This document shows, one piece after another, positions 1-64,000 of a DNA stretch of 64,000 bases (positions are counted from its first letter, which is position 1; each line of letters starts with the position of its first letter). Made by a program: the position numbers and the translations under genes. Below the pieces are notes generated by a model that worked only from the letters and a program-made list of their open reading frames with translations, was not told the DNA's origin and did no database searches. Source of the stretch: Dehalococcoidia bacterium (GTDB lineage: Bacteria; Chloroflexota; Dehalococcoidia; Lucifugimonadales; UBA3495); NCBI GenBank assembly GCA_963664375.1, contig OY761449.1:2845695-2909694 (forward strand), in the 5' to 3' direction.

Positions 1-35
1 TCCCTGGTTACTCTTGATTATCGAACGGCCCGCCC

Positions 36-602
36 TTAAAACTCGCGGTACTCGTAAAACGGGAATTCCTTGCGCCCGGGGAAACCCTCAAATTCGTCGT
101 ACAGCAACAGCGGCGACAGATCGGGGTGCCCGTCGAAGGAGACTCCGAACAAATCGTGCGCCTCGCGCTCGTACCAGTCGGCCGCCCGCCATACGCCGGT
201 CACCGACGGCAAAACCGGATCGTCGTAAGGGGCCTCGGTTTTGACCACCAGCGTCCGTTCCGGCTCCAGCGATTGCAATATGTAGACCACCTGGACATTC
301 TCTGGGTAGTCCACCGCCGACATGCACAGCAACATCTTTGCGCCCAGGCGGTCATCGTCCTTCATGGTACGGCAAACGCCCTCGATGTGCTGGCGCTCAA
401 CGGTGACCTGCGGCAGCTCGCGGAGAGTTCCGGGCTGGGGATCGTACGGCTCCAGGGCAGCCAGCATCACGTCAAGCAACGCGAGGGCATCGTCGTTCAG
501 AGAACTGAGATCGGGCCCTTCCGGTTCGGTTTCCTCAACCGCTTCATCAGCGGGGGCGTCCGACGGGCTACTGGCGGCGTCCGGCTGCTCAGGCGTTACC
601 AC
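36..602 (-). CDS. nuoC: NADH-quinone oxidoreductase subunit C
   Basis: 188-aa ORF with a NuoC/Nqo5-type core (VTGVWRAADWYEREAHDLFGVSFDGHPD). It follows nuoA-nuoB on the same strand and ends in TAA. Confidence 0.9.
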   Translation of the reverse strand: MVTPEQPDAASSPSDAPADEAVEETEPEGPDLSSLNDDALALLDVMLAALEPYDPQPGTLRELPQVTVERQHIEGVCRTMKDDDRLGAKMLLCMSAVDYPENVQVVYILQSLEPERTLVVKTEAPYDDPVLPSVTGVWRAADWYEREAHDLFGVSFDGHPDLSPLLLYDEFEGFPGRKEFPFYEYREF

Positions 603-1180
603 TAGCTGCCAGCGTCCTGCATGATTTTCTCCTGCAACTTGATGATGCCGTACAGGAGAGCTTCCGGCCGCGGGGGACAGCCCGGAACGTAGACGTCCAC
701 CGGCACGATGTGGTCAACGCCCATCACGACGGAGTAAGAGCGGTAGTAGGGGCCGCCGTTGGTGGCGCAGCTACCCATGGCGATGACCCATTTCGGCTCC
801 GGCATCTGCTCATAGAGCAGGCGGATGGGTTCCGCCATCTTCTTGACCACCGTGCCCGCCACGATCATCACGTCGGCCTGCCTCGGCGACGGCCAGGTGA
901 CCACGCCGAAGCGGTCGAAATCGTGATGCGCCATGTACGTCGATATCATTTCGATGGCGCAGCAGGCCAGACCGAAGCTGAGCGTCCATAGGGATGACTT
1001 GCGGGCCATGGCAAACAGTTGGTCAGTAGTGGTGGTGATGACCCCCGGCATCCTGTTGCCGATGTTCTCGTCGAACAGGCTGGGGCCGGGCCGGTTGCCC
1101 GTCCCAAGTTCGATCTGGATGGGTTGGCCTCCCGCCGGGCTCAAGGACGGCCGGGGCTGCAACGGACTTACTTCTGCCAT
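602..1180 (-). CDS. nuoB: NADH-quinone oxidoreductase subunit B
   Basis: The track ORF is 602..1405, but the NuoB core ([36 protein letters not shown]) starts well inside it. The ATG at 1180 (MAEVSP...) overlaps the nuoA end by 13 nt. The longer 5' part overlaps nuoA in another frame. Confidence 0.85.
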
Positions 1181-1563
1181 TCGAGCACCCCTTTGCGCCA
1201 GGCGTAGACAATGGCGAACCCAAGCACCGCCAGGAACAGCATCATGGCGTAGAAGGGCAGCGAGGTCACCTGATCCTGGAGGAAAATGACGGCCCAGGGA
1301 AAGAGGAAAACTGCCTCTACGTCGAATATCAGGAACAGGATGGCGAAAATGTAGAAGCGGACGTTGATGTTCGACCAGATGTAGGGCGTGGCCGGAATGC
1401 CGCACTCATAGGTGGTCAGCTTGACCTCGGAGGAGCGCCTGGCCGACAGGATGCGCGAGGCGGTCAACATGCCGATAATGGCGGCGGCGGCAATGAACGC
1501 CGAAACGGCCACGGCCGTCCAGTTTTCGGTGAAGATTTCGGGGTTGAACACTTGGAGAAGCAT
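1168..1563 (-). CDS. nuoA: NADH-quinone oxidoreductase subunit A
   Basis: 131-aa, 3-TM protein with the NuoA motif YECGIP...[23 protein letters not shown]. Confidence 0.9.
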
Positions 1564-1645
1564 ATCTGAGAAAGCTGTTCCACCCGCATTGCCTGTCCCG
1601 AAAGGCAGGCCACGCGCTTTTCAGGCTACTACATTTGGCGCGCCG

Positions 1646-1675
1646 AATATAGCATCAGCCCAAAGCCAGTGTCAA
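1646..1675 (-). promoter_or_regulatory. candidate sigma70-type promoter for nuoABC
   Basis: On the minus strand, TTGACA (1675-1670), an 18-nt spacer, then TATATT (1651-1646), about 80 nt upstream of the nuoA ATG. Confidence 0.4.
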
Positions 1676-1699
1676 TTGAAGCCAGCCGCGTCTTGCGTC

Positions 1700-2485
1700 C
1701 TATCCGTCCGCTGGGTCGCAGTATCGCCAAGCAATTTGGCTGCCGCGGTACTTCCCCGGAACTCTCTTTCGGACATAGTAGTCCCAAGTCTCTTGATCAG
1801 CAGGTTCGCCATCGAATCCATAGAGATAGGGATGATCGGTAGTGCTGCCATAATGCGCAAGTAGCTCAGGAAAATGCTCCTTAGTTGCAGGATGCCAGGC
1901 TGTTGGCCTGAATGCTCCAACAACAACACCCCTGAGATTCGCCAGCACCAAACGGTACTGCCTGGCCCTTTCAACCTTCACTCCCCAAGCGTACCGCACC
2001 GCATCGTAAACCGGGAGTTGGTAAAAAGACCTGTTGACCGTAATCACCATTAACGGCTCTCTGACCTCAAACTCTTCCCCTGCATATTCGTCGATGATCT
2101 CCTCTGCGTGCCTGCTGCCGTAATCGTTTGACCCCTGCCCCCTGACCTTATTGGTAAGACCCGGGTAAGCGTCAATCAAGGCAGCCTCTATCGCGTAGGC
2201 AGTCTTGGGAGAATCAATGCCGTGGCGATGAATTACGTGGGCCACTTCAAGTCCAGCAGCCTCAATTTCCTTGATACGCTGTAGCTTGGGGTCAGACACT
2301 TCATCGGCGCCATCGTCTGGCAGGCCATTGGCATGGGCGAAAACCCTGTTCTTCTGCCCCTTGCCCACGTAGAACGTCTCACCGTTTCGCGGGTCTATCA
2401 GCCGGTAGACGTACCATTTCAGTTGTTCGGCAACGCCTGCCGGAAAACTGTCTCTTGTCGTCACGTTCAGACTCCGTTGCGCCAT
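1700..2485 (-). CDS. GIY-YIG nuclease domain protein (N-terminal GIY-YIG, uncharacterised C-terminal domain)
   Basis: 261 aa. The N-terminus reads WYVYRLIDPRNGETFYVGKGQKNRVFAH, which fits the GIY...YIG pattern. It lies in a visibly AT-richer patch (about 1.6-3.3 kb). Confidence 0.7.
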   Translation of the reverse strand: MAQRSLNVTTRDSFPAGVAEQLKWYVYRLIDPRNGETFYVGKGQKNRVFAHANGLPDDGADEVSDPKLQRIKEIEAAGLEVAHVIHRHGIDSPKTAYAIEAALIDAYPGLTNKVRGQGSNDYGSRHAEEIIDEYAGEEFEVREPLMVITVNRSFYQLPVYDAVRYAWGVKVERARQYRLVLANLRGVVVGAFRPTAWHPATKEHFPELLAHYGSTTDHPYLYGFDGEPADQETWDYYVRKRVPGKYRGSQIAWRYCDPADG

Positions 2486-2534
2486 GGGGCAGAGCGAAAG
2501 GAAAGCCCCTGCCGGTGGAACAGGGGCCTGGGGG

Positions 2535-3092
2535 CTACGGGTTTTGCGATTCTTGCCAACGCTTCACTATCCGTTCAAGGACTTCCTCTGGGACTTCTCC
2601 CGAAGCCGCCTGTATGAATTCTTGTATAGCTTCCTGCTTTAACGCCTCGATGCGCTCTTTGCGTTCTTGCTCCCACCGTTCACGTTCCTGTTCGCGTTCT
2701 TGCTCCCACCGTTCGCGTTCCTGTTCGCGTTCTTGCTCCCGCTGTAGGCGTTCCTGTTCCCGCCGTTCCTGTTCGGCCTTGAAATCAGCCTTGAGCTTTT
2801 CATTCACCCTATACGCCAGAACCATAAGCGTCACCAGTCCTTCCAGCATCGCGGCCGATGCTGTGAAAGTCAAAATCCCCAACGGAGCAATAACTGCCGC
2901 CGCCTTAATTTCTTCCGCCGTTCCCCACGTGGACGCCCCCGACAGCAGGTAGGTGAATCCAAGCGATCCTATGGGGGTAAGCACCACATGGACGTGAAGC
3001 CAATGCTCTGTCCACCATTTCCAGACTTCCAGCCGCCGGATCCCTCTGATTCGTCGCCAAAGGACTAACGCCAGTATTTTTGCGTGGAGCAA
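2535..3092 (-). CDS. membrane protein with a Glu/Arg-rich repeat helix
   Basis: 185 aa with 2-3 predicted TM helices followed by EQEREQERERW x3. The C-terminal EEVLERIVKRWQESQ resembles the C-terminus of the 14850..15194 product. Confidence 0.5.
   Translation of the reverse strand: MLHAKILALVLWRRIRGIRRLEVWKWWTEHWLHVHVVLTPIGSLGFTYLLSGASTWGTAEEIKAAAVIAPLGILTFTASAAMLEGLVTLMVLAYRVNEKLKADFKAEQERREQERLQREQEREQERERWEQEREQERERWEQERKERIEALKQEAIQEFIQAASGEVPEEVLERIVKRWQESQNP
2671..2769 (-). repeat. 33-bp x3 in-frame coding tandem repeat (EQEREQERERW)
   Basis: Three near-identical 33-nt units (gcgttcttgctcccaccgttc[a/g]cgttcctgttc) read directly from the sequence. Confidence 0.85.
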
Positions 3093-3306
3093 AATTCCTT
3101 TCTGTTTCTACCCAACCACTTGCGACCATCCATACCATCGCGGTATAGATCGGATAATTTGATGGTAAGGGTTTATCAGGGCACTGTCAAAGGCCGGGGC
3201 ATAAAGCACGCCAGCAGGATTGTCAGACTGGGGATGACGCGGCATAGCCACCATTGCATCCGTGCCTGCATCAAAAGCCAGACGAAATCCCTACTGTGAA
3301 GCAAAG

Positions 3307-4464
3307 CTACGTCTCTCTTTCGCGCAATTCCGTGGAGGAAATATCCCGCCTGAAACCGGCCTCTTCGATACCCGAAAACATGGGCGCGAACCCGGCTGGC
3401 ACGGGGACGTCTGCCAGCGTGCGGAATTCGCCACCGTCGGCCCGCCCGGCGACTACGAACCTGGCGCCGCCTGCCATCATCTCGGCCAGGGCCAGCATCA
3501 TGGCGTTCTCGCCGCCGTAGTAGCGCGGGGCGACCAGCCGTATCGCGGTGTCCCAACCCAGGAGGAATGTGGTCCCGGGGAAAAGGGCGGCCTTTTTCCG
3601 GAAGGTCTCGGCCCGGGTCAAGACTACAGTGTCGTCTGCCCCGAACTGGCCGAGCCGCCGCTCAATCTCGCCCGTTTCCAGCGGGTGCTTGTCTACGTTG
3701 GTGACCGAAAGCTCGTAGCCGCCGTCCGTCCCGGCCCTTTCGTTCGCTATGGCCATCATCTCCCGGTGCCCCACGTGCACGGGGTTAAAGGAACCGGGCA
3801 ACAGCGCCAGCGGAACCTCGCCCTCCACCTCCAGCGTGCCGTCCGGGCGGCGCACCACCCATCGAGCCTCGCCGCTCAGCAGTTGCTCCAGCGGGCCGGG
3901 GCGGGCCTCCCGTTCCACCTCCAGGCGGTCTCCATTCGTCAGTCCCAGGTCGAGTTCGGCGTCCAGCCCTGAGAATTCCGACAGCGCCCGGACGATGAGC
4001 AGGCTGACGATGTCCTCCTCCCCCGCCCTGTCCCGCAGGCCCTTGTGGAAGGTGAGGGACCAAGTGGCCGTACTATGCTCGTCCCAAGCGGACACAAAGG
4101 CGCGGTGGTCGCCGCGCTTGGGGCGGTCGGTGGCGATGGTGGCGGCGCAGGCCAGACCCACCGGCGGCGAGTCGTCCTCCAGTTGCGAACGGGCCCGCCC
4201 GTAGCAGCGCCGCGCCAGATGCCGGGCCGTCTCGGCGGCGGCGGACTGCGCCGGTTCAAACCCCAGGAATTCCTGCATCGACAGCCGCCCGTAGGGGACA
4301 ACAACCTCAAGGATCGTGCGGGACGCGCCGCTGACACCCAGCAACCAGGCCACCGCCTGCGTACCAGCGCCGGAAACCGCCAAGACTGTCTTGTGGGGAG
4401 TGGAATGCAGTTGTTCGATCCGGGGACGTATTGTTTCCAGCATCATAGGGAGCCAGTCCTCCAA
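3307..4464 (-). CDS. fusion of a CinA/PncC-like domain and a cytidylyltransferase-fold (NadD/NMNAT-like) domain
   Basis: 385 aa. The N-terminal half resembles the CinA C-terminal domain (VSGAGTQAVAWLLGVSGASRTILEVVVPY). The C-terminal half carries the nucleotidyltransferase motif GSFNPVHVGH. Confidence 0.6.
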   Translation of the reverse strand: MEDWLPMMLETIRPRIEQLHSTPHKTVLAVSGAGTQAVAWLLGVSGASRTILEVVVPYGRLSMQEFLGFEPAQSAAAETARHLARRCYGRARSQLEDDSPPVGLACAATIATDRPKRGDHRAFVSAWDEHSTATWSLTFHKGLRDRAGEEDIVSLLIVRALSEFSGLDAELDLGLTNGDRLEVEREARPGPLEQLLSGEARWVVRRPDGTLEVEGEVPLALLPGSFNPVHVGHREMMAIANERAGTDGGYELSVTNVDKHPLETGEIERRLGQFGADDTVVLTRAETFRKKAALFPGTTFLLGWDTAIRLVAPRYYGGENAMMLALAEMMAGGARFVVAGRADGGEFRTLADVPVPAGFAPMFSGIEEAGFRRDISSTELRERET

Positions 4465-4487
4465 CCATCAAAACCCGGATTCACTTT

Positions 4488-4518
4488 TCTGGATTCCCGC
4501 TTTAGCGGGAATGACGGG
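4488..4518. repeat. single unit of the 'gtcattccggcgaaagccggaatcc' hairpin family
   Basis: tctggattcccgctttagcgggaatgacggg. It belongs to the same family as the paired copies at 9.3, 20.5, 48.5 and 58.2 kb. Confidence 0.8.
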
Positions 4519-4558
4519 AAAGATTACCTAACCCGTGTTTTCGCCTGGCAGGGCTGCA

Positions 4559-5125
4559 TCAAGAAGAGCGGTCTATGGCGTCCATGTGGGCGCGGGAATA
4601 GGCAACCTCGCGGCCCTGCTTTTCCGAGTAGATGCGCATCCACTCCTCGGGCACCCGGTTTCGCGCCTCCCGCCACCACAGCGGTTGCCCAGGCCCGACG
4701 GTACGCCCATCCACGACGTCGGCGAGGAAGCAGGTCATGTCGCCGCCGTCCATGGCATTGACTACGGCGCAGTCCAGCCAACCCCAGCAGTCGGCGAACA
4801 GGGGGCTGCCGGTCTTGCCTCTGGAGAATTCGATGGCGGCCAGCTTGTCGCTGTCACGACCTGAGTAAAGTCCAAAATCGCGGATCCACTCCAACTGGCC
4901 CGCCCTGGGAAAGTTCAGGGCAAAGGTCCCGCTGTTGGAGATCATCTCGTGGCTCAGGTTCGACTTGTAAATCTGCACCACCACTCTGGGGTGTTCCGGC
5001 ACAATGGACGCTCCGCCTATGGACAGGCAGAGCTGAGCGTTGTCCTTGCCATCCCAATGGCTGGAAACGGCGGCCAGGGGCGACCACAGGTTCCCCATAA
5101 TCGGGGCAATGTCGCTGTATTCCAT
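4559..5125 (-). CDS. flavin reductase-like (FMN-binding split-barrel) domain protein
   Basis: The track ORF extends to 5194. The ATG at 5125 has GGAGG 8 nt upstream. The sequence pattern is MEYSDIAPIMGNLWSPLAAVSS...GTFALNF. Confidence 0.6.
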   Translation of the reverse strand: MEYSDIAPIMGNLWSPLAAVSSHWDGKDNAQLCLSIGGASIVPEHPRVVVQIYKSNLSHEMISNSGTFALNFPRAGQLEWIRDFGLYSGRDSDKLAAIEFSRGKTGSPLFADCWGWLDCAVVNAMDGGDMTCFLADVVDGRTVGPGQPLWWREARNRVPEEWMRIYSEKQGREVAYSRAHMDAIDRSS

Positions 5126-5242
5126 TCCTGCGCCTCCACTGAACCGTCCGGTCAAGCCATTGCTGACACTAACAAGGTACGCCAAGCAGGACACTATCTC
5201 AAGACGAACAGGGCATTTCCGGGATGACTCTGCACTACCCTT

Positions 5243-5281
5243 TCACCCCCACCCTAGCCCTCCCCCTGAGGGGGAGGGAAC
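5243..5281 (-). repeat. 38-bp REP-like hairpin/G-tract unit
   Basis: tcacccccaccctagccctccccctgagggggagggaac. The G-rich strand is the minus strand. Confidence 0.9.
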
Positions 5282-5341
5282 TTTGTGTGAGATAGTCCAT
5301 AAGCGAGTTCAGCACCGGGGCAGGCGGAGGCCAGCAAAACG

Positions 5342-6406
5342 CTACCAGTCGGGGGAGTGGTCGCGGACATCGTTGTGGGTCAAGCGCCGCTGGTTGGCGC
5401 CGTCGGAGTCCATCACCAGGATTTCGGTCTCTCCGAACAGGTCGGACACGAAAGCAATCCTGTCTCCGTCTGGCGACCATACCGGCTCGGTGTCGGCGGA
5501 GTCGTTGATGGTGAGCCGTTGCGGCGGTTCGTCGTCGTTGGCGTTGGCCGTGTAAATCTCGGCGTTGCCGTCTCTGGTGGTCACAAAGGCCAGGGTATCG
5601 CCGTCCGGCGCCCACGCTGGAGAGTGTTCCTCTTGGTCCGAATTGAGCCAGCGCACCTCGGTTACTTTGCCGCGCCAGTCATCCCCGTCCTCCGGCATGA
5701 CCAGGTAGATGCCGTTGTTGCCGAAGTCGTCCCGAACGAAGGCGATGGCATCCCCGTCCGGCGACCACACCGGATCGCTGTCCACCCCTTCGGTGAGCCG
5801 CAGCAGATTCACGCCGTCGGGGTTGCGGAGCCACAGCCCCTGTTCGTCCTCGCCGCCCCCGCGCGAGAACACCAGCCACTGCCCGTCGGGAGACCAGTCG
5901 CCCAGCATTTCCCGGTCATCCGACGAGGTGATGCGTATCGTCAGAAACTGCGCTGGATCGTCCTCCCCGAACCTGGCTACGAAAACGTCCGACTGGCCTT
6001 CCACCTCAGACACGTAAGCCAGCCCGTCGCCCTCCGAGTTCCAGCGGGGCGATCCCTCGTTTCCTGCCGGGTCGCCGCCGGGCGACATGCGGAGTTCCAG
6101 CCGCTCTTCGCCGGTTCCGAGAACAACCACGTCCCGGTTGCCGTCGGTGGAAACCACGTAGGCGATGCGCTCTCCGTCCGGTGACCAGGTGGGCGCGAAT
6201 GCCGGATCCGGGCCGGAAACAACCCGTTCGTTCTCGCCGGATTCAACGTCGACGGTATACACCTCAGCATCGCCATTCGTCTCCGAGACGTAGACCAACG
6301 GCCGGTCGGAGCCGCCGAACCCGCCGCACGCTACCAGCAGGCAGATTGCCAGCAGGACGGCCGCCAGTACGAATACCCGTCCACCCTCCGGTCTCACCAG
6401 GGACAT
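5342..6406 (-). CDS. TolB-like PD40 beta-propeller lipoprotein
   Basis: 354 aa with a signal peptide and lipobox (LLVACGG). It has repeated SPDG(D/E/Q)xIAFV PD40 motifs, and GGAGG precedes the ATG. Confidence 0.8.
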   Translation of the reverse strand: MSLVRPEGGRVFVLAAVLLAICLLVACGGFGGSDRPLVYVSETNGDAEVYTVDVESGENERVVSGPDPAFAPTWSPDGERIAYVVSTDGNRDVVVLGTGEERLELRMSPGGDPAGNEGSPRWNSEGDGLAYVSEVEGQSDVFVARFGEDDPAQFLTIRITSSDDREMLGDWSPDGQWLVFSRGGGEDEQGLWLRNPDGVNLLRLTEGVDSDPVWSPDGDAIAFVRDDFGNNGIYLVMPEDGDDWRGKVTEVRWLNSDQEEHSPAWAPDGDTLAFVTTRDGNAEIYTANANDDEPPQRLTINDSADTEPVWSPDGDRIAFVSDLFGETEILVMDSDGANQRRLTHNDVRDHSPDW

Positions 6407-6656
6407 TCACGCCTCCCCAATTCCAACACGTATCCCAGTCCACAACGGTCCGGTCACACGACACCAGTCCCGTCGAATTATAGCTGCATGAACGGGGCGC
6501 TTTTCATTGCGCGAGTAAGCGAATTGTGTGGATTTGGCAGCCTTGACAGCAGGAACGGCCCTATCTAGCCTATAAGGGCGCCGCCTCCTGTACCCGGTAC
6601 GGGCGGCGCCGGGGGAGCAATTCACCCGCTAGAGCACGGACAGGGAGGCAGTTGCC

Positions 6657-7907
6657 ATGAAAGCGTTGGTTGGAGCGACATTGATTGACGGCACCGGCGG
6701 CCCGGTCGTCGAGGACTCCGTAGTGCTGCTGGACGGCGACATTATCAGCGGCGTGGGTGTCCGCGGCGCGGTGCCCATCCCGCCCGGCGCGGAGGTTATC
6801 GACATTTCAGGGCTGACGTTGCTGCCCGGCCTGATCGACACCCACGACCACCTGGCCGACAAGAATTACAGCCTGCTCTCCCGGTGGGAAATCGAGGAGC
6901 CCGCATCCCTGGCGCACCTGAAAACCGCCAGGGCCATCGAGGACTCGCTGGCCGCCGGTTACACCACCATCCGCGACGCTGGCGGGCTGGACGCCGGGTT
7001 CAAGCAGGCCATCGCCGAGGGGCTGATCAACGGCCCGCGCCTGGTCTGCGCCGTGTCCATCATCTCGCCCACGGGCGGCATCGGCGACCGCGTCGCGCCC
7101 TCCGGCCACCGCACGGCCTACGCCACCGACCCCATGCGCCCCGTCGGCGTCGCCAACGGCCCCGAGGCCGTCCGCAGCATTGTCCGCGAGATGGTGCGCG
7201 TGGGCGCGGACGTCATCAAGTTCGCCACCACCGGCGGCGCAAGCTCCCGCCAGGGCCACGGCCCCAAGGACATCGCCTTCGGCCCCGATGAGGTTAAGGC
7301 GCTGGTAGACGAGGCTACCAACCTCGGCAAGCTGACCATGTGCCACGCCCTTGGCGGGCCGGGCCTGCGCATGGCCATCGAGAACGGCGTGGGTTCCGTG
7401 GAGCACGGCTGCTACCTGTCCGAGGACCCCGACCTGCTCAAGATGATGGCCGACAACAACACCTTTTTCACTCCCACCTTTGAGGTCTACGAATTCCACT
7501 CAACCATCAGCGCGCCCCACGTCAAGGCCCGGGCCGAGTCGCTGATGCACATCCACCAGGAAAGCCTGCACCGGGCCTTGGAGTCGGGCGCAAAGATTAC
7601 CGCGGGCACCGACGCTGGCGGATTCGTACACGGAGACAACGCCCGCGAGATCGAGCTGATGGTGGAACGCGGACTCACGCCGATGCAGGCCATACAGACC
7701 GCCACCGGCTGGGCCGCCGAGTGCATCGGCCTCGGCAAAGAGATCGGCGCCATCGAAAAGGGCAAGCAGGCCGACCTGCTGGTAGTTGACGGCGACCCGC
7801 TGCGGAACATCGGCGTGCTGCGCGACCGGGAGGCCATCAAGCTGGTGATGCGGGCTGGCGTGGCCTACGTGGACAGGGTTCCAGCCGCTGCGCCGGTGGC
7901 GGCATAG
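6657..7907 (+). CDS. amidohydrolase family protein (metal-dependent hydrolase)
   Basis: 416 aa. LLPGLIDTHDHL supplies the HxH metal ligands, with GTDAG/HGDN motifs downstream. GGGAGG precedes the ATG. Confidence 0.8.
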   Translation: MKALVGATLIDGTGGPVVEDSVVLLDGDIISGVGVRGAVPIPPGAEVIDISGLTLLPGLIDTHDHLADKNYSLLSRWEIEEPASLAHLKTARAIEDSLAAGYTTIRDAGGLDAGFKQAIAEGLINGPRLVCAVSIISPTGGIGDRVAPSGHRTAYATDPMRPVGVANGPEAVRSIVREMVRVGADVIKFATTGGASSRQGHGPKDIAFGPDEVKALVDEATNLGKLTMCHALGGPGLRMAIENGVGSVEHGCYLSEDPDLLKMMADNNTFFTPTFEVYEFHSTISAPHVKARAESLMHIHQESLHRALESGAKITAGTDAGGFVHGDNAREIELMVERGLTPMQAIQTATGWAAECIGLGKEIGAIEKGKQADLLVVDGDPLRNIGVLRDREAIKLVMRAGVAYVDRVPAAAPVAA

Positions 7908-7928
7908 AGTAGGCACGAGTCTACTGGC

Positions 7929-8687
7929 ATGCGCTTCCATGTATTGACGCTGTTCCCGGAGGCTTTCGGCCAGCCCCTCCAATTCAGCATCGTGGCAAGG
8001 GCTGTGCAGCGGGGGCAGGTCGCCATTGAGGTCACCGACATCCGCGACCACACCCACGATGCCCACGGCACCGCCGACGACTACCAGTTCGGTGGGGGAC
8101 ATGGCATGGTGATGAAGCCGGAGCCGGTGTTCGAGGCTACCGAGTCGGCTCTGTCCGGCTATACGGGTAAGCAGCGTGAGGAGATACCCGTCATCCTGAC
8201 GACTCCGCAGGGCGAACTGCTAACGCAGCGGCTAGTGGAAGAGCTGTCGGAAGCGCCCGCCATCGCCATCATCTGCGGCCACTACGCGGGGGTGGACGAG
8301 CGCATCGCCGAGGGCCTTGCAACGCGGCAGGTCAGCACCGGCGACTACGTGCTTACCGGCGGCGAGCTGCCCGCCATGATCATCATTGACGCTGTAACCC
8401 GGCTCCTTCCCGGCGTGGTAGGCTCACCGGGCAGCGTCGCCGGGGATTCCATCACCACGGGCCTGCTGCAACACCCGCTATACACGAGGCCAGCCGAGTA
8501 TCGCGGCATGCCCGTGCCCGACGTGCTGCTGTCCGGGCATCACGCCGAAATCGACCGATGGCGGCGGCGCAAGGCGCTGGAGCGCACCCTGGCCCGCCGC
8601 CCGGACCTGCTGCCGTCGGCCCCGCTGACGGAGGAAGACCGTCGCTACCTTGCCGGGCTGGGATACGAAGAAACGCCCTCGCCCTAA
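7929..8687 (+). CDS. trmD: tRNA (guanine37-N1)-methyltransferase
   Basis: 252 aa: MRFHVLTLFPEAF...DDYQFGGGHGMVMKPEP...LTGGELPAMIIIDAVTRLLPGV. Confidence 0.9.
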   Translation: MRFHVLTLFPEAFGQPLQFSIVARAVQRGQVAIEVTDIRDHTHDAHGTADDYQFGGGHGMVMKPEPVFEATESALSGYTGKQREEIPVILTTPQGELLTQRLVEELSEAPAIAIICGHYAGVDERIAEGLATRQVSTGDYVLTGGELPAMIIIDAVTRLLPGVVGSPGSVAGDSITTGLLQHPLYTRPAEYRGMPVPDVLLSGHHAEIDRWRRRKALERTLARRPDLLPSAPLTEEDRRYLAGLGYEETPSP

Positions 8688-8710
8688 CCCTCTGCTACTG
8701 GGAGAGGGAA
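8673..8710 (-). repeat. REP-like unit overlapping the trmD 3' end
   Basis: acgccctcgccctaaccctctgctactgggagagggaa. The trmD TAA stop (8685-8687) lies inside the ccctaaccc segment. Confidence 0.8.
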
Positions 8711-8740
8711 AGATTTGGGGAGCGGGAACTTGTGAATAAG

Positions 8741-9247
8741 ATGGCAAAGTCTGACTTCAAGTTTCATACCGAATTCCGCATACGCTGGATGGAGTGCGAC
8801 GCCCAAGGCATCGTGTTCAACGGCGCATACTTGGGCTACCTGGAGCTGTCCACCGCCGAGTACTGGCGCAACCTGGGCATCGGCATCTACCACCTGCCGC
8901 GCTCCGGGTTCTTCGACCTGGCGGTAGTCAAGACCACCATCGAGTTCAAGGCCCCGGCGCTGGTAGACGAAATGGTGGCGGCCTACGTCGCAGTCACACG
9001 CATCGGCAACAGCAGCATGGACATGCGGATGGAACTCTATCGTCCCGAACCGGAAAAGCTCCTGACCACCATAGATGCGGTGTACGTCGGCTACGACGCA
9101 GCAACGGCCACCTCCCGGCGGGTGCCGGACGAGTTCCGCGAACTGGTCGGCCACTTCGAGGAGACCGGCGAGGCGCTGCCGCTATCACATTTCCCGACCC
9201 TGGACGAAGCCATGCGCATAGGCGCCAGCGCTGGCATGCCGCGCTGA
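8741..9247 (+). CDS. acyl-CoA thioesterase (4HBT/YbgC-like hotdog fold)
   Basis: The track ORF starts at 8558, inside trmD. The ATG at 8741 gives MAKSDFKFHTEFRIRWMECDAQGIVFNGAYLGYLE, which is typical of the family. Confidence 0.75.
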   Translation: MAKSDFKFHTEFRIRWMECDAQGIVFNGAYLGYLELSTAEYWRNLGIGIYHLPRSGFFDLAVVKTTIEFKAPALVDEMVAAYVAVTRIGNSSMDMRMELYRPEPEKLLTTIDAVYVGYDAATATSRRVPDEFRELVGHFEETGEALPLSHFPTLDEAMRIGASAGMPR

Positions 9248-9314
9248 TAATGACGAGGTCAGTCGCGTCATTATTTTCCGTGAGCTTTTCAACCTGGCAT
9301 GCTTGGCAAGAGCA

Positions 9315-9412
9315 GCGTCATTCCGGCGAAAGCCGGAATCCAGAAGGTTCTTCCACCCCAAAATCGTCCGATTGTCGGGCGGTCTGGATTCCGGCTTTCG
9401 CCGGAATGACGT
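9315..9412. repeat. paired-hairpin element (two inverted 'gtcattccggcgaaagccggaatcc' units)
   Basis: gcgtcattccggcgaaagccggaatccaga ... tctggattccggctttcgccggaatgac. Each arm is itself a hairpin. Confidence 0.85.
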
Positions 9413-9461
9413 GTTGTGGGGCTTGCCACCATTAAGATTCAATTGCCCTATGCTAATGATA

Positions 9462-9634
9462 GGTATTCTCAACGTGTGTTGGTATTGAACGCGATTTGTC
9501 TGCTTGGCCCCGCCGCGTAGGGGCGCACAGCCGTGCGCCCGTGTCTGCGCAGGAGAGAATTGTGCCGGAACCGGGGGCCAGGGCGCACGGCTGTGCGCCC
9601 CTACATGGGAATACCAACACACGCTTAGAATATC
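9462..9634. mobile_element. MITE-like composite with about 25-bp terminal inverted repeats enclosing two 'gtaggggcgcacNNNNgtgcgcccctac' palindromes
   Basis: The left end ggtattctcaacgtgtgttggtatt pairs with the right end aataccaacacacgcttagaatatc. The internal palindromes are at 9517-9540 and 9581-9604. Confidence 0.55.
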
Positions 9635-9649
9635 TAATGATAATATTCG

Positions 9650-9678
9650 TTGACGAAAATCGTAGCAGGGCATAGACT
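9650..9678 (+). promoter_or_regulatory. candidate promoter for the PHP-domain gene
   Basis: TTGACG (9650-9655), 17 nt, then TAGACT (9673-9678). Confidence 0.3.
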
Positions 9679-9731
9679 TGGGAACGTGTCGTTCCTTAAC
9701 TAGCACTGGACGACGGAGGTGCAAGCTCCAA

Positions 9732-10430
9732 ATGGCCCGACTCTTCGACCTGCACATCCACACCACCAAGGGCAGCAGCGACAGCAGCCTTACCCCCGAA
9801 GACATGGTGCTTGAGGCCGACCGGCTGGGACTGCGGGGGCTTTGCATCACCGAGCATGCCGGGCCGTGGGATCGCCACGAATTCCAGAAATTCGCCGCCC
9901 TGCACAGCGTGGTGTTGATCCGGGCGATGGAGGTCGAGACCGACATGGGCCACATGCTCGCCTTCGGCCTCGACCGGTACCAGGCCGGGTTCAACAAGGC
10001 GGCCCAACTGCGCCAGGCCGCGACCGCCGCCGGGGGATTCGTCGTCTCAGCCCACCCGTTCCGTGGAGTGCTCAGCGGCAACGGCAACCGGTCCCGCGCC
10101 CTGATCTACCAGTCCGTTCCCGACGAACTGCCGGAAACGCCCGAGGATGCCCTGGACCACCCGGTCTTCAAGCTGGCCGACGCCGTCGAGGTGGCCAACG
10201 GCGGCACCATCGACCGCGAGAACGAATTCGCCTTCAAGGTCGCCGGACTGTTGGGCCTTCCCGTAACCGGCGGCAGCGACGCCCATTCTCTCCACGGCCT
10301 GGGTAAGTTCTTGACCGAGTTCCACGACGAGATTACCACCGAGGCGGAATTCCTCAAGGCACTGCACTCCGGCCAGTACCATCCCGTGACCGGGCTGCGC
10401 AACGGGGCCGTCAAGCGCTACACTGCCTGA
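9732..10430 (+). CDS. PHP (polymerase/histidinol phosphatase) domain metal-dependent phosphoesterase
   Basis: The internal ATG at 9732 gives MARLFDLHIHTTKGSSDS...ITEHA...GGSDAH, which matches the PHP motifs. Confidence 0.75.
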   Translation: MARLFDLHIHTTKGSSDSSLTPEDMVLEADRLGLRGLCITEHAGPWDRHEFQKFAALHSVVLIRAMEVETDMGHMLAFGLDRYQAGFNKAAQLRQAATAAGGFVVSAHPFRGVLSGNGNRSRALIYQSVPDELPETPEDALDHPVFKLADAVEVANGGTIDRENEFAFKVAGLLGLPVTGGSDAHSLHGLGKFLTEFHDEITTEAEFLKALHSGQYHPVTGLRNGAVKRYTA

Positions 10431-10448
10431 ACCCAAGGCCGTTTAGCA

Positions 10449-10562
10449 GTTCCCTCTCCCTCCGGGGGAGGGTTAGGGTGGGGGCGTCTCCCTGTGGCTG
10501 CAAATTCGCCAATGCCAGCGATTTCACCCTCGCCCCAACCCTCTCCCTCAAGGGAGAGGGAG
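10449..10562. repeat. inverted pair of REP-like units
   Basis: gttccctctccctccgggggagggttagggtgggggcg (10449-10486) faces tcaccctcgccccaaccctctccctcaagggagagggag (10524-10562). Confidence 0.9.
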
Positions 10563-10683
10563 AGTTAAGGGGCCTTGGCCTACCCCCATTCGCTTTTGCT
10601 GACATTTCGCCGTCGAATCCAGGCCAGCTCCGTGCTACACTTTATGCCGCGTCGCCCCAAGTCCGGGCGCAAACGGGAGTGCG

Positions 10684-13623
10684 ATGGCCTCGATTCACCA
10701 ACTGATTTCCCCTCTCGATCAGGTCTACGTTTCGCTGGACCTGGAGACCACCGGCCTCGACTACGAACGGGACACCATCCTCGAAATAGGGGCGGTGCGA
10801 TTTCGCGGCGACGAGGTGCTGGACACCTTCGAGACCTTCGTTAACCCCGGCCGGCCAATCCCCGACCACATACAGCGACTCACTGGCATCCAGCCCAGGC
10901 AGGTGGAGCGGGCGCCCGCGTTTCCGGTAATCGTCGGCGACTTTGCCGAGTTTTTGGGGCCTCACCCCGTTGTCGGGCATAACATCCAGTTCGATCTGCG
11001 GTTTCTGTCCTCCCACGGCCTTCCGGTAGCCAACGCCGCCTTCGACACCATGGATCTGGCGACCGTGTTCCTGCCCAGTTCGCGGCGCTACACGCTCAAG
11101 CACATCGCCGACCAATTCGGCGTGGAACTGCGCAATCACCGGGCGCTGGACGACGCCGTGGGAAGCAAGGAAATATTCCTGCGGCTGCTGCGCCTGGCGG
11201 CGGAGCAGGACGGCGGACTGCTGGCCTACATGTCGGAGATCGCCCGCCGCAGCAACTGGCCGCTCCACCCGGCCCTGTCCGGCCTTGCCGCCGCGCAATC
11301 CACGTCACCGGCATCCGTAGGGCCAACCGGCCTGAACATGGAGCTGCTGGCCCAGAGAGTAGAAGCGCCGGAAAAGCGGCGTCCGGCTGACGATCTGGAA
11401 CACGTGGGCGTTGAGCAAATTCACGGTATGCTGGGCCCGGAGGGCCCCTTCGCCAAGGCATTCGACGGTTTCGAGCACCGCCCGGAGCAGGAAGAAATGC
11501 TCGACACCGTGTCCGACGCCATCTACAACCAGCGCCACTTAGCGGTTGAGGGCGGCACCGGCGTGGGCAAGTCCCTGGCCTACCTGCTTCCGGCGGCCCT
11601 GTTCGCCGTGTCCCGGGGCCAGCGGGTGGTAGTCTCAACCAACACCATCAACTTGCAGGAGCAACTGATCGGCAAGGACATCCCGGCCCTCAAGCAAGTG
11701 CTGGAGGATTCCGGCCTGATGGAGCCCGGCGCACTGAAGGTCGCGCTGCTTAAGGGCAAGGCCAACTACCTCTGCCTGCGCCGCTGGCAGCAACTCTCGC
11801 GCAGCGAACTGTTGACCGCGGACGACGCCAAGCTCCTGTCCAAGACGGCGGTATGGCTGCAAGACACGGCGACAGGCGACCGCGGCGAAATCAACCTGAA
11901 CGGGCGCGAGGTACCAACCTGGAACCACGTATCGGCGGGCGAAAAGGGTTTCTGCCTGGACATGCGGGACGGCTCGCCCTGTTTCCTCCGTGCGGCCCGA
12001 CAGAGGGCCGAGCAGGCCCATATCATCGTCGTCAACCACGCCCTGCTCATGAGCGACATGGTGTTCGAGGGGCTGATACCGGAATACGACACGGTCATCA
12101 TCGACGAGGCCCACCACCTGGAAGAGGCCGCGACCAACCAGTTCGGTTTCGAGATACAGCAGGGCGAGTTCGACCGTATCTGGGAACCGGCCGGGAGGCT
12201 GTGCCTGGGCGTCATGCAGGCGCTGACAGACAACGATCTGGAATCGGGAATCGCTGACACCGGCCAGTCGGTCGCCGCCGCAGTGGAGGCGGAAGCGCCC
12301 CGGCTACGGGAAACGTGGGGACAACTCTTCACTGCCATCGAGGGACTCCACGCCAGCCAGCGAAAGGGGAGAAACCAGCAGCGCCGCCCGAACCGGAGCC
12401 AGGAGGCTGCGCCCTCTCAGGGAGACCAGAACCAGCTCCTTATAACCCCCGATGTCCGCAACTCCCCTGCCTGGTTCGACCTGTATCTGGCGTGGGAGAA
12501 CCTGAACACCCGGCTGGGACAGGCGGGAATCGCCCTACGAAACGTCCGCAACTTCCTCGACGCCAACCGGCTCCCGGCGGCGCAGGACCAGCAAGCCCTG
12601 ATGATGGAGGCGGCCTCGCTGGCCGACGGTCTCGAGGAACTGTCCATGCGTCTGGGTTCCGTCTTGGGCGAAGCATCACCTGCGACGGCCGAACAGGGTT
12701 CAGGCGGCGACGCTTCTGACCAAGCCATACACTGGGTAAACGTGAACCCGTCCCAAGGAACCATCTCCCTGCACTCCGCGCCGCTGGACGTCAGCCCGAT
12801 ACTGGCCGAGAAGCTGTTTGCCGAGAAGGATTGCGTCATCCTTACCAGCGCCACGCTGACCGCCGGGGGCAGTTTCAATTTCCTCAAGCGGCGGCTCGGG
12901 CTGGAGGACGACGCAGGCGAGTTGCTGGTGGGTTCGCCATTCGACTACGAGCGGGCGGCCCAAGCCCTGATTCCCGACGACATGCCCCAGCCCAACGCCA
13001 ACGGCTACGTGGCCGCCACTGCCGACGTGCTGGCCCAACTGGGGCAGCGGTTGCAGGGACGCACCATGGCGCTGTTCACGTCCCACTCATCACTGCGCGC
13101 GGTTGCCCAGCGGTTGCGTTCACAACTGGAGCCCCACGGCATTCCCGTCCTGGCGCAGGGGGTAGACGGGTCGGCGCCATCCGTCATGGCGGCGTTCAGC
13201 GAGGAGCCGGGGAGCGTGCTGCTTGGGACGGCCAGTTTTTGGGAGGGCGTGGACATGCCGTCGGGCCTGCTCAAGGCCCTGGTTATCACTCGTCTGCCGT
13301 TCCAGGTTCCCAGCGACCCCATCGTGCAGCGCCGCTCCGGGCTGTATGACGACCCGTTCAACGAGTATTCCATTCCCAACGCGATACTGCGGTTCCGGCA
13401 GGGCCTGGGCCGGTTGATTCGCAACAAGCACGACAAGGGAACCATCGTGGTGCTGGATTCCAGGATTTCCAGCCACGGATACGGGCAGGCGTTCCGCGAC
13501 TCGATGCCGCCGTGTCATCACACTCCGTGCTTTACCTCCAACGTGGGCATGCTGGCGGAAATGTGGCTCGATGGCGGCCGACAGGCCCGGCAGGGAGGAA
13601 GGCGTGGCAACCGCGGACGTTAG
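10684..13623 (+). CDS. dinG: DinG-family ATP-dependent helicase with an N-terminal DnaQ-like 3'-5' exonuclease domain
   Basis: 979 aa. The Exo I motif is YVSLDLETTGL, the Walker A is GGTGVGKSLAYLLPA, and the DEAH box is IIDEAHHLEE. GGGAG precedes the ATG. Confidence 0.85.
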   Translation: MASIHQLISPLDQVYVSLDLETTGLDYERDTILEIGAVRFRGDEVLDTFETFVNPGRPIPDHIQRLTGIQPRQVERAPAFPVIVGDFAEFLGPHPVVGHNIQFDLRFLSSHGLPVANAAFDTMDLATVFLPSSRRYTLKHIADQFGVELRNHRALDDAVGSKEIFLRLLRLAAEQDGGLLAYMSEIARRSNWPLHPALSGLAAAQSTSPASVGPTGLNMELLAQRVEAPEKRRPADDLEHVGVEQIHGMLGPEGPFAKAFDGFEHRPEQEEMLDTVSDAIYNQRHLAVEGGTGVGKSLAYLLPAALFAVSRGQRVVVSTNTINLQEQLIGKDIPALKQVLEDSGLMEPGALKVALLKGKANYLCLRRWQQLSRSELLTADDAKLLSKTAVWLQDTATGDRGEINLNGREVPTWNHVSAGEKGFCLDMRDGSPCFLRAARQRAEQAHIIVVNHALLMSDMVFEGLIPEYDTVIIDEAHHLEEAATNQFGFEIQQGEFDRIWEPAGRLCLGVMQALTDNDLESGIADTGQSVAAAVEAEAPRLRETWGQLFTAIEGLHASQRKGRNQQRRPNRSQEAAPSQGDQNQLLITPDVRNSPAWFDLYLAWENLNTRLGQAGIALRNVRNFLDANRLPAAQDQQALMMEAASLADGLEELSMRLGSVLGEASPATAEQGSGGDASDQAIHWVNVNPSQGTISLHSAPLDVSPILAEKLFAEKDCVILTSATLTAGGSFNFLKRRLGLEDDAGELLVGSPFDYERAAQALIPDDMPQPNANGYVAATADVLAQLGQRLQGRTMALFTSHSSLRAVAQRLRSQLEPHGIPVLAQGVDGSAPSVMAAFSEEPGSVLLGTASFWEGVDMPSGLLKALVITRLPFQVPSDPIVQRRSGLYDDPFNEYSIPNAILRFRQGLGRLIRNKHDKGTIVVLDSRISSHGYGQAFRDSMPPCHHTPCFTSNVGMLAEMWLDGGRQARQGGRRGNRGR

Positions 13624-14545
13624 CGCCAGCGCAGTTCCGCATACGCTCCGGTTCGACGCCGAGCAGCCCGTTGACTTGGAGGCCAGTCTGCTGGGCGGAC
13701 AGGCGCATCGCTGGCGGAGGGAGAACGGCTGGCACAGCGGCGTCCTGTGGGGCAACCTTGTCGTAACCCGGCAGCAGGGCCAGGCCATCGAATTCGCCAG
13801 CGCGCCAGCTACCCCCGAATCACTGTTGCACAGATTCCGGGAATACCTGCGGCTGGATGACGATCTACCGGCCATCTACGACGCCATCACGGGAGACGCC
13901 AACGTAGCGGCCCAAGTCGAGCGTTATCCTGGGCTGCGGGTGCTGCGGCAGGAACCCTGGGAATGCCTGGTTGCCTACATCTGTTCGGCCAACTCCAACA
14001 TCGAGACCATCCACCTGAACATGGAACGGCTCTCCAACGAATTCGGCTCGCCCCTGAAGCTGGCAAACCCCGATGCAGCGTCCGGCGAGCTATCAACATT
14101 CATGCGCCATTCGTTCCCCACGCCCGTGGACCTGGCAGAGGCAGGGGAGGGCGAACTGCGGCGGCTGAAGCTGGGATTCCGCGCTCCCTACGTTCACCAG
14201 GCGGCGGTGGCCGTGCTGGAGGGCCGCCTCGACTTGCAGCATCTCATCCGTGCGTCCTACGACGAGACAAAGGCGGAACTGATGGCCCTAAAGGGAATCG
14301 GCGACAAGATAGCCGACTGCATCGCGCTCATGTCTCTGGAAAAGCTGGAGGCGTTCCCCATCGACGTCTGGGTGCGCCGCGCCCTGGCCGACTGGTACTT
14401 CCCGGGACAGAAAACGCCGACAAACCGCACGCTGTTGCCATGGGCCCAGGAGTATTTCGGCCGCTACGCCGGGTACGCAAACCAGTACCTTTTCCACGGC
14501 CGCCGGTTACGCGACAAGCAACCGGCGACGAATGAAACTCGATAG
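13604..14545 (+). CDS. ogg: 8-oxoguanine DNA glycosylase (OGG1-type HhH-GPD)
   Basis: The track ORF starts at ATG 13571. The GTG at 13604 has AGGGAGGA 5-6 nt upstream. The HhH-GPD motif ALKGIGDKIADCIALMSLEKLEAFPIDVW contains the catalytic Lys and Asp positions. The gene overlaps the dinG end. Confidence 0.8.
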   Translation: MATADVSASAVPHTLRFDAEQPVDLEASLLGGQAHRWRRENGWHSGVLWGNLVVTRQQGQAIEFASAPATPESLLHRFREYLRLDDDLPAIYDAITGDANVAAQVERYPGLRVLRQEPWECLVAYICSANSNIETIHLNMERLSNEFGSPLKLANPDAASGELSTFMRHSFPTPVDLAEAGEGELRRLKLGFRAPYVHQAAVAVLEGRLDLQHLIRASYDETKAELMALKGIGDKIADCIALMSLEKLEAFPIDVWVRRALADWYFPGQKTPTNRTLLPWAQEYFGRYAGYANQYLFHGRRLRDKQPATNETR

Positions 14546-14849
14546 GGAGTCCCGTCAATTCAGTAGAGTCATCCTCACGGCACAACGCCGGCCTTTGGCC
14601 ATTTCCACGCCCTTATCAGGATTTAGTGGATATACGTCCCTATCGTGAACATCCTTGAATCCAGAATCAGGCAAATTGCTTTCGCGTTGACTTACTCCCC
14701 GGCGAACCCATATCATCGAATTGTCAAGTGACCGAAACCGCGTCAAACATACGACCGTCTAGACCGGCCCAACCAAGGGGTAAGAACTGATAAGACTGAT
14801 TCGCGTCATCGGGCGCACCATAGGCAGCGCGGTCAGCGAAAACATCAGG

Positions 14850-15194
14850 TTGACCGGCAGTGCCTTTTGCTCCCTGTTCGTTCTCTCCTTGATAGCCTGC
14901 TCCCTGGGCGTCCTGTGGTTCGGAGACGGCTGGCATACGCAAGAACCGCTGACCGTGGCGGCCAACATTTCGGGCGTGTCCTTCGCTACCGCAATAACCG
15001 CGATCAGCATCGGAGGGATAATCATGGTAATACCAAAAATCCCAAGGATATTCAGGTGGAAGTCCCTGGAAGAAGGTAGGGAAGAAGGGGAACGGATAGG
15101 AAGGCAGCAAGTTATGGAAGCTGCCGCCGAAGAAGTCACGGAAGAAGCCCTCGAACGAATCAAGGAACGCTTGCGGGAGCAGGAACGTTCCTAG
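14850..15194 (+). CDS. small membrane protein with an acidic C-terminal helix
   Basis: 114 aa from a TTG start (uncertain; the frame is open from 14784). It has 2 TM helices, then EEVTEEALERIKERLREQERS. It lies in an AT-richer patch. Confidence 0.4.
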   Translation: MTGSAFCSLFVLSLIACSLGVLWFGDGWHTQEPLTVAANISGVSFATAITAISIGGIIMVIPKIPRIFRWKSLEEGREEGERIGRQQVMEAAAEEVTEEALERIKERLREQERS

Positions 15195-15207
15195 AGACTA
15201 GCGCATA

Positions 15208-15326
15208 CTCATGATAGGAGTTACGCGGTTGGACAAAAATTCCCTCCTCCTTGAGGGGGAGGGTTAGGGTGGGGGTGAAATCCTCGCATCAGACACCGTA
15301 TCTAACTGCGTAAGTCCTATCATGAG
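15208..15326. mobile_element. MITE-like element B, copy 1 (REP core plus inverted ends)
   Basis: ctcatgataggagttacgcggttgg...REP...gcatcagacaccgta...ctaactgcgtaagtcctatcatgag. It shares its internal sequence with the copies at 26.9 and 56.5 kb. Confidence 0.7.
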
Positions 15327-15332
15327 ACACAA

Positions 15333-15360
15333 GAGCCCCAGCCAACGTTGGCTGGGGCTC
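15333..15360. terminator. perfect 28-nt palindrome between convergent genes
   Basis: gagccccagccaacgttggctggggctc. There is no clear U-tract. Confidence 0.35.
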
Positions 15361-15497
15361 TCAAGATATACGAAATCTCTCGGAGGTATTCTCAAGGTAT
15401 GCCGGCCTTCCAGTTGAACCGCCGATAGCTCTCCCGCTGTTCCTACTGCGAGCTTGTCAAAGGGCGCGGAAATGACAGCTTAATTTGACGACACTCC

Positions 15498-16139
15498 CTA
15501 GAGTGCCTGCCGCAGGAAGTAGAACGCTACCACAACCGCAAGGCTGACCAAGGTAGCCAGCAGGAGAGTCTTGACGAGACTCCCCCGCGCGGAGGACTGG
15601 CGGCGTTGCGCCCTGCGATGGTCCCAGGGCGCGACCTGCCGGCTGGACGACCAGATGCCGCGCTTGGCACGGCGGGCGTTCCGCTCGGCTTGTTCCAGCC
15701 CCAACTCCTGCCCGCCGTACTGGCTGTACCACCGGGCGAGACCATCCTCGACCATGGCCCGGTTGACGGAGCGTTGCGGGCCGAGCGAACGATAATAAAG
15801 GACACCGACCAGCCTTCCGTAGCGGTCGGTGTCTCTTGGTTCCAGCGTTAGATCATCCCTTCCCCGAACCAGACTGCTCAGACGCTCCCTCGCTTCCCGT
15901 CCAAAGTCCTGGTCGTGTTCCGGCGCGTCGATTCCATACAGCCGGACGCGGATTCGCCTGTCTCCGCCGTTTGCGGGCTGGACAATTAGCGAGTCCCCGT
16001 CCTGCACTGAGATGATTCGTACCGGGAAAGGGCGGCCCTCCCGGTAGCTTCCACTGCCGGGCCTTGCCAGTCGGAAAGGCAGGGGCAGCAGCTTAAACGG
16101 CAGGCTCACCAGCCACCACAATATCCGCCCCACAAACAA
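15498..16139 (-). CDS. membrane-anchored thermonuclease (SNase-like) family protein
   Basis: 213 aa: DGDSLIV...IRVRLYGIDAPE...YGRLVGVLY...AERNARRAKRGIWS, with hydrophobic N- and C-termini. Confidence 0.8.
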   Translation of the reverse strand: MFVGRILWWLVSLPFKLLPLPFRLARPGSGSYREGRPFPVRIISVQDGDSLIVQPANGGDRRIRVRLYGIDAPEHDQDFGREARERLSSLVRGRDDLTLEPRDTDRYGRLVGVLYYRSLGPQRSVNRAMVEDGLARWYSQYGGQELGLEQAERNARRAKRGIWSSSRQVAPWDHRRAQRRQSSARGSLVKTLLLATLVSLAVVVAFYFLRQAL

Positions 16140-16157
16140 CGCTGCCGTCTCAGCCGG

Positions 16158-17198
16158 TTAGTTCTGGGTCAACAGCAGCTTGCCGAAGAAGCTGGTTGCC
16201 TCCATCGCCTGGTGCGCGGCGGCGGCATCTGACAGCGGGAAGGCGCGGTCCACCACGGGCCGGACCGCGCCGCGGTTCAGCATTTCCACGATCTGGCGCA
16301 TGTCCTCCTTGGTGCCCATGTAAACCCCGTAGACCTCTTTCTGCTGGCTGAATAGCAGCCCAAGATGCAGCTCGGCCCGCAGTCCGGTGGTAGCGCCACA
16401 AATTCCGTAGCGTCCGCCAGCCCTTAGTGACGCAAATGCCGGGCCGAAGAAATCGGCTCCCACATGGTCAACCACGGCGTCCACGCCCGCCCCGCCGGTA
16501 ATCTCGCGCACGCGCTGGCGGATGTCCTCCTCTGTGTAGTTGATCACCTCGTCTGCGCCCAACTCCCTGGCCTTGGCTGCTTTCTCGGCGGAACTGGTGG
16601 TGGCGATGACCCGTGCGCCGATCACGTCCTTGGCCATCTGGATGGCCGCCGTGCCCACGCCAGCCGACGCGGAGAGCACTAAGACGGTCTGCCAGGGCTT
16701 GAGTTGCAGGCGGCGCACCAGCATGTTCCAGACCGGCAGATAGGTCGTCGGGATGGCCGCGGCCTGTTCGAACGTTACGCCGCCCGTGACCACGTGGGCG
16801 TTGGCGGCGGGAACGCTCAGGTACTCGGCGTAGCTGCCGTCGAGGGCGCTGCCCAGGAACTGTGAGCGGCGGCACAGGTCGTCCTGTCCGGAAAGACAGA
16901 CGGCGCACTGCTGACAGGACAGCCGGGGGTTGATTACCACGCGGTCGCCCTCTTTCAGCCCGGCGACGCCCGCGCCGACCGCTGCAACCTCGCCGGAGCA
17001 GTCGCCGCCGAGGATCAGGGGCGGCGGGAACTGCCTTTCAAGTCCCCGGTCGCCCGCCCTGGTGTAGAGGTCAAGGCGGTTCAGGGCCGTGGCCCGCACC
17101 CGCACCTTCACCTGTCCGGCGGCGGCTTCGGGTTCCGGGCGCTCCCCATAGGTCAAGACTTCCGGGCCGCCGTGCGCCTCTATGTATACCGCTTGCAT
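16158..17198 (-). CDS. zinc-type alcohol dehydrogenase / quinone oxidoreductase (MDR superfamily)
   Basis: The track ORF extends to 17399. The ATG at 17198 gives MQAVYIEAHGGPEVL...GGDCSGEV...SASAGVGTAAIQ. Confidence 0.8.
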   Translation of the reverse strand: MQAVYIEAHGGPEVLTYGERPEPEAAAGQVKVRVRATALNRLDLYTRAGDRGLERQFPPPLILGGDCSGEVAAVGAGVAGLKEGDRVVINPRLSCQQCAVCLSGQDDLCRRSQFLGSALDGSYAEYLSVPAANAHVVTGGVTFEQAAAIPTTYLPVWNMLVRRLQLKPWQTVLVLSASAGVGTAAIQMAKDVIGARVIATTSSAEKAAKARELGADEVINYTEEDIRQRVREITGGAGVDAVVDHVGADFFGPAFASLRAGGRYGICGATTGLRAELHLGLLFSQQKEVYGVYMGTKEDMRQIVEMLNRGAVRPVVDRAFPLSDAAAAHQAMEATSFFGKLLLTQN

Positions 17199-17226
17199 CA
17201 GTGGTTGCCTCCTGCCCTCATTCGGT

Positions 17227-17254
17227 GTAGGGGCGCACAGCAGTGCGCCCCTAC
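17227..17254. repeat. 'gtaggggcgcac...gtgcgcccctac' palindrome
   Basis: gtaggggcgcacagcagtgcgcccctac. It belongs to the same family as 9517-9604. Confidence 0.8.
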
Positions 17255-17266
17255 TGGTGACTGGTT

Positions 17267-17494
17267 TCAGGGACGCCTGCCGTAGAAGCAGTCGTCGCAG
17301 AGGAAAACGATAGCCAGGGCCTCCTCGTGGCTCCCGATGCGGCCGCACTGCGGGACATCCGAGTCCTGGCTCCAGGGCTGATGAAACTTGCCGCCGCACA
17401 TCTGGCAGGAGGTCTCGTTGAACCCGTCCAGGGCTTCCCCGCAGATTACGCAGGACTCCATTTCTCCCTGTTCGATAGGTGATTCCGCCATCAC
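17267..17494 (-). CDS. small Cys-rich (zinc-ribbon-like) protein
   Basis: 75 aa with CxxC...CxxC...C...CxxC spacing. It starts 3 nt after the cca stop. Confidence 0.45.
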   Translation of the reverse strand: MMAESPIEQGEMESCVICGEALDGFNETSCQMCGGKFHQPWSQDSDVPQCGRIGSHEEALAIVFLCDDCFYGRRP

Positions 17495-17496
17495 TC

Positions 17497-18762
17497 TTAC
17501 CTTGTAGCCTTCTCCCTCCCTTTTCCTGTTGGAAAAGGGTTTTCAGGCCGACCGCGGGTCAACAAGTCCCGCGCCAGTGCCCGCTCTTCTACGGTATCCG
17601 ACAGCGCGCCGTCCAGTCTCGCGCAATGCAGGTGGGCGAGTATCTCGCCAACAAGCGGCCCCTGGGGCGCTCCCATCTCCAGCAGGTCATCGCCGGTCAG
17701 ACTGGGGCGAACAAAACGCAATTCGTTGAGGTAGCTCAGCAGGGCGCGCCTCACGAACGGGTCCCCCGTCAACTTGGCTCTGGCTGCAATTGCTTGAGGC
17801 GCGAATGGTTTCAGGATGCAATACAGGCCGGATGGCCGACCGGCCGATTCCCTGACCGCCGTCTCTTTTTCCCGTAGTTCAATGGTATCACGGGCCACCA
17901 TCGCCCATCGCCCGGAGAGCCGCAGCCGCTGGATGACCGCACAGCCATCCGCCTCGCTTAGCGGGCTGAACAGGGCCGCCAGCCATTCGTCGGGGGCAAG
18001 GCGACCGTCATCGCATTCTGCCATTGCGCGGACACCGGCGTCATCGGCCAGGGAGCGGTGCAACCCTGACAGCAACCCCAGCTCCGACGCCCTCAAGAGA
18101 ACACGCCCAGGCTCCGCCTCCTCCAGGACTCTTTCCACCTCGTGCAGCCAGCGGTCTCCGCTTACGGAGTCCATGATGCCCGAGTCAACGGCTGAGGCCA
18201 TTAAATGCAACGTACTATCGTCGATGTGGAATCCGAATCGCTGCTCGTAGCGGACGGCGCGGAACATCCTGGTGGGATCGTCCACGAAACTTTGGGAATG
18301 AAGGACGCGCACTATGCCGGATTCCAGGTCGTCGAGACCGCTCACGGGGTCGAGAATGCCCCTGCCCGCGGGCCAGACTCGCAGGGCCATGGCGTTGACG
18401 GTGAAGTCGCGTCTCGCCAGATCGTCTTCGATGCTGCCCGCCGTTACGCGGGGCAGGCTGCCCGGCTCTGGGTACTCCTCCCTCCGGGCGGTGACCAGAT
18501 CGACCCGGCGCTCGTCGGCAACGACGGTGGACGTCCCAAACTGCGGATGCGCGGTTATCTTGCCCCCGGTTTCCCCGGCGAATCGCTTGGCGATTGCCAC
18601 AGCGTCGCCTTGGACGGAGAAATCCAGGTCGGCTACCGGGGAACCCAGCAGGGCATCCCTCACCGGCCCGCCAACGAGATAAATGCTCACCTCCGCCTCT
18701 TGCGCCAAATCCGCCAGCAAGCGGAACACGCCTTGCCGCCCTTCATCGAGGCCGGCGATCAA
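17497..18762 (-). CDS. cca: CCA-adding enzyme / tRNA nucleotidyltransferase family
   Basis: 421 aa: YLVGGPVRDALLG...DLDF...RRDFTVNAMA. Confidence 0.8.
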   Translation of the reverse strand: MIAGLDEGRQGVFRLLADLAQEAEVSIYLVGGPVRDALLGSPVADLDFSVQGDAVAIAKRFAGETGGKITAHPQFGTSTVVADERRVDLVTARREEYPEPGSLPRVTAGSIEDDLARRDFTVNAMALRVWPAGRGILDPVSGLDDLESGIVRVLHSQSFVDDPTRMFRAVRYEQRFGFHIDDSTLHLMASAVDSGIMDSVSGDRWLHEVERVLEEAEPGRVLLRASELGLLSGLHRSLADDAGVRAMAECDDGRLAPDEWLAALFSPLSEADGCAVIQRLRLSGRWAMVARDTIELREKETAVRESAGRPSGLYCILKPFAPQAIAARAKLTGDPFVRRALLSYLNELRFVRPSLTGDDLLEMGAPQGPLVGEILAHLHCARLDGALSDTVEERALARDLLTRGRPENPFPTGKGREKATR

Positions 18763-18936
18763 AGAGTACAGGCAGAGATTGCGGGCGTGCGAGGACGTGG
18801 GACTGCCTCCATTACGAGCGGGGGATACGGATTTACAACAAGGGTTACGCGCACTCTAATCGGGGCTTGAATTATAACATGTCCGGTTTGCTCTCCCTCT
18901 GCCGGATGATGCTGTGCCATAGGGCCAGCTACCGCT

Positions 18937-18965
18937 TTGACAATACCGGAGGGCGTGGCTAAAAT
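18937..18965 (+). promoter_or_regulatory. near-consensus promoter upstream of the DsbA-like gene
   Basis: TTGACA (18937-18942), 17 nt, then TAAAAT (18960-18965). AGGAGG follows at 19014-19019. Confidence 0.5.
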
Positions 18966-19022
18966 GCTGGCAAGGCGGCGGCCCCCGGCAGGGGCGAAGT
19001 TCCGCCAAAACCAGCAGGAGGC

Positions 19023-19655
19023 ATGAGGATGGCCGAGGCTGAGTTCACATCCTATTACGATTTCCGTTGACCCTTTGTCTACAATGCCAACATGTGGTTG
19101 GCAAAGGTTCGGGAGCTGACCGGGAATCCCATCGAGATTGACTGGCAGCCCTTCTCACTGGCCCAGGTGAACAATAAGGACGGCGACAACGTCTGGGAGA
19201 GGCCCGATGTCGTCAGCGGTAGCGACCCGGTCCTCCTGGCTCACCAGGCCGGATTGGCGATCAAGCGGCAGGGCAAGGAGGCGTTCGAGGCCTATTTCAT
19301 GGCTCTCCTCAAGGCTCGCCATGAGGACAAAGCCGACCTCAACGACCGCGCGGTGATTGATGCAGCCGGCGAAGCCGCAGGCATCGACATGGCACGTTTC
19401 CGCGAGGACATCGCCGACCCTACTTTGTTGGATGAACTGGCGGAAAGCCACACCAAGGCCGTCGACGAGTACGGCGCCTTTGGCGTTCCCACGTTCGTGT
19501 TCGACAACGGGAACTTCGCCTTCCTCAAGATGTTCATCCCGCCCGAAGAGCAGTCGGTCGAGATTTACGACAACCTCATGAAGTCCATGAGCGAGTACGT
19601 CCACGTTGGCGAATTCAAGCGCCCGCAGCCCCCGTGGCCGCATGGGGTCATCTAG
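19023..19655 (+). CDS. DsbA-like thioredoxin-fold protein with an in-frame TGA (19068-19070) at the active-site Cys position (candidate selenoprotein)
   Basis: AGGAGG precedes ATG 19023. The reading MRMAEAEFTSYYDFR-TGA-PFVYNANMWLAK is in frame with the track ORF 19092..19655. D-F-R-[TGA]-P-F-V-Y matches the family D-x-x-C-P-x-x-Y motif. The cis-Pro loop FGVPTFVF is present, and total length is 210 codons. Confidence 0.7.
19072..19107 (+). promoter_or_regulatory. SECIS-like hairpin 3' of TGA 19068
   Basis: CCTTT (19072-76) pairs with AAAGG (19103-07) and GCCAAC (19086-91) pairs with GTTGGC (19097-102). The loop is AUGUG and there is a 9-nt 5' bulge. Confidence 0.5.
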
Positions 19656-20406
19656 GCTCCCCGCCAGCCCGGCCGCCGGTGGCCGGGCACGCAATTCCGC
19701 GTCTTTGCTGGGGTTCCAATTCAGGGACCCCAGTCTTCTTGACCATGCCTTAGTCCACCGCTCCTACTGCAACGAGCACGGACTGGAAGCGTCGGATTCC
19801 TACGAGCGGCTGGAGTTCCTTGGAGACGCGGTAATCGAGCTGGTGATTTCCGAGCTGCTCTACCGGCAATTCCCCGATGCGGACGAGGGCCAGCTCACAA
19901 AGGCGCGGTCTTCGCTGGTCAAGGGAAAAGTCCTGGCGGGAGTGGCCCGCAGGCTGGGTCTGGGCGAAATGCTGAAAGTCGGCCACGGCGTCGAGGAGTC
20001 GGGCGGCAGGGAGCAGGACTCGGTGCTGGCCGCGACGTTTGAGGCCGTGATTGCCGCCGTCTACCTCGACCAGGGTCTCACGGCGGCCCGGGAATTCGTG
20101 TGCCGGAACATGGCCCCGGAACTGACAGACATATCCAGGCTGGGCGCGCCGCCCGAAAACCCCAAGTCCCGGCTCCAGGAACTCTTGCAGGGGCAGGGAT
20201 TGCCTACCCCGGCGTACAGGCCAGCGGGACGCGAGGGGCCTGATCACAGCCCCGTTTTCAGGGTGGAGGCGGTCGTCGGCGACCGGGTAATCGGCCATGG
20301 TCAAGGCGGCAGAAAGGCGGACGCCGAGAAAGCCGCTGCGGAAGATGCGCTGGAGTTGCTCCAGACCGACGAATTTCTGAGGGAGTCCGATACCGAGGGC
20401 GCCTAG
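19642..20406 (+). CDS. rnc: ribonuclease III
   Basis: LLDHALVHRSY...ERLEFLGDAVIELVISE is the RNase III signature, and a C-terminal dsRBD is present. The start is uncertain (ATG 19606 or 19642). Confidence 0.85.
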   Translation: MGSSRLPASPAAGGRARNSASLLGFQFRDPSLLDHALVHRSYCNEHGLEASDSYERLEFLGDAVIELVISELLYRQFPDADEGQLTKARSSLVKGKVLAGVARRLGLGEMLKVGHGVEESGGREQDSVLAATFEAVIAAVYLDQGLTAAREFVCRNMAPELTDISRLGAPPENPKSRLQELLQGQGLPTPAYRPAGREGPDHSPVFRVEAVVGDRVIGHGQGGRKADAEKAAAEDALELLQTDEFLRESDTEGA

Positions 20407-20484
20407 ACGGACATCGCCGGATGTCGTAGCCGCATACGAACCTCCCGCGGCAAAAGGATCCAATTACGCCTGACAGCTTTACTT

Positions 20485-20584
20485 GCGTCATTCCGGCGAA
20501 AGCCGGCATCCAGAGTAGCTCAATCCCGTAGAATGATTTGGACACGGAAACCCCTGGATTCCGGCTTTCGCCGGAATGACGGGG
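20485..20584. repeat. paired-hairpin element
   Basis: gcgtcattccggcgaaagccggcatccaga ... ctggattccggctttcgccggaatgacggg. Confidence 0.85.
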
Positions 20585-20618
20585 GCAATTTTGCGACACG
20601 CCCTAGGCAAATACAGCC

Positions 20619-21572
20619 ATGCTGAGACTCTTTCGACGCAACCGACAGGACGAAAAAAAGGCCACCGAACGGGCGGTCAAACCCAGCCGCGAGCGCTGGT
20701 TCGGCCGCATCGTTGGCCTGCTGCGTTCGCCGCGCCTCGATGACGCAGTCTGGGACGAAATCGAGGAGATACTCATTTCGTCTGACGTGGGCGTGGAGAC
20801 ATCCCTTAGAATCATTGAGCGTCTCAAGGAACAGGTCAGATCCGGGGAGTTGGATTCTCCGGAGGCGGTCACCGAATCGTTGAAACAAGCCCTGACCAGC
20901 GACCTTACGGCGGATTTCGAGGAATTTCTGCCCGGCGACGATGGCGCGGCGAAACCCTACGTAATCCTGATGGTCGGCGTGAACGGGGTTGGCAAGACCA
21001 CCAGCATCGGAAAGCTGGCCCACCATTTCACCGAGTCCGGCAGGAAAGTCGTAATCGGAGCCGCCGACACCTTCCGCGCCGCGGCCGCCGAGCAACTGGA
21101 AATCCTGGGCGACCGCGTGGGCGTTGACGTCATCCGCCACGCCGCTGGCGCCGACCCCGGGGCCGTCGCCTACGATGCCTTCCAGGCCAGCAAGGCCCGC
21201 GGGGCGGACATCCTGATTATCGACACCGCCGGGCGGCTCCACACCAAGTCGAACCTGATGGAGGAACTGCGCAAGATTCACCGGGTGTTGCAGCGGCAGG
21301 ACGCAACCGCTCCCCACGAGGTGATTCTCACGCTGGACGCAACGACCGGCCACAACGGGCTGGCCCAAGCCAAGTCTTTCCGCGAAGCGGTGGACTGCAC
21401 CGGCATTTTCCTCGCCAAGCTGGACGGCACCGCAAGGGGCGGCATTGTCCTCGCAATCCGACAAGAGTTGCAGGTGCCCATTCTGTTTATCGGCACCGGC
21501 GAGGGCATGGCCGACTTTGCTCCATTCGATGCCGACGATTTCGTGGATGCCCTGCTTGAGCCGGTTTCCTGA
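20619..21572 (+). CDS. ftsY: signal recognition particle receptor
   Basis: 317 aa: [39 protein letters not shown]. Confidence 0.9.
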
Positions 21573-21615
21573 CCGGCTTTTCCCCCGCAATTTGTTCCGC
21601 CCTGTCAGGTGACCG

Positions 21616-24000
21616 ATGGCCGACGCTGTACTGTGGTTCCTGACAATTCAGTTGCTGGGCGTGGCGGCGCTCCCTTGGGTCTTCCGGCTCTTCCGGTTCC
21701 TTCCCGACCGCGGCGTGACGCTGGCCAAACCCGCGTCCGTGCTGGTCATCTCCTACCTGGTCTGGGTGTTCGGGCTGGCCCGGCTGCTGCCCAACACGGC
21801 GCTCACCATCTGGATCATCGTCCTCTGCATAATTGTCGCGTCCATGTGGCTGGCCGGGCGCCAATGGGGAGAACTGCGGGAATTCCTCCGTCAACGATGG
21901 CAGTTGATGCTGGCCGGGGAGTTGGTGTTCCTGCTGATGTTCGTGGCCTGGGCATTGGTGGTTTCCGGTTCGCCGGGAATCACCCATACCGAGAAGCCCA
22001 TGGACTTCATGCTGCTGAACGCCGCCCACCAAGCGCGGTATTTCCCGGCGGAGGACGCCTGGCTTTCCGGCCACTCCATCAGCTACTACTACTTCGGCCA
22101 CATCATCGTCGCCACCCTCTCCAAGATGAGCGGCGTAGTGACTTCGGTCGGCTACAACCTGGGCGTCGCCACTGTCCCGGCACTGGCGGGAGCCGTTGCC
22201 TTCGGCCTGCTCTACAACCTGGTTCGGCTGGCGGGGGGCGGCATGCGCTGGGCGCTGGGACTGGGAGCGTCCGCGCCTGCGGTCATCCTGCTGGCGGGAA
22301 ACCTGGCCGGAGCGCTGGAATTCGTGCGCATCCGCGGCTGGGGCGGCGCCGGGTTCTGGGATTGGGCCAGCATCCAGGGGATGGCGGCGCAGGCCGCCGA
22401 GAGCGGCGTGTTTCCCGGAGAGTTCTGGTGGTGGTTCCGCAGCACGCGAATTATCAACACCACTTCCTCGGACGGCGCAACTCTCGACTACACCATCACC
22501 GAATTTCCCGCGTTCAGCTTCCTGCTGGGAGACCTGCACGCCCACGTAATTGCGATCCCGTTCCTGCTGCTGGCCGTCGCAGCCGCCCTGAACGTCTACT
22601 GCTCCGGCGACCGGCTGGAGCTTGCCTGGCTGCGGCGGAACCCGGCGCAGACCGTCTCGGTGGCCCTGGCAGGCGGGGCGCTGGCCTTCATCAACTTCTG
22701 GGATTTTGCCACGTTCATGGCGCTGTTCGCTGCGGCGCTGACGCTCAAGGGATGCCGGGACTACCCCGGTTCTCTGCTCCACGCGGTCAATGGGGCGGCG
22801 TCGGTGTTCCTCCCCTTGTTCCTGCTGGCCATCGTCATGTTCGGGCCGGTGTACTTTTCCTTCAGCGGCCAAACCGACGGGGTGCTGCCCCTGCGGGATG
22901 TAGCCACCAATCCCTTCCACCTGTTCATAGTGTTGGGGCTGTTTATCCTGCCCTGCCTGGCGCTGCTGGCGCAAAAGCTGGGCGGCATCCGCAGGCCGGA
23001 AGGGCCGGACGCTCCCGTGGCGGTGGTGGCCCTGGTGATCGCGGCAACACCCTTCGGGATCTGGATGGCAACTGCGTTCCTGTTCACCATGGTTGCCGAC
23101 GGCGCAGGCGCAGCCCTGGACGATCTGGGCCGCCGCATGGCCCTGGCGTTGCCCGGAGCCATCGTCGTCGGCCTTGGGGCCTACGCGGCTGCTGGCCGGG
23201 CAAGGGGCAACGATGGAGTTGCCATATCCTTCGTGTTGTTGCTCATGGCCCTTGGGTTCTTCCTGGTGATGGTTGCCGACCTCTTCCACATAGTGGACGC
23301 CTTCAGCGGCCCATGGCGGCGGATGAACACCGTTTTCAAGGTCTACTACCAGGCCTGGCTGCTACTCGGGATAGCGGGAACTTTCGCCGTATACGCCCTG
23401 TGGTCAAGCAAGGCGCAGGCCGGGGATACTCGACGCTGGACATCGTTGGCGGCTATGGCCGGAAAATGGGGAGGAGCCGGATTCCTTGCCTTTCTGCTGG
23501 CGGCCTCGTTCTATTACACTCTTGGGGCCGCGCTGGACCGGAGCGGCACACCCTACGAAGGCCGCACCCTCGACGGTCTCGCCTACCTGAAACTGGAGGA
23601 TCCGGCGGAGCATGCCGCCATCGCCTGGCTGCGAGACGACGCGCCGCCGGGCCGGATCTTGGAGGCCGTCGGCGACGATTACAGCAGGTTCGGCAACGTG
23701 TCGGCCAGCACCGGGCTGCCGACCGTGCTGGGCTGGGTCGGCCACGAGCTCCAGTGGCGGGGATCGTCGGAACCCTTCGCTGGCCGGGCCGAGGATGTAT
23801 CAGCCATCTACACGTCCCAAGACCCGGGAGAAGTCCGGCGGTTGCTGGAAAAGTACCAGGTGCGCTACGTTTACCTTGGAAAGAGAGAGCAGGAGAAATA
23901 TGGCGTATCCTCGCTGGAGAATTTCAAGGACTTTCTCAAATCCGTCTTTCAGCAGGATGACGTAGTAGTCTACGAATTTTCGACCATTGCCGAGCCATGA
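21616..24000 (+). CDS. DUF2298 / TIGR03662 'Chlor_Arch_YYY' polytopic membrane protein
   Basis: 794 aa and highly hydrophobic. It carries the diagnostic GHSISYYYFGH motif. Confidence 0.75.
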   Translation: MADAVLWFLTIQLLGVAALPWVFRLFRFLPDRGVTLAKPASVLVISYLVWVFGLARLLPNTALTIWIIVLCIIVASMWLAGRQWGELREFLRQRWQLMLAGELVFLLMFVAWALVVSGSPGITHTEKPMDFMLLNAAHQARYFPAEDAWLSGHSISYYYFGHIIVATLSKMSGVVTSVGYNLGVATVPALAGAVAFGLLYNLVRLAGGGMRWALGLGASAPAVILLAGNLAGALEFVRIRGWGGAGFWDWASIQGMAAQAAESGVFPGEFWWWFRSTRIINTTSSDGATLDYTITEFPAFSFLLGDLHAHVIAIPFLLLAVAAALNVYCSGDRLELAWLRRNPAQTVSVALAGGALAFINFWDFATFMALFAAALTLKGCRDYPGSLLHAVNGAASVFLPLFLLAIVMFGPVYFSFSGQTDGVLPLRDVATNPFHLFIVLGLFILPCLALLAQKLGGIRRPEGPDAPVAVVALVIAATPFGIWMATAFLFTMVADGAGAALDDLGRRMALALPGAIVVGLGAYAAAGRARGNDGVAISFVLLLMALGFFLVMVADLFHIVDAFSGPWRRMNTVFKVYYQAWLLLGIAGTFAVYALWSSKAQAGDTRRWTSLAAMAGKWGGAGFLAFLLAASFYYTLGAALDRSGTPYEGRTLDGLAYLKLEDPAEHAAIAWLRDDAPPGRILEAVGDDYSRFGNVSASTGLPTVLGWVGHELQWRGSSEPFAGRAEDVSAIYTSQDPGEVRRLLEKYQVRYVYLGKREQEKYGVSSLENFKDFLKSVFQQDDVVVYEFSTIAEP

Positions 24001-26834
24001 CGCAATCTGACGCCGAACAAGCCGGGGCGACCTCCGCATCGCTCGCCGACGGGCCGCTGGAAACAGCGGACGATCCCGGTGATCTATTGCCCCAAGAAAC
24101 CGCGTCCGGAGGGGACGGGGGAGAGTCCCCGGAACTCCCTGCGGGTGAGACTGGGGCCAGCGCGCCCACCCGCCGCTGGGGCTGGTACGAGCTGGCCTTC
24201 GCCGCAGTGGTCGTTGCCGCCCTTGGCCTGCGGCTGTTCGAGCTCAGCGGCCGGACGATGCACTACGACGAGGCCATCCACCTGCACTACGCCTGGAGGT
24301 TGGCGAACAGCGCCGGTTCGGTCCTGGGCTGGCCGTGGATTTTCGGCACCGACTACGTGCATTCGGCGTGGATGCATGGCCCTTTCCAGATCGAGATGAC
24401 CGCGTTCATCCTCAAGGTATTCGGCGACACGGATTTCACCGCCCGCCTTGGGTACACGCTATTCGGCACGGCGCTGATAGCGCTGCCCTGGTTCCTGCGC
24501 AATCACATCGGCAGGCAGGGCGCAATCCTGGCAGCCGTGATGCTGGCGCTGTCTCCGGTGCTTCTGTATTTCAGCCGCTTTGGACGCAACGACATCATCA
24601 TGATGTTCTGGGCCGTTGCGCTGTTCACCCTGATGTGGCGCTACCTGCACGACGGTCGGCGGCTGCACCTTTATCTTGCATCCGCAGTCCTGGCCCTCAT
24701 GTTCGCCAGCAAGGAAACGGCCTACCTGCTGGTAGCCATTTTCGGGTTCATCGCGTTCGTGGCGGCCGTTCCTTACGTCCTGCCCTGGCTGAGGCGGAGT
24801 GAATCCCTTAACCGCGAAGGGACGCCGGTAGCGGTGTTCCTGCTGCTGTTCACGCTCACTATCCCGCAATGGTCGGCGCTGATCGGCATGTTTCAGGGGC
24901 TTTTCGGCCTGACGCTGGCCAACCCGGACCCTCTCACCGGGAACAACGTGGCGAATTTCGATGGATCGGCGGGCATGACCGGCGCACCAGCGTGGCAGGG
25001 CAGCGTCCTACCGCTTCCCGTAGTGGACATGCCCTGGATACTCCACGGCGCGTTCGCGGTTGCGGGTCTGGCCGTGCTTTTCTGGCTGGTCAGCCGTGGC
25101 CCGCTGAACTACGCGAGGGTTGTCGGCCTCGTCGGTACTCCGGTGATGAGCACCTTCGCCTTTGCCTGGATAATGTTCCGTCCCTACTCTGGAGTCGATC
25201 CTGACAGCGCGGCCCTGCTGGCCGCCGACTGGGTGATTTTCTGCGTCTCGCTGGCGGTCGCGGCGGGCTTCATATTCTGGAGCCGGTTTCCTGCTGGCAG
25301 GTCGGCCCTGCTGGTTGTCCTGCCGGCCGCGGCCATAACCGTCTACTCCCTGCTGTTCACGCCGGTGCTGAACGTTCCGGGGCTGGTCGACGCGGTTCTC
25401 CCCAGCGGGGTGTCGGCCAGCGGAACGGACACGGGTATGCCGGTCAACTACGTGGTCGCCGCGGCCACCCTGCTGGCTGCGCTGGGCGGTTCGGCGGCCC
25501 TGGGCATCTGGTGGCTGGGCAGGCATTGGCTCATCTGCGCGGCCATTTTCTACGTCATCTGGACTGCCCTGTACACCACCATGTTCACCAACCTGTCCGG
25601 CATTTTCACCGGATTCTGGCAGGGCATGGGGTATTGGATCGCCCAGCAGGACGTGGCCCGCGGCAACCAGCCCTGGTACTACTATTTTGTCGGGATGTCG
25701 GTCTACGAAATACTGCCTTTGGCATTCGGCGTTGTGGGCGTCGTGTATTTCTTGCGGCGCCGGGATACGCTGGGGCTGGCACTGGCCCTCTGGGCCGTCC
25801 TGTCGCTGGCGGCCTACACCGTGGCGACGGAGAAAATGCCCTGGCTGGTGGTGAACATCACCACCCCGTTCATACTCGTCGCCGCCAAATACCTGGGCGA
25901 GATGCTGGAACGGCTGGATTTGCCGTCGATATTGGCGCGGCCAGCACGGGCCTTGAAAGGCGCGCCGCCGTCTGTACCGAGCACCGGCGGCGCTGTGGAA
26001 ATCGGAACGCTGTCGGTGTTCATAACTGTCCCCATGATTGTCCTGATGACCGTATACCTGTTCCTGCAATTGGTCGACCCGGCGCGGCCCTTTGGCTTGG
26101 AACACTGGCTGCTGGCGGCGTCCGCTCTGGCGGCGGCCTTTGTGGCGGCGTTCATTTTTCGCCTGACGGGAAAGGCGAAAGCCGCCCCGGCGGCGGTTCT
26201 GGGGCTGGCGGCCCTGCTGCTGGTGTTCGGCGCAGTGGGCGCGTTCCGGGCGGCCTACACCTACGACGACACCAACGTCGAGGTGATGGTGTACGCGCAA
26301 GGTTCCGCCGACATCAAGGAGACCTACCGGACGTTGGAACAGGAGGTATATCCGCTGGCGGAGGGCGCCCGTCCCGTTAAAGTGGACTACGACGTGTGGT
26401 ACCCGCTGCAATGGTACGTGCGGAAGCACGCGACGGACGGCAGGCTTAATTTCCAGTGCTTCGAGCTGACCTCGGATGAGAGGCCGGGCTGCGTCGTGAT
26501 TCCTGAAAGCCAGCAGGAGGACGGCTCTCTTTCCTTCGGGAACGCCGGTGCCCTGGTGGTCAAGAGCGGGCACGTCGGCGACGATGCCGCAGTGCGGGAG
26601 CAATACCGGAGGCAAGGCCCGTTCAAGGAGCTCCTCTGGTTCCCGGAGTCGTATCGCAGGCCCGACGAAAACCGCGAAGACGAACCGATGCACACCCAAC
26701 TGGCCAAGGATTTCGGTTTCTTCCGGGACTCGGTCTCCAACAGGGAGAAATGGGCCGAGGCCCTCGATTACGTGATTTTCCGGGAGCTCGACACCCCCTG
26801 GTACAGCTCCGAATACTACGCCTACCTGCCTTGA
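23997..26834 (+). CDS. TIGR03663-type polytopic membrane protein (PMT/ArnT-like N-terminus)
   Basis: 945 aa. It has the family-invariant DE (MHYDEAIHL) and HGP (WMHGPF). An ATGA overlap links it to the upstream gene. Confidence 0.7.
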   Translation: MTQSDAEQAGATSASLADGPLETADDPGDLLPQETASGGDGGESPELPAGETGASAPTRRWGWYELAFAAVVVAALGLRLFELSGRTMHYDEAIHLHYAWRLANSAGSVLGWPWIFGTDYVHSAWMHGPFQIEMTAFILKVFGDTDFTARLGYTLFGTALIALPWFLRNHIGRQGAILAAVMLALSPVLLYFSRFGRNDIIMMFWAVALFTLMWRYLHDGRRLHLYLASAVLALMFASKETAYLLVAIFGFIAFVAAVPYVLPWLRRSESLNREGTPVAVFLLLFTLTIPQWSALIGMFQGLFGLTLANPDPLTGNNVANFDGSAGMTGAPAWQGSVLPLPVVDMPWILHGAFAVAGLAVLFWLVSRGPLNYARVVGLVGTPVMSTFAFAWIMFRPYSGVDPDSAALLAADWVIFCVSLAVAAGFIFWSRFPAGRSALLVVLPAAAITVYSLLFTPVLNVPGLVDAVLPSGVSASGTDTGMPVNYVVAAATLLAALGGSAALGIWWLGRHWLICAAIFYVIWTALYTTMFTNLSGIFTGFWQGMGYWIAQQDVARGNQPWYYYFVGMSVYEILPLAFGVVGVVYFLRRRDTLGLALALWAVLSLAAYTVATEKMPWLVVNITTPFILVAAKYLGEMLERLDLPSILARPARALKGAPPSVPSTGGAVEIGTLSVFITVPMIVLMTVYLFLQLVDPARPFGLEHWLLAASALAAAFVAAFIFRLTGKAKAAPAAVLGLAALLLVFGAVGAFRAAYTYDDTNVEVMVYAQGSADIKETYRTLEQEVYPLAEGARPVKVDYDVWYPLQWYVRKHATDGRLNFQCFELTSDERPGCVVIPESQQEDGSLSFGNAGALVVKSGHVGDDAAVREQYRRQGPFKELLWFPESYRRPDENREDEPMHTQLAKDFGFFRDSVSNREKWAEALDYVIFRELDTPWYSSEYYAYLP

Positions 26835-26890
26835 GGCAAATAAGGTCAAGTCCTATACTGGAAGCGCGACGAATCGCGAAAGCGCAATAA

Positions 26891-26988
26891 CGAATAGAGC
26901 TTACGCAGTTGAGCAAAAATTCCCTCTCCCTTGAGGGAGAGGGTGAGGGTGAGGGTGAAACCCCAACTGCGTAACTCCTAAACGAATA
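26891..26988. mobile_element. MITE-like element B, copy 2 (shorter)
   Basis: cgaatagagcttacgcagttgagcaaaaat-REP-ccccaactgcgtaactcctaaacgaata. Confidence 0.65.
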
Positions 26989-27040
26989 CTGTATGAGCGC
27001 CGCGTCCCGGACTCGATACGGGTTGCAAGGTCTCTTAACC

Positions 27041-27080
27041 GTTCCCTCTCCCTCCGGGAGAGGGTCAGGGTGAGGGCGTC
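27041..27080 (+). repeat. REP-like unit
   Basis: gttccctctccctccgggagagggtcagggtgagggcgtc. Confidence 0.9.
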
Positions 27081-28329
27081 CCCTTACTCTCGCAGGAACG
27101 AAAGATGCCGCTTTGACGTTCACCTTGTCCGCAAAAGGCGATTGTCACACACCCTCCAAGAATCTGGTTTTCTAAATCTAACGGCACTCCCAAAGGCGTT
27201 TGAGCAGGAACATCCATTGATTACCGCCAAATGGCATCTGTGGCTGGGTATCGCTGTCAGCGTGGTAATGCTGCTATTCTTGGCCTGGCAGGTCTATCAG
27301 TTTGACGACCCATCGGGGCTGATCGACGAGCTGGCCGAGGCCAATTACATCTTCCTGATCCCGGCCGTAGCGGTCTATTTCGTCGGCGTCTGGTTCCGTG
27401 CCTTGCGCTGGCAATTCCTGTTGAACCCGCTGCGGTACTTCCCCGTGAAACGGCTCTATCCGGTGGTGGTCATCGGCTACACTGCCAACAACCTGCTGCC
27501 CATGCGGCTCGGCGAGTTGGTGCGCTCCTACTACCTGGCGCGGCAGGAAAACTTCAGCGCCAGCTCCGCCCTCGGTAGCGTTGCCGTCGAGCGGGTGTTC
27601 GACGGCCTGACCCTGATCGTACTGGTGGCCGTAACGGTGCCCTGGCTGCTACTGCTGGGAGCGTTTGACTGGACCGCCGGAGTATCGCAGGGAACCGCCG
27701 CGGTATTGGCGGGGGTCGTGCTGTTCGTGTTCGGCGGGTTCCTGCTGCTTTTCACCCTCCTGGCCGTGTGGCAGGGATTCTCCGACCTGGTGCAGCGGCT
27801 GCTTTCCATGCTGCCGGGCAGGCTCGGCGGTCTGGCGCTGCGTTTCTACATTTCATTCGCCGCGGCGCTGAGCATCCTGGACTCTCCGCGCAAGCACCTG
27901 GCATTGATCGCCCTCTCGCTGCCCATCTGGTTCTGTGAATTCATTGTCTACTACCTGGTCTCCTACACCTTCGATATAGGCTCTCACTTCGATTCGCAAG
28001 TGACGTACATTCTCGCAATCGCCCTGCTGACCGCCACGTCCAACCTGGCAACTGGCATACCCAGCGCCATCGGCGGCATCGGCCCCTTCGAGGTCGTCGC
28101 CCAGCAAACCCTGGTGGCCCTCGGCGTGGGCGTGGGTGTGGCCGTTGATTACGCCCTGGTGGTGCACCTGGTGGCATTGTGGCTGCCCGTGAACGCCGTG
28201 GGGCTGGCGATCCTCTGGAAGCAGAACTTGAACCTGCGGCAGCTGGTCCGTGACCCGACGCCGGAGGAAAGCGGGCCGGTTGCCGAGTCGCCTTCCGTGA
28301 ATTCATCCCCCGCGGGAGGAAGCTCATGA
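27070..28329 (+). CDS. UPF0104 / LPG-synthase-TM (flippase-like) membrane protein
   Basis: The pattern FRALRWQFLL...GYTANNLLPMRLGELVRSYYL fits the family. The first about 50 codons of the track ORF run through a REP unit, so the true start may be TTG 27217. Confidence 0.65.
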   Translation: MRASPYSRRNERCRFDVHLVRKRRLSHTLQESGFLNLTALPKAFEQEHPLITAKWHLWLGIAVSVVMLLFLAWQVYQFDDPSGLIDELAEANYIFLIPAVAVYFVGVWFRALRWQFLLNPLRYFPVKRLYPVVVIGYTANNLLPMRLGELVRSYYLARQENFSASSALGSVAVERVFDGLTLIVLVAVTVPWLLLLGAFDWTAGVSQGTAAVLAGVVLFVFGGFLLLFTLLAVWQGFSDLVQRLLSMLPGRLGGLALRFYISFAAALSILDSPRKHLALIALSLPIWFCEFIVYYLVSYTFDIGSHFDSQVTYILAIALLTATSNLATGIPSAIGGIGPFEVVAQQTLVALGVGVGVAVDYALVVHLVALWLPVNAVGLAILWKQNLNLRQLVRDPTPEESGPVAESPSVNSSPAGGSS

Positions 28330-29651
28330 GGGTCGGAATCATCGGCGGCGGCGTGGCCGGGCTGGCGGCGGCCTATGACCTGACGGCCCGCGGGCATTAC
28401 GCCGAGGTCTTCGAGGTTGCTCCGTTCCTCGGCGGGCAGGCGTCCACCTTTCCCGTGGGCGGCGGGCAGTTGGAACGCGGCTACCACCACCTGTTCGTCA
28501 GCGACACCGCCATCACCGAACTGATCCACGAGCTCGGGCTGGGCGACAAGCTGGCCTGGCTGGAGTCCAAGGTTGGCCTATACCACGACGGCCGGATCTG
28601 GGACTTCTCCACGCCAATGGACTTGCTCAAGTTCAAGCCGCTGTCCCTATGGCAGCGGCTGCGCGTCGGGCTGTGGACGCTGCGCCTACAACGCACCGCC
28701 GATTACAGCAGGTTCGAGGACATCACGGCCCGCGACTGGCTGTCCAGCCACATGGGGCGCGAGGCATACGAGGTGCTGTTCGAGCCGCTGTTGCGCGGCA
28801 AGTTCGGCGACCACTTCGACCAGGTGAGCATGACCTGGTTCTGGGGCAAGGTTCGCCTTCGCGTCGCCTCCCGCGGCAAGACGCTGCAAAAGGAACGCCT
28901 CGGCTACCCCATGGGGAGTTTCGGCGAGGTTATCGACACCCTGGCCAGCCGCATCACACAGCAGGGCGGCGACGTGCATACCTCGGCCTTCGTCAGCCAG
29001 GTGCTGATGGAGGACGGCAAGGCGACGGGGCTCAGGGTGCAGTTGGGCCGGGACGCAGAGCCGGAGGAACGTCAATACGACGTGGTCATCGCCACTACGC
29101 CGTCCTACGTGTTCACGCGGCTGGTTCCGCCCATGCCCGACGATTACCAGCGGATGCTGACCGACGTTAGCTACCTGTCGGCGGTGCTGCTGGTGCTGGA
29201 GCTTGACCGCCCGCTGACCGCCAAGTACTGGCTGAACATCGCCGACAACGAGATGCCCTTTGTCGGGGTAATTGAGCACACCAACATGATCGACAAGTCC
29301 CTGTACGGGGGAAAGCACGTCGTCTACATCAGCAACTATCCCGACCGCGAAAGCGACCTGTACAAGATGGAGCCGGAGGAATTGCTGGATCTGTTCGTGC
29401 CTCACCTGCGCAAGCTCAACCCCCACTTCGACCGCTCCTGGGTGCAGGGCTACCACCACCACCGGGTGGACGGGGCTCAGCCCATCATCGGCAGGAATTA
29501 CAGCCAGCGCATTCCGCCGCACCGGACGCCGGTGGACGGCCTTTACCTGGCCAACACCACGCAGATTTTCCCCGAAGACCGCGGCACCAACTACTCCATC
29601 CGCATGGGCCGCCAGGTAGCGCAGATGGTGATGGACGACTACCACGCCTGA
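28326..29651 (+). CDS. NAD(P)/FAD-dependent oxidoreductase (amine-oxidase/phytoene-desaturase-like)
   Basis: 441 aa. The N-terminal VGIIGGGVAGLAAAYDL...EVFE...GGQ is a dinucleotide-binding motif. An ATGA overlap links it to the upstream gene. Confidence 0.7.
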   Translation: MRVGIIGGGVAGLAAAYDLTARGHYAEVFEVAPFLGGQASTFPVGGGQLERGYHHLFVSDTAITELIHELGLGDKLAWLESKVGLYHDGRIWDFSTPMDLLKFKPLSLWQRLRVGLWTLRLQRTADYSRFEDITARDWLSSHMGREAYEVLFEPLLRGKFGDHFDQVSMTWFWGKVRLRVASRGKTLQKERLGYPMGSFGEVIDTLASRITQQGGDVHTSAFVSQVLMEDGKATGLRVQLGRDAEPEERQYDVVIATTPSYVFTRLVPPMPDDYQRMLTDVSYLSAVLLVLELDRPLTAKYWLNIADNEMPFVGVIEHTNMIDKSLYGGKHVVYISNYPDRESDLYKMEPEELLDLFVPHLRKLNPHFDRSWVQGYHHHRVDGAQPIIGRNYSQRIPPHRTPVDGLYLANTTQIFPEDRGTNYSIRMGRQVAQMVMDDYHA

Positions 29652-29674
29652 ACAACGGCCAGAGTCATCTGGCA

Positions 29675-29712
29675 GTTCCCTCTCCCTTCGGGAGAGGGTT
29701 AGGGTGAGGGCG
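29675..29712 (+). repeat. REP-like unit
   Basis: gttccctctcccttcgggagagggttagggtgagggcg. Confidence 0.9.
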
Positions 29713-29750
29713 TCCTCTCTTTCGACGCCAAACTGCTGAAGGGCAGGATT

Positions 29751-29778
29751 TCACCCCCACCCTAGCCCTCCCCCTGAG
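29751..29778 (-). repeat. left half of a REP-like unit interrupted by the IS
   Basis: tcacccccaccctagccctccccctgag ends at the IS boundary. Confidence 0.8.
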
Positions 29779-30885
29779 ACGCTTGATGCACATTAACAAC
29801 TGAAAAGATCAAGGAAAGCGCCGGGGATGGCTTATGCTGACCTTACCCGCTCAAAGGAGGCCGGCAGCCATGAACCTGGACACTTTCATGGTGGCATTGT
29901 ATACCATCGTGGATGACCTCTATCAGGCCAATATCGCCCCCCTTATGCCGGTTCGCTGCGGCCCCAAGCCACGGCTCTCTGACAGCGAGATGCTGACCCT
30001 GGCCCTTTGCGCCCAGTGGCAGGGCGCATCGGAACGGGCCTTCCTCCGTTACGCCGCCCAGCACTGGCGCGGCTATTTCCCCAACCTGACCACGCAAAGC
30101 GCCTGCAACCGCCGCATCCGCAAACTGGCTTGGGCCTTGGCCGCGCTGGCTCAGGAGGCGGCCCGGGAACTGGCGGCTCACGCCGCCCCCTTTCAGGTGG
30201 TGGATACCGTGCCGCTGCCCCTGATGCGCCGTTGCCGCGGCCGGAAACACAAGCTCTTTGGAACCGAAGCCGACATAGGCCGGGGCGGCGCCGACCGGGA
30301 CTGGTATTACGGCTGCAAGCTGATGCTGGCGGCCACGAATCAAGGGGTGATCACCGGCTTCCTGCTGTCTCCGGCCAGCACCGAAGACCATTGGGCCGCC
30401 GAAGCCTTCTTCTGCTGGCGGGCCGACCCTCTGGGTACTCCCGTATCCCCGCAGGAAATGCCGCCCCGCCGCAACGGGCAAAAACACGTGGGACCCAAAG
30501 GCCCGCAATGGCCGCAGTACGGCCCAGGGGAGCCGGCGGCGGCGCCGTACCTGGGGGACAACGGTTTCTTCGGGGCCGGATGGCAACCGCGCTGGCTACG
30601 CCAGTATGGAGCGGCGGTGCTGGCGCCCGGCAATTACGTCGGGGAGAGGGCGAAACACTGGCGAAGCAGGCACCGCTCGCGGTTGCAGGTGGTGGAGACG
30701 GTCAACGGGTCGCTGGAGCAGGTCTTCCACCTGCATTTCCCCGAGGCCCGCAGCGTGTGGGGGCTGCTGACCCGGGTGTCGGCCAAGGTGGCGGCTCTGA
30801 ATCTGGGGATCCAAGTCAACCGGCAATTGGGCCGCCCCGATTTGGCTCTCGCCACTCTTTTCAGTTGTTAATGTACATCAAGCGT
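29779..30885 (+). mobile_element. IS982-family-like insertion sequence (1107 bp)
   Basis: The 29-bp terminal inverted repeats acgcttgatgcacattaacaactgaaaag and cttttcagttgttaatgtacatcaagcgt match at 28 of 29 positions. There is a single transposase ORF and the ends begin with AC. Confidence 0.8.
29834..30871 (+). CDS. DDE transposase (IS982-like)
   Basis: LDTFMVALYTIVDDLY, LSDSEMLTLALCAQWQG, VDTVPLPL, YYGCKLMLAATNQGVITGF, YLGDNGF, VVETVNGSLEQ. An alternative start is ATG 29870. The stop lies inside the right inverted repeat. Confidence 0.75.
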   Translation: MLTLPAQRRPAAMNLDTFMVALYTIVDDLYQANIAPLMPVRCGPKPRLSDSEMLTLALCAQWQGASERAFLRYAAQHWRGYFPNLTTQSACNRRIRKLAWALAALAQEAARELAAHAAPFQVVDTVPLPLMRRCRGRKHKLFGTEADIGRGGADRDWYYGCKLMLAATNQGVITGFLLSPASTEDHWAAEAFFCWRADPLGTPVSPQEMPPRRNGQKHVGPKGPQWPQYGPGEPAAAPYLGDNGFFGAGWQPRWLRQYGAAVLAPGNYVGERAKHWRSRHRSRLQVVETVNGSLEQVFHLHFPEARSVWGLLTRVSAKVAALNLGIQVNRQLGRPDLALATLFSC

Positions 30886-30900
30886 TCAGGGGGAGGGGAC
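30886..30900 (-). repeat. right half of the interrupted REP-like unit
   Basis: tcagggggaggggac directly abuts the right IS end. Confidence 0.8.
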
Positions 30901-31015
30901 TTTTGAGATGGTTTCTAAATGTTGCAAATATTGTGCCGTCGGGTACAATCTAGCGTAGCCAAACGGGGCAAGCCATCCGAGTGGGCAATGCCCGGACGAT
31001 CCAAAGGAGCATACA

Positions 31016-31264
31016 GTGGCGTCGGAACTTAATCCTGTTGAAAACGAAATCCAGAATCCCGGCGAGACCCGCCGGAGTTTCTTGGTCAAACTGGGCATCG
31101 GCGCAGCAGCGCTGGGCTTGGCGGCCGGGGCCTTGTCATCGCTGCGCGGCGTCGGCGGGAGCGGCAGTGCAACCTCAATGAACGCGGAGTTCCCCGGCGA
31201 AGACTCCATCTTCCATCCTGCGGTAGACCCGCGGCAGGACCCCCGGCGTACCGATAACCTGTAA
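31016..31264 (+). CDS. small twin-arginine (Tat) signal protein
   Basis: 82 aa from a GTG start with AAGGAG 7 nt upstream. ETRRSFLVKLGIGAAALGLAA is the Tat motif. Only about 40 residues follow the signal. Confidence 0.55.
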   Translation: MASELNPVENEIQNPGETRRSFLVKLGIGAAALGLAAGALSSLRGVGGSGSATSMNAEFPGEDSIFHPAVDPRQDPRRTDNL

Positions 31265-31363
31265 TCGTCGAAACAACAACCGCGCTCTCAATGGCCCTGC
31301 TTCCGGGTTGAACCCGGGGCGGGCCATTGCTGCTACATGGAGGCCACAAGAGGAGGACGAAAG

Positions 31364-32230
31364 ATGCCCGAAGCAAGGCTGACCGTCGGCAACGTGGAAA
31401 TCCTCTCCCTCAACGACAACGAGTCGGCGCTCCCCCTAAGCGACGTGTTTCCCGATGTCCCCGCCGAAGCATGGGCGCCCTACCAGGAGCGCTACCCCGG
31501 CGGTTTCAGGGACAACCACCTGCTGGCGCATTTCGAGTGCTACCTGATCCGGTCGGAGGGGCAGACCATCCTGGTGGACACCGGCGTCGGCGGCGCTGCC
31601 ACCAACCCGAACTCCATCGAGGCCATGACCGGCGGCGTAGAGGGCCGGCTGTTGCAGGAATTGAGTTCCGCGGGCGTGAGTCCCGGCGACATCGACACCG
31701 TGTTTTTCAGCCATCTCCACTTCGACCACGTAGGGTGGAACGTCACCCACGTGCCCGGCGACGCGCCCAGGGCCACGTTCCCCAACGCGCGGTACGTGGC
31801 GCACCGCGCCGACTGGGAAGTATTCCAGCAGCCCGAGGTGATGGAGCTGTTCCCGCCCCACTGGGACTATGCCCTTGGCCCGTTGCAGCACTTGGGCGTG
31901 CTGGACCTGCTGGGCGGCGAGCGGGCGCTGACCGGCGAGATAACCGCCATCCCGACGCCGGGGCATACGCCCGGCTCCATGAGTCTGGCCATCGTTTCCG
32001 GCGGCCAGCGCGCCTACATCCTGGGCGACGTCTTTCACGGGCCGACGCAAGTTACCGAGACAAGCTGGAAATTCAGTTTCGACATGGACGGCGATCAGGG
32101 TGTCGCCACCCGCACAGCGATGATCGAACGGGCGGAGTCGGAGGACGCCATCATCGCCATCTGCCATCACGGCGGATTCGGCCGGGTCGTCCGCGCCGAT
32201 GGCCGACGGTACTGGCAACTGGTGTCCTGA
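31364..32230 (+). CDS. MBL-fold metallo-hydrolase
   Basis: GAGGAGG lies 7 nt upstream of ATG 31364. The motif is FFSHLHFDHVGWN. It is a paralog of 50571..51407. Confidence 0.8.
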   Translation: MPEARLTVGNVEILSLNDNESALPLSDVFPDVPAEAWAPYQERYPGGFRDNHLLAHFECYLIRSEGQTILVDTGVGGAATNPNSIEAMTGGVEGRLLQELSSAGVSPGDIDTVFFSHLHFDHVGWNVTHVPGDAPRATFPNARYVAHRADWEVFQQPEVMELFPPHWDYALGPLQHLGVLDLLGGERALTGEITAIPTPGHTPGSMSLAIVSGGQRAYILGDVFHGPTQVTETSWKFSFDMDGDQGVATRTAMIERAESEDAIIAICHHGGFGRVVRADGRRYWQLVS

Positions 32231-32305
32231 CGCCTGGGCATCGAGTCTTCCCTCCGGGAGAAGGCCAGAACGAAGGCGTTGCCCTGCCTGCACAGGTCCC
32301 CTAAA

Positions 32306-32430
32306 TTCTCCCTCTCCCTTGAGGGAGAGGGTTGGGGGGAGGGTGCAATCGCGGGCGTCAGTACCATTCGACAAGCTCATGGTGAGCCTGTCGAACCACG
32401 CCCTAACCCTCCCCCGGAGGGAGAGGGAAC
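32306..32430. repeat. inverted REP pair flanking a 'ttcgacaagctc...gtgagcctgtcgaacc' repeat
   Basis: ttctccctctcccttgagggagagggttggggggaggg ... ccctaaccctcccccggagggagagggaac. It sits at the convergent ends of the MBL gene and mutL. Confidence 0.85.
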
Positions 32431-32445
32431 TTCAAAGGGCCTTGC

Positions 32446-34191
32446 CTACCTGCGCCCAAACTCCCGCTCCACGTGGTAGGAGCTGAAATGGACCATGGTG
32501 GGGCGACCGTGGGGGCAGGTGTGGGGGTTGGCCGTCGCTTCCAACTGCTCCAGCAGCGCCCGCATCTCGGCGTCGGAGAGCGCCTGCCCGGCCCTCACTG
32601 CGGCGTGGCACGAGATTGACGCGGCCATCACATCCTCTTTCTGCCGCGTCAGGCCCTCCAGCGTGGCCATGTCCAGGATGTCTATCAGCGCCTTGGCTGG
32701 GTCGTCCATGGACAGCACGGACGGCACCGAACGCAGGAGGTAGCCCCGCTCGCCGAACGGTTCCAGTCGGAATCCGTAGTCGGTGACGGCCTGCATGTTG
32801 TCCTCGAGGGTCGTCGCATGGGTGGGGGTCAACTCAACGTTCACTGGCGCAAGCAATGGCTGCGAGGCGGACTTGCGCTCCTCGCGTTCGGCGCAGATGC
32901 GGTCATAAATGGTTCTCTCATGAGCGGCGTGCTGGTCGACCAGGTACATTCCCTCCGGCCCCTCGGCCACGATGTAGGTCAGTTTGAGTTGGCCCACTAC
33001 CCGCAGCGGCACCGCCGGGCGGCCCAGCAAAGGCAGCGTTTCGCCAACCGGCGCGCCTGTCTGGAGCGGTGGGCTGGCCCCGCCGCCACCGAACCCTGAG
33101 ACCGGCATTCTCCCAAACCCGGCGCCGCTGCTACCGCCAAACGAACGGAACCCCGATGAGTTCCCCTGTTCGGGCGATGGGACGGCGGTGGGCACCGGCG
33201 AGTCGGACACCAGCGCGGCCCTCACCGCCCTCTGCGTCAGTGAGAACACCCGGTTCTCATTGTGGAAACGCACCTCCCGCTTGGCCGGATGGGAATTGAC
33301 ATCGACATCGGCGTAGGGAATCACCAGGTTGACGGCCGCCACGGGATAGCGCTTCACTTGCAGCAGACCGCTGTAAGCCTCCTCCACGGCAAAGGACAGC
33401 ATCCGGCTCTGGACCAGCCGGCGGTTGACGAAGAACGTCAGGTAGGTGCGGTTGGCGCGGCTGATGCTTGGCGCGGCGGCGAACCCCTCGACGGCGTACC
33501 CCGTCTCGTTATCCTCAGCGTCTACCTCTAGCATGCCCTGGGCCACCTGGGAACCGTAGACGGACAGCAGGGCCTCACGGGGCTGGCCGTTGCCCGGAGT
33601 CGTCAGGGAGGTCCGGCCATCGTTCACCAGCCGGAAACGGATTTCCGGGAAGGCCAGGGAATAGCGGCTGACCAGTTCCTGCACTCTGGATGTCTCGGCT
33701 TGGGCAGAACGGAGAAACTTGCGGCGCGCAGGCTGGTTGCCGAAAAGGTCAGAAACCTCGATGACGGTGCCCGCGGCGCATCCCTCGCTGCCCTCGTCAA
33801 CAACCTCGCCCCACTCCAGCGCCCTGCGGGAGCCGACCGTCTCGTCGCGGGTACGGGTGAGGACGGAGACTTTGGACACGGCGGCGATGCTGGGCAGGGC
33901 CTCGCCGCGGAACCCCATGGTGGAAACGCGGTCAAGCTGCTCAGCGTCGGTCAGCTTGCTGGTGGCGTGGCGATGGAACGCCAGGGGCAACTCGTCGGCG
34001 GGTATTCCCGCGCCGTCGTCTGCGACCCGGATCAGGCCGGTACCGCCGCCGCGGATTTCGACGGTGATCTGACTCGCACCGGCGTCAATGGAGTTCTCAA
34101 GCAACTCCTTGACCACCGACACGGGCCGCTCGACGACCTCGCCTGCGGCGATCCTGGCAGCCAGATCGGGGGGCAGAACCCTAATGGGCAC
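32446..34191 (-). CDS. mutL: DNA mismatch repair protein MutL
   Basis: 581 aa from a GTG start: IRVLPPDLAARIAAGEVVERPVSVVKELLENSIDAGA. Confidence 0.9.
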   Translation of the reverse strand: MPIRVLPPDLAARIAAGEVVERPVSVVKELLENSIDAGASQITVEIRGGGTGLIRVADDGAGIPADELPLAFHRHATSKLTDAEQLDRVSTMGFRGEALPSIAAVSKVSVLTRTRDETVGSRRALEWGEVVDEGSEGCAAGTVIEVSDLFGNQPARRKFLRSAQAETSRVQELVSRYSLAFPEIRFRLVNDGRTSLTTPGNGQPREALLSVYGSQVAQGMLEVDAEDNETGYAVEGFAAAPSISRANRTYLTFFVNRRLVQSRMLSFAVEEAYSGLLQVKRYPVAAVNLVIPYADVDVNSHPAKREVRFHNENRVFSLTQRAVRAALVSDSPVPTAVPSPEQGNSSGFRSFGGSSGAGFGRMPVSGFGGGGASPPLQTGAPVGETLPLLGRPAVPLRVVGQLKLTYIVAEGPEGMYLVDQHAAHERTIYDRICAEREERKSASQPLLAPVNVELTPTHATTLEDNMQAVTDYGFRLEPFGERGYLLRSVPSVLSMDDPAKALIDILDMATLEGLTRQKEDVMAASISCHAAVRAGQALSDAEMRALLEQLEATANPHTCPHGRPTMVHFSSYHVEREFGRR

Positions 34192-34200
34192 AATCGTCCG

Positions 34201-34638
34201 CTAAAAGAGAGGGACTATGGTGCCCTTGGCCCGGTACTGCTTGTCCTCGGAGGTGCCCGTCGCGACGAAATCCTGCACGATGCGGTAGATCCGTTCCATT
34301 TCCTTGTCCGGGGAACGCTTGAAGAAGTAAGGAGGCACCCATACTCCGCCAAATGCGGCCACCACCTCGGGGTAGTCGTCGATCACAAAGTCCGGCTCGA
34401 ATGGCACGCCCAGCTCCTCCAGGCGCTCGTGGAAATGGTGGGTTGGCTTCTCGTAAACCCCGCTGACGTAGGGTTCGAGCTGGTGCTTTTCTATAACCTC
34501 CCACCTTTCTCCCATTCCTGACCAGATGTAGATCTGGTGATTCTCGTCCAGCAACGCCTGAAAGGTTTCCTTGGTCTGGGGCCGGAGGCTGTTGTCCAGC
34601 CCCAGTATGGTGTAATCAACGTCAAAAAAGATATTCAT
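34201..34638 (-). CDS. HAD-superfamily hydrolase-like protein
   Basis: The internal ATG at 34638 gives MNIFFDVDYTIL, which is the DxD motif I. The stop lies 9 nt before the mutL start. Confidence 0.55.
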   Translation of the reverse strand: MNIFFDVDYTILGLDNSLRPQTKETFQALLDENHQIYIWSGMGERWEVIEKHQLEPYVSGVYEKPTHHFHERLEELGVPFEPDFVIDDYPEVVAAFGGVWVPPYFFKRSPDKEMERIYRIVQDFVATGTSEDKQYRAKGTIVPLF

Positions 34639-34821
34639 TCGCCGTATCAAGCCCTTCCAGTTCCGGCTTTCCCCCGCCAAGGACATCAACGGCCCTGGTC
34701 AGCAAAGGGATACCACTAGAGTATATTACAATCCGCCAAATGAATCAGCACCGGCGAGGCAACTTGACGACGCTCCCTGACGGACGCCGCGCATTGGTCA
34801 CGCGAGGAAGATGCCTGGGAA

Positions 34822-34961
34822 GTGTTTGCAAACCACAGACGGGCCAGAAATAGCCTGCAAAATCCCCTCTCCCTTGAGGGAGAGGGTTAGGGTGAGGGTG
34901 AACTCCCTGCATCAAATGACGCGGCTGTGCCCAATTCTTCCCGCCAATTGAGTTTGCAAAC
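34822..34961. repeat. REP core (34862-34900) flanked by gtttgcaaac palindromes
   Basis: gtttgcaaac occurs at 34824-33 and 34952-61. The core is atcccctctcccttgagggagagggttagggtgagggtg. Confidence 0.6.
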
Positions 34962-34966
34962 ATGGC

Positions 34967-35326
34967 CTACCCAGCCGCGGCTACCACCGAGTCGAGGACA
35001 GCCGCGCCACCCCCGACGAACAGTTGGTCTCCGACGCGCATCATGGGCCGCCTGACCAGCTTTGGTTCCTGCAACATCAGGCGGACCATCTCGTCTTCGG
35101 AAAGTTCCTGTCCGGCCAGGCCCATCTGCTTCAGACTGGGACTGCGGCGGGCGAAAATCTGATCAATGCCCGCGATAGCAGCCATCTCCCTTACCTCTGC
35201 TTCGGTGAAGGATTCCTTGAAATAGTCACGTTCATTGACTGCCAGGTCATTTTGCAGGAGAAACTCTCTCGCTTTCCGGCAGGTGGATCAACGGGGCCAC
35301 CAATAGAGATTTACAGGCTGGCTCAT
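34967..35326 (-). CDS. ArsC/Spx-family thioredoxin-fold protein with an in-frame TGA (35290-35288) replacing the first Cys of CxxC (candidate selenoprotein)
   Basis: ATG 35326 gives MSQPVNLYWWPR-TGA-STCRKAREFLLQNDLAVNERDYF...EVRE, joining in frame to the track ORF 34967..35185 (MAAIAG...LVRRPMM). Total length is 119 codons, the normal size for the family. Confidence 0.75.
35239..35282 (-). promoter_or_regulatory. SECIS-like hairpin 3' of TGA 35290
   Basis: In the mRNA, GCGAGAGA-GUU-UCUCCUGC (35272-35254) forms 8 pairs with one mismatch. An outer stem CUGCC/GGCAG spans 35282-78 and 35243-39. Confidence 0.5.
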
Positions 35327-35443
35327 GGTGTCCTCTTCTTGCGATTTGAGACCGCGCTTGGCTGATGTGACCGTCGCCATTTTATACCGGCGAGCGGCCT
35401 CCGAAAAACAGCACCCGCGCCAATTGGCGGGGTTTTTCAATAA

Positions 35444-35470
35444 TTCCCTCTCCCTCAATGGAGAGGGAGA
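35444..35470. repeat. REP hairpin core without the G-tract tail
   Basis: ttccctctccctcaatggagagggaga. Confidence 0.7.
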
Positions 35471-35504
35471 ATGAAAAGGCCCAGCGTGCCAATTGGCCGT
35501 AGTT

Positions 35505-38069
35505 TCAGGCCACATCGCGGGCCTTTTGCTGTAGTTCGTACAGCTTGTTCAGCGCCTCCAGGGGAGTCATGCTCGACAAGTCCAGCGACTTGACTGCGTC
35601 CGAAAGCTCCTGGCCCGGGGCGAACATCGACAGTTGTTGCGATGGCGTTCCCCGTCCCGGGCTGGCCCGGCCCGCGCCGCGCCGTGATTCCAGGTCGTCC
35701 AGCACCTCCCAAGCGCGGTTGACCACGCCGGGCGGCATCCCGGCGAGGCGGGCGACGTGAACGCCGTAGCTCCGGTCGGCCCCGCCGGGCACAATGCGGT
35801 GCAGGAAGACCACGTCGCTGCCCTCTTCCGCCACGGCCACGCTGAGGTTCCGGACGCCGGGGAGCGACGCGGCCAGTTGCGTCAGTTCGTGGTAGTGCGT
35901 GGCGAACAGCGTCTTGCATCCCAGCCTGGGATCGTTGTGGATGTGTTCAATGACCGACCGGGCGATAGACAGGCCGTCGTAGGTACTGGTTCCCCGGCCA
36001 ATCTCGTCCAGGATTACCAGCGATCTCGGCGTGGCCTGGTTCAGTATGGCGGCGGTCTCGACCATCTCCACCATAAAGGTCGACTGCCCGGTTGCCAGAT
36101 CGTCCTGCAACCCCACTCGCGTGAAGATGCGATCCACCAGGCCGATGCGGGCCTCGGCGGCCGGCACGAAACTGCCCACCTGGGCCAGCAGGGTGATGAG
36201 CGCCACCTGCCGGATGTAGGTGGACTTGCCCGCCATGTTGGGGCCGGTAATCACCAGTACCCTGGCCTCGCCGGACAACTCTACGTCGTTTGGCACGTAC
36301 CGGCCCGCGGGCAGAACGCGCTCGACGACGGGATGGCGTCCCTCCCGAATGCGGATTACCGGGCCGTCGTCAACCACTGGCCGCACGTACCCGTTGTCCA
36401 CGGCCGCCTGGGCCAGTCCGGCAAAAACGTCGGCCTGCGCGATGGCGTATGACGAGCGCGCGATCACTGCGGCAGATTCAGCCACCTGGGCACAGACGCG
36501 CCGGTAGACCTCGCCCTCCGCCTCGGCCAGCCTTTCGCGGGCGTTCAGGGCGAGGGACTCGTACTCCTTGAGTTCCGGCACGATGTACCGCTCGGCGTTG
36601 GTAAGCGTCTGCCGCCTGATGTAATCGTCGGGCAGGCTGCCGGTCTGGGACTTGGACACCTCGATGTAGTAGCCGAAAACCTGGTTGTAGCCGACTTTCA
36701 GGGAACGGACGCCGGTTCTTTCCCGCTCCTTCTGTTCCAGTCCCGCGATGTACTGCCGGGCGTTGACGCTGGCGTTTTTCAGCTCGTCGATCTCATCGGA
36801 GAAGCCTTGGCGAATCACGTTCCCTTCGCCGACACTGCCGGAAGGCTCCGGCTCGATGGCGGCCTCGATGAGCGCGACGACCTCGGGGGCGGGAACGAGT
36901 TCGGCCCTGAGCCACTGCATCGCCGGGCCGAGGGCATCGAGCTGCTCCCGCAGAAATGGTATGGCCTCGAGCCCCGACTTGAGCGCCAGCAACTCGCGGG
37001 GCGCGACCGACCCGGCCACTACCCGGCCCATGATGCGTTCCAGGTCGGCCACCCCGGAAAGTACCGCCGCAACTTCTCCGCGAATGATACCGTCCCGAAA
37101 GAGACAGTCCACGGCATCTAGCCTTTGTTCCACCTCGGCCAGGTTGAGCAGCGGTTGCCCCAGCCAGCGACGGAGCAGCCTCGCGCCCATGACCGTGCGC
37201 GTGCGGTCTATGGCAGCCAGCAGCGATAGTTCCCGTTCCTGCCCGCGGCCGCCCTCGAACAGCTCCAGGTTGCGGCGGGTGCGGGCATCGAGGGCCATGA
37301 AACGCTGCGTCGAATAGACCGCCAGGTTGTTCAACTGCACCTTCGCCGACTTCCTGGTACGGTCGAGATATTCGACGATGCTGCCAGCGGCGATGACCGC
37401 CCGCGGCAGCCCCTCGCAGCCGAACGACTCCAGGGTGCGAGCGTTCAGGTGGGACAGCAGGGCCGCTGCCGCCTGTTCAAAGTCGATTCTCCGGTCATCC
37501 AAGGAAGTGAGACGCCACGGCCCGTCGGGAATGTCCACATCCGCCGCCACGCCATCGTGCGCCAGTATCTCGGAGGGCGAAATCCGGCCCAGCTCCAGGG
37601 GCAGTTCGGCGAGGGGTATTTCCGTGGCGGCAAACTCGCCGGTAGTAATGTCGGCGTAGGCCAGGCCCGCGTGTTCGCCATCAACCGCCACCGCGGCCAG
37701 GTAGTTGTTCACCTGCTGGTCCAGCAGCGAGTCCTCGAACACCGTCCCCGGCGTCACCACCCGCACCACGTCGCGGTCTACGATCCCTTTGGACGCCGCC
37801 GGGTCGCTGAGCTGCTCGCAAATGGCTACCTGGTGTCCTTTTCGCACCAGCCGGACGAGATACGGCTCCAGCGAGTGGGCTGGCACGCCCGCCATCGGCA
37901 CCCGGAGATTCCTGCCGAGGTTGCGGCCAGTGAGGGTGATGTCCAGCTCGCGGGCGACCAAACGGGCGTCGTCGTCGAACGTCTCGTAGAAGTCGCCCAT
38001 ACGAAACAGGACGATGGAATCCCGGTAGGCATCCTTGATTTTCAGGTATTGGCGGCGTATGGGAGTCAC
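35505..38069 (-). CDS. mutS: DNA mismatch repair protein MutS
   Basis: 854 aa from a GTG start: TPIRRQYLKIKDAYRDSIVLFRMGDFYETF and Walker A GPNMAGKSTY. Confidence 0.92.
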   Translation of the reverse strand: MTPIRRQYLKIKDAYRDSIVLFRMGDFYETFDDDARLVARELDITLTGRNLGRNLRVPMAGVPAHSLEPYLVRLVRKGHQVAICEQLSDPAASKGIVDRDVVRVVTPGTVFEDSLLDQQVNNYLAAVAVDGEHAGLAYADITTGEFAATEIPLAELPLELGRISPSEILAHDGVAADVDIPDGPWRLTSLDDRRIDFEQAAAALLSHLNARTLESFGCEGLPRAVIAAGSIVEYLDRTRKSAKVQLNNLAVYSTQRFMALDARTRRNLELFEGGRGQERELSLLAAIDRTRTVMGARLLRRWLGQPLLNLAEVEQRLDAVDCLFRDGIIRGEVAAVLSGVADLERIMGRVVAGSVAPRELLALKSGLEAIPFLREQLDALGPAMQWLRAELVPAPEVVALIEAAIEPEPSGSVGEGNVIRQGFSDEIDELKNASVNARQYIAGLEQKERERTGVRSLKVGYNQVFGYYIEVSKSQTGSLPDDYIRRQTLTNAERYIVPELKEYESLALNARERLAEAEGEVYRRVCAQVAESAAVIARSSYAIAQADVFAGLAQAAVDNGYVRPVVDDGPVIRIREGRHPVVERVLPAGRYVPNDVELSGEARVLVITGPNMAGKSTYIRQVALITLLAQVGSFVPAAEARIGLVDRIFTRVGLQDDLATGQSTFMVEMVETAAILNQATPRSLVILDEIGRGTSTYDGLSIARSVIEHIHNDPRLGCKTLFATHYHELTQLAASLPGVRNLSVAVAEEGSDVVFLHRIVPGGADRSYGVHVARLAGMPPGVVNRAWEVLDDLESRRGAGRASPGRGTPSQQLSMFAPGQELSDAVKSLDLSSMTPLEALNKLYELQQKARDVA

Positions 38070-38126
38070 GACAAGGCGTTCCAGCGGGGAATGATAGTCC
38101 CCATTCTATAACAAGAATATATGCGC

Positions 38127-38267
38127 CTAAGAGTGTGTTTAATAAGTTCCCTCTCCCTCCGGGGGAGGGTTAGGGTGGGGGCGTACCCCTGATTGCTCAG
38201 GAACGGCGGATGCGTCTGAAACCCGCTCTTTGTCAGTGAACCGAACCTATTAAACACTCTCTTAGAG
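38127..38267. mobile_element. MITE-like element A, copy 1 (141 bp)
   Basis: Inverted ends are ctaagagtgtgtttaataagtt and aacctattaaacactctcttag. The interior (REP plus cgtacccctgattgctcaggaacg...) is nearly identical to 60226..60364. Confidence 0.8.
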
Positions 38268-38343
38268 GGTTTTTCCAAAGCCCATTTCACCCGCAATGAG
38301 CAGGCTGTGTTGATATATGTCATTCCTGATAACACGAAGAGGA

Positions 38344-38380
38344 CGCCCTCACCCTAACCCTCTCCCGGAGGGAGAGGGAA
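38344..38380 (-). repeat. REP-like unit
   Basis: cgccctcaccctaaccctctcccggagggagagggaa. Confidence 0.9.
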
Positions 38381-38480
38381 TTGGTCGCACACCCCCTTTT
38401 AAGGCGATGAGTTCACTTGAAGAAAAAAGGCCCCTTCTCCTGTGGGAAAGGGCCGGTATTTCGGTGGGTGCTGAGGCGAG

Positions 38481-39251
38481 CTACTCTTTCCAGAAGCGCT
38501 CTTCCTTGAACCGCCAGCCCTGCGGGGGCAGCTTGGCCTTCATGTCTTCGATCATTCCGGGGTGGCCGCAGGCGTAGACCAGGGTGTCGTCCTTGGGCAA
38601 GTGATATTTCTCCAGGTATTCCTCGGCGATGGCATTGACTCGGCCCGTCTGTCCCTTCCAGCTCTCGTTCTTGGGATCGCCGGGGCGGCTTATGGTAGGT
38701 ATGAACCTGACCACGTCCGGGTGCTTCTCAGCCAACTCGGCGAATTCCACGTCGTAGGTGAGCTCGTCGTAGTGGCTGGCTCCCAGCAAAATGTAAAACA
38801 CATGGCCCTCGCGATTGTTGTGAAGGTGGTCGCGAACCATGCTGACGGAGGGCGAAACTCCGGTAACGGTAGACAGCATGAAATGGTGATGCGCCTTTTG
38901 GTCCATGGTGAAAATGCCCTTGGCCCGCGGCCGGATGGACATGGCGTCGCCCAGTTGCAGGTTCCACATCAGCGGGGTGAGTTCGCCGTCGTGGACCAGC
39001 TCCACGAAAACTTCCAGCGCGTTTTCGTGGGGAGCGGAGGCAATGGAGTAGGCCCGCTCTATCGGCCCCAGGCCAAGGGTGCAGTATTGGCCCGGCTTGA
39101 AATTGAACGACCCGCCCTCCTCGGGCTCGAACCGCATCACCATCAGGTCTTCCGTGATGTCCCGGCGCTCGACCAGGTATGCCTTCGGGAAAGCAGGATT
39201 GGGGGAGAGGTCTACGTCGCTGACTCTCCCGGTGGCCGTCGTCTCTACCAT
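38481..39251 (-). CDS. ferredoxin-NADP reductase-like FAD/NAD(P)-binding oxidoreductase
   Basis: 256 aa: FKPGQYCTLGL...RAYSIAS is the FAD-binding RxYS motif. GAGGAGG precedes the ATG. Confidence 0.75.
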   Translation of the reverse strand: MVETTATGRVSDVDLSPNPAFPKAYLVERRDITEDLMVMRFEPEEGGSFNFKPGQYCTLGLGPIERAYSIASAPHENALEVFVELVHDGELTPLMWNLQLGDAMSIRPRAKGIFTMDQKAHHHFMLSTVTGVSPSVSMVRDHLHNNREGHVFYILLGASHYDELTYDVEFAELAEKHPDVVRFIPTISRPGDPKNESWKGQTGRVNAIAEEYLEKYHLPKDDTLVYACGHPGMIEDMKAKLPPQGWRFKEERFWKE

Positions 39252-39332
39252 CGTATATCCCGCCTCCTCTTCACCTGATGTGCCTTTCAGAATCGGAACC
39301 CGTGGAATAAGGGCAAACTGAACGGGCTTTGA

Positions 39333-42161
39333 TTATTCGTCTTGCGTTCTTATCAATCGGGCTGGCCGGACATCCAGCCCGGGCAGCATCGGCGCCGGGT
39401 CGAATTCCTCGCTGGCCTCCATGTCGATTGCCAGTTGGCCGAACAGCGCGGTGGAGGCCACCATACCCCGCGGCAGACCGGCATCGAACCTTGCCACGCC
39501 CGGCAACTGGCCGTCGGCGGTCTGCACCGCAACTTTGGCGCCTTCGGGCAGGCCCAGGGACGCCGCGTCGTCAGGGTTGACGTCGACCCACTCCTCACGC
39601 TTGATGCGGTTGCGCTTCCCCTTGACAATTTCCATCTCACGATTCTGTTGCAACAGGACCCGTCCCGGCGCGAACCATAGGCCGTACCCCTCCGGCAATT
39701 CGGGCGCTGAAGCGAACAGCGAGGGAGTCAGCGGTATCGCCTTCATGTCGGAGAAGCCGTCGCTGTACAGGGCGGCGGTGCCAGGGTGGCCGGGTTCAGG
39801 GCAGGGCCATTGCAGCCCCTTGTGCTGTTTGCTCGCGTACAGCACCTGCGTGGGCTGGGGGCTTTCCAGTTGCGTCCTCAGAACTAGAGAACCCTCGCTT
39901 TCCAGCCTGCGATGGGAAATTCCGCCGTAGATGGGGGCTACCCTGGCGATTTCATCCATGATTTCCGCGGGCGTCAAAGATGGAAGGGCGTCCGGTTTTA
40001 TGCGTTGCGCCAGTTCCGTCAGCACGTGGCCTTCCGGCCTTGCTCCCGTTTCCCTGCGCGAAGCGGGGTTCAACCGTTGCACCCGGCGCTCCAGGTTGGT
40101 AAAGGTGCCGTCCTTTTCGGCAAAGGTCGGACGGGGCAGCACCACGTCGGCCCGCTGGGCCAGCGGGGTGAGGAAAGTGTCGTGCACCACCAGCAGGTCG
40201 AGATTGCCGAAAGCGTTGAATGCGTCGCCGATCTTTCCGTTGGTGAAATTGGGGCTGTCTCCAATGACCACCGTCGCCTTCAGTTTGCCGCTCGCGGCCG
40301 CGTCAACCATCTGCGCCACGGGCAGACCGGGAGCGTCCGGGAGCGCAGCGCCCCACGCCGACTCCAAGGCCGCGCGGTCGTCCGCATCGGATACCCGGCG
40401 GTAGCCGGGCAGGCGGTCGGGGACGCAGCCCACGTCCCAGGCGCCCTGTTCGTTGGCGCCGCGACGCATGGGATAGAGACCGGTGCCCGGCCGGCCGATG
40501 TTGCCGGTCAACAGGGCCAGGTTGACCATCGTGAGCACGCAGTTCCGGCTCTGAGTCCGGTCGATATTGTCCAGCCCGTATACAACGGCGGCTTCTGCGG
40601 CTTCTGCGAACATGCGGGCGGCAGCAGCGATTTGTTCCTCTGAGACCCGGGTTTCCTCAACGATTTCCGCCATTTCCCGGGAGCGCAGTGAATAACGGAG
40701 GGTGGCGGGGCTCTCGCAGTTCTCCTCCAGCCATTCTTCGCGTTCCAGCCCCTGGTCAACGATGCTCCTCAGGATGCCAGCCAGCAGCGTCAGCTCGGTG
40801 CCGGGCGCCGGGCGCAGCCAGATGTGGGCGTAGCGGGTCAGCTCAACCTCGCGGGAGTCAATCACTACCAGCTTTGTGTTCTTACGGGCGGCCCGCTTGA
40901 TGGGAACGGCAACCACGTTCTGCTCTTCGGTGACGTTGGTGTTGAACGCCAGAATACAACCCGCCCGCTCCAAGTCCCAGATGGGGTTGGTGGCCGCCGC
41001 CACCCCCAGCGAATCCTCCAGACCCAGCACCAGCTCCGGGTCGAGATTGGAGGTGTGGTCAACGTTGTTGGTGCCCATCACCACCCTGGCGAATTTCTGC
41101 GCCAGGTAATGCTCCTCGTTGGTGCTGGTGGGCGAGGTGAGCAGCGCGAACTCATCGCCGTTCACACTTGCGAGACGCTCGGCCACAAAATCCAGCGCCT
41201 CGTCCCACGTAGCTTCAACCAGAGCATCCCCCCGGCGTATAAGCGGCGTCTGGAGACGGGCGGAGTCGTTGACGAATTCCAGGCCGAACTTGCCCTTGAA
41301 ACATGCCTGGCCCTGGTTGGCCGGGGAGTTGATTTCCGGGACTGCCCGGATTAGCTCATCCTTGCCGTTGAACTCCAGGTTCAACTGGCAACCCACGGGA
41401 CAGTGGGGGCAGATGGAGCGCTCGACGCGACGCGCCTTCTCCCACTTGTGGCCCCTTTCCACCAGTGCGCCCACCGGGCATACGTCGATGCAGGAGCCGC
41501 AGAACTCGCAACCCGACTCCAGCAGCGACGTGCCGAAGGATGTCCCCACCAGGGCCTGGCCGCTCCGCTCGGTGAAGCCGATGGCGTCATCGCCCCGCAA
41601 CTCCTCGCAGGCGCGAACGCAACGCCCGCAGACTATGCAGAGGTTGTAGTCGCGGTCGTAAAAGGGATCGGACACCTCGAGGGGAATGTCGCGGTACTTG
41701 TAGCCCAGCGGCGACTCGAGGTTCATGCCCAGGTAGCGAACGGTGTCCTTGAGTTCGCAACGCTCGTTCTTGGGGCAGGTAACGCAGCGGTCGTTGACCG
41801 AAACGTGGCGAAGGCATACGTCGCTGGGGCCGCAGATGTCGATGCGATGGCAGGTCAGGCAGCCGTTGGGATGCTCGGCGATCAGCATCTCCATCACGGA
41901 ACGGCGCAACTGGTCCACGGCCGGGATCTGGTTATGCACCACCATCCCGTCCGCCACGGGCAGCGTGCAGGCCGCCGGGTATCCGCGCTGCCCTTCCACC
42001 TCGACGACGCACATCCGGCAGGCCGCGTAGGGCTTCATGCCGGGGTGGTAGCAGAGGTAAGGCAGGTAGAGACCCGCGTCAATGGCCGCCTCAAGGACCA
42101 TCTTGCCGGGCTGGGTGGTCACCTCAACGCCGTCTATGCTTATGGTGATGTCGTCGGGCAT
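39333..42161 (-). CDS. NuoG/FdhA-like Fe-S molybdopterin-oxidoreductase-fold subunit
   Basis: 942 aa with an N-terminal 2Fe-2S region (CYHPGMKPYAACRMCVVE) and 4Fe-4S motifs, followed by a MopB fold. The FDH active-site region reads GTNNVDHTSNLDP, with no Cys and no TGA. Confidence 0.75.
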   Translation of the reverse strand: MPDDITISIDGVEVTTQPGKMVLEAAIDAGLYLPYLCYHPGMKPYAACRMCVVEVEGQRGYPAACTLPVADGMVVHNQIPAVDQLRRSVMEMLIAEHPNGCLTCHRIDICGPSDVCLRHVSVNDRCVTCPKNERCELKDTVRYLGMNLESPLGYKYRDIPLEVSDPFYDRDYNLCIVCGRCVRACEELRGDDAIGFTERSGQALVGTSFGTSLLESGCEFCGSCIDVCPVGALVERGHKWEKARRVERSICPHCPVGCQLNLEFNGKDELIRAVPEINSPANQGQACFKGKFGLEFVNDSARLQTPLIRRGDALVEATWDEALDFVAERLASVNGDEFALLTSPTSTNEEHYLAQKFARVVMGTNNVDHTSNLDPELVLGLEDSLGVAAATNPIWDLERAGCILAFNTNVTEEQNVVAVPIKRAARKNTKLVVIDSREVELTRYAHIWLRPAPGTELTLLAGILRSIVDQGLEREEWLEENCESPATLRYSLRSREMAEIVEETRVSEEQIAAAARMFAEAAEAAVVYGLDNIDRTQSRNCVLTMVNLALLTGNIGRPGTGLYPMRRGANEQGAWDVGCVPDRLPGYRRVSDADDRAALESAWGAALPDAPGLPVAQMVDAAASGKLKATVVIGDSPNFTNGKIGDAFNAFGNLDLLVVHDTFLTPLAQRADVVLPRPTFAEKDGTFTNLERRVQRLNPASRRETGARPEGHVLTELAQRIKPDALPSLTPAEIMDEIARVAPIYGGISHRRLESEGSLVLRTQLESPQPTQVLYASKQHKGLQWPCPEPGHPGTAALYSDGFSDMKAIPLTPSLFASAPELPEGYGLWFAPGRVLLQQNREMEIVKGKRNRIKREEWVDVNPDDAASLGLPEGAKVAVQTADGQLPGVARFDAGLPRGMVASTALFGQLAIDMEASEEFDPAPMLPGLDVRPARLIRTQDE

Positions 42162-42173
42162 TTCGCTCCCTTG

Positions 42174-42210
42174 TTTCCCGCTTCCCTTGGGAAAGGGTTA
42201 GGGTGAGGGC
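42174..42210 (+). repeat. degenerate REP-like unit between the nuoF-like and nuoG-like genes
   Basis: tttcccgcttcccttgggaaagggttagggtgagggc. Confidence 0.7.
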
Positions 42211-42226
42211 CTTCCCCTGCCGGATG

Positions 42227-43963
42227 CTACCGGCGGGAACGCGCCGGCGAGTATCTCGGTTGATTGCAGACGCCCGTGGGACAGGTGTGCCTGAGAATAT
42301 GATCTTCGAACTCTCCGGGGAAATACCGCAGGGCGGACGACACGGGATTGAATCCCAACTGGCCGTGTCCGCAGAGGGAACCGGCCTGCATGTTCTCGCC
42401 GGTGCGCCGCATCAGGTCCAGGTCTTCCGGCTCGCCCTGGAGGTCGCAGATGCGTTCCAGCACCTCCAGCAGGTGGCTCATGCCCATCCGGCACGGGAAG
42501 CACTTGCCGCAGGACTCGTATTGGCAGAAGGCAACAAGGGCGCGCGTCAAATCGACGACGCAGGTGTCTTCGTCGGCGGCGATGATGCCGCCGGAGCCCA
42601 GTATGGCGCCAGCGCTGCGCAGCACGTCGAAGTCGAGGATCAGGTCCACGTTGTCCGCGCCAAGCACGCCGCCCAAGGGGCCGCCGGTCTGGAGGAATTT
42701 CAGCTTCTTGCCGCCGCGGATACCGCCGGCCGCATCGTACAGCACGTCTTTGAGGTTGATACCGAGGGGCACTTCCATCATGCCGGTATAGTTCAGCGCC
42801 CCGGACAGGCACAGGATGGCCGTGCCGGTGCTGCGGTCGTGGCCGATGCCAGCGAACCACTCGCCGCCGCGGGACATTATTTCCGGCACGTAGGACAGCG
42901 TCTTGACGTTGTTGATATTGGTGGGCCGCCCGAACAGTCCGAACTGCGCCGGGAAGGGCGGACGGAAGCGGGGCATGGCCCGCTTGCCCTCGATGGCCTC
43001 CATCAGGGCGCTTTCCTCTCCGGCCACGTAGGAATCCCCGGTCAGGGCAACCTCGATATCAAAGTCAAAGCCGGAACCCAGAATGTCCTCGCCCAGCAAG
43101 CCGAGCTCCTGGGCCTGGGCAACCGCGGCGCGGCAACGGTCAATGGGGCCGTCGTGGCCGTGGCGGATGAAGATGTATCCCTTGCTGGCGCCGGTGGCAT
43201 AGCCGCAGAGGATGACGCCCTCAACCAGCGTGTGCGGGTCGCTTTCCAGGATGGCCTTGTCGTTGAACGCCCCGGGGTCACCCTCTTCGCAGTTGCAGAG
43301 CACGTACTTGTCCCGCGACGGATTGCCCGCCAGGAAGCGCCACTTGGTCGCCGTGGGGAAGGCTGCGCCGCCACGCCCGCGGAGTCCCGACTCGTTCACC
43401 TGCTGGAGGGCATCGTCGGGGGTCATTTCCGTCAGCGCCCGGTTGAGCGCCCGGTACCCCCCGTTGGCGATGTACTGGTAAATGTCCAGCGGGTCGATGT
43501 TGCCCGCGTTACGCAGCGCAACGCGGTTTTCCCAAGCCCGCATAGGGTGTAGAGCGAGATCCCTCAACCCGGCGGGAGGAACAAAATTGTCGTCGGCATC
43601 GGGAGGGGCGAGATAGCCCAGCGCCAGCTCGGTAACCGGCTGGCCTCCGGCGACGTGGCCCGCCACGACTTCACCGGCGCGCTCCGGGTCAAAGTTTCCG
43701 TAGAACACGCGCGGCCCTCCCGGAAGCTGCACGTCCAGCAGCGGCTCGGCAAAGCAAAGTCCGATGCACCCGACTTCGGAAAGTCGGGCGTCCACGCCCC
43801 GGCTCTCCAGGGCCGACCGCAGTACCTCTACCACCTCAATGCCCCCGGCGGCCTGCCCGCACAGGGCCGTGCCCACCCTGAGCCATGGCCGTTCGGCCTC
43901 CGACTCCCAGCGCCGCAGGGCCTCTCGCTCCAGTTGCTCAAAACTAGCGGGCATGGACTTCAT
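42227..43963 (-). CDS. NuoF-like NADH-binding FMN/4Fe-4S subunit with an N-terminal thioredoxin-like ferredoxin extension
   Basis: GLRGRGGAAFPTATKW and ESCGKCFPCR are NuoF motifs, and about 150 extra N-terminal residues are present. The start is taken at MKSMPASF (43963); the track ORF runs to 44044. Confidence 0.8.
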   Translation of the reverse strand: MKSMPASFEQLEREALRRWESEAERPWLRVGTALCGQAAGGIEVVEVLRSALESRGVDARLSEVGCIGLCFAEPLLDVQLPGGPRVFYGNFDPERAGEVVAGHVAGGQPVTELALGYLAPPDADDNFVPPAGLRDLALHPMRAWENRVALRNAGNIDPLDIYQYIANGGYRALNRALTEMTPDDALQQVNESGLRGRGGAAFPTATKWRFLAGNPSRDKYVLCNCEEGDPGAFNDKAILESDPHTLVEGVILCGYATGASKGYIFIRHGHDGPIDRCRAAVAQAQELGLLGEDILGSGFDFDIEVALTGDSYVAGEESALMEAIEGKRAMPRFRPPFPAQFGLFGRPTNINNVKTLSYVPEIMSRGGEWFAGIGHDRSTGTAILCLSGALNYTGMMEVPLGINLKDVLYDAAGGIRGGKKLKFLQTGGPLGGVLGADNVDLILDFDVLRSAGAILGSGGIIAADEDTCVVDLTRALVAFCQYESCGKCFPCRMGMSHLLEVLERICDLQGEPEDLDLMRRTGENMQAGSLCGHGQLGFNPVSSALRYFPGEFEDHILRHTCPTGVCNQPRYSPARSRR

Positions 43964-44450
43964 CCTGGCGCGGAGTTGACGGCGCATCATCCCGCAGCAG
44001 CCCGGAGACACGTTCGGCGGCGGAATGCGGGGTGACCCGGCCAATCAGGTGATGGTCTACGGACATCACCGGGGCAAGCGAACATGCGCCCAGGCAGGTG
44101 TTGAACCGGACGGACAGCCGGTGATCGGGGCGTTCACCCTCGTCTTCCAGGCCGGACGCCTCCAGCACGGCCTTCACCACCGCCATCGAGCCCATCAGGT
44201 GGCAGGAAGCGCCCCAGCAGACCTCGACCTGGCGCTCGGCGGGCGGCTGGAAACGAAAGTTGGGGTAGAAGGACGCAACCGCCCACACGTCGTTGACAGT
44301 AGCGCCCATAAAGTCGGCCACCAGTTCAACGGCTTCGCGGGGGATGTAGTGCAGTTCGTCTTCGACAGCCAACAGCGAGGACAAAACAGTTACGGTAGGC
44401 TGCGGCTGCCCCCGGACGGCCCGGTCTATCCTTTGTTCCAGACCATCCAT
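43944..44450 (-). CDS. NuoE-like 2Fe-2S subunit
   Basis: VCWGASCHLMG...CLGACSLAPVM. ATG 44450 (MDGLEQ) has AGGAG upstream; the track ORF runs to 44498. Confidence 0.75.
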   Translation of the reverse strand: MDGLEQRIDRAVRGQPQPTVTVLSSLLAVEDELHYIPREAVELVADFMGATVNDVWAVASFYPNFRFQPPAERQVEVCWGASCHLMGSMAVVKAVLEASGLEDEGERPDHRLSVRFNTCLGACSLAPVMSVDHHLIGRVTPHSAAERVSGLLRDDAPSTPRQDEVHAR

Positions 44451-44615
44451 TCGGCAAGACTCCTGGGTACGAAAGCCGATACCGCCCCGCCGGTTCACGG
44501 GGATGGCATCGCTTTCCCTATCCCATTCGTGAAAGAATTTACAATCGTTCCGATACTACCATACCGCCGGATTCCCGTTCAACACAGAGCAGCCATCAAT
44601 TACGGCCATCAGCAC

Positions 44616-44653
44616 GGAAAAGCGACAGGAGCGAGCGCACGGCCCGCTCCTGT
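44616..44653 (-). terminator. candidate intrinsic terminator after the UGSC gene
   Basis: On the minus strand, ACAGGAGCG-11 nt-CGCTCCTGT is followed by CGCUUUUCC, 44 nt after the stop. Confidence 0.4.
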
Positions 44654-44696
44654 TTGCTATGGCCGGGTCTCACCGGGCCGCGCCGTCGGTACAGGT

Positions 44697-45263
44697 CTAC
44701 TCCACGCGGGCCACGCTGCCCAGCAGGATGCGCTCGACCTCCGGCAGCAGGGCCTCGGCGCGCTCGCGGCATTCATCGTCCGAGAGGCTGGACAGGGGAT
44801 GGGGAGCAACGGCGTACTCGTAGTCCGGCACGCCCATCATGCGGGTCATGGCCTTGGCGGTGTTGTTGAAAACGTGGGTGATGATGGACGCGGTGGGCAG
44901 GCCCAGGCGCTCCATTTCGATTCCGTCGTGCACACTGCACGAGCTGCATGAGCCTCAATCACCCACCCCAGTGATCAGCACGTCCACGCCGTTGAGCATA
45001 TCCTCAACGACGTCCGGCTTGGTCGGAAGGGAGGCGGAATGCTTGTTGAACATACGGACTTCCTTCAGTCCGTGCCTTTCCTGCAACATGCGGCCCAGTT
45101 CGTTGAGAACCTTGTCGGAGTTGGCCTTGGAGTTTTCCAGCAATCCGAGGGTCTTGCCCTCCAGCGAGCTGGGGCGGTCGTTGAGCCGGAAATCCCCCAC
45201 CTGGAGTTCCAGGCCCGCGGGATTCACAAGCCTGACGTTCCTGACCATAACCGTGTCTGCCAT
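44697..45263 (-). CDS. GrdB-like 'UGSC' protein with an in-frame TGA (44957-44955) in a U-x-x-C-x-x-C motif (candidate selenoprotein)
   Basis: Track ORFs 44955..45263 and 44697..44933 are in one frame, separated only by TGA plus 7 codons: ...VDVLITGVGD-TGA-GSCSSCSVHDGIEMERLGLPTASI.... AGGAGG lies 9 nt before ATG 45263. Total length is 188 codons. Confidence 0.75.
44926..44942 (-). promoter_or_regulatory. SECIS-like hairpin 3' of TGA 44957
   Basis: In the mRNA, UCGUGCA-GUG-UGCACGA is a perfect 7-bp stem starting 12 nt after the UGA. Confidence 0.5.
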
Positions 45264-45296
45264 GATGACACCTCCTGTAAGCTGTAAGTTCGCGGT

Positions 45297-45668
45297 TTAT
45301 CCAGTTATCCGTTCATCTACCGGAATCTGCCGTATACGGCCGTCGCGCCCTCCGGTGATGACTTTCGCCACGTAACGCGCTCTGCCCCCGACGGTGTCCT
45401 GATTTAGCCCGGAGGAGATTTCTCGGCGGTCCCGCCGACTCATCGAATCCATGGCGTTGATGATCAGTTCGCGGCCTTTTTGAATATTCTCGGTGTTCGG
45501 GTTCAACAATATTTGCTCGGCCAGGGCTTCCCTCTCTGTGTCGCCTTCGAGCTTGAGTTGCAGATTTCGCTCCGCGATGTGTTTTGTGACCACGGAGCGC
45601 ACCGAAATCAACAGGCCGACGGCGGCCAGAACCAAGGCCGCCCAAGTGAGCATCTCTCTCAATTCCAT
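45297..45668 (-). CDS. single-TM protein of unknown function
   Basis: ATG 45668 gives MELREMLTWAALVLAAVGLLISV followed by a charged soluble part. It starts 1 nt after the upstream stop, in an AT-richer stretch. Confidence 0.4.
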   Translation of the reverse strand: MELREMLTWAALVLAAVGLLISVRSVVTKHIAERNLQLKLEGDTEREALAEQILLNPNTENIQKGRELIINAMDSMSRRDRREISSGLNQDTVGGRARYVAKVITGGRDGRIRQIPVDERITG

Positions 45669-45669
45669 T

Positions 45670-46080
45670 TCAGTCGCTCTCGTCATTGCCGAATCGCAGG
45701 AAAGGGCGGCTGTCAGCGATGTGGCGATTGTAACGCTCACAAGCATGAAGTCCAAATACCACCATGATTACGGCGATGGCTATCACGCCGCTGCCCGTAA
45801 GGGATTTGCCTTCCGAGGCAGCGAACCCAAAGGCAACGGCCAAGATTATGCTTAACGGTATAGCCAGTCCGAAAAGAGCTATGTTCCTGGACGACAACCC
45901 TATGGTAATTGTATACATTGAGGCCGCCAGTGTCACCGTCTGATCGCTGACGGTTTGGGTTTCCCACAATTCCAGAACCAGGGGAAGCAGGGGAAGCAGC
46001 AGGTGCAACAGGATAGAGAGAAAGAAGTTCTCCCATTTTTTCGGCAAGGACGGAATACGGTGTCCTGTGGAGGGTTTCAC
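45670..46080 (-). CDS. about 4-TM membrane protein of unknown function
   Basis: The track ORF (to 46404) overlaps the upstream gene. GTG 46080 is the first plausible start after that gene's stop (46107). The hydrophobic segments are FFLSILLHLLLPLLPLVL, IALFGLAIPLSIILAVAFGF and VIAIAVIMVVFGL. Confidence 0.4.
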   Translation of the reverse strand: MKPSTGHRIPSLPKKWENFFLSILLHLLLPLLPLVLELWETQTVSDQTVTLAASMYTITIGLSSRNIALFGLAIPLSIILAVAFGFAASEGKSLTGSGVIAIAVIMVVFGLHACERYNRHIADSRPFLRFGNDESD

Positions 46081-46106
46081 TGCTGCGTCCCTGAAGCTCG
46101 CGTCGC

Positions 46107-47144
46107 TTACCCTGCCACCTCGATCTTTCGCGTGCGAATCTGGTAGTTGGTGGTGTCGATGATGGCGCTGTTGCGGCCGCCGGTGCCGCCGCCCATCACG
46201 ATGATGATGTCCTCCGGTTCGCGGGAGCAGCGGCGCAGGATCTGGTCGTCGCCCTCGCGCTCCGGCCCCTGCGCCACACCCAAGCGGATGAGCTCGGCCT
46301 GGGGGCGGGCGGCGTGCTCCATCAGGTAGTCCTGGATGCCTCGCCGCGTCCAGCCGTCGTCGCCCAGCGTGATGGCGTGCTCCGGACCGAACACCAGGGC
46401 CCACTGGGCAGGGAAGCGCCAGGCCAGACTGGCGCTCTTGAGCGTGTCCGCGACCGACGCAAGGATGACCTCGCCGGTCTGCCCGTAGGCGTTGTTGACC
46501 GTGATGGGGTTGTAGGCCACGGCGATGGTGACGGTGCTGTCCCCAGCCTGAAACCCGCGGCTGACGTGCAGCGGCTCCCAGGGCGAGTCCTCTTCGTTTT
46601 CGGCGAAGGTGAGCGTGTACTTGCTGGGGTTGCCCAATGTGCCCCTGTCGAGGATTCCCGGGCGGGCCTCAAAGCCGTTCATAAAGCAGAGGCGCACCGC
46701 TCGCCCGATACAGGCGTTGGCGCGGTTGCCGGGGCCGAAGATGCCGTCGCGGGAGTTCATCTCCAGGGTGTGGCGGATGGGGCCGTTGACGATCATCAGA
46801 ATGGCCGGGGAACTGGTGGACGACGCGGCCATGTTGACGTAGTTCTTTTCCTCGTCCAGCGTCCGCAACGCGGTGGTCAGGACGGGAAAGTACTCGGGCA
46901 GGCACCCGGCCATGACGGCGTTGGCCGCGGCGTTCTCCGACGTGAGCACGCGGCGGCGCATGTCGAAGGTAATGATCTCCTCCTCGCCGGTCATGCCGGA
47001 AAGCTCCAGCATCTCCCGCACCTTGTACTCCACCGGCGGCACCACCGGCAGGCCGTCGCTCCACCCCAGCCGGTAGCATTCCTCGATGATTTCCACGGTG
47101 TCGCTGGTTTCAATGATGCGGGAACTCTGCGCGTCTGTGGTCAT
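46107..47144 (-). CDS. conserved hypothetical protein (345 aa), first gene of the UGSC unit
   Basis: ATG 47144 (MTTDAQSS) has GAGGA 8 nt upstream. GC and codon use look native, and no motif was recognised (GWSDGLPVVPPVEYKVREML...AVMAGCLPEYFPV...NGPIRH...GPGNRANACIGRAVRL). Confidence 0.6.
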   Translation of the reverse strand: MTTDAQSSRIIETSDTVEIIEECYRLGWSDGLPVVPPVEYKVREMLELSGMTGEEEIITFDMRRRVLTSENAAANAVMAGCLPEYFPVLTTALRTLDEEKNYVNMAASSTSSPAILMIVNGPIRHTLEMNSRDGIFGPGNRANACIGRAVRLCFMNGFEARPGILDRGTLGNPSKYTLTFAENEEDSPWEPLHVSRGFQAGDSTVTIAVAYNPITVNNAYGQTGEVILASVADTLKSASLAWRFPAQWALVFGPEHAITLGDDGWTRRGIQDYLMEHAARPQAELIRLGVAQGPEREGDDQILRRCSREPEDIIIVMGGGTGGRNSAIIDTTNYQIRTRKIEVAG

Positions 47145-47504
47145 AATTTCATCCTCTTGCAGGTCTTTGGCGGCGCAGTCCGCGCAAAGAGAATCGCGGC
47201 GGGCCGAACCGCCGCGATTATAGCAGAGCTTGTACCGGAGACCGGCAAACGAGTGGGGTATCCCCAACCCAGCTAATTACCGGCGTCCAAGCCCGAAAAG
47301 GCTGGGATTTGGACTGTTAGGAGCAAGTCGCCACCCTTAGGGATATAGACTGATATACTGGACACAAGTTCAAGCGGTTGGAGATTTCACCCTCGCCTCC
47401 GCTTTCACCGGGGCAGACTTTATCTTTTCAAAAGGTGGATGAAAAGGTTCACAATCGCTCTCAATGCGCGGCTTTTAGCCCGGACTGAAAGAGGATACAG
47501 AGAA

Positions 47505-47939
47505 ATGTTGAGAACGTGTCATTCCCAAGCAGGGGCAAGCCAGTGGGAGGCGGAAAACCCGGGCGTCCCGCACCCCTTGGACGTTGCCGCACGGCTGGAC
47601 GAACTCCGCGCTATGCAGGACGGCTGGCTCGACGGCGACGGGATCGCGCCCCCGCACGACGGCTTGGACTGGCTGGCCGGCACCTTCAGCCGCTGCTACT
47701 CCGGTACCGTCCCTTTGCCGCGCATCTATCCTACTGAAGAGGGCGGCGTCAGGATGGAATGGGACCACAACGCCAACGTCATCATCCTGGAAATCGACCT
47801 GAGCGCCCGCGCCGGAGACTGGCTCTGGTTCGACAGAAACTCGGACAGCTATCAAGAGCGCCGTCTTGACCTTGACGACATTGCCAACTGGCAATGGATG
47901 GCGTCTGAAATCGGAGACAAGATTTCTGAGCGGCAATGA
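47505..47939 (+). CDS. hypothetical protein (upstream partner of the two-gene module)
   Basis: The track ORF starts at 47439. ATG 47505 has GAGGA 9 nt upstream. Sequence: ...LRAMQDGWLDGDGIAPP...PRIYPTEEGGVRMEWDHNANVIILEIDL. Confidence 0.45.
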   Translation: MLRTCHSQAGASQWEAENPGVPHPLDVAARLDELRAMQDGWLDGDGIAPPHDGLDWLAGTFSRCYSGTVPLPRIYPTEEGGVRMEWDHNANVIILEIDLSARAGDWLWFDRNSDSYQERRLDLDDIANWQWMASEIGDKISERQ

Positions 47940-48319
47940 ACGAAACCACACTCCTTCACCGCCAGATACATCCGTCGTGGCTGCGGTATGACGGCGACCC
48001 CAACACCCAAGCCTTCAAGCCGACGCGGAAGGACAACGGTTTGCTCTCTTGCTACGACGGAGACTTGATAACGGCGGGAGATTCCTGGAAACACTACACA
48101 GGCCAACTGATGCTCAGTTCCGTAGGCGCAGTGTCGGTGACAGTGTCCGAATGTTTCGAGCAGGAACTGCCGGTTATCCCGGACCCCTCGCCTTTCCCCG
48201 AACACGTCCTCATAGATTTCAGGGGCTTAACACGGCGTGAAATCGAGCAAAAGGCGGACGCGCTCAAGAAGGCCGCCACTGCCCGCGGCTGGACATTCGG
48301 CCCGGTTGCCCAACCCTGA
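47936..48319 (+). CDS. hypothetical protein (downstream partner)
   Basis: 127 aa with an ATGA overlap to the upstream gene. Sequence: LHRQIHPSW...AFKPTRKDNGLLSCY...VSECFEQ. Confidence 0.45.
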   Translation: MNETTLLHRQIHPSWLRYDGDPNTQAFKPTRKDNGLLSCYDGDLITAGDSWKHYTGQLMLSSVGAVSVTVSECFEQELPVIPDPSPFPEHVLIDFRGLTRREIEQKADALKKAATARGWTFGPVAQP

Positions 48320-48486
48320 ACGCCGCCTGAACCGCCGGAGACGCAAGGGGTTGATCCCCGCGTCCATCGCTGGTGGGCCCTGCCCATGCACTTCTACCAT
48401 GCCGATGTTCTAGGTAATGGGGAATCACGCCCCGCCATAGGGAATGTCGTCAAATTGGCTTCCCGGAGGTGCAGCGGGTTCCTATC

Positions 48487-48667
48487 CGTCATTCCGCCTT
48501 CAGCCGGAATCCAGAATCATTGCAGCCCAATACCGTCTTTCTCTTGTTGGAAACGACTGGATTCCCGCTCCTGAGCTTGTCGAAGGGCGCGGGAATGACG
48601 GCATTTGGAGCAATACCAACGCACGCCGGGAATACCGGCAATTTCCGGCTTTCGCCGGGATGACGGG
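48487..48667. repeat. cluster of three hairpin-family units plus a 'gagcttgtcgaagggc' motif
   Basis: gtcattccgccttcagccggaatccaga, ctggattcccgctcctgagcttgtcgaagggcgcgggaatgacgg, tttccggctttcgccgggatgacggg. Confidence 0.8.
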
Positions 48668-48682
48668 ATATGACGCTACCCT

Positions 48683-49576
48683 CTAAACGTTGAGTCGCAG
48701 CTGGACGCCCGCCTTTTCCTCCTGGATGCGGGCTACGGCGTCGGAGTCCTCGGGGCCGTAGCCGCGGAACATGGCCTCTACGTGTCGCTGGTCTACCAGG
48801 TTGGAGAGGTCCATGGGGACGCCGTACTCGCGGCCCAGGTCGGTGGCCAGGCGCACGTCCTTGGCGGCCAGGGCGGTGGCGAAGCCGGGCTCGAAGTTGC
48901 CCTGGAACAGGAATCGGGAGAATTTTTCGGTCAGCCGACGGGAGCTGCCGGAACTGTGGGCTATTACGTCGGCCAGCGTCGCCAGGTCAACGCCCGCCTT
49001 GACGCCCAGCGTCAGGGCCTCGGACAGCAGCACGCCGATGCCCATGCTCATCAGGTTGTTGCAAATCTTGCAGACGGAGCCAGCGCCTATGTCGCCGCAG
49101 TAGACCACGTGGCTGCCGATGGCGCCCAAGGTGGACTCGAAACGGTCAAAGGTAGCGCGGTCGCCGCCGACCATCACGGCCAGGGTACCCGCCGCCGCGC
49201 CGTAGGTGCCGCCGCTGACCGGCGAGTCCAGCAGCGTCACGCCGCGGGCGGCGCATTCATGGTGCAGGTTCCGCACCACCGTCGGCGAGTTGGTGGAGAG
49301 GTCGAAGACTACCGTTCCGTCAGCGGCGCCCGCCAGGATTCCGTCCTCGCCCGCTATTACCGCCTCTACGTCCCTGGGAACGGGGAGGCTGGTTAGGACC
49401 GCGTCGTTGTCCGGGACGGCCGCCCTGGGACTGTCCGCCCATTCGGCGCCCATCTCCAGCAGGTTGGTTGCGGCCTCGCGACGCAGGTCGTGAACGGTTA
49501 GCCGGTGGCCGGCCTTGATCAGATTGGCGGCCATCGGATTGCCCATGTTGCCGGTTCCGATGAACCCTAGTTTCAT
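48683..49576 (-). CDS. NAD(P)-dependent 3-hydroxyisobutyrate/6-phosphogluconate dehydrogenase-family oxidoreductase
   Basis: ATG 49576 gives MKLGFIGTGNMGNPMAANL with GGAGAG upstream. The track ORF's extra 87 N-terminal codons only read through the tandem repeat. Confidence 0.8.
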   Translation of the reverse strand: MKLGFIGTGNMGNPMAANLIKAGHRLTVHDLRREAATNLLEMGAEWADSPRAAVPDNDAVLTSLPVPRDVEAVIAGEDGILAGAADGTVVFDLSTNSPTVVRNLHHECAARGVTLLDSPVSGGTYGAAAGTLAVMVGGDRATFDRFESTLGAIGSHVVYCGDIGAGSVCKICNNLMSMGIGVLLSEALTLGVKAGVDLATLADVIAHSSGSSRRLTEKFSRFLFQGNFEPGFATALAAKDVRLATDLGREYGVPMDLSNLVDQRHVEAMFRGYGPEDSDAVARIQEEKAGVQLRLNV

Positions 49577-50510
49577 CCTGCTCTCTCCTGTCTCCCGGTG
49601 TGCGTCCGTATTGTGGCCGTCCGGGACCACTGCCTCCTTGCGGGCGTCCGTATTGAGGCCGTCCGGAACCACTGTCTCCCGGTGGGCGTCCGTATTGAGG
49701 CCGTCCGGGGCCACTGTCTCCCGGTGACCGAGCGGGTTGAGGCCGTCCGGGACCACTGTCTGCTTGTGAGCGATCCGGTTGAGGCCGCCGCGAGTCGCCG
49801 GGTGTACCCCGTCCGCCCTGGGGCTGCCGGGGGGCATTGGCGGCGTCGGCGTTGCGGGGGCGGAGCCGCGGAGTGTCCTCGCCCAAGTCCTCGGGGCCGT
49901 AATCGCCGACGTTTTCGCGGCGGTACGGCGGCGCGTAGCCGCTGGGCGCAGCCCGGTTAGTTCCCTCTCCCTGCGAGGGAGGGTTAGGGTGGGCGCGTCC
50001 TTCCCCGCGGGCCGCCTGCTCGTCGAACGTCTCCTTGGCGATGCGGAAGGCGTTTACCGCGGCGGGCATCCCTCCGTAGAAAATCATCTGCGCGATGATC
50101 TCGGAGATTTCCTCCTGGGTAACGCCGATGTGCAGCGCGCCGGTAATGTGCCGCTTGATCATCTGGGGGCTGTGTCCCAGGACCACCAGCGCGGCGATGG
50201 TGCACAGGCTGCGGGTGCGCAGGTCGACGGCGGGGCGGTTGTAAATCTCGCCGTAGATTACCTGGTCCACCAACTGCATCACGTCGGGAGCAAGCTCCAT
50301 CATGGCGGCGGGCGGCTCAGGGTTGTTGTCCGGGCCGTAGTAGAGCATCCTGAATTCGGCGGCAGCCTCTTCCAGGTCTACTTCCTCCAGGACTAATTCG
50401 TACCCCTCGTCATCCCCTAAATCTCCGGCTTCCGCGTCGTCCTCGTCCGGGGGCTGATAGGGACGCAGATAGGGGTCATCCTCATCGTATTGAGTTGTCA
50501 CTGCCTTCAC
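49320..50510 (-). CDS. carboxymuconolactone decarboxylase (AhpD-like) domain protein with an uncertain 3' end
   Basis: The CMD core is DLRTRSLCTIAALVVLG...HITGALHIGVTQEEISEIIAQMIFYGGMPAAVNAF. After the domain the frame stays open through a REP unit and the 42-bp array, then 257 nt into the next gene. Confidence 0.55.
   Translation of the reverse strand: MKAVTTQYDEDDPYLRPYQPPDEDDAEAGDLGDDEGYELVLEEVDLEEAAAEFRMLYYGPDNNPEPPAAMMELAPDVMQLVDQVIYGEIYNRPAVDLRTRSLCTIAALVVLGHSPQMIKRHITGALHIGVTQEEISEIIAQMIFYGGMPAAVNAFRIAKETFDEQAARGEGRAHPNPPSQGEGTNRAAPSGYAPPYRRENVGDYGPEDLGEDTPRLRPRNADAANAPRQPQGGRGTPGDSRRPQPDRSQADSGPGRPQPARSPGDSGPGRPQYGRPPGDSGSGRPQYGRPQGGSGPGRPQYGRTPGDRREQDETRVHRNRQHGQSDGRQSDQGRPPANRSRPASRGRNQPAGDGRRMGGQSQGGRPGQRRGPNQPPRSQGRRGGNSGRGRNPGGRR
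49586..49800. repeat. 42-bp tandem repeat, about 5 copies
   Basis: The anchor ggccgtccgg recurs at 49615, 49657, 49699 and 49741, with a degenerate copy at 49783. The unit is about gcgtccgtattgaggccgtccggaaccactgtctcccggtgg. Confidence 0.85.
49959..49996 (+). repeat. REP-like unit inside the CMD-domain ORF
   Basis: agttccctctccctgcgagggagggttagggtgggcgc, translated in frame as ...AHPNPPSQGEGTN.... Confidence 0.8.
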
Positions 50511-50522
50511 CTTGCTGGGGTT

Positions 50523-50561
50523 TCACCCCCACCCTAACCCTCCCCCTGAGGGGGAGGGGAC
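50523..50561 (-). repeat. REP-like unit
   Basis: tcacccccaccctaaccctccccctgagggggaggggac. Confidence 0.9.
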
Positions 50562-50570
50562 TTGTCGTCC

Positions 50571-51407
50571 CTAGAGAATGTGCCAGTAGCGGCGGCCTTC
50601 CTTCCTGATTACGCGGCCGATGTGATCGTCTGGATGGAAGTGGCCGGCGGCGATCACGATGTTCTCGGTCTCGGCGCGGTCGAGGATACGCTCGCGGTTG
50701 CGCTGGCTGTCCTCTTTGTCGGTGTCCACGCCAGCGGTCCAGTCGGGGCGCTCCACCTGCACCTTGCTGTGCAGCAGGTCGCCGACGACCATGGCGCGCT
50801 CACCGTTGGATGTTATGTCGATAACCATGTGGCCGGGCGTGTGGCCCGACGCTGTGAGCATCTTGACCTCTCCGGTGATGGTGTGCTCGTCATCGACCAG
50901 GTCCATGGTTCCCATGCCCTCCAGGGGCACCACGCTGTTGGTGACCTGCGGGGCGCTGCCGATGACGTCGGGCTTGGTGAAATGCTCCCAGTCCAGCCGC
51001 GGCACCAGGTAGCGGGCCTTGGGGAATGTCGCCGCAGGCTGTTCGCCGGTATAGTCCACGTTCCAGCCCACGTGGTCGCCGTGCAGGTGCGTGTGGGCTA
51101 CCACGTCGATGTCCTCCGGGTTGACGCCCTTGAGCCGCAACTGGTTCACCAGGTCGCCGGTGCGGTTGCCGCGCTCCGGGTGCGGGCCGGGGCCCATGCC
51201 GGTGTCGACCATGATGGTCTTGCCTTCGGAGCGCAGAAAGAAATGCAGGTAGTAGAGCTGGAGCTGGCCGCACTCCAGGGCATGCTGATGGTCGGCCCAG
51301 TCGGGCTCCGCGGTGGTCGGGAACATCATCCACGGGTCGCGGGGCGGCGGCACCATGTCAAGCACCGCTACGATGTCAACGTTGCCGATGGTTATCTGGC
51401 CTGCCAT
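50571..51407 (-). CDS. MBL-fold metallo-hydrolase (paralog of 31364..32230)
   Basis: 278 aa with HTHLHGDHVGWN. GAGGAGG precedes the ATG. Confidence 0.8.
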   Translation of the reverse strand: MAGQITIGNVDIVAVLDMVPPPRDPWMMFPTTAEPDWADHQHALECGQLQLYYLHFFLRSEGKTIMVDTGMGPGPHPERGNRTGDLVNQLRLKGVNPEDIDVVAHTHLHGDHVGWNVDYTGEQPAATFPKARYLVPRLDWEHFTKPDVIGSAPQVTNSVVPLEGMGTMDLVDDEHTITGEVKMLTASGHTPGHMVIDITSNGERAMVVGDLLHSKVQVERPDWTAGVDTDKEDSQRNRERILDRAETENIVIAAGHFHPDDHIGRVIRKEGRRYWHIL

Positions 51408-51422
51408 GCCGGGCCTCCTCGT

Positions 51423-51935
51423 CTAGTACTGAATAAGGGATACGATGTCCCGCCCCTGGAGCTTGCTGCGCCCGTCCAGGAAAGCGAGTTCGATTACGAC
51501 GGCCAGTTTCACCACCTCACCGCCGCATGCCTCCACGAGCTGCGAGGCAGCCGACAGGGTGCCGCCGATGGCCAGCAGGTCGTCAATGACCAGGGCGCGC
51601 TGGCCCGGGGCGATGCCGTCGGAGTGGATTTCGAGGGTGTTGGAGCCGTATTCCAGGTCATACTCTACGGAGTGCGTATCGGAGGGAAGTTTGCCCGCCT
51701 TGCGAACCGGCACCAGCGGCTTGCCCAGTTGCCGAGCCAGCGGAGCGCCGAAAATGAAACCGCGGGACTCCACTGCGACGATGGCGTCGAAATCGGCGTC
51801 GCCGCACTTGCCCGCCAACTGGCCCAGCGCGTGATCGAACGCCTCCGGACTTGCCAGCAGGGGAGTGATGTCCCTGAAAATTATGCCCGGCTCCGGAAAG
51901 TCCGGGATGTCGCGTATGTAGTCTTTCAAATCCAT
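51423..51935 (-). CDS. apt: adenine phosphoribosyltransferase
   Basis: 170 aa: IRDIPDFPEPGIIFRDITPLL...ALVIDDLLAIGGT. Confidence 0.9.
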   Translation of the reverse strand: MDLKDYIRDIPDFPEPGIIFRDITPLLASPEAFDHALGQLAGKCGDADFDAIVAVESRGFIFGAPLARQLGKPLVPVRKAGKLPSDTHSVEYDLEYGSNTLEIHSDGIAPGQRALVIDDLLAIGGTLSAASQLVEACGGEVVKLAVVIELAFLDGRSKLQGRDIVSLIQY

Positions 51936-52126
51936 GACGGCAGGAATTCATCCATTTTCGTAGTCGGGCGCGCCTTCGGTCAGAAAAGCGCGGGCCTCCA
52001 AATACCGGCCAAATACCGGCGGGGAGCGCGGGCAGTGTATGTCACGCCCTATTTTCAGTCAACCCGAAACTGCCACGAGCGTCCTGACCGAATGGCTGAA
52101 CAAGCTGAAAAAGGTCTCATCACGGT

Positions 52127-52155
52127 TTGACTTACGTTCTTATGGTCAATATAAT
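52127..52155 (+). promoter_or_regulatory. consensus sigma70-type promoter
   Basis: TTGACT (52127-32), exactly 17 nt, then TATAAT (52150-55). Confidence 0.6.
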
Positions 52156-52161
52156 TGAGGG

Positions 52162-52228
52162 AGCTTTCGTGTTTGACCCTGCTGAACCATCAGCTTTTGG
52201 ATAGCCCCGCTGCTGTGGGGCTTTTTTC
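52162..52228 (+). ncRNA. candidate about 65-nt transcript (sRNA or leader/attenuator) between the promoter and the terminator
   Basis: It is bounded by the promoter above and the terminator below. It has an internal hairpin GCUGA-ACCA-UCAGC (52181-94). No family was recognised. Confidence 0.35.
52203..52228 (+). terminator. rho-independent terminator
   Basis: AGCCCC-gctgctgt-GGGGCT followed by a run of T. No plus-strand gene lies upstream. Confidence 0.6.
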
Positions 52229-52321
52229 TAGTGTCCGGTTCGCTGGCGCAATTTTCGGGGGACGGCACGGAGGGCCTTGAGGCATTACAGGCAGTGCCCG
52301 CGGAGCGGCGGGCTGGCTGTT

Positions 52322-52396
52322 GCCCCTGTGGCGCAATGGAAGCGCAGTCGATTTGTAATCGACAGGTTAGGGGTTCGAATCCCCTCTGGGGCTCCA
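52322..52396 (+). tRNA. tRNA-Thr (anticodon TGT), CCA encoded
   Basis: Manual cloverleaf: acceptor GCCCCTG/CTGGGGC with one T-T mismatch, D stem GCGC/GCGC, anticodon arm GTCGA-TTTGTAA-TCGAC, T arm AGGGG-TTCGAAT-CCCCT. Confidence 0.85.
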
Positions 52397-52490
52397 AATC
52401 GCACTTGACCGTTCCGGCGGCCACGCAACCTGGCGCCGGATGATTGCGCCCCGGCGGGCGGATGTGCGAATATGGACAGGTCTCAATCCT

Positions 52491-52578
52491 GGAGGGGTGG
52501 GTGAGTGGTTAAAGCCACCAGACTGTAAATCTGGCGTCCGGAAGGGCTTCGCAGGTTCGAATCCTGCCCCCTCCACCA
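52491..52578 (+). tRNA. tRNA-Tyr (anticodon GTA), long variable arm, CCA encoded
   Basis: Acceptor GGAGGGG/CCCCTCC, anticodon arm CCAGA-CTGTAAA-TCTGG, T loop GGTTCGAATCC. Confidence 0.9.
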
Positions 52579-52655
52579 GAAACCGGGATCGGGCCCGTGA
52601 GCGCATCGCAGGCCAACAGCCGTGCGCTCACGAACCGGCTTTTACATTCTCATAA

Positions 52656-52730
52656 GCCCAGATAGCTCAGCGGTAGAGCACGTTCTTGGTAAGAACGGGG
52701 TCGGCGGTTCAATCCCGCCTCTGGGCTCCA
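52656..52730 (+). tRNA. tRNA-Thr (anticodon GGT), CCA encoded
   Basis: Acceptor GCCCAGA/TCTGGGC, anticodon arm CGTTC-TTGGTAA-GAACG, T loop GGTTCAATCC. It lies directly upstream of tuf, as thrT-tufB does in E. coli. Confidence 0.9.
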
Positions 52731-52797
52731 GTAAATGAACATAACAGTTGCAGGGAATCCGAACTAATTCGCTTACGCAGGGAGGACACGGCACAAG

Positions 52798-53982
<1,185 letters not shown>

Positions 53983-53995
53983 AATGTCCGCCGTA

Positions 53996-54100
53996 ATTCC
54001 CCTGTCCCTATGGGAAAGGGTCGCCAAAAATCCCCTCTCCCTCTGTGGAGAGGGGTGCCACAAATCCCCTCTCCCTCTGGGAGAGGGTCAGGGTGAGGGC
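53996..54100 (+). repeat. three tandem REP-like hairpins; the last carries a full G-tract tail
   Basis: cccctgtccctatgggaaaggg, cccctctccctctgtggagagggg, cccctctccctctgggagagggtcagggtgagggc. Confidence 0.85.
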
Positions 54101-54108
54101 ATAAAGTA

Positions 54109-54279
54109 ATGGCCAGGAAAAACGCCGACATACGGCAGATTATCACGTTGCAGTGCGGCGACTGCCGGGAGCGGAACTACACGTCGATGAAGAACCGGCG
54201 TAACGACCCGCAGCGCCTGGAGCTGCGCAAGTACTGCTCCCGCTGCCGCAGCCACCGCGCGCACCGCGAAGTGAGATAG
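54109..54279 (+). CDS. rpmG: 50S ribosomal protein L33
   Basis: This 56-aa ORF is too short for the track. Hand translation gives [56 protein letters not shown]. Confidence 0.9.
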
Positions 54280-54283
54280 GGCC

Positions 54284-54535
54284 ATGGCCAGGGCCGGCAG
54301 CTCGCGCGCCCAGCGAATCCTCGCCCCGTCGGGGGGCGGCCGCGTCACGCCCGTTCAGTTCATACGCGAGACGTATGACGAACTGCGGAAATGTGTCTGG
54401 CCCAGCCGGGAGGAAACTGCGCGCCTGACCATGGTGGTAATCGTGCTTTCCGTGGCGGCCGGTTTCTTCCTCGGAGGACTGGACCGCGTGTTTGCCGAGC
54501 TGTTCAACCGGGTCATCTTTGGCCTCGGGCTGTAG
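54284..54535 (+). CDS. secE: preprotein translocase subunit SecE
   Basis: 83 aa: FIRETYDELRKCVWPSREE followed by one TM helix. The start is uncertain. Confidence 0.85.
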   Translation: MARAGSSRAQRILAPSGGGRVTPVQFIRETYDELRKCVWPSREETARLTMVVIVLSVAAGFFLGGLDRVFAELFNRVIFGLGL

Positions 54536-54630
54536 GGCCGGAATCAGGCCGCGCCGCGCCTAGGGAGTAGCCATCGCCCCCGGCCTGCCAATCGGGCTGG
54601 GGGCGTGATTCATAAGTCGGGAAGGTTCGC

Positions 54631-55215
54631 ATGACGAACGCCTACGACATTTCGGAAATCGACGACCAGTTGCAGGATATGCGCTGGTACATCGTGCACA
54701 CTTACTCTGGCCAGGAAGACCTGGTGGAGAAAAACCTGAACCTGCGCATCAACAGCCTCGACATGGAAGACCGCATCAAGCAGGTGCTGGTCCCCACCGA
54801 GGAAGAAGTCGTGTTCAAGGACGGCAAGCGCCGCTCCGAGCGAAAGAAGCTGTTCCCGGGGTACATCCTCGTCCAGATGAGCATGGACGACGAGAGCTGG
54901 TACGCCGTGCGAAACACCCCCGGAGTGACCGGGTTCGTTTCCACCGAGGACGAGCGGGACAGCCGTCCCAAGCCTGTGCCCCTCGAGGACAAGCAGATAG
55001 AGGACATCCTGAGACAGGTGGAATCGGATTCCACCCGCGTCAAGATCGCGCTGGAACGGGGCGAGACCGTCCGCATCACCGAAGGGCCTTTCGTGGACTT
55101 CATCGGCGCAATCAACGACGTGGACGAGAGCAAGGGCAAGGTGCGGGTTCTTGTCTCGTTCTTTGGACGGGAAACTCCTGTCGAACTGGATTTCCTCCAG
55201 GTCGAGAGAATCTAG
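54631..55215 (+). CDS. nusG: transcription termination/antitermination factor NusG
   Basis: 194 aa: RWYIVHTYSGQEDLVEKNL with a KOW region (GETVRITEGPFVDFIGAI). Confidence 0.92.
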   Translation: MTNAYDISEIDDQLQDMRWYIVHTYSGQEDLVEKNLNLRINSLDMEDRIKQVLVPTEEEVVFKDGKRRSERKKLFPGYILVQMSMDDESWYAVRNTPGVTGFVSTEDERDSRPKPVPLEDKQIEDILRQVESDSTRVKIALERGETVRITEGPFVDFIGAINDVDESKGKVRVLVSFFGRETPVELDFLQVERI

Positions 55216-55292
55216 CCCGCCGGAACGCATCGGATCATAATCACAGGCGGCCGTAGCAATTTGCCGCCGTCCAACGCCGTCAGGAGAGCCAA

Positions 55293-55721
55293 GTGGCGAA
55301 GAAAATCCGCGCAATCATCAAGCTGCAACTGGAAGCCGGAAAGGCCAGCCCGGCCCCGCCGGTGGGCCCGGCGCTGGGCCAGCACGGCGTGAACATCATG
55401 GGCTTTGTCAAGGAGTACAACGCCCGCACCGCCAATGACGCCGGAACCATCGTCCCGGTACACCTGACGGTCTACGAAGACCGCTCGTTCTCCTTCGTTA
55501 CCCGCACCCCTCCGGCGTCCGACCTCCTGCGGAGGGCAGCGGGGGTCGATAGGGGATCCTCGGACATCCGGCAGGGGCGCGTCGGAACCATAAGCCGCGA
55601 TGCCCTGCGGGAGATAGCCCAGGCCAAGCTGCCCGACCTCAACGCTGGCAGCGTGGACGAGGCCATGTTGATAATCGAAGGCACAGCCCGCAGTATGGGC
55701 ATACAAGTTTCTGGAGAATAG
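55293..55721 (+). CDS. rplK: 50S ribosomal protein L11
   Basis: GTG start with AGGAGAG upstream: [29 protein letters not shown]. Confidence 0.95.
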
Positions 55722-55723
55722 CA

Positions 55724-56440
55724 ATGCCCAGCAGAAGTCGCCGCTACAGCAATGTCGCCGAGAGGGTTGACCCCGACCGGCCCTATTCGCCGGTGGAAGC
55801 AATTGAGCTGCTCAAGGACGTTTCCACCGCCAAGTTCGACGAAACGGTGGAGTTCCACCTGAGAACCAACGTCGACCCGCGCCACGCCGACCAGATGGTT
55901 CGCGGAGTGGTCAGCATGCCCCACGGCTTGGGCAAGACCGTGCGGGTGCTGGTGTTCACCGGCGCCGACGGCGGTGAGATCGCCCGGCAGGCTGGCGCGG
56001 ACTACGTGGGCGAGGACGACCTCATCGAGCGCATCGAGGGCGGCTGGGTCGATTTCGACGTCGGGCTGGCCACGCCACAGATAATGCCGAAGATCGGCAA
56101 GCTGGGCCGTATCCTGGGCCGCCGGGGCCTCATGCCCAACCCCCGCTCCGGCACCATGGTGCAGCCCCAGGACCTGCCGAGGGCGATCCAGGAAGCCAAG
56201 GGCGGCAGGACGGAATACCGCACGGATCGCACGGCGATCATTCATTGCGCCATCGGCAAGATCAGCTTCGAGACCAACATGCTGCTCGGCAACCTCGCGG
56301 CGCTTACCTACGCCGTCATCCAGGACCGTCCGGCAGCACTCAAGGGCCAGTATTTCCGCTCGGCCTATCTGTCCTCCAGCATGGGCCCCAGCATCGGAGT
56401 AGACCTGACCGCTTTGCAGGCATTGCGTCCCGAGGACTAG
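55724..56440 (+). CDS. rplA: 50S ribosomal protein L1
   Basis: 238 aa: FDETVEFHLRTNVDPRHADQMVRG. Confidence 0.95.
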   Translation: MPSRSRRYSNVAERVDPDRPYSPVEAIELLKDVSTAKFDETVEFHLRTNVDPRHADQMVRGVVSMPHGLGKTVRVLVFTGADGGEIARQAGADYVGEDDLIERIEGGWVDFDVGLATPQIMPKIGKLGRILGRRGLMPNPRSGTMVQPQDLPRAIQEAKGGRTEYRTDRTAIIHCAIGKISFETNMLLGNLAALTYAVIQDRPAALKGQYFRSAYLSSSMGPSIGVDLTALQALRPED

Positions 56441-56458
56441 CCGGATAGAATTCAAACA

Positions 56459-56572
56459 TACAAGACTTACGCAGTTGAGCAAAAATCCCCTCCCCCTCGA
56501 GGGGGAGGGTCAGGGTGGGGGTGAAATCCCACGCATCAGACACCGTACCCAGTTGCGTAACTCCTAACACAA
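56459..56572. mobile_element. MITE-like element B, copy 3
   Basis: acaagacttacgcagttgagcaaaaat-REP-gtgaaatcccacgcatcagacaccgtacccagttgcgtaactcctaac. Confidence 0.7.
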
Positions 56573-56661
56573 TCGAATATCCGACGCCGGAGACAGCGGG
56601 TCCCATCGGGGTAATGGCCAGGCCGCCCGCCGAGGCGCGACGACAAAAACAGGGATTTCGC

Positions 56662-56698
56662 ATGCCCTGCGCCGCGTCTTTATGCCGGTGCAGGGCAT
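56662..56698 (+). promoter_or_regulatory. hairpin in the rplJ 5' leader (possible L10 autoregulatory leader)
   Basis: ATGCCCTGC-19 nt-GCAGGGCAT. The assignment is by position only. Confidence 0.25.
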
Positions 56699-56729
56699 TT
56701 GCTTTCATAGTCATTTCGGGAGGTGAGAA

Positions 56730-57257
56730 TTGCCAACACAGCAGAAAATGGACCGGGTTGAGGAACTGAAGGATCAGTTGGAGCGCAGCACCATCACCTT
56801 CAGCGCCGACTACACGCGGACCACGGTGAACCAGATGACCGAATTGCGGCGCGCAATGCGTGGCGGGGGCATCGAATTCACTGTAGTGAAGAACACCCTG
56901 ATGTACCTGGCGGCCGACCAGGCTGGCAAACCCCAGGTCAAGGATATCGTGCAGGGCCCCAGCGCAGTGGCCTTCGGGTACGACGATCCCGCGGCGGCGG
57001 CCAAGACGATCTCGGATTACGCCAGGGCCAACGCCAACTCCTTCAGCATCCGCGGCGCAGTGATGGGGGACGGCGCGGCGCTGGGGCCGGAAGGCGTAAC
57101 CCGCCTGGCCACGCTGCCGCCCAAGCCAGTGATGCTAGCCACCCTGCTGGCCCAGATGCAAGCGCCCATGGCCCGGCTGGTCGGGGCCTTGAATGGCCCG
57201 GTACAGAATCTGGACAACGTGCTGCGAGCCAGAATGCGCCAGATGGAAGAAGAGTAG
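56730..57257 (+). CDS. rplJ: 50S ribosomal protein L10
   Basis: TTG start with GGGAGGTGA upstream: STITFSADYTRTTVNQMTELRRAMR...EFTVVKNTL. Confidence 0.9.
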   Translation: MPTQQKMDRVEELKDQLERSTITFSADYTRTTVNQMTELRRAMRGGGIEFTVVKNTLMYLAADQAGKPQVKDIVQGPSAVAFGYDDPAAAAKTISDYARANANSFSIRGAVMGDGAALGPEGVTRLATLPPKPVMLATLLAQMQAPMARLVGALNGPVQNLDNVLRARMRQMEEE

Positions 57258-57299
57258 CGAGGGCTTTAACCCAAATCCGAAGAAACGAGGAATGAAGTA

Positions 57300-57686
57300 A
57301 TGCCACTGACCAAAGACGAAATCATCAGCGCCATCAAGGAAATGAACGTGGTAGACCTGGCCGACCTGGTCAAGTCGCTGGAAGAGGAATTCGGCGTGAC
57401 TGCCGCCGCGCCGATGGCCGTCGCTGCCGCCCCCGTAGCGGGAGATGCCGCCGCCGCGCCGGCCGAGGAAGAGAAGACCGAGTTCGAGGTTCGCATCGTC
57501 GAGATCGGCCCCAACAAGATCAACGTCATCAAGGCCGTGCGGGAAGTGACCTCCCTCGGTCTGCGCGAAGCCAAGGAACTGGTGGAGTCCGCCCCGGCAG
57601 CCGTCAGGGAGGACGCCCCGAAGGACGAGGCCGACGGCATCAAGGCCAAGCTCGAAGAGGCTGGCGCCGTCGTCGAGGTAAAGTAG
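57300..57686 (+). CDS. rplL: 50S ribosomal protein L7/L12
   Basis: 128 aa: EFGV...AAAP linker...[24 protein letters not shown]. Confidence 0.95.
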
Positions 57687-57715
57687 CCACATCCGCAGGC
57701 GCCGGGAGGATTGTA

Positions 57716-57949
57716 ATGGGCCGCAAGGACAGGGAACGATTCCTCCGCATGAAAGCAGACAACCCGGACTACCAGGGTTTTCGGGGGACAACAGCCGTGG
57801 CCGTCCCACCCCCTCCTCCGGCGCCTGTAACCGAGTCGGTGGCCTGCTCGGTGTGCAACCGGCGCCGGAACGTCAACGTTGACAACCTGCCCGAAGACCG
57901 CGCCACCTACGTGTGCCTCAGGTGCCAGGAGGAGCAGCAGGCCGCATAG
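57716..57949 (+). CDS. small CxxC...CxxC zinc-ribbon protein
   Basis: 77 aa with GGGAGGA 6 nt before the ATG. It contains CSVCNRR...CLRCQEE and occupies the position usually taken by rpoB. Confidence 0.55.
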   Translation: MGRKDRERFLRMKADNPDYQGFRGTTAVAVPPPPPAPVTESVACSVCNRRRNVNVDNLPEDRATYVCLRCQEEQQAA

Positions 57950-57963
57950 ACAGTGGGTAACAA

Positions 57964-58001
57964 ATCCCCTCTCCCTCCGGGAGAGGGCCAGGGTGAGGGC
58001 G
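57964..58001 (+). repeat. REP-like unit
   Basis: atcccctctccctccgggagagggccagggtgagggcg. Confidence 0.9.
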
Positions 58002-58025
58002 TCCCCTCTCTCTCCAAATCAGGCC

Positions 58026-58074
58026 GGGACAAAAGACCGCGCCCGAAAGCGTTTCGGGCGCGGTCTTTTGTCCC
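58026..58074. terminator. perfect 23-bp-stem hairpin between convergent units
   Basis: gggacaaaagaccgcgcccgaaa-gcg-tttcgggcgcggtcttttgtccc. Confidence 0.5.
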
Positions 58075-58099
58075 ATCGAAGTGCCTCTGCATCACCTTT

Positions 58100-58139
58100 T
58101 CACCCCCACACTAACCCTCCCACTCAAGGGAGAGGGAAC
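58100..58139 (-). repeat. REP-like unit
   Basis: tcacccccacactaaccctcccactcaagggagagggaac. Confidence 0.85.
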
Positions 58140-58148
58140 TATTTGGCT

Positions 58149-58250
58149 CCGTCATTCCGGCGAAAGCAGGAATCCAGGAGTGTCCGATGGACAAAGCATG
58201 GTGAGTCCGTCGATTAGTTCTGGATTCCGGCTTTCGCCGGAATGACGGGT
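58149..58250. repeat. paired-hairpin element
   Basis: ccgtcattccggcgaaagcaggaatccagga ... tctggattccggctttcgccggaatgacggg. Confidence 0.85.
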
Positions 58251-58305
58251 TAATTTGACGGCACTGCTAATCCTGCGAATCCTGATTCAGGCAAACTCTC
58301 CTTCC

Positions 58306-59709
58306 CTACCGGAAAAGGGGGAGCTGGCTGTCCAGATATTCGTAGGCCGTGTTGAACTGCATCTCGCCGCCGGGCCCTCCCATGACCTCCTCGTATTCAA
58401 CGAGGATATCCGGTTGGAGCGGCCGGTCGCCCACCCAGTTCCCGGCGGGGGTGAACCAACGCGCCGTGGGAATGTAGATGGCCGAGCCGTCGCTGAGGGA
58501 GACAAGCTCGTAGGTTGAGCCTTCCCCGGCTGAGGGCATGCCAACCAGCGTCGCCCGGCCAGCCTCGCGCAATGCGGCTGCAACCGCCTCCGCCTCACCG
58601 ATGGTCTGATCGTCAATCAGCACTGCGACCGGCAGTTCATCCAGCGAAAGGCGCCGGTCATCCTCCGGCAGCACATGTTCTCCGGGTACTCCATCCCGGC
58701 CCTCGACCGTCATGAACACTGCCCCAGGCGCCAGAAACTGCGATGCCACCTCCGCGGCGGCATCCGCCGAACCTCCCGGATTGAATCTCAGGTCGAGAAT
58801 CAGGGCCAGCGCATCAAACCTTTTCAGTTCCTCCAAGGCGTCAAAGACCTGCTGCCCGGTATTGTCGCGGAACCTGTGAATCCGTAGGTACCCTATCCCG
58901 CCCTGGGTTAGCCGGGTGGAAATGCTTTGCAGCTCCACGTTGCCGCGAAACACCTCGAGCTCCAACGGTTCCGGCTCCGAATCCCGCTCCAGCGTGAGCA
59001 GCACCTTGGTGCCTTCGTCGCCCTTTATCCTGTCGCCGACCTCGCGGGGCGTGGCGCCAGCCACTGGCTCCCGTTCTACCGCAGTGAGGACATCACCGGG
59101 CTCGATTCCGGCTTTTTCGGCGGGAGAGTCTGGAAACGGATTTAGCAGAATTCGGCCTTCGCGGGATTCGACCCTTGCCCCTATGCCAACATAGGATCCT
59201 TCCGTCAGGCTATCAAGTTGTTCCCGGGCTTCCGGCGCCTGTTCTGCGGTCAGATAGCCGGACGCCCTTTCAGGGAGGGCTTCCATCAGGCCCCTGATCA
59301 GCATGGCGGCGGTCTCGCCGTCGATGCCGTCCGGGTTCCCGGCGCGATACAACTGGGCGGCCCTCCACACGTCAACCATCCCGCCGGGAATGTTGTCCGG
59401 CACCTGGCCTCTCATCCGGCCTACCTGAACGAGAAAGGGGTACGGTTCGATTTCCCCCAACGCCATGATGCGATTTATGGCGCCCCCGGCAACGGCGTCC
59501 TCGTCAAGCGCATCGGGCACCGCGTAGTTGGCAACCAGAACGTCCCAGGCTTCCCAAACCAGGGCCATGTCTTCCGTTTCGCTTGAAACGTCGGCCTCAT
59601 CATCGCCCGCCGGTACGCCTTGCGAGCACCCAGCAGCGGCGAGGAGCGCTAGGGATAGAAGCAACATTAGGGAGAAAAGCGCAGTCTTGGAGCGGGCTGG
59701 AAATCTCAA
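58306..59709 (-). CDS. S41-family C-terminal processing peptidase with a PDZ domain (lipoprotein)
   Basis: The PDZ region is GIGARVE...PAEKAGIEPGDVL and the S41 motif is LILDLRFNPGGS. The track ORF runs to 59865. TTG 59709 has AGGTGG upstream and gives a clean signal peptide ending at the lipobox LLAAAGC. ATG 59751 is an alternative start. Confidence 0.75.
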   Translation of the reverse strand: MRFPARSKTALFSLMLLLSLALLAAAGCSQGVPAGDDEADVSSETEDMALVWEAWDVLVANYAVPDALDEDAVAGGAINRIMALGEIEPYPFLVQVGRMRGQVPDNIPGGMVDVWRAAQLYRAGNPDGIDGETAAMLIRGLMEALPERASGYLTAEQAPEAREQLDSLTEGSYVGIGARVESREGRILLNPFPDSPAEKAGIEPGDVLTAVEREPVAGATPREVGDRIKGDEGTKVLLTLERDSEPEPLELEVFRGNVELQSISTRLTQGGIGYLRIHRFRDNTGQQVFDALEELKRFDALALILDLRFNPGGSADAAAEVASQFLAPGAVFMTVEGRDGVPGEHVLPEDDRRLSLDELPVAVLIDDQTIGEAEAVAAALREAGRATLVGMPSAGEGSTYELVSLSDGSAIYIPTARWFTPAGNWVGDRPLQPDILVEYEEVMGGPGGEMQFNTAYEYLDSQLPLFR

Positions 59710-59883
59710 TTCTAAATCCCACCTGGTATTGGGTGTTTGGGCGCGAACCATTTTAACAAACCGCCCGTGCCGAAAACGGATTGTCCGGTCATTGCCAGCC
59801 ATTTGGACTGACGGTACACTGGCCGTGAGACTGGCGCGCTTGGCCGTTTGCCAGGCACATACCATACGAATGAGAGACGGGAG

Positions 59884-60204
59884 ATGTCTTCAATGATCAA
59901 AGTAACGGTCCTGTACCCCAACGATGAGGGAAAGTCGTTCAATTTTGACTACTGGTCGGGAACTCACATGGAAGTCGTTCACCGGCTGCTGGATCCCATG
60001 GGCCTGCAACGCAGCGAACTGGAAAAGGGCGTTTCCGCCGCAGACCCCAACGCGCCAGCGCCTTTCGTCGCTATGGCCAATCTGTACTTCAACACCGCCG
60101 ACGAGGTGCACGAGGGCTTCAAGACGCACGGGCGGGAAATCCTGGGGGACATCAAGAATTACACCGACATCTCCCCCCAATACCAGATAAGCGAAATCCT
60201 CTAG
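59884..60204 (+). CDS. EthD-family protein
   Basis: ATG 59884 gives MSSMIKVTVLYPNDEGKSFNFDYWSGTHMEVV...NLYFNTADE, which fits the TIGR02118-like pattern. Confidence 0.65.
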   Translation: MSSMIKVTVLYPNDEGKSFNFDYWSGTHMEVVHRLLDPMGLQRSELEKGVSAADPNAPAPFVAMANLYFNTADEVHEGFKTHGREILGDIKNYTDISPQYQISEIL

Positions 60205-60225
60205 CGGGGAAACGGGCCGGAAATC

Positions 60226-60364
60226 CTGAGAGGGTGTTTAATAAGTTCCCTCTCCCTCCGGGGGAAGGTTAGGGTGGGGGCGTACCCCTGGTTGCTCAGG
60301 AACGACAGACGCTCCGGAAATCCGCTCTTTGACAGTGAACCGAACTTATTAAACACTCTCTGAG
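60226..60364. mobile_element. MITE-like element A, copy 2 (139 bp)
   Basis: cctgagagggtgtttaataagtt-REP-cgtacccctggttgctcaggaacgacagacgc...aacttattaaacactctctgag. A solo end-like copy lies at 60379-60397. Confidence 0.8.
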
Positions 60365-60460
60365 ATGGAGCGGGCGGCCTGAGAGGGTGTGTGACGTATC
60401 CATTTCGCTTTCTGATTTGCGGGATCTCTCAGGGGGCGGTGTTTCTGTAAGTACAGGGTA

Positions 60461-60498
60461 CGCCCTCACCCTAACCCTCTCCCGGAGGGAGAGGGAAC
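60461..60498 (-). repeat. REP-like unit
   Basis: cgccctcaccctaaccctctcccggagggagagggaac. Confidence 0.9.
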
Positions 60499-60601
60499 TT
60501 GTCATACCATCTGAACCTCGAGACCGCCCGCACTGTTCTTGGGCGGCTTGCCTGGGAAATGGCCGCCCGGCTATCAACACTGAACGTTTGGGAGTCCAGC
60601 C

Positions 60602-62278
60602 ATGGCGACGCCAGCTACGGGCAATGGCAGCAGTTCCGACTCCAACCTGGAGCAGCTTTCCGAGCGGCTCATCGGCGAACACTGGAACTTTTACCCCACG
60701 GCGGGGTCGCGCATCGGGCGGCATGAATTCGACGGCAGACTGCCAGATCTGACCCCGGGCAACATCAGCCGGCGGAAACGGGAAATCCGGCGCGGCCTGT
60801 CGGACGTGCAGTCCCTGGAAAGCGCCCCACTGAGCGACGAAGAACGGCTCTCGCGGCGGATGCTGGAGCTTTTCCTGCAACGGGAACTGTTTACGTTCGA
60901 GGAGTTGCGGCCACTGGAAAACAATCCGATGCGCCAGGCGGGTTTCCTGAACGTCGGCAATTACGTCCGGCGGGACTACGCGCCATTGGAGGAGCGACTG
61001 CGCGCCGCCACATCGGCGCTGAAAGAGGTCCCCGAATTTCTGAGCGTCCTGGATGCAGCCCTGCGGGACGACCTCTCGCGGCATATCGTCGATATGAGCG
61101 TGGAGAGCTACGGCGGGATGGCGCAGTTCTACCGGAATGAACTCGCCTCTTTTGCCAACGAGGTCGATGACAAGCAGATAGCCGCCGACTTTGCCTCGTC
61201 AATCGCGGGGGCCGCGGCAGCCCTTGACGGGTTCGTGGAAAAGCTCAAGCTCCGGGCCCGCGCGGCGGACAACGACTTCGCCATCGGCAGCAACCTATAT
61301 TCCAGGATGCTGGCTACCGGAGAGGGCCTCGATCTGCCTCTGGAGCGCGTTGCCTCCATCGGCCAGGCGAACCTGGAGGAGAACCTGACGCGGCTAAGGG
61401 AGGTAGCCGCCTCCATCGCGCCGGACAAATCCGTGCAGCAGATCGTTGACGAAGTCAGCAGAACCCACCCTACGGCCCAGGGACTCATACCGGACACCAG
61501 GGAGTTGCTGGAGGACATCAGGCGCGCCCTCCTCGATCACGACATCATCTCGCTGCCGTCGGAAGACCGCTGCCAGGTCATAGAGACTCCCACCTACATG
61601 CGTTACGCCTTTGCCGCCATGGACAGCGCCGGAGCCCTGGAAACCGAGGCGACGGAGTCGTTCTACTACGTCACGCCGGTCGAGGATCACTGGACGCCGG
61701 AACAGGCGGAGGAGTGGCTGTCAAAGTTCGACTACAACACGCTCAGGATTATCTCGATACACGAGGTGTTCCCCGGTCACTTCGTGCATCACCTGCACAA
61801 CCGCTATGGCCGTGCACTGCCGCTAGTAAACCGGGTAGCCACTTCTTATGCGTTCACCGAGGGCTGGGCTCACTACACCGAGCAGATGATGCTGGAAACG
61901 GACTACGGCGCTGGCAGGCCCGAGTTGCTGTTGACGCAACTGCTGGAGGCGCTGGTGCGAAACTGCCGCTACGTGTGCTCGGTGGCCATGCACACCGGGG
62001 ATATGACGGTCGATGAAGCCACGCAGTTCTTTATGGACAACGCCTTCATGGCCGAGTATCCGTCCAGGCGGGAGGCGTTGCGGGGGACATTCGACCCCGG
62101 TTACCTCAACTACACTCTGGGCAAACTGATGATCCTCAAGCTCAGGGACGACTACCGGCGCGAACGCAACGGCGACTACAGCCTGAGGGGGTTCCACGAC
62201 CGCCTGCTTTCCTACGGCGCGCCGCCGCTTCCCCTGCTCAGAAAAGTCATGCTCTCAGGAGACAGCGCACCCCTGTAG
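60602..62278 (+). CDS. DUF885-family protein
   Basis: 558 aa: FYYVTPVEDHW...ISIHEVFPGHFVHHL...GWAHYTEQMM. GGGAG precedes the ATG. Confidence 0.7.
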   Translation: MATPATGNGSSSDSNLEQLSERLIGEHWNFYPTAGSRIGRHEFDGRLPDLTPGNISRRKREIRRGLSDVQSLESAPLSDEERLSRRMLELFLQRELFTFEELRPLENNPMRQAGFLNVGNYVRRDYAPLEERLRAATSALKEVPEFLSVLDAALRDDLSRHIVDMSVESYGGMAQFYRNELASFANEVDDKQIAADFASSIAGAAAALDGFVEKLKLRARAADNDFAIGSNLYSRMLATGEGLDLPLERVASIGQANLEENLTRLREVAASIAPDKSVQQIVDEVSRTHPTAQGLIPDTRELLEDIRRALLDHDIISLPSEDRCQVIETPTYMRYAFAAMDSAGALETEATESFYYVTPVEDHWTPEQAEEWLSKFDYNTLRIISIHEVFPGHFVHHLHNRYGRALPLVNRVATSYAFTEGWAHYTEQMMLETDYGAGRPELLLTQLLEALVRNCRYVCSVAMHTGDMTVDEATQFFMDNAFMAEYPSRREALRGTFDPGYLNYTLGKLMILKLRDDYRRERNGDYSLRGFHDRLLSYGAPPLPLLRKVMLSGDSAPL

Positions 62279-62428
62279 CTACGGGCAATCAGGCTGCCGC
62301 CGCGGGGATACGTTGGCTCATGAGTGATGATTAAGCCCGTGACAGACGATATAGAAATTCCGCATAGCTAATTTGTGACGAAAAGCGTAATATGGACTAC
62401 GGATGACCGAATCGGTAAAGATGGTGCT

Positions 62429-62839
62429 TCAGTCCATACCAGGCGGGACAATTGAATAGAATCCCCACATAAATGCCCAGAGTAGGGTGGTTATCCCAGA
62501 TACGGTACAAATGACCTGTATCAAGAAGAAAAATTGCATCCGGTCTAGGAGTTTCCGCTTGTCTCCGATGCTGTTCGCCGCAGGCATCAACACTGCAGAA
62601 CCAACAACTCCACCATAGACTGACAGGCCTAGGAAAAGAAAAAGAGGTACGAGGAAACGGTACGGTTGATCTACTACCAGCCTTTGCTCGCCGACGGCAA
62701 GAAATGAAATCGCCGGGAATGCTCCCGCAATAGAAGCGGCCTCCAAGACGGTTGAGATTGTGAGGATGTTGTGACCAACGGATTCAAGAGCCTGACGCCG
62801 GGGAGGCGCCCCTGCTCGGCGCCTCATAAGCGTAACCAA
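62429..62839 (-). CDS. small multi-TM protein of unknown function
   Basis: 136 aa, hydrophobic. It lies in a clearly AT-richer region (about 62.3-63.1 kb). Confidence 0.4.
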   Translation of the reverse strand: MVTLMRRRAGAPPRRQALESVGHNILTISTVLEAASIAGAFPAISFLAVGEQRLVVDQPYRFLVPLFLFLGLSVYGGVVGSAVLMPAANSIGDKRKLLDRMQFFFLIQVICTVSGITTLLWAFMWGFYSIVPPGMD

Positions 62840-63057
62840 CCGGGATAGCGAAAGATGGCAAACATGACCAGCAGAACAAAGGGGACAAGCAACCCTGACA
62901 GAACTTGATACGCCTTAACTTCATAAGCGTCAATCAGCGCGAAAGACAAAGGGCCAAACCAGCACACAACAGCAAAAAACACAAACACATCCGACCTTGT
63001 CAGACGGAATTTCCTATCGGTTTTTTTTGGCGTGCTCGATCTAATGTCGGAGTGCAT
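62824..63057 (-). CDS. small 2-TM protein of unknown function
   Basis: 77 aa. Its 3' end overlaps the downstream gene's start by 16 nt. Confidence 0.35.
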   Translation of the reverse strand: MHSDIRSSTPKKTDRKFRLTRSDVFVFFAVVCWFGPLSFALIDAYEVKAYQVLSGLLVPFVLLVMFAIFRYPGWLRL

Positions 63058-63223
63058 CTTTCACACCTGCTGATTGGGTAGGGACAAGTCGCCGTATTAC
63101 CGAAAGCATACCATAGGGGCATGTGGCAATTCCACAACGCCTAGCGGTCACTCAAAGGGGCCATCACCCATAAGCGGACGAAACTCATCGCGAGCGCCAC
63201 GTGGGTTCGGGACGCCGTCCGGT

Positions 63224-63928
63224 TCAGACACGGAACGTAATCTTGCGGAAGGCCTCGCCGTAGGTTCCTCCCGAGTCTCCCACTCCTTCCTCGCCGAGTT
63301 GGAGGATGAACTGGTCTACCTCCCCGTCGGTGTGGCCTTCCATGCGAGTCCTGGCGACCTTTACGGCCCGTCCCTTGGCGGCCATTGCCGAGTCGATGGC
63401 GATGTGGGTGTTGGGCGTCTCCGTTCCCCAGAACAGCACCGTTCCGGTCTTGTGTGGCTCCAGCCCTTCGTCGCGCCACAGTTCCTCGAAGTGCAGATGA
63501 TCTCGGGCGCAGGGGAAGACCGCGTCCAGAGTGACTTGCCCGGTGATGCGGTGGTCGCGATGCCAGGCCAGGTTCTTCCGGTATGGCTCGGGGCAGATTA
63601 CGACGTCAGGGCGCATCTGCCGGATCTGTCTCACCAGTTCCTTGCGAAAGTCGTCGGTGTCTTCGAGACTCCCGTCGGGCCGGCCAAGGTTCACCAGTTC
63701 CTGCACTCCGAGTTCCTCAACGGCGCTTGACTGCTCCTTCGAGCGTTGGGCCACGAGTTCGGCTGCGGATACGGCGCCATCGGTCGTTCCCTTTCCCCCG
63801 TCGGTGCAAACCACGTAGCGAACGGTGGCGCCGTCGCTGATCCACCGCGCGATTGTGCCAGCGCACCAGAACTCGGAGGCGTTGGGATGGGGCGTGACTA
63901 CCAGCACCCGGTTTGGCGTGTCAGTCAT
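63224..63928 (-). CDS. PIG-L/LmbE-family deacetylase-like protein
   Basis: 234 aa: VLVVTPHPNASEF...VVCTDGGKGT...H..H. The canonical HPDD is replaced here by HPNA. AGGAGG precedes the ATG. Confidence 0.65.
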   Translation of the reverse strand: MTDTPNRVLVVTPHPNASEFWCAGTIARWISDGATVRYVVCTDGGKGTTDGAVSAAELVAQRSKEQSSAVEELGVQELVNLGRPDGSLEDTDDFRKELVRQIRQMRPDVVICPEPYRKNLAWHRDHRITGQVTLDAVFPCARDHLHFEELWRDEGLEPHKTGTVLFWGTETPNTHIAIDSAMAAKGRAVKVARTRMEGHTDGEVDQFILQLGEEGVGDSGGTYGEAFRKITFRV

Positions 63929-64000
63929 CTGGTCGATCCTCCTGGCGTTTCGATGGGGCCGACGGTCTCACCGTAGTTGTCCATTCGGCCAGGACCACCG
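63925..64000 (-). CDS. 3' end of an unidentified upstream gene (partial)
   Basis: The open frame ...GGPGRMDNYGETVGPIETPGGSTR ends in a TGA that overlaps the next ATG (ATGA). Confidence 0.3.
   Translation of the reverse strand, partial: GGPGRMDNYGETVGPIETPGGSTR

Follow-up and report, generated by a model that had tools for sequence, protein, structure and literature searches.

The window is the whole stretch of Dehalococcoidia DNA that was analysed, 64 kb in length. Between its mutS and mutL genes, a minus-strand reading frame of the ArsC/Spx family is interrupted by a TGA codon. The gene and its immediate surroundings contain the following features:

34967..35326, minus strand: complete coding sequence for a predicted selenoprotein of the ArsC/Spx family; 119 codons followed by a TAG stop, with its ATG at 35326 (from translation, Pfam and orthologs)
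35288..35290, minus strand: TGA in frame as codon 13, proposed to encode selenocysteine (Sec), at the first position of the U-S-T-C redox motif
35331..35335, minus strand: Shine-Dalgarno sequence GAGGA, located 4 nt ahead of the start codon (ATG at 35326)
34967..35185: 72-aa fragment in the open reading frame (ORF) list
35288..35515: 75-aa fragment in the ORF list, ending ...LYWWPR
35505..38069: MutS, flanking the ArsC-like gene
32446..34191: MutL, flanking the ArsC-like gene on the other side

Translation of the minus strand from the ATG at 35326 gives MSQPVNLYWWPR-TGA-STCRKAREFLLQ and continues to VVAAAG-TAG; the TGA at codon 13 is the sole internal in-frame stop of the 119-codon ArsC-family frame. 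The first-pass annotation had proposed that two fragments, the 72-aa ORF at 34967..35185 and the ORF ending at 35288, join in frame across this TGA into 119 codons. Both fragments are present in the mechanical ORF list, and the translation agrees with the proposed join. A search of the stitched protein against the Pfam ArsC family had also been suggested; with the TGA replaced by Cys, PF03960 is matched at 57.9 bits against a gathering threshold of 24.

MutS and MutL flank the gene where the first-pass annotation had placed them, with an additional HAD-like ORF of 145-162 aa between the gene and MutL. All Dehalococcoidia loci share the gene order FdhA-like, FAD/NAD-binding, MutS, candidate selenoprotein gene, 145-162 aa ORF, MutL. 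Behind mutS there is a terminator-like hairpin, and the candidate selenoprotein gene is flanked by copies of a palindrome that occurs genome-wide; the gene appears to form a unit by itself. Outside Dehalococcoidia, the neighbours are NUDIX, DUF3783, GGDEF, AdoHcyase, TPR and hydrolase genes. The Smithella and Gemmatimonadota neighbourhoods are unrelated and contain no ars genes, obvious redox partners or functional hint. Since the neighbourhoods differ in other lineages, the mutS/mutL position is a case of synteny within one lineage and does not count as evidence for a function.

The TGA falls on the redox cysteine of the family. A phmmer search of PDB sequences places Spx at the top (1.7e-11), followed by YffB and ArsC, with matches over residues 5-105. 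In the alignment of LYWWPRU-STC-RKAREFL with solved Spx structures, Cys10 of Spx is the residue opposite the TGA, and the N-terminal UxxC occupies the same columns as the CxxC redox switch of Spx. This is the position that had been proposed from the sequence (the first Cys of CxxC), and the Spx N-terminal sequence used for that proposal is correct according to the alignment. When E. coli R773 ArsC (141/141 identical to 1i9d) is included in a multiple alignment, the TGA column corresponds to ArsC Cys12 and is invariant.

Structure prediction places the residue at a comparable site. An AlphaFold model of the full-length ortholog P0047 was built with a 71-sequence alignment and has a mean pLDDT of 90.9. 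The Sec position is found in the β1–α1 loop, directly ahead of helix α1; in the predicted structure, the Sec-equivalent residue is at the canonical CxxC site of the thioredoxin fold. A Foldseek search with this model returns only structures of the ArsC, Spx and YffB families (TM 0.67-0.81, with ArsC structures at 0.76-0.80), and the three subfamilies are not separable by this fold search.

Conservation of the TGA was examined in an ortholog scan using one genome per species, which returned 40 loci. TGA is present at exactly codon 13 in 34/34 Dehalococcoidia/Smithella loci (32 Dehalococcoidia and 2 Smithella). These 34 TGA-form loci share the frame and length of the window gene; the frame stays open, and protein conservation extends to either side of the TGA, down to 40% identity. 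Three further short contigs (L044-46) also carry TGA at this column. In five Longimicrobium/Gemmatimonadota homologs, the codon here is TGC (Cys), within a C-T-T-C motif. The first-pass annotation had pointed to alternation between TGA and TGC in orthologous loci as informative; such alternation is seen, with intact frames and no pseudogene pattern.

The region upstream of the TGA behaves as coding sequence. An ATG with a GAGG/GGAG core ahead of it is found 12 codons upstream of the TGA in nearly all Dehalococcoidia loci; in L028 the Shine-Dalgarno sequence is only AGGAAG. Upstream of the TGA, variability is 0.28 at third codon positions versus 0.16 and 0.14 at first and second positions; downstream, the corresponding values are 0.37 versus 0.16 and 0.08. 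The third-position excess on the upstream side indicates that the 12 upstream codons are translated in the ArsC-family frame. With 34 genome loci, three contigs and coding sequence on both flanks, conservation of the codon-13 TGA far exceeds chance.

Public gene calls for this ortholog group are all wrong: the gene is either shortened to fragments of 72, 89-99 or 96 aa which lack the active site, or carries W at the Sec position. Taken at face value, the shortening found in every public call would make the TGA a real stop, leaving a decayed gene or only a C-terminal fragment of 72-96 aa; the frameshift downstream of the TGA in the L031 ortholog could be read in the same way. This explanation is very improbable. 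The TGA, the frame, the 12 upstream codons, the ATG and the Shine-Dalgarno sequence are conserved in 34 species, and synonymous variation is seen upstream of the TGA. A C-terminal fragment would be left without strand β1 and the active site, and other stops or frameshifts have not accumulated as they would in a pseudogene. Most database homologs are 96 aa long because gene callers restarted at a TTG, codon 24; this start is TTG in relatives but CTG in the window, so that the 96-aa product cannot initiate here.

The W entries have a different origin. The DNA of P0047 and its relatives has TGA where the database proteins show W; this is explained by application of genetic code 4 by the gene caller on short contigs. 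The W homologs were considered as genuine Trp variants and rejected on the basis of their DNA. Among the best 150 representative clusters of the wider family, 67 are shortened just past the motif, 64 have CxxC and three have W at the Sec column; W in these three clusters is probably another code-4 reading. Sec/Cys alternation at the codon-13 position is thus widespread.

A hairpin lies just downstream of the TGA. Three RNA features are located in this segment:

35254..35272, minus strand: SECIS-like hairpin GCGAGAGA-GUU-UCUCCUGC with an 8-bp stem, +18 to +36 from the U of UGA
35264..35262, minus strand: GUU loop of this hairpin, 3 nt
35239..35282, minus strand: outer stem CUGCCGG/CCUGGCAG enclosing the hairpin, in the minimum free energy fold of the window sequence

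The inner hairpin had been noticed in the first reading of the sequence; it is confirmed at 35272..35254, and counting from the U of UGA puts the loop G at nt 27, in agreement with the first reading. The family consensus, GCRAGRGA-GUU-UCUCYUGC, is found in essentially every Sec-form gene. In a 34-sequence alignment, 93.4% of hairpin cells are paired, compared with 32-75% when the 3' partners are slid, and 0/500 shuffles reach the observed pairing and covariation values. Three pairs change on both sides across the 34 sequences: covariation includes C-G to U-A in L028, G-C to A-U in L032, and A-U, G-U or G-C at the third pair. When no structure is supplied, the RNAalifold consensus consists of the inner hairpin helix alone. 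The loop G-U-U is invariant among Sec-form hairpins; a conserved G in the apical loop is a hallmark of published bacterial SECIS figures (PMC2398784).

Sec and Cys forms differ in this segment. The mean fold energy is -9.6 kcal/mol in Sec forms versus -4.7 kcal/mol in Cys forms, where the segment folds weakly and has no common structure. In stability, the consensus hairpin exceeds 99.9% of the synonymous ways to encode KAREFLLQ; since the hairpin lies within this conserved peptide, part of its conservation is at the protein level. The copy in the window is the weakest of the family (-6.1 kcal/mol, with one A·C mismatch) and beats only 93% of synonymous recodings. Searches of Rfam at gathering and permissive thresholds found no relevant family; the single match was a chance lncRNA hit (E = 0.66).

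The outer CUGCC/GGCAG stem, which had been described together with the hairpin, is present in the window fold but is not conserved. It was rejected as a conserved element: 57.6% of its cells are paired across orthologs, which equals the shuffle mean, and it is absent from the RNAalifold consensus. The outer stem may add local stability in the window, where the inner stem has a mismatch. The SECIS predicted in the first-pass annotation is thereby narrowed to the inner hairpin, which is conserved with covariation. Judged from aligned sequences, this hairpin fits a bacterial SECIS, as it is conserved, covarying and absent from Cys forms.

A second candidate Sec site is found in the same window, approximately 10 kb from the ArsC-like gene:

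45263..44697, minus strand: UGSC-family selenoprotein gene with an in-frame TGA at its U-G-S-C motif (...ITGVGD-U-GSCSSC...)

The UGSC protein is matched by Pfam PF24696 end to end across the TGA (188.9 bits), and a 7-bp hairpin with a GUG loop lies approximately 21 nt downstream of the TGA. A brute-force scan for other TGA read-through ORFs (62.5% GC) returned mostly noise, and only the ArsC-like and UGSC genes are credible. A split FdhA-like gene on L041 was considered as a third Sec site and rejected; the split is a frameshift.

A search for selA, selB, selD and tRNA-Sec found none of them in the 64-kb window or the fetched loci (30 ORFs searched against Pfam; ARAGORN run on 37 loci and the window). 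In the Dehalococcoidia, one cultured member has selC together with genes for Sec synthesis and a Sec-specific elongation factor of the SelB type (PMC4918011), and Dehalococcoidia metagenome-assembled genomes (MAGs) are among the ten most selenoprotein-rich bacteria, with 46-49 selenoprotein genes each (PMC13326102). From the second selenoprotein gene and this literature on Dehalococcoidia, we infer that Sec machinery is present in this genome. The isolate name of one of the selenoprotein-rich MAGs (PMC13326102) is of the same style as those of the present loci.

UGA could also be decoded in this genome without selenocysteine, by read-through or by reassignment to Trp or Gly (codes 4 and 25) or to Cys through near-cognate reading. 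The W found in some database entries would fit such decoding, but these entries are the code-4 artefacts on short contigs described above, with TGA in their DNA. TGA is an ordinary stop in 6/23 Pfam-supported genes of the window, MutS included, which speaks against a reassigned code. Under reassignment there would be no need for a conserved hairpin at the SECIS position, and codon 13 is the position of the family redox Cys, for which Cys homologs exist. Decoding without selenocysteine is scarcely credible on these grounds.

The codon-13 TGA in the frame 35326..34967 (minus strand) is most probably a Sec-decoded UGA within a genuine selenoprotein gene; from the sequence evidence, we would give this reading a probability of approximately 0.9. 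The first-pass annotation had arrived at the same overall reading, an ArsC/Spx-family selenoprotein with U-S-T-C in place of CxxC and a SECIS, and this is supported by the Pfam match, the alignments, the orthologs and the hairpin.

Translation of the selenoprotein would start at the ATG at 35326, behind the GAGGA site. In all bacterial selenoprotein mRNAs, the SECIS hairpin is located inside the coding sequence. At UGA-13, a complex of SelB, GTP and Sec-tRNA(Sec) would bind the GUU-capped hairpin 18-36 nt downstream; the hairpin-bound complex would then deliver Sec in place of termination. The product would be a 119-residue thioredoxin-fold protein of the ArsC/Spx family, with U13-S-T-C16 at the N-terminus of helix α1. 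Sec13 and Cys16 may cycle between selenol/thiol and selenenylsulfide forms.

Selenoproteins with a UxxC motif are generally homologs of thiol oxidoreductases (PMC2398784). Based on the motif, its position in the fold and this UxxC rule, the ArsC-like protein is most likely a redox-active selenol/thiol protein, acting as a reductase or a redox sensor. Two more specific functions can be considered within this framework.

The protein might be an Spx-like regulator, i.e. a redox sensor that binds the RNA polymerase alpha subunit at its C-terminal domain and forms a selenenylsulfide instead of the C10-C13 disulfide of Spx. Its best NCBIfam match is Spx/MgsR (TIGR01617, 66.8 bits), its best PDB sequence matches are Spx, and U-S-T-C-R-K-A-R is close to C-T-S-C-R-K-A-R of Spx. 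The GOS family 'Arsenate reductase 2, UxxC' is assigned to cd03032, which we take to be the Spx subgroup. However, both Spx models are matched below their curated cutoffs (66.8 versus 75.05 bits for TIGR01617 and 56.1 versus 123 bits for Spx PRK01655), and the fold search gives Spx no preference over YffB or ArsC.

The functional residues of Spx provide a closer comparison; these include G52 (contact with the alpha C-terminal domain), R60 and K62 (activation), and a C-terminal ClpXP degron (PMC2801614). At the columns of Spx G52, R60 and R92, the residues of the window protein are Gly, Arg and Arg. In contrast, the K62 column contains Pro, within the family motif RSPS; Sec orthologs at a greater distance have Pro as the G52 equivalent; and the C-terminal extension of approximately 12 residues that bears the ClpXP degron in Spx is absent. 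A Spx-like function is doubtful; the comparison of residues and domains speaks partly for and partly against a regulatory role of this kind.

A further extension of this idea is that the protein is a selenocysteine version of the Spx-type redox switch, a sensor associated with transcription outside Firmicutes, with a selenenylsulfide replacing the disulfide, and that its position between mutS and mutL reflects a functional tie of redox sensing to DNA mismatch repair. This combination is speculative and would be a long shot.

Alternatively, the gene might encode a true glutaredoxin-coupled arsenate reductase ArsC, in which Sec replaces the catalytic Cys12. Sec13 aligns with ArsC Cys12 and Arg93 with ArsC Arg94, TIGR00014 (arsC) is matched at 49.8 bits, ArsC structures fit the P0047 model as given above, and JGI annotators call homologs 'arsenate reductase-like'. 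The TIGR00014 score is far under the arsC cutoff of 106, however, and the Arg triad is incomplete: ArsC Arg107 is replaced by Val and Arg60 is offset by 1-2 residues. ArsC has Ser at the column of the second Cys of the ArsC-like selenoprotein. In addition, no ars genes are found nearby in any lineage examined. Arsenate reduction by this protein is quite unlikely according to these alignments.

The main value of the redox-active selenoprotein reading lies in annotation, and knowledge of Sec biology is unchanged. With the gene corrected, each genome gains one selenoprotein, in a clade that already ranks with the bacteria richest in selenoproteins. The locus also provides a clean SECIS example from Chloroflexota that is supported by covariation; its 8-bp stem is compact and its loop is a GUU triloop. 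Finally, the NCBIfam selenoprotein model misses the Dehalococcoidia ortholog group.

Several known systems resemble the ArsC-like gene in part. The UGSC-family gene of the window (PF24696) has the same UxxC logic and a hairpin of similar size, with a G-U-N loop some 21-26 nt past its UGA; it differs in belonging to an unrelated protein family and has its Sec at residue 103 of 188. E. coli R773 ArsC (PDB 1i9d; TIGR00014) has the same fold, with Sec in the column of its Cys12, and its Arg94-Pro motif is kept. R773 ArsC and the 'ArsC 1' UxxS selenoproteins have CxxS/UxxS motifs, in contrast to UxxC here, and there is no ars operon at this locus. Spx/MgsR proteins (TIGR01617; PDB 1z3e, 3gfk and 7f75) are the best sequence and structure neighbours, with a nearly identical CxxCRKAR; they have Cys10 where Sec is found here, a longer C-terminus, and come from a different phylum.

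NCBIfam NF041106, 'ArsC family (seleno)protein' (ArsC_rel_Se_1), is an ArsC model that anticipates Sec and is matched over residues 10-105. The window protein scores 42.5 bits against a cutoff of 85 and is therefore outside the model. The shortened NCBI- and ENA-sourced copies fit this low score.

'ArsC-like' selenoproteins were noted in Deltaproteobacteria already in 2006. 'Arsenate reductase 2' (cd03032, UxxC) was listed as a prokaryotic selenoprotein family by Zhang & Gladyshev in 2008 (PMC2398784, Table 2), and an 'Arsenate reductase-like protein' (COG1393, UxxC, representative MAM02162.1) appears in a 2022 review (PMC9312934). The Dehalococcoidia gene shares with Arsenate reductase 2 an ArsC-family domain, Sec at the first position of UxxC, numerous homologs with CxxC, and a conserved G in the apical loop of the SECIS. 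While the published examples are marine metagenome reads, the genes found here form a syntenic Dehalococcoidia ortholog group, with Smithella in addition. By domain and motif description only, the Dehalococcoidia gene is a predicted member of the UxxC arsenate reductase-like selenoproteins. Since UxxC ArsC-like selenoproteins were published in 2008, this kind of protein is known, and the Dehalococcoidia group is a further, mis-called member.

The first-pass annotation's first candidate selenoprotein is presumably a UGSC-family gene, which ORF callers break into two pieces (102 aa and 72/78 aa).

44697..45263 (-), UGSC-family selenoprotein gene, 188 codons, PF24696 match
44957..44955 (-), in-frame TGA of this gene, falling at the U-G-S-C motif

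PF24696 matches across the TGA with 188.9 bits, and a UCGUGCA-GUG-UGCACGA hairpin is found ~14-30 nt 3' of the UGA.

For the ArsC-like selenoprotein gene, in six close relatives (L001-L004, L006 and L011), single-sequence minimum free energy folding favours a longer alternative hairpin, CUGCAGGAAGGC…GUUUCUCCUGCAG, in the region +8..+38 after the TGA; this overlaps the conserved GUU-loop hairpin. The alternative uses an AGG/AGA Arg codon that is missing in the window. It is not conserved outside these six loci and is therefore probably incidental, although it may represent a lineage-specific variant of the SECIS.

A 22-nt palindrome, CCCTCTCCC-N4-GGGAGAGGG, is present eight times in the window against an expectation of zero from shuffled sequences.

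10539, 26922, 32310, 34865, 35446, 54033, 56488 and 58115, palindrome copies, 22 nt each

Two of the eight copies were checked (34865-34886 and 35446-35467); both are intergenic and lie on either side of the ArsC-like gene. The palindrome resembles a REP-like repeat or a family of terminators.

Directly downstream of the ArsC-like gene is an uncharacterised ORF.

34201..34689 (-), uncharacterised HAD-like ORF

This ORF adjoins the ArsC-like gene in every Dehalococcoidia locus and in three short contigs that carry the TGA form. It is more conserved than MutS or MutL (68-100% identity), and its translation probably begins with the Met of codon 18, giving 145 aa. The ORF has no Pfam match; read by eye, MNIFFDVDYTIL at its start resembles HAD phosphatase motif I (DxDxT).

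Three relatives carry an additional 3-5 kb between the ArsC-like gene on one side and the HAD-like ORF with mutL on the other.

L023, L025 and L034, between ~6360 and 9700-11700, extra DNA

In L042, a DDE transposase pair sits between mutS and the FAD/NAD gene. Insertions are therefore tolerated within the conserved gene block around the ArsC-like gene.

The FdhA-like gene is unbroken in both the window and L042; on the sister contig L041 (2941-5768), it is called as 810 + 107 aa.

39333..42161 (-), FdhA-like gene, 942 aa

A Sec codon in the split L041 gene is ruled out: this is a frameshift, with the protein continuing in the +2 frame. Either the contig is misassembled here, or the gene is a pseudogene at strain level. 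The ArsC-like ortholog in L031 (6001-6353) is 95% identical over its best segment and is frameshifted after about residue 55; either long-read assembly introduced the shift by error, or the gene is a true pseudogene in this genome. In the 545-aa database protein P0173, an ArsC-like C-terminal stretch of 80 residues occupies 462-542, and the N-terminal part looks MutS-type, judging by eye from the first 30 residues. P0173 probably arose when a gene caller read on from mutS into the selenoprotein gene behind it via a frameshift or missing stop. A 93-nt 'tRNA-Pro (tgg)' called by ARAGORN within the MutS coding region of L029 (5698-5790, -) is most likely a false positive.

The window also encodes a protein with a CMD/AhpD-like domain.

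49320..50510 (-), ORF with CMD/AhpD-like domain (PF02627, residues 75-160), 396 aa

No in-frame TGA is evident in this ORF, which is probably over-extended at its N-terminus; elsewhere, the CMD/AhpD-like family includes CxxU selenoproteins.
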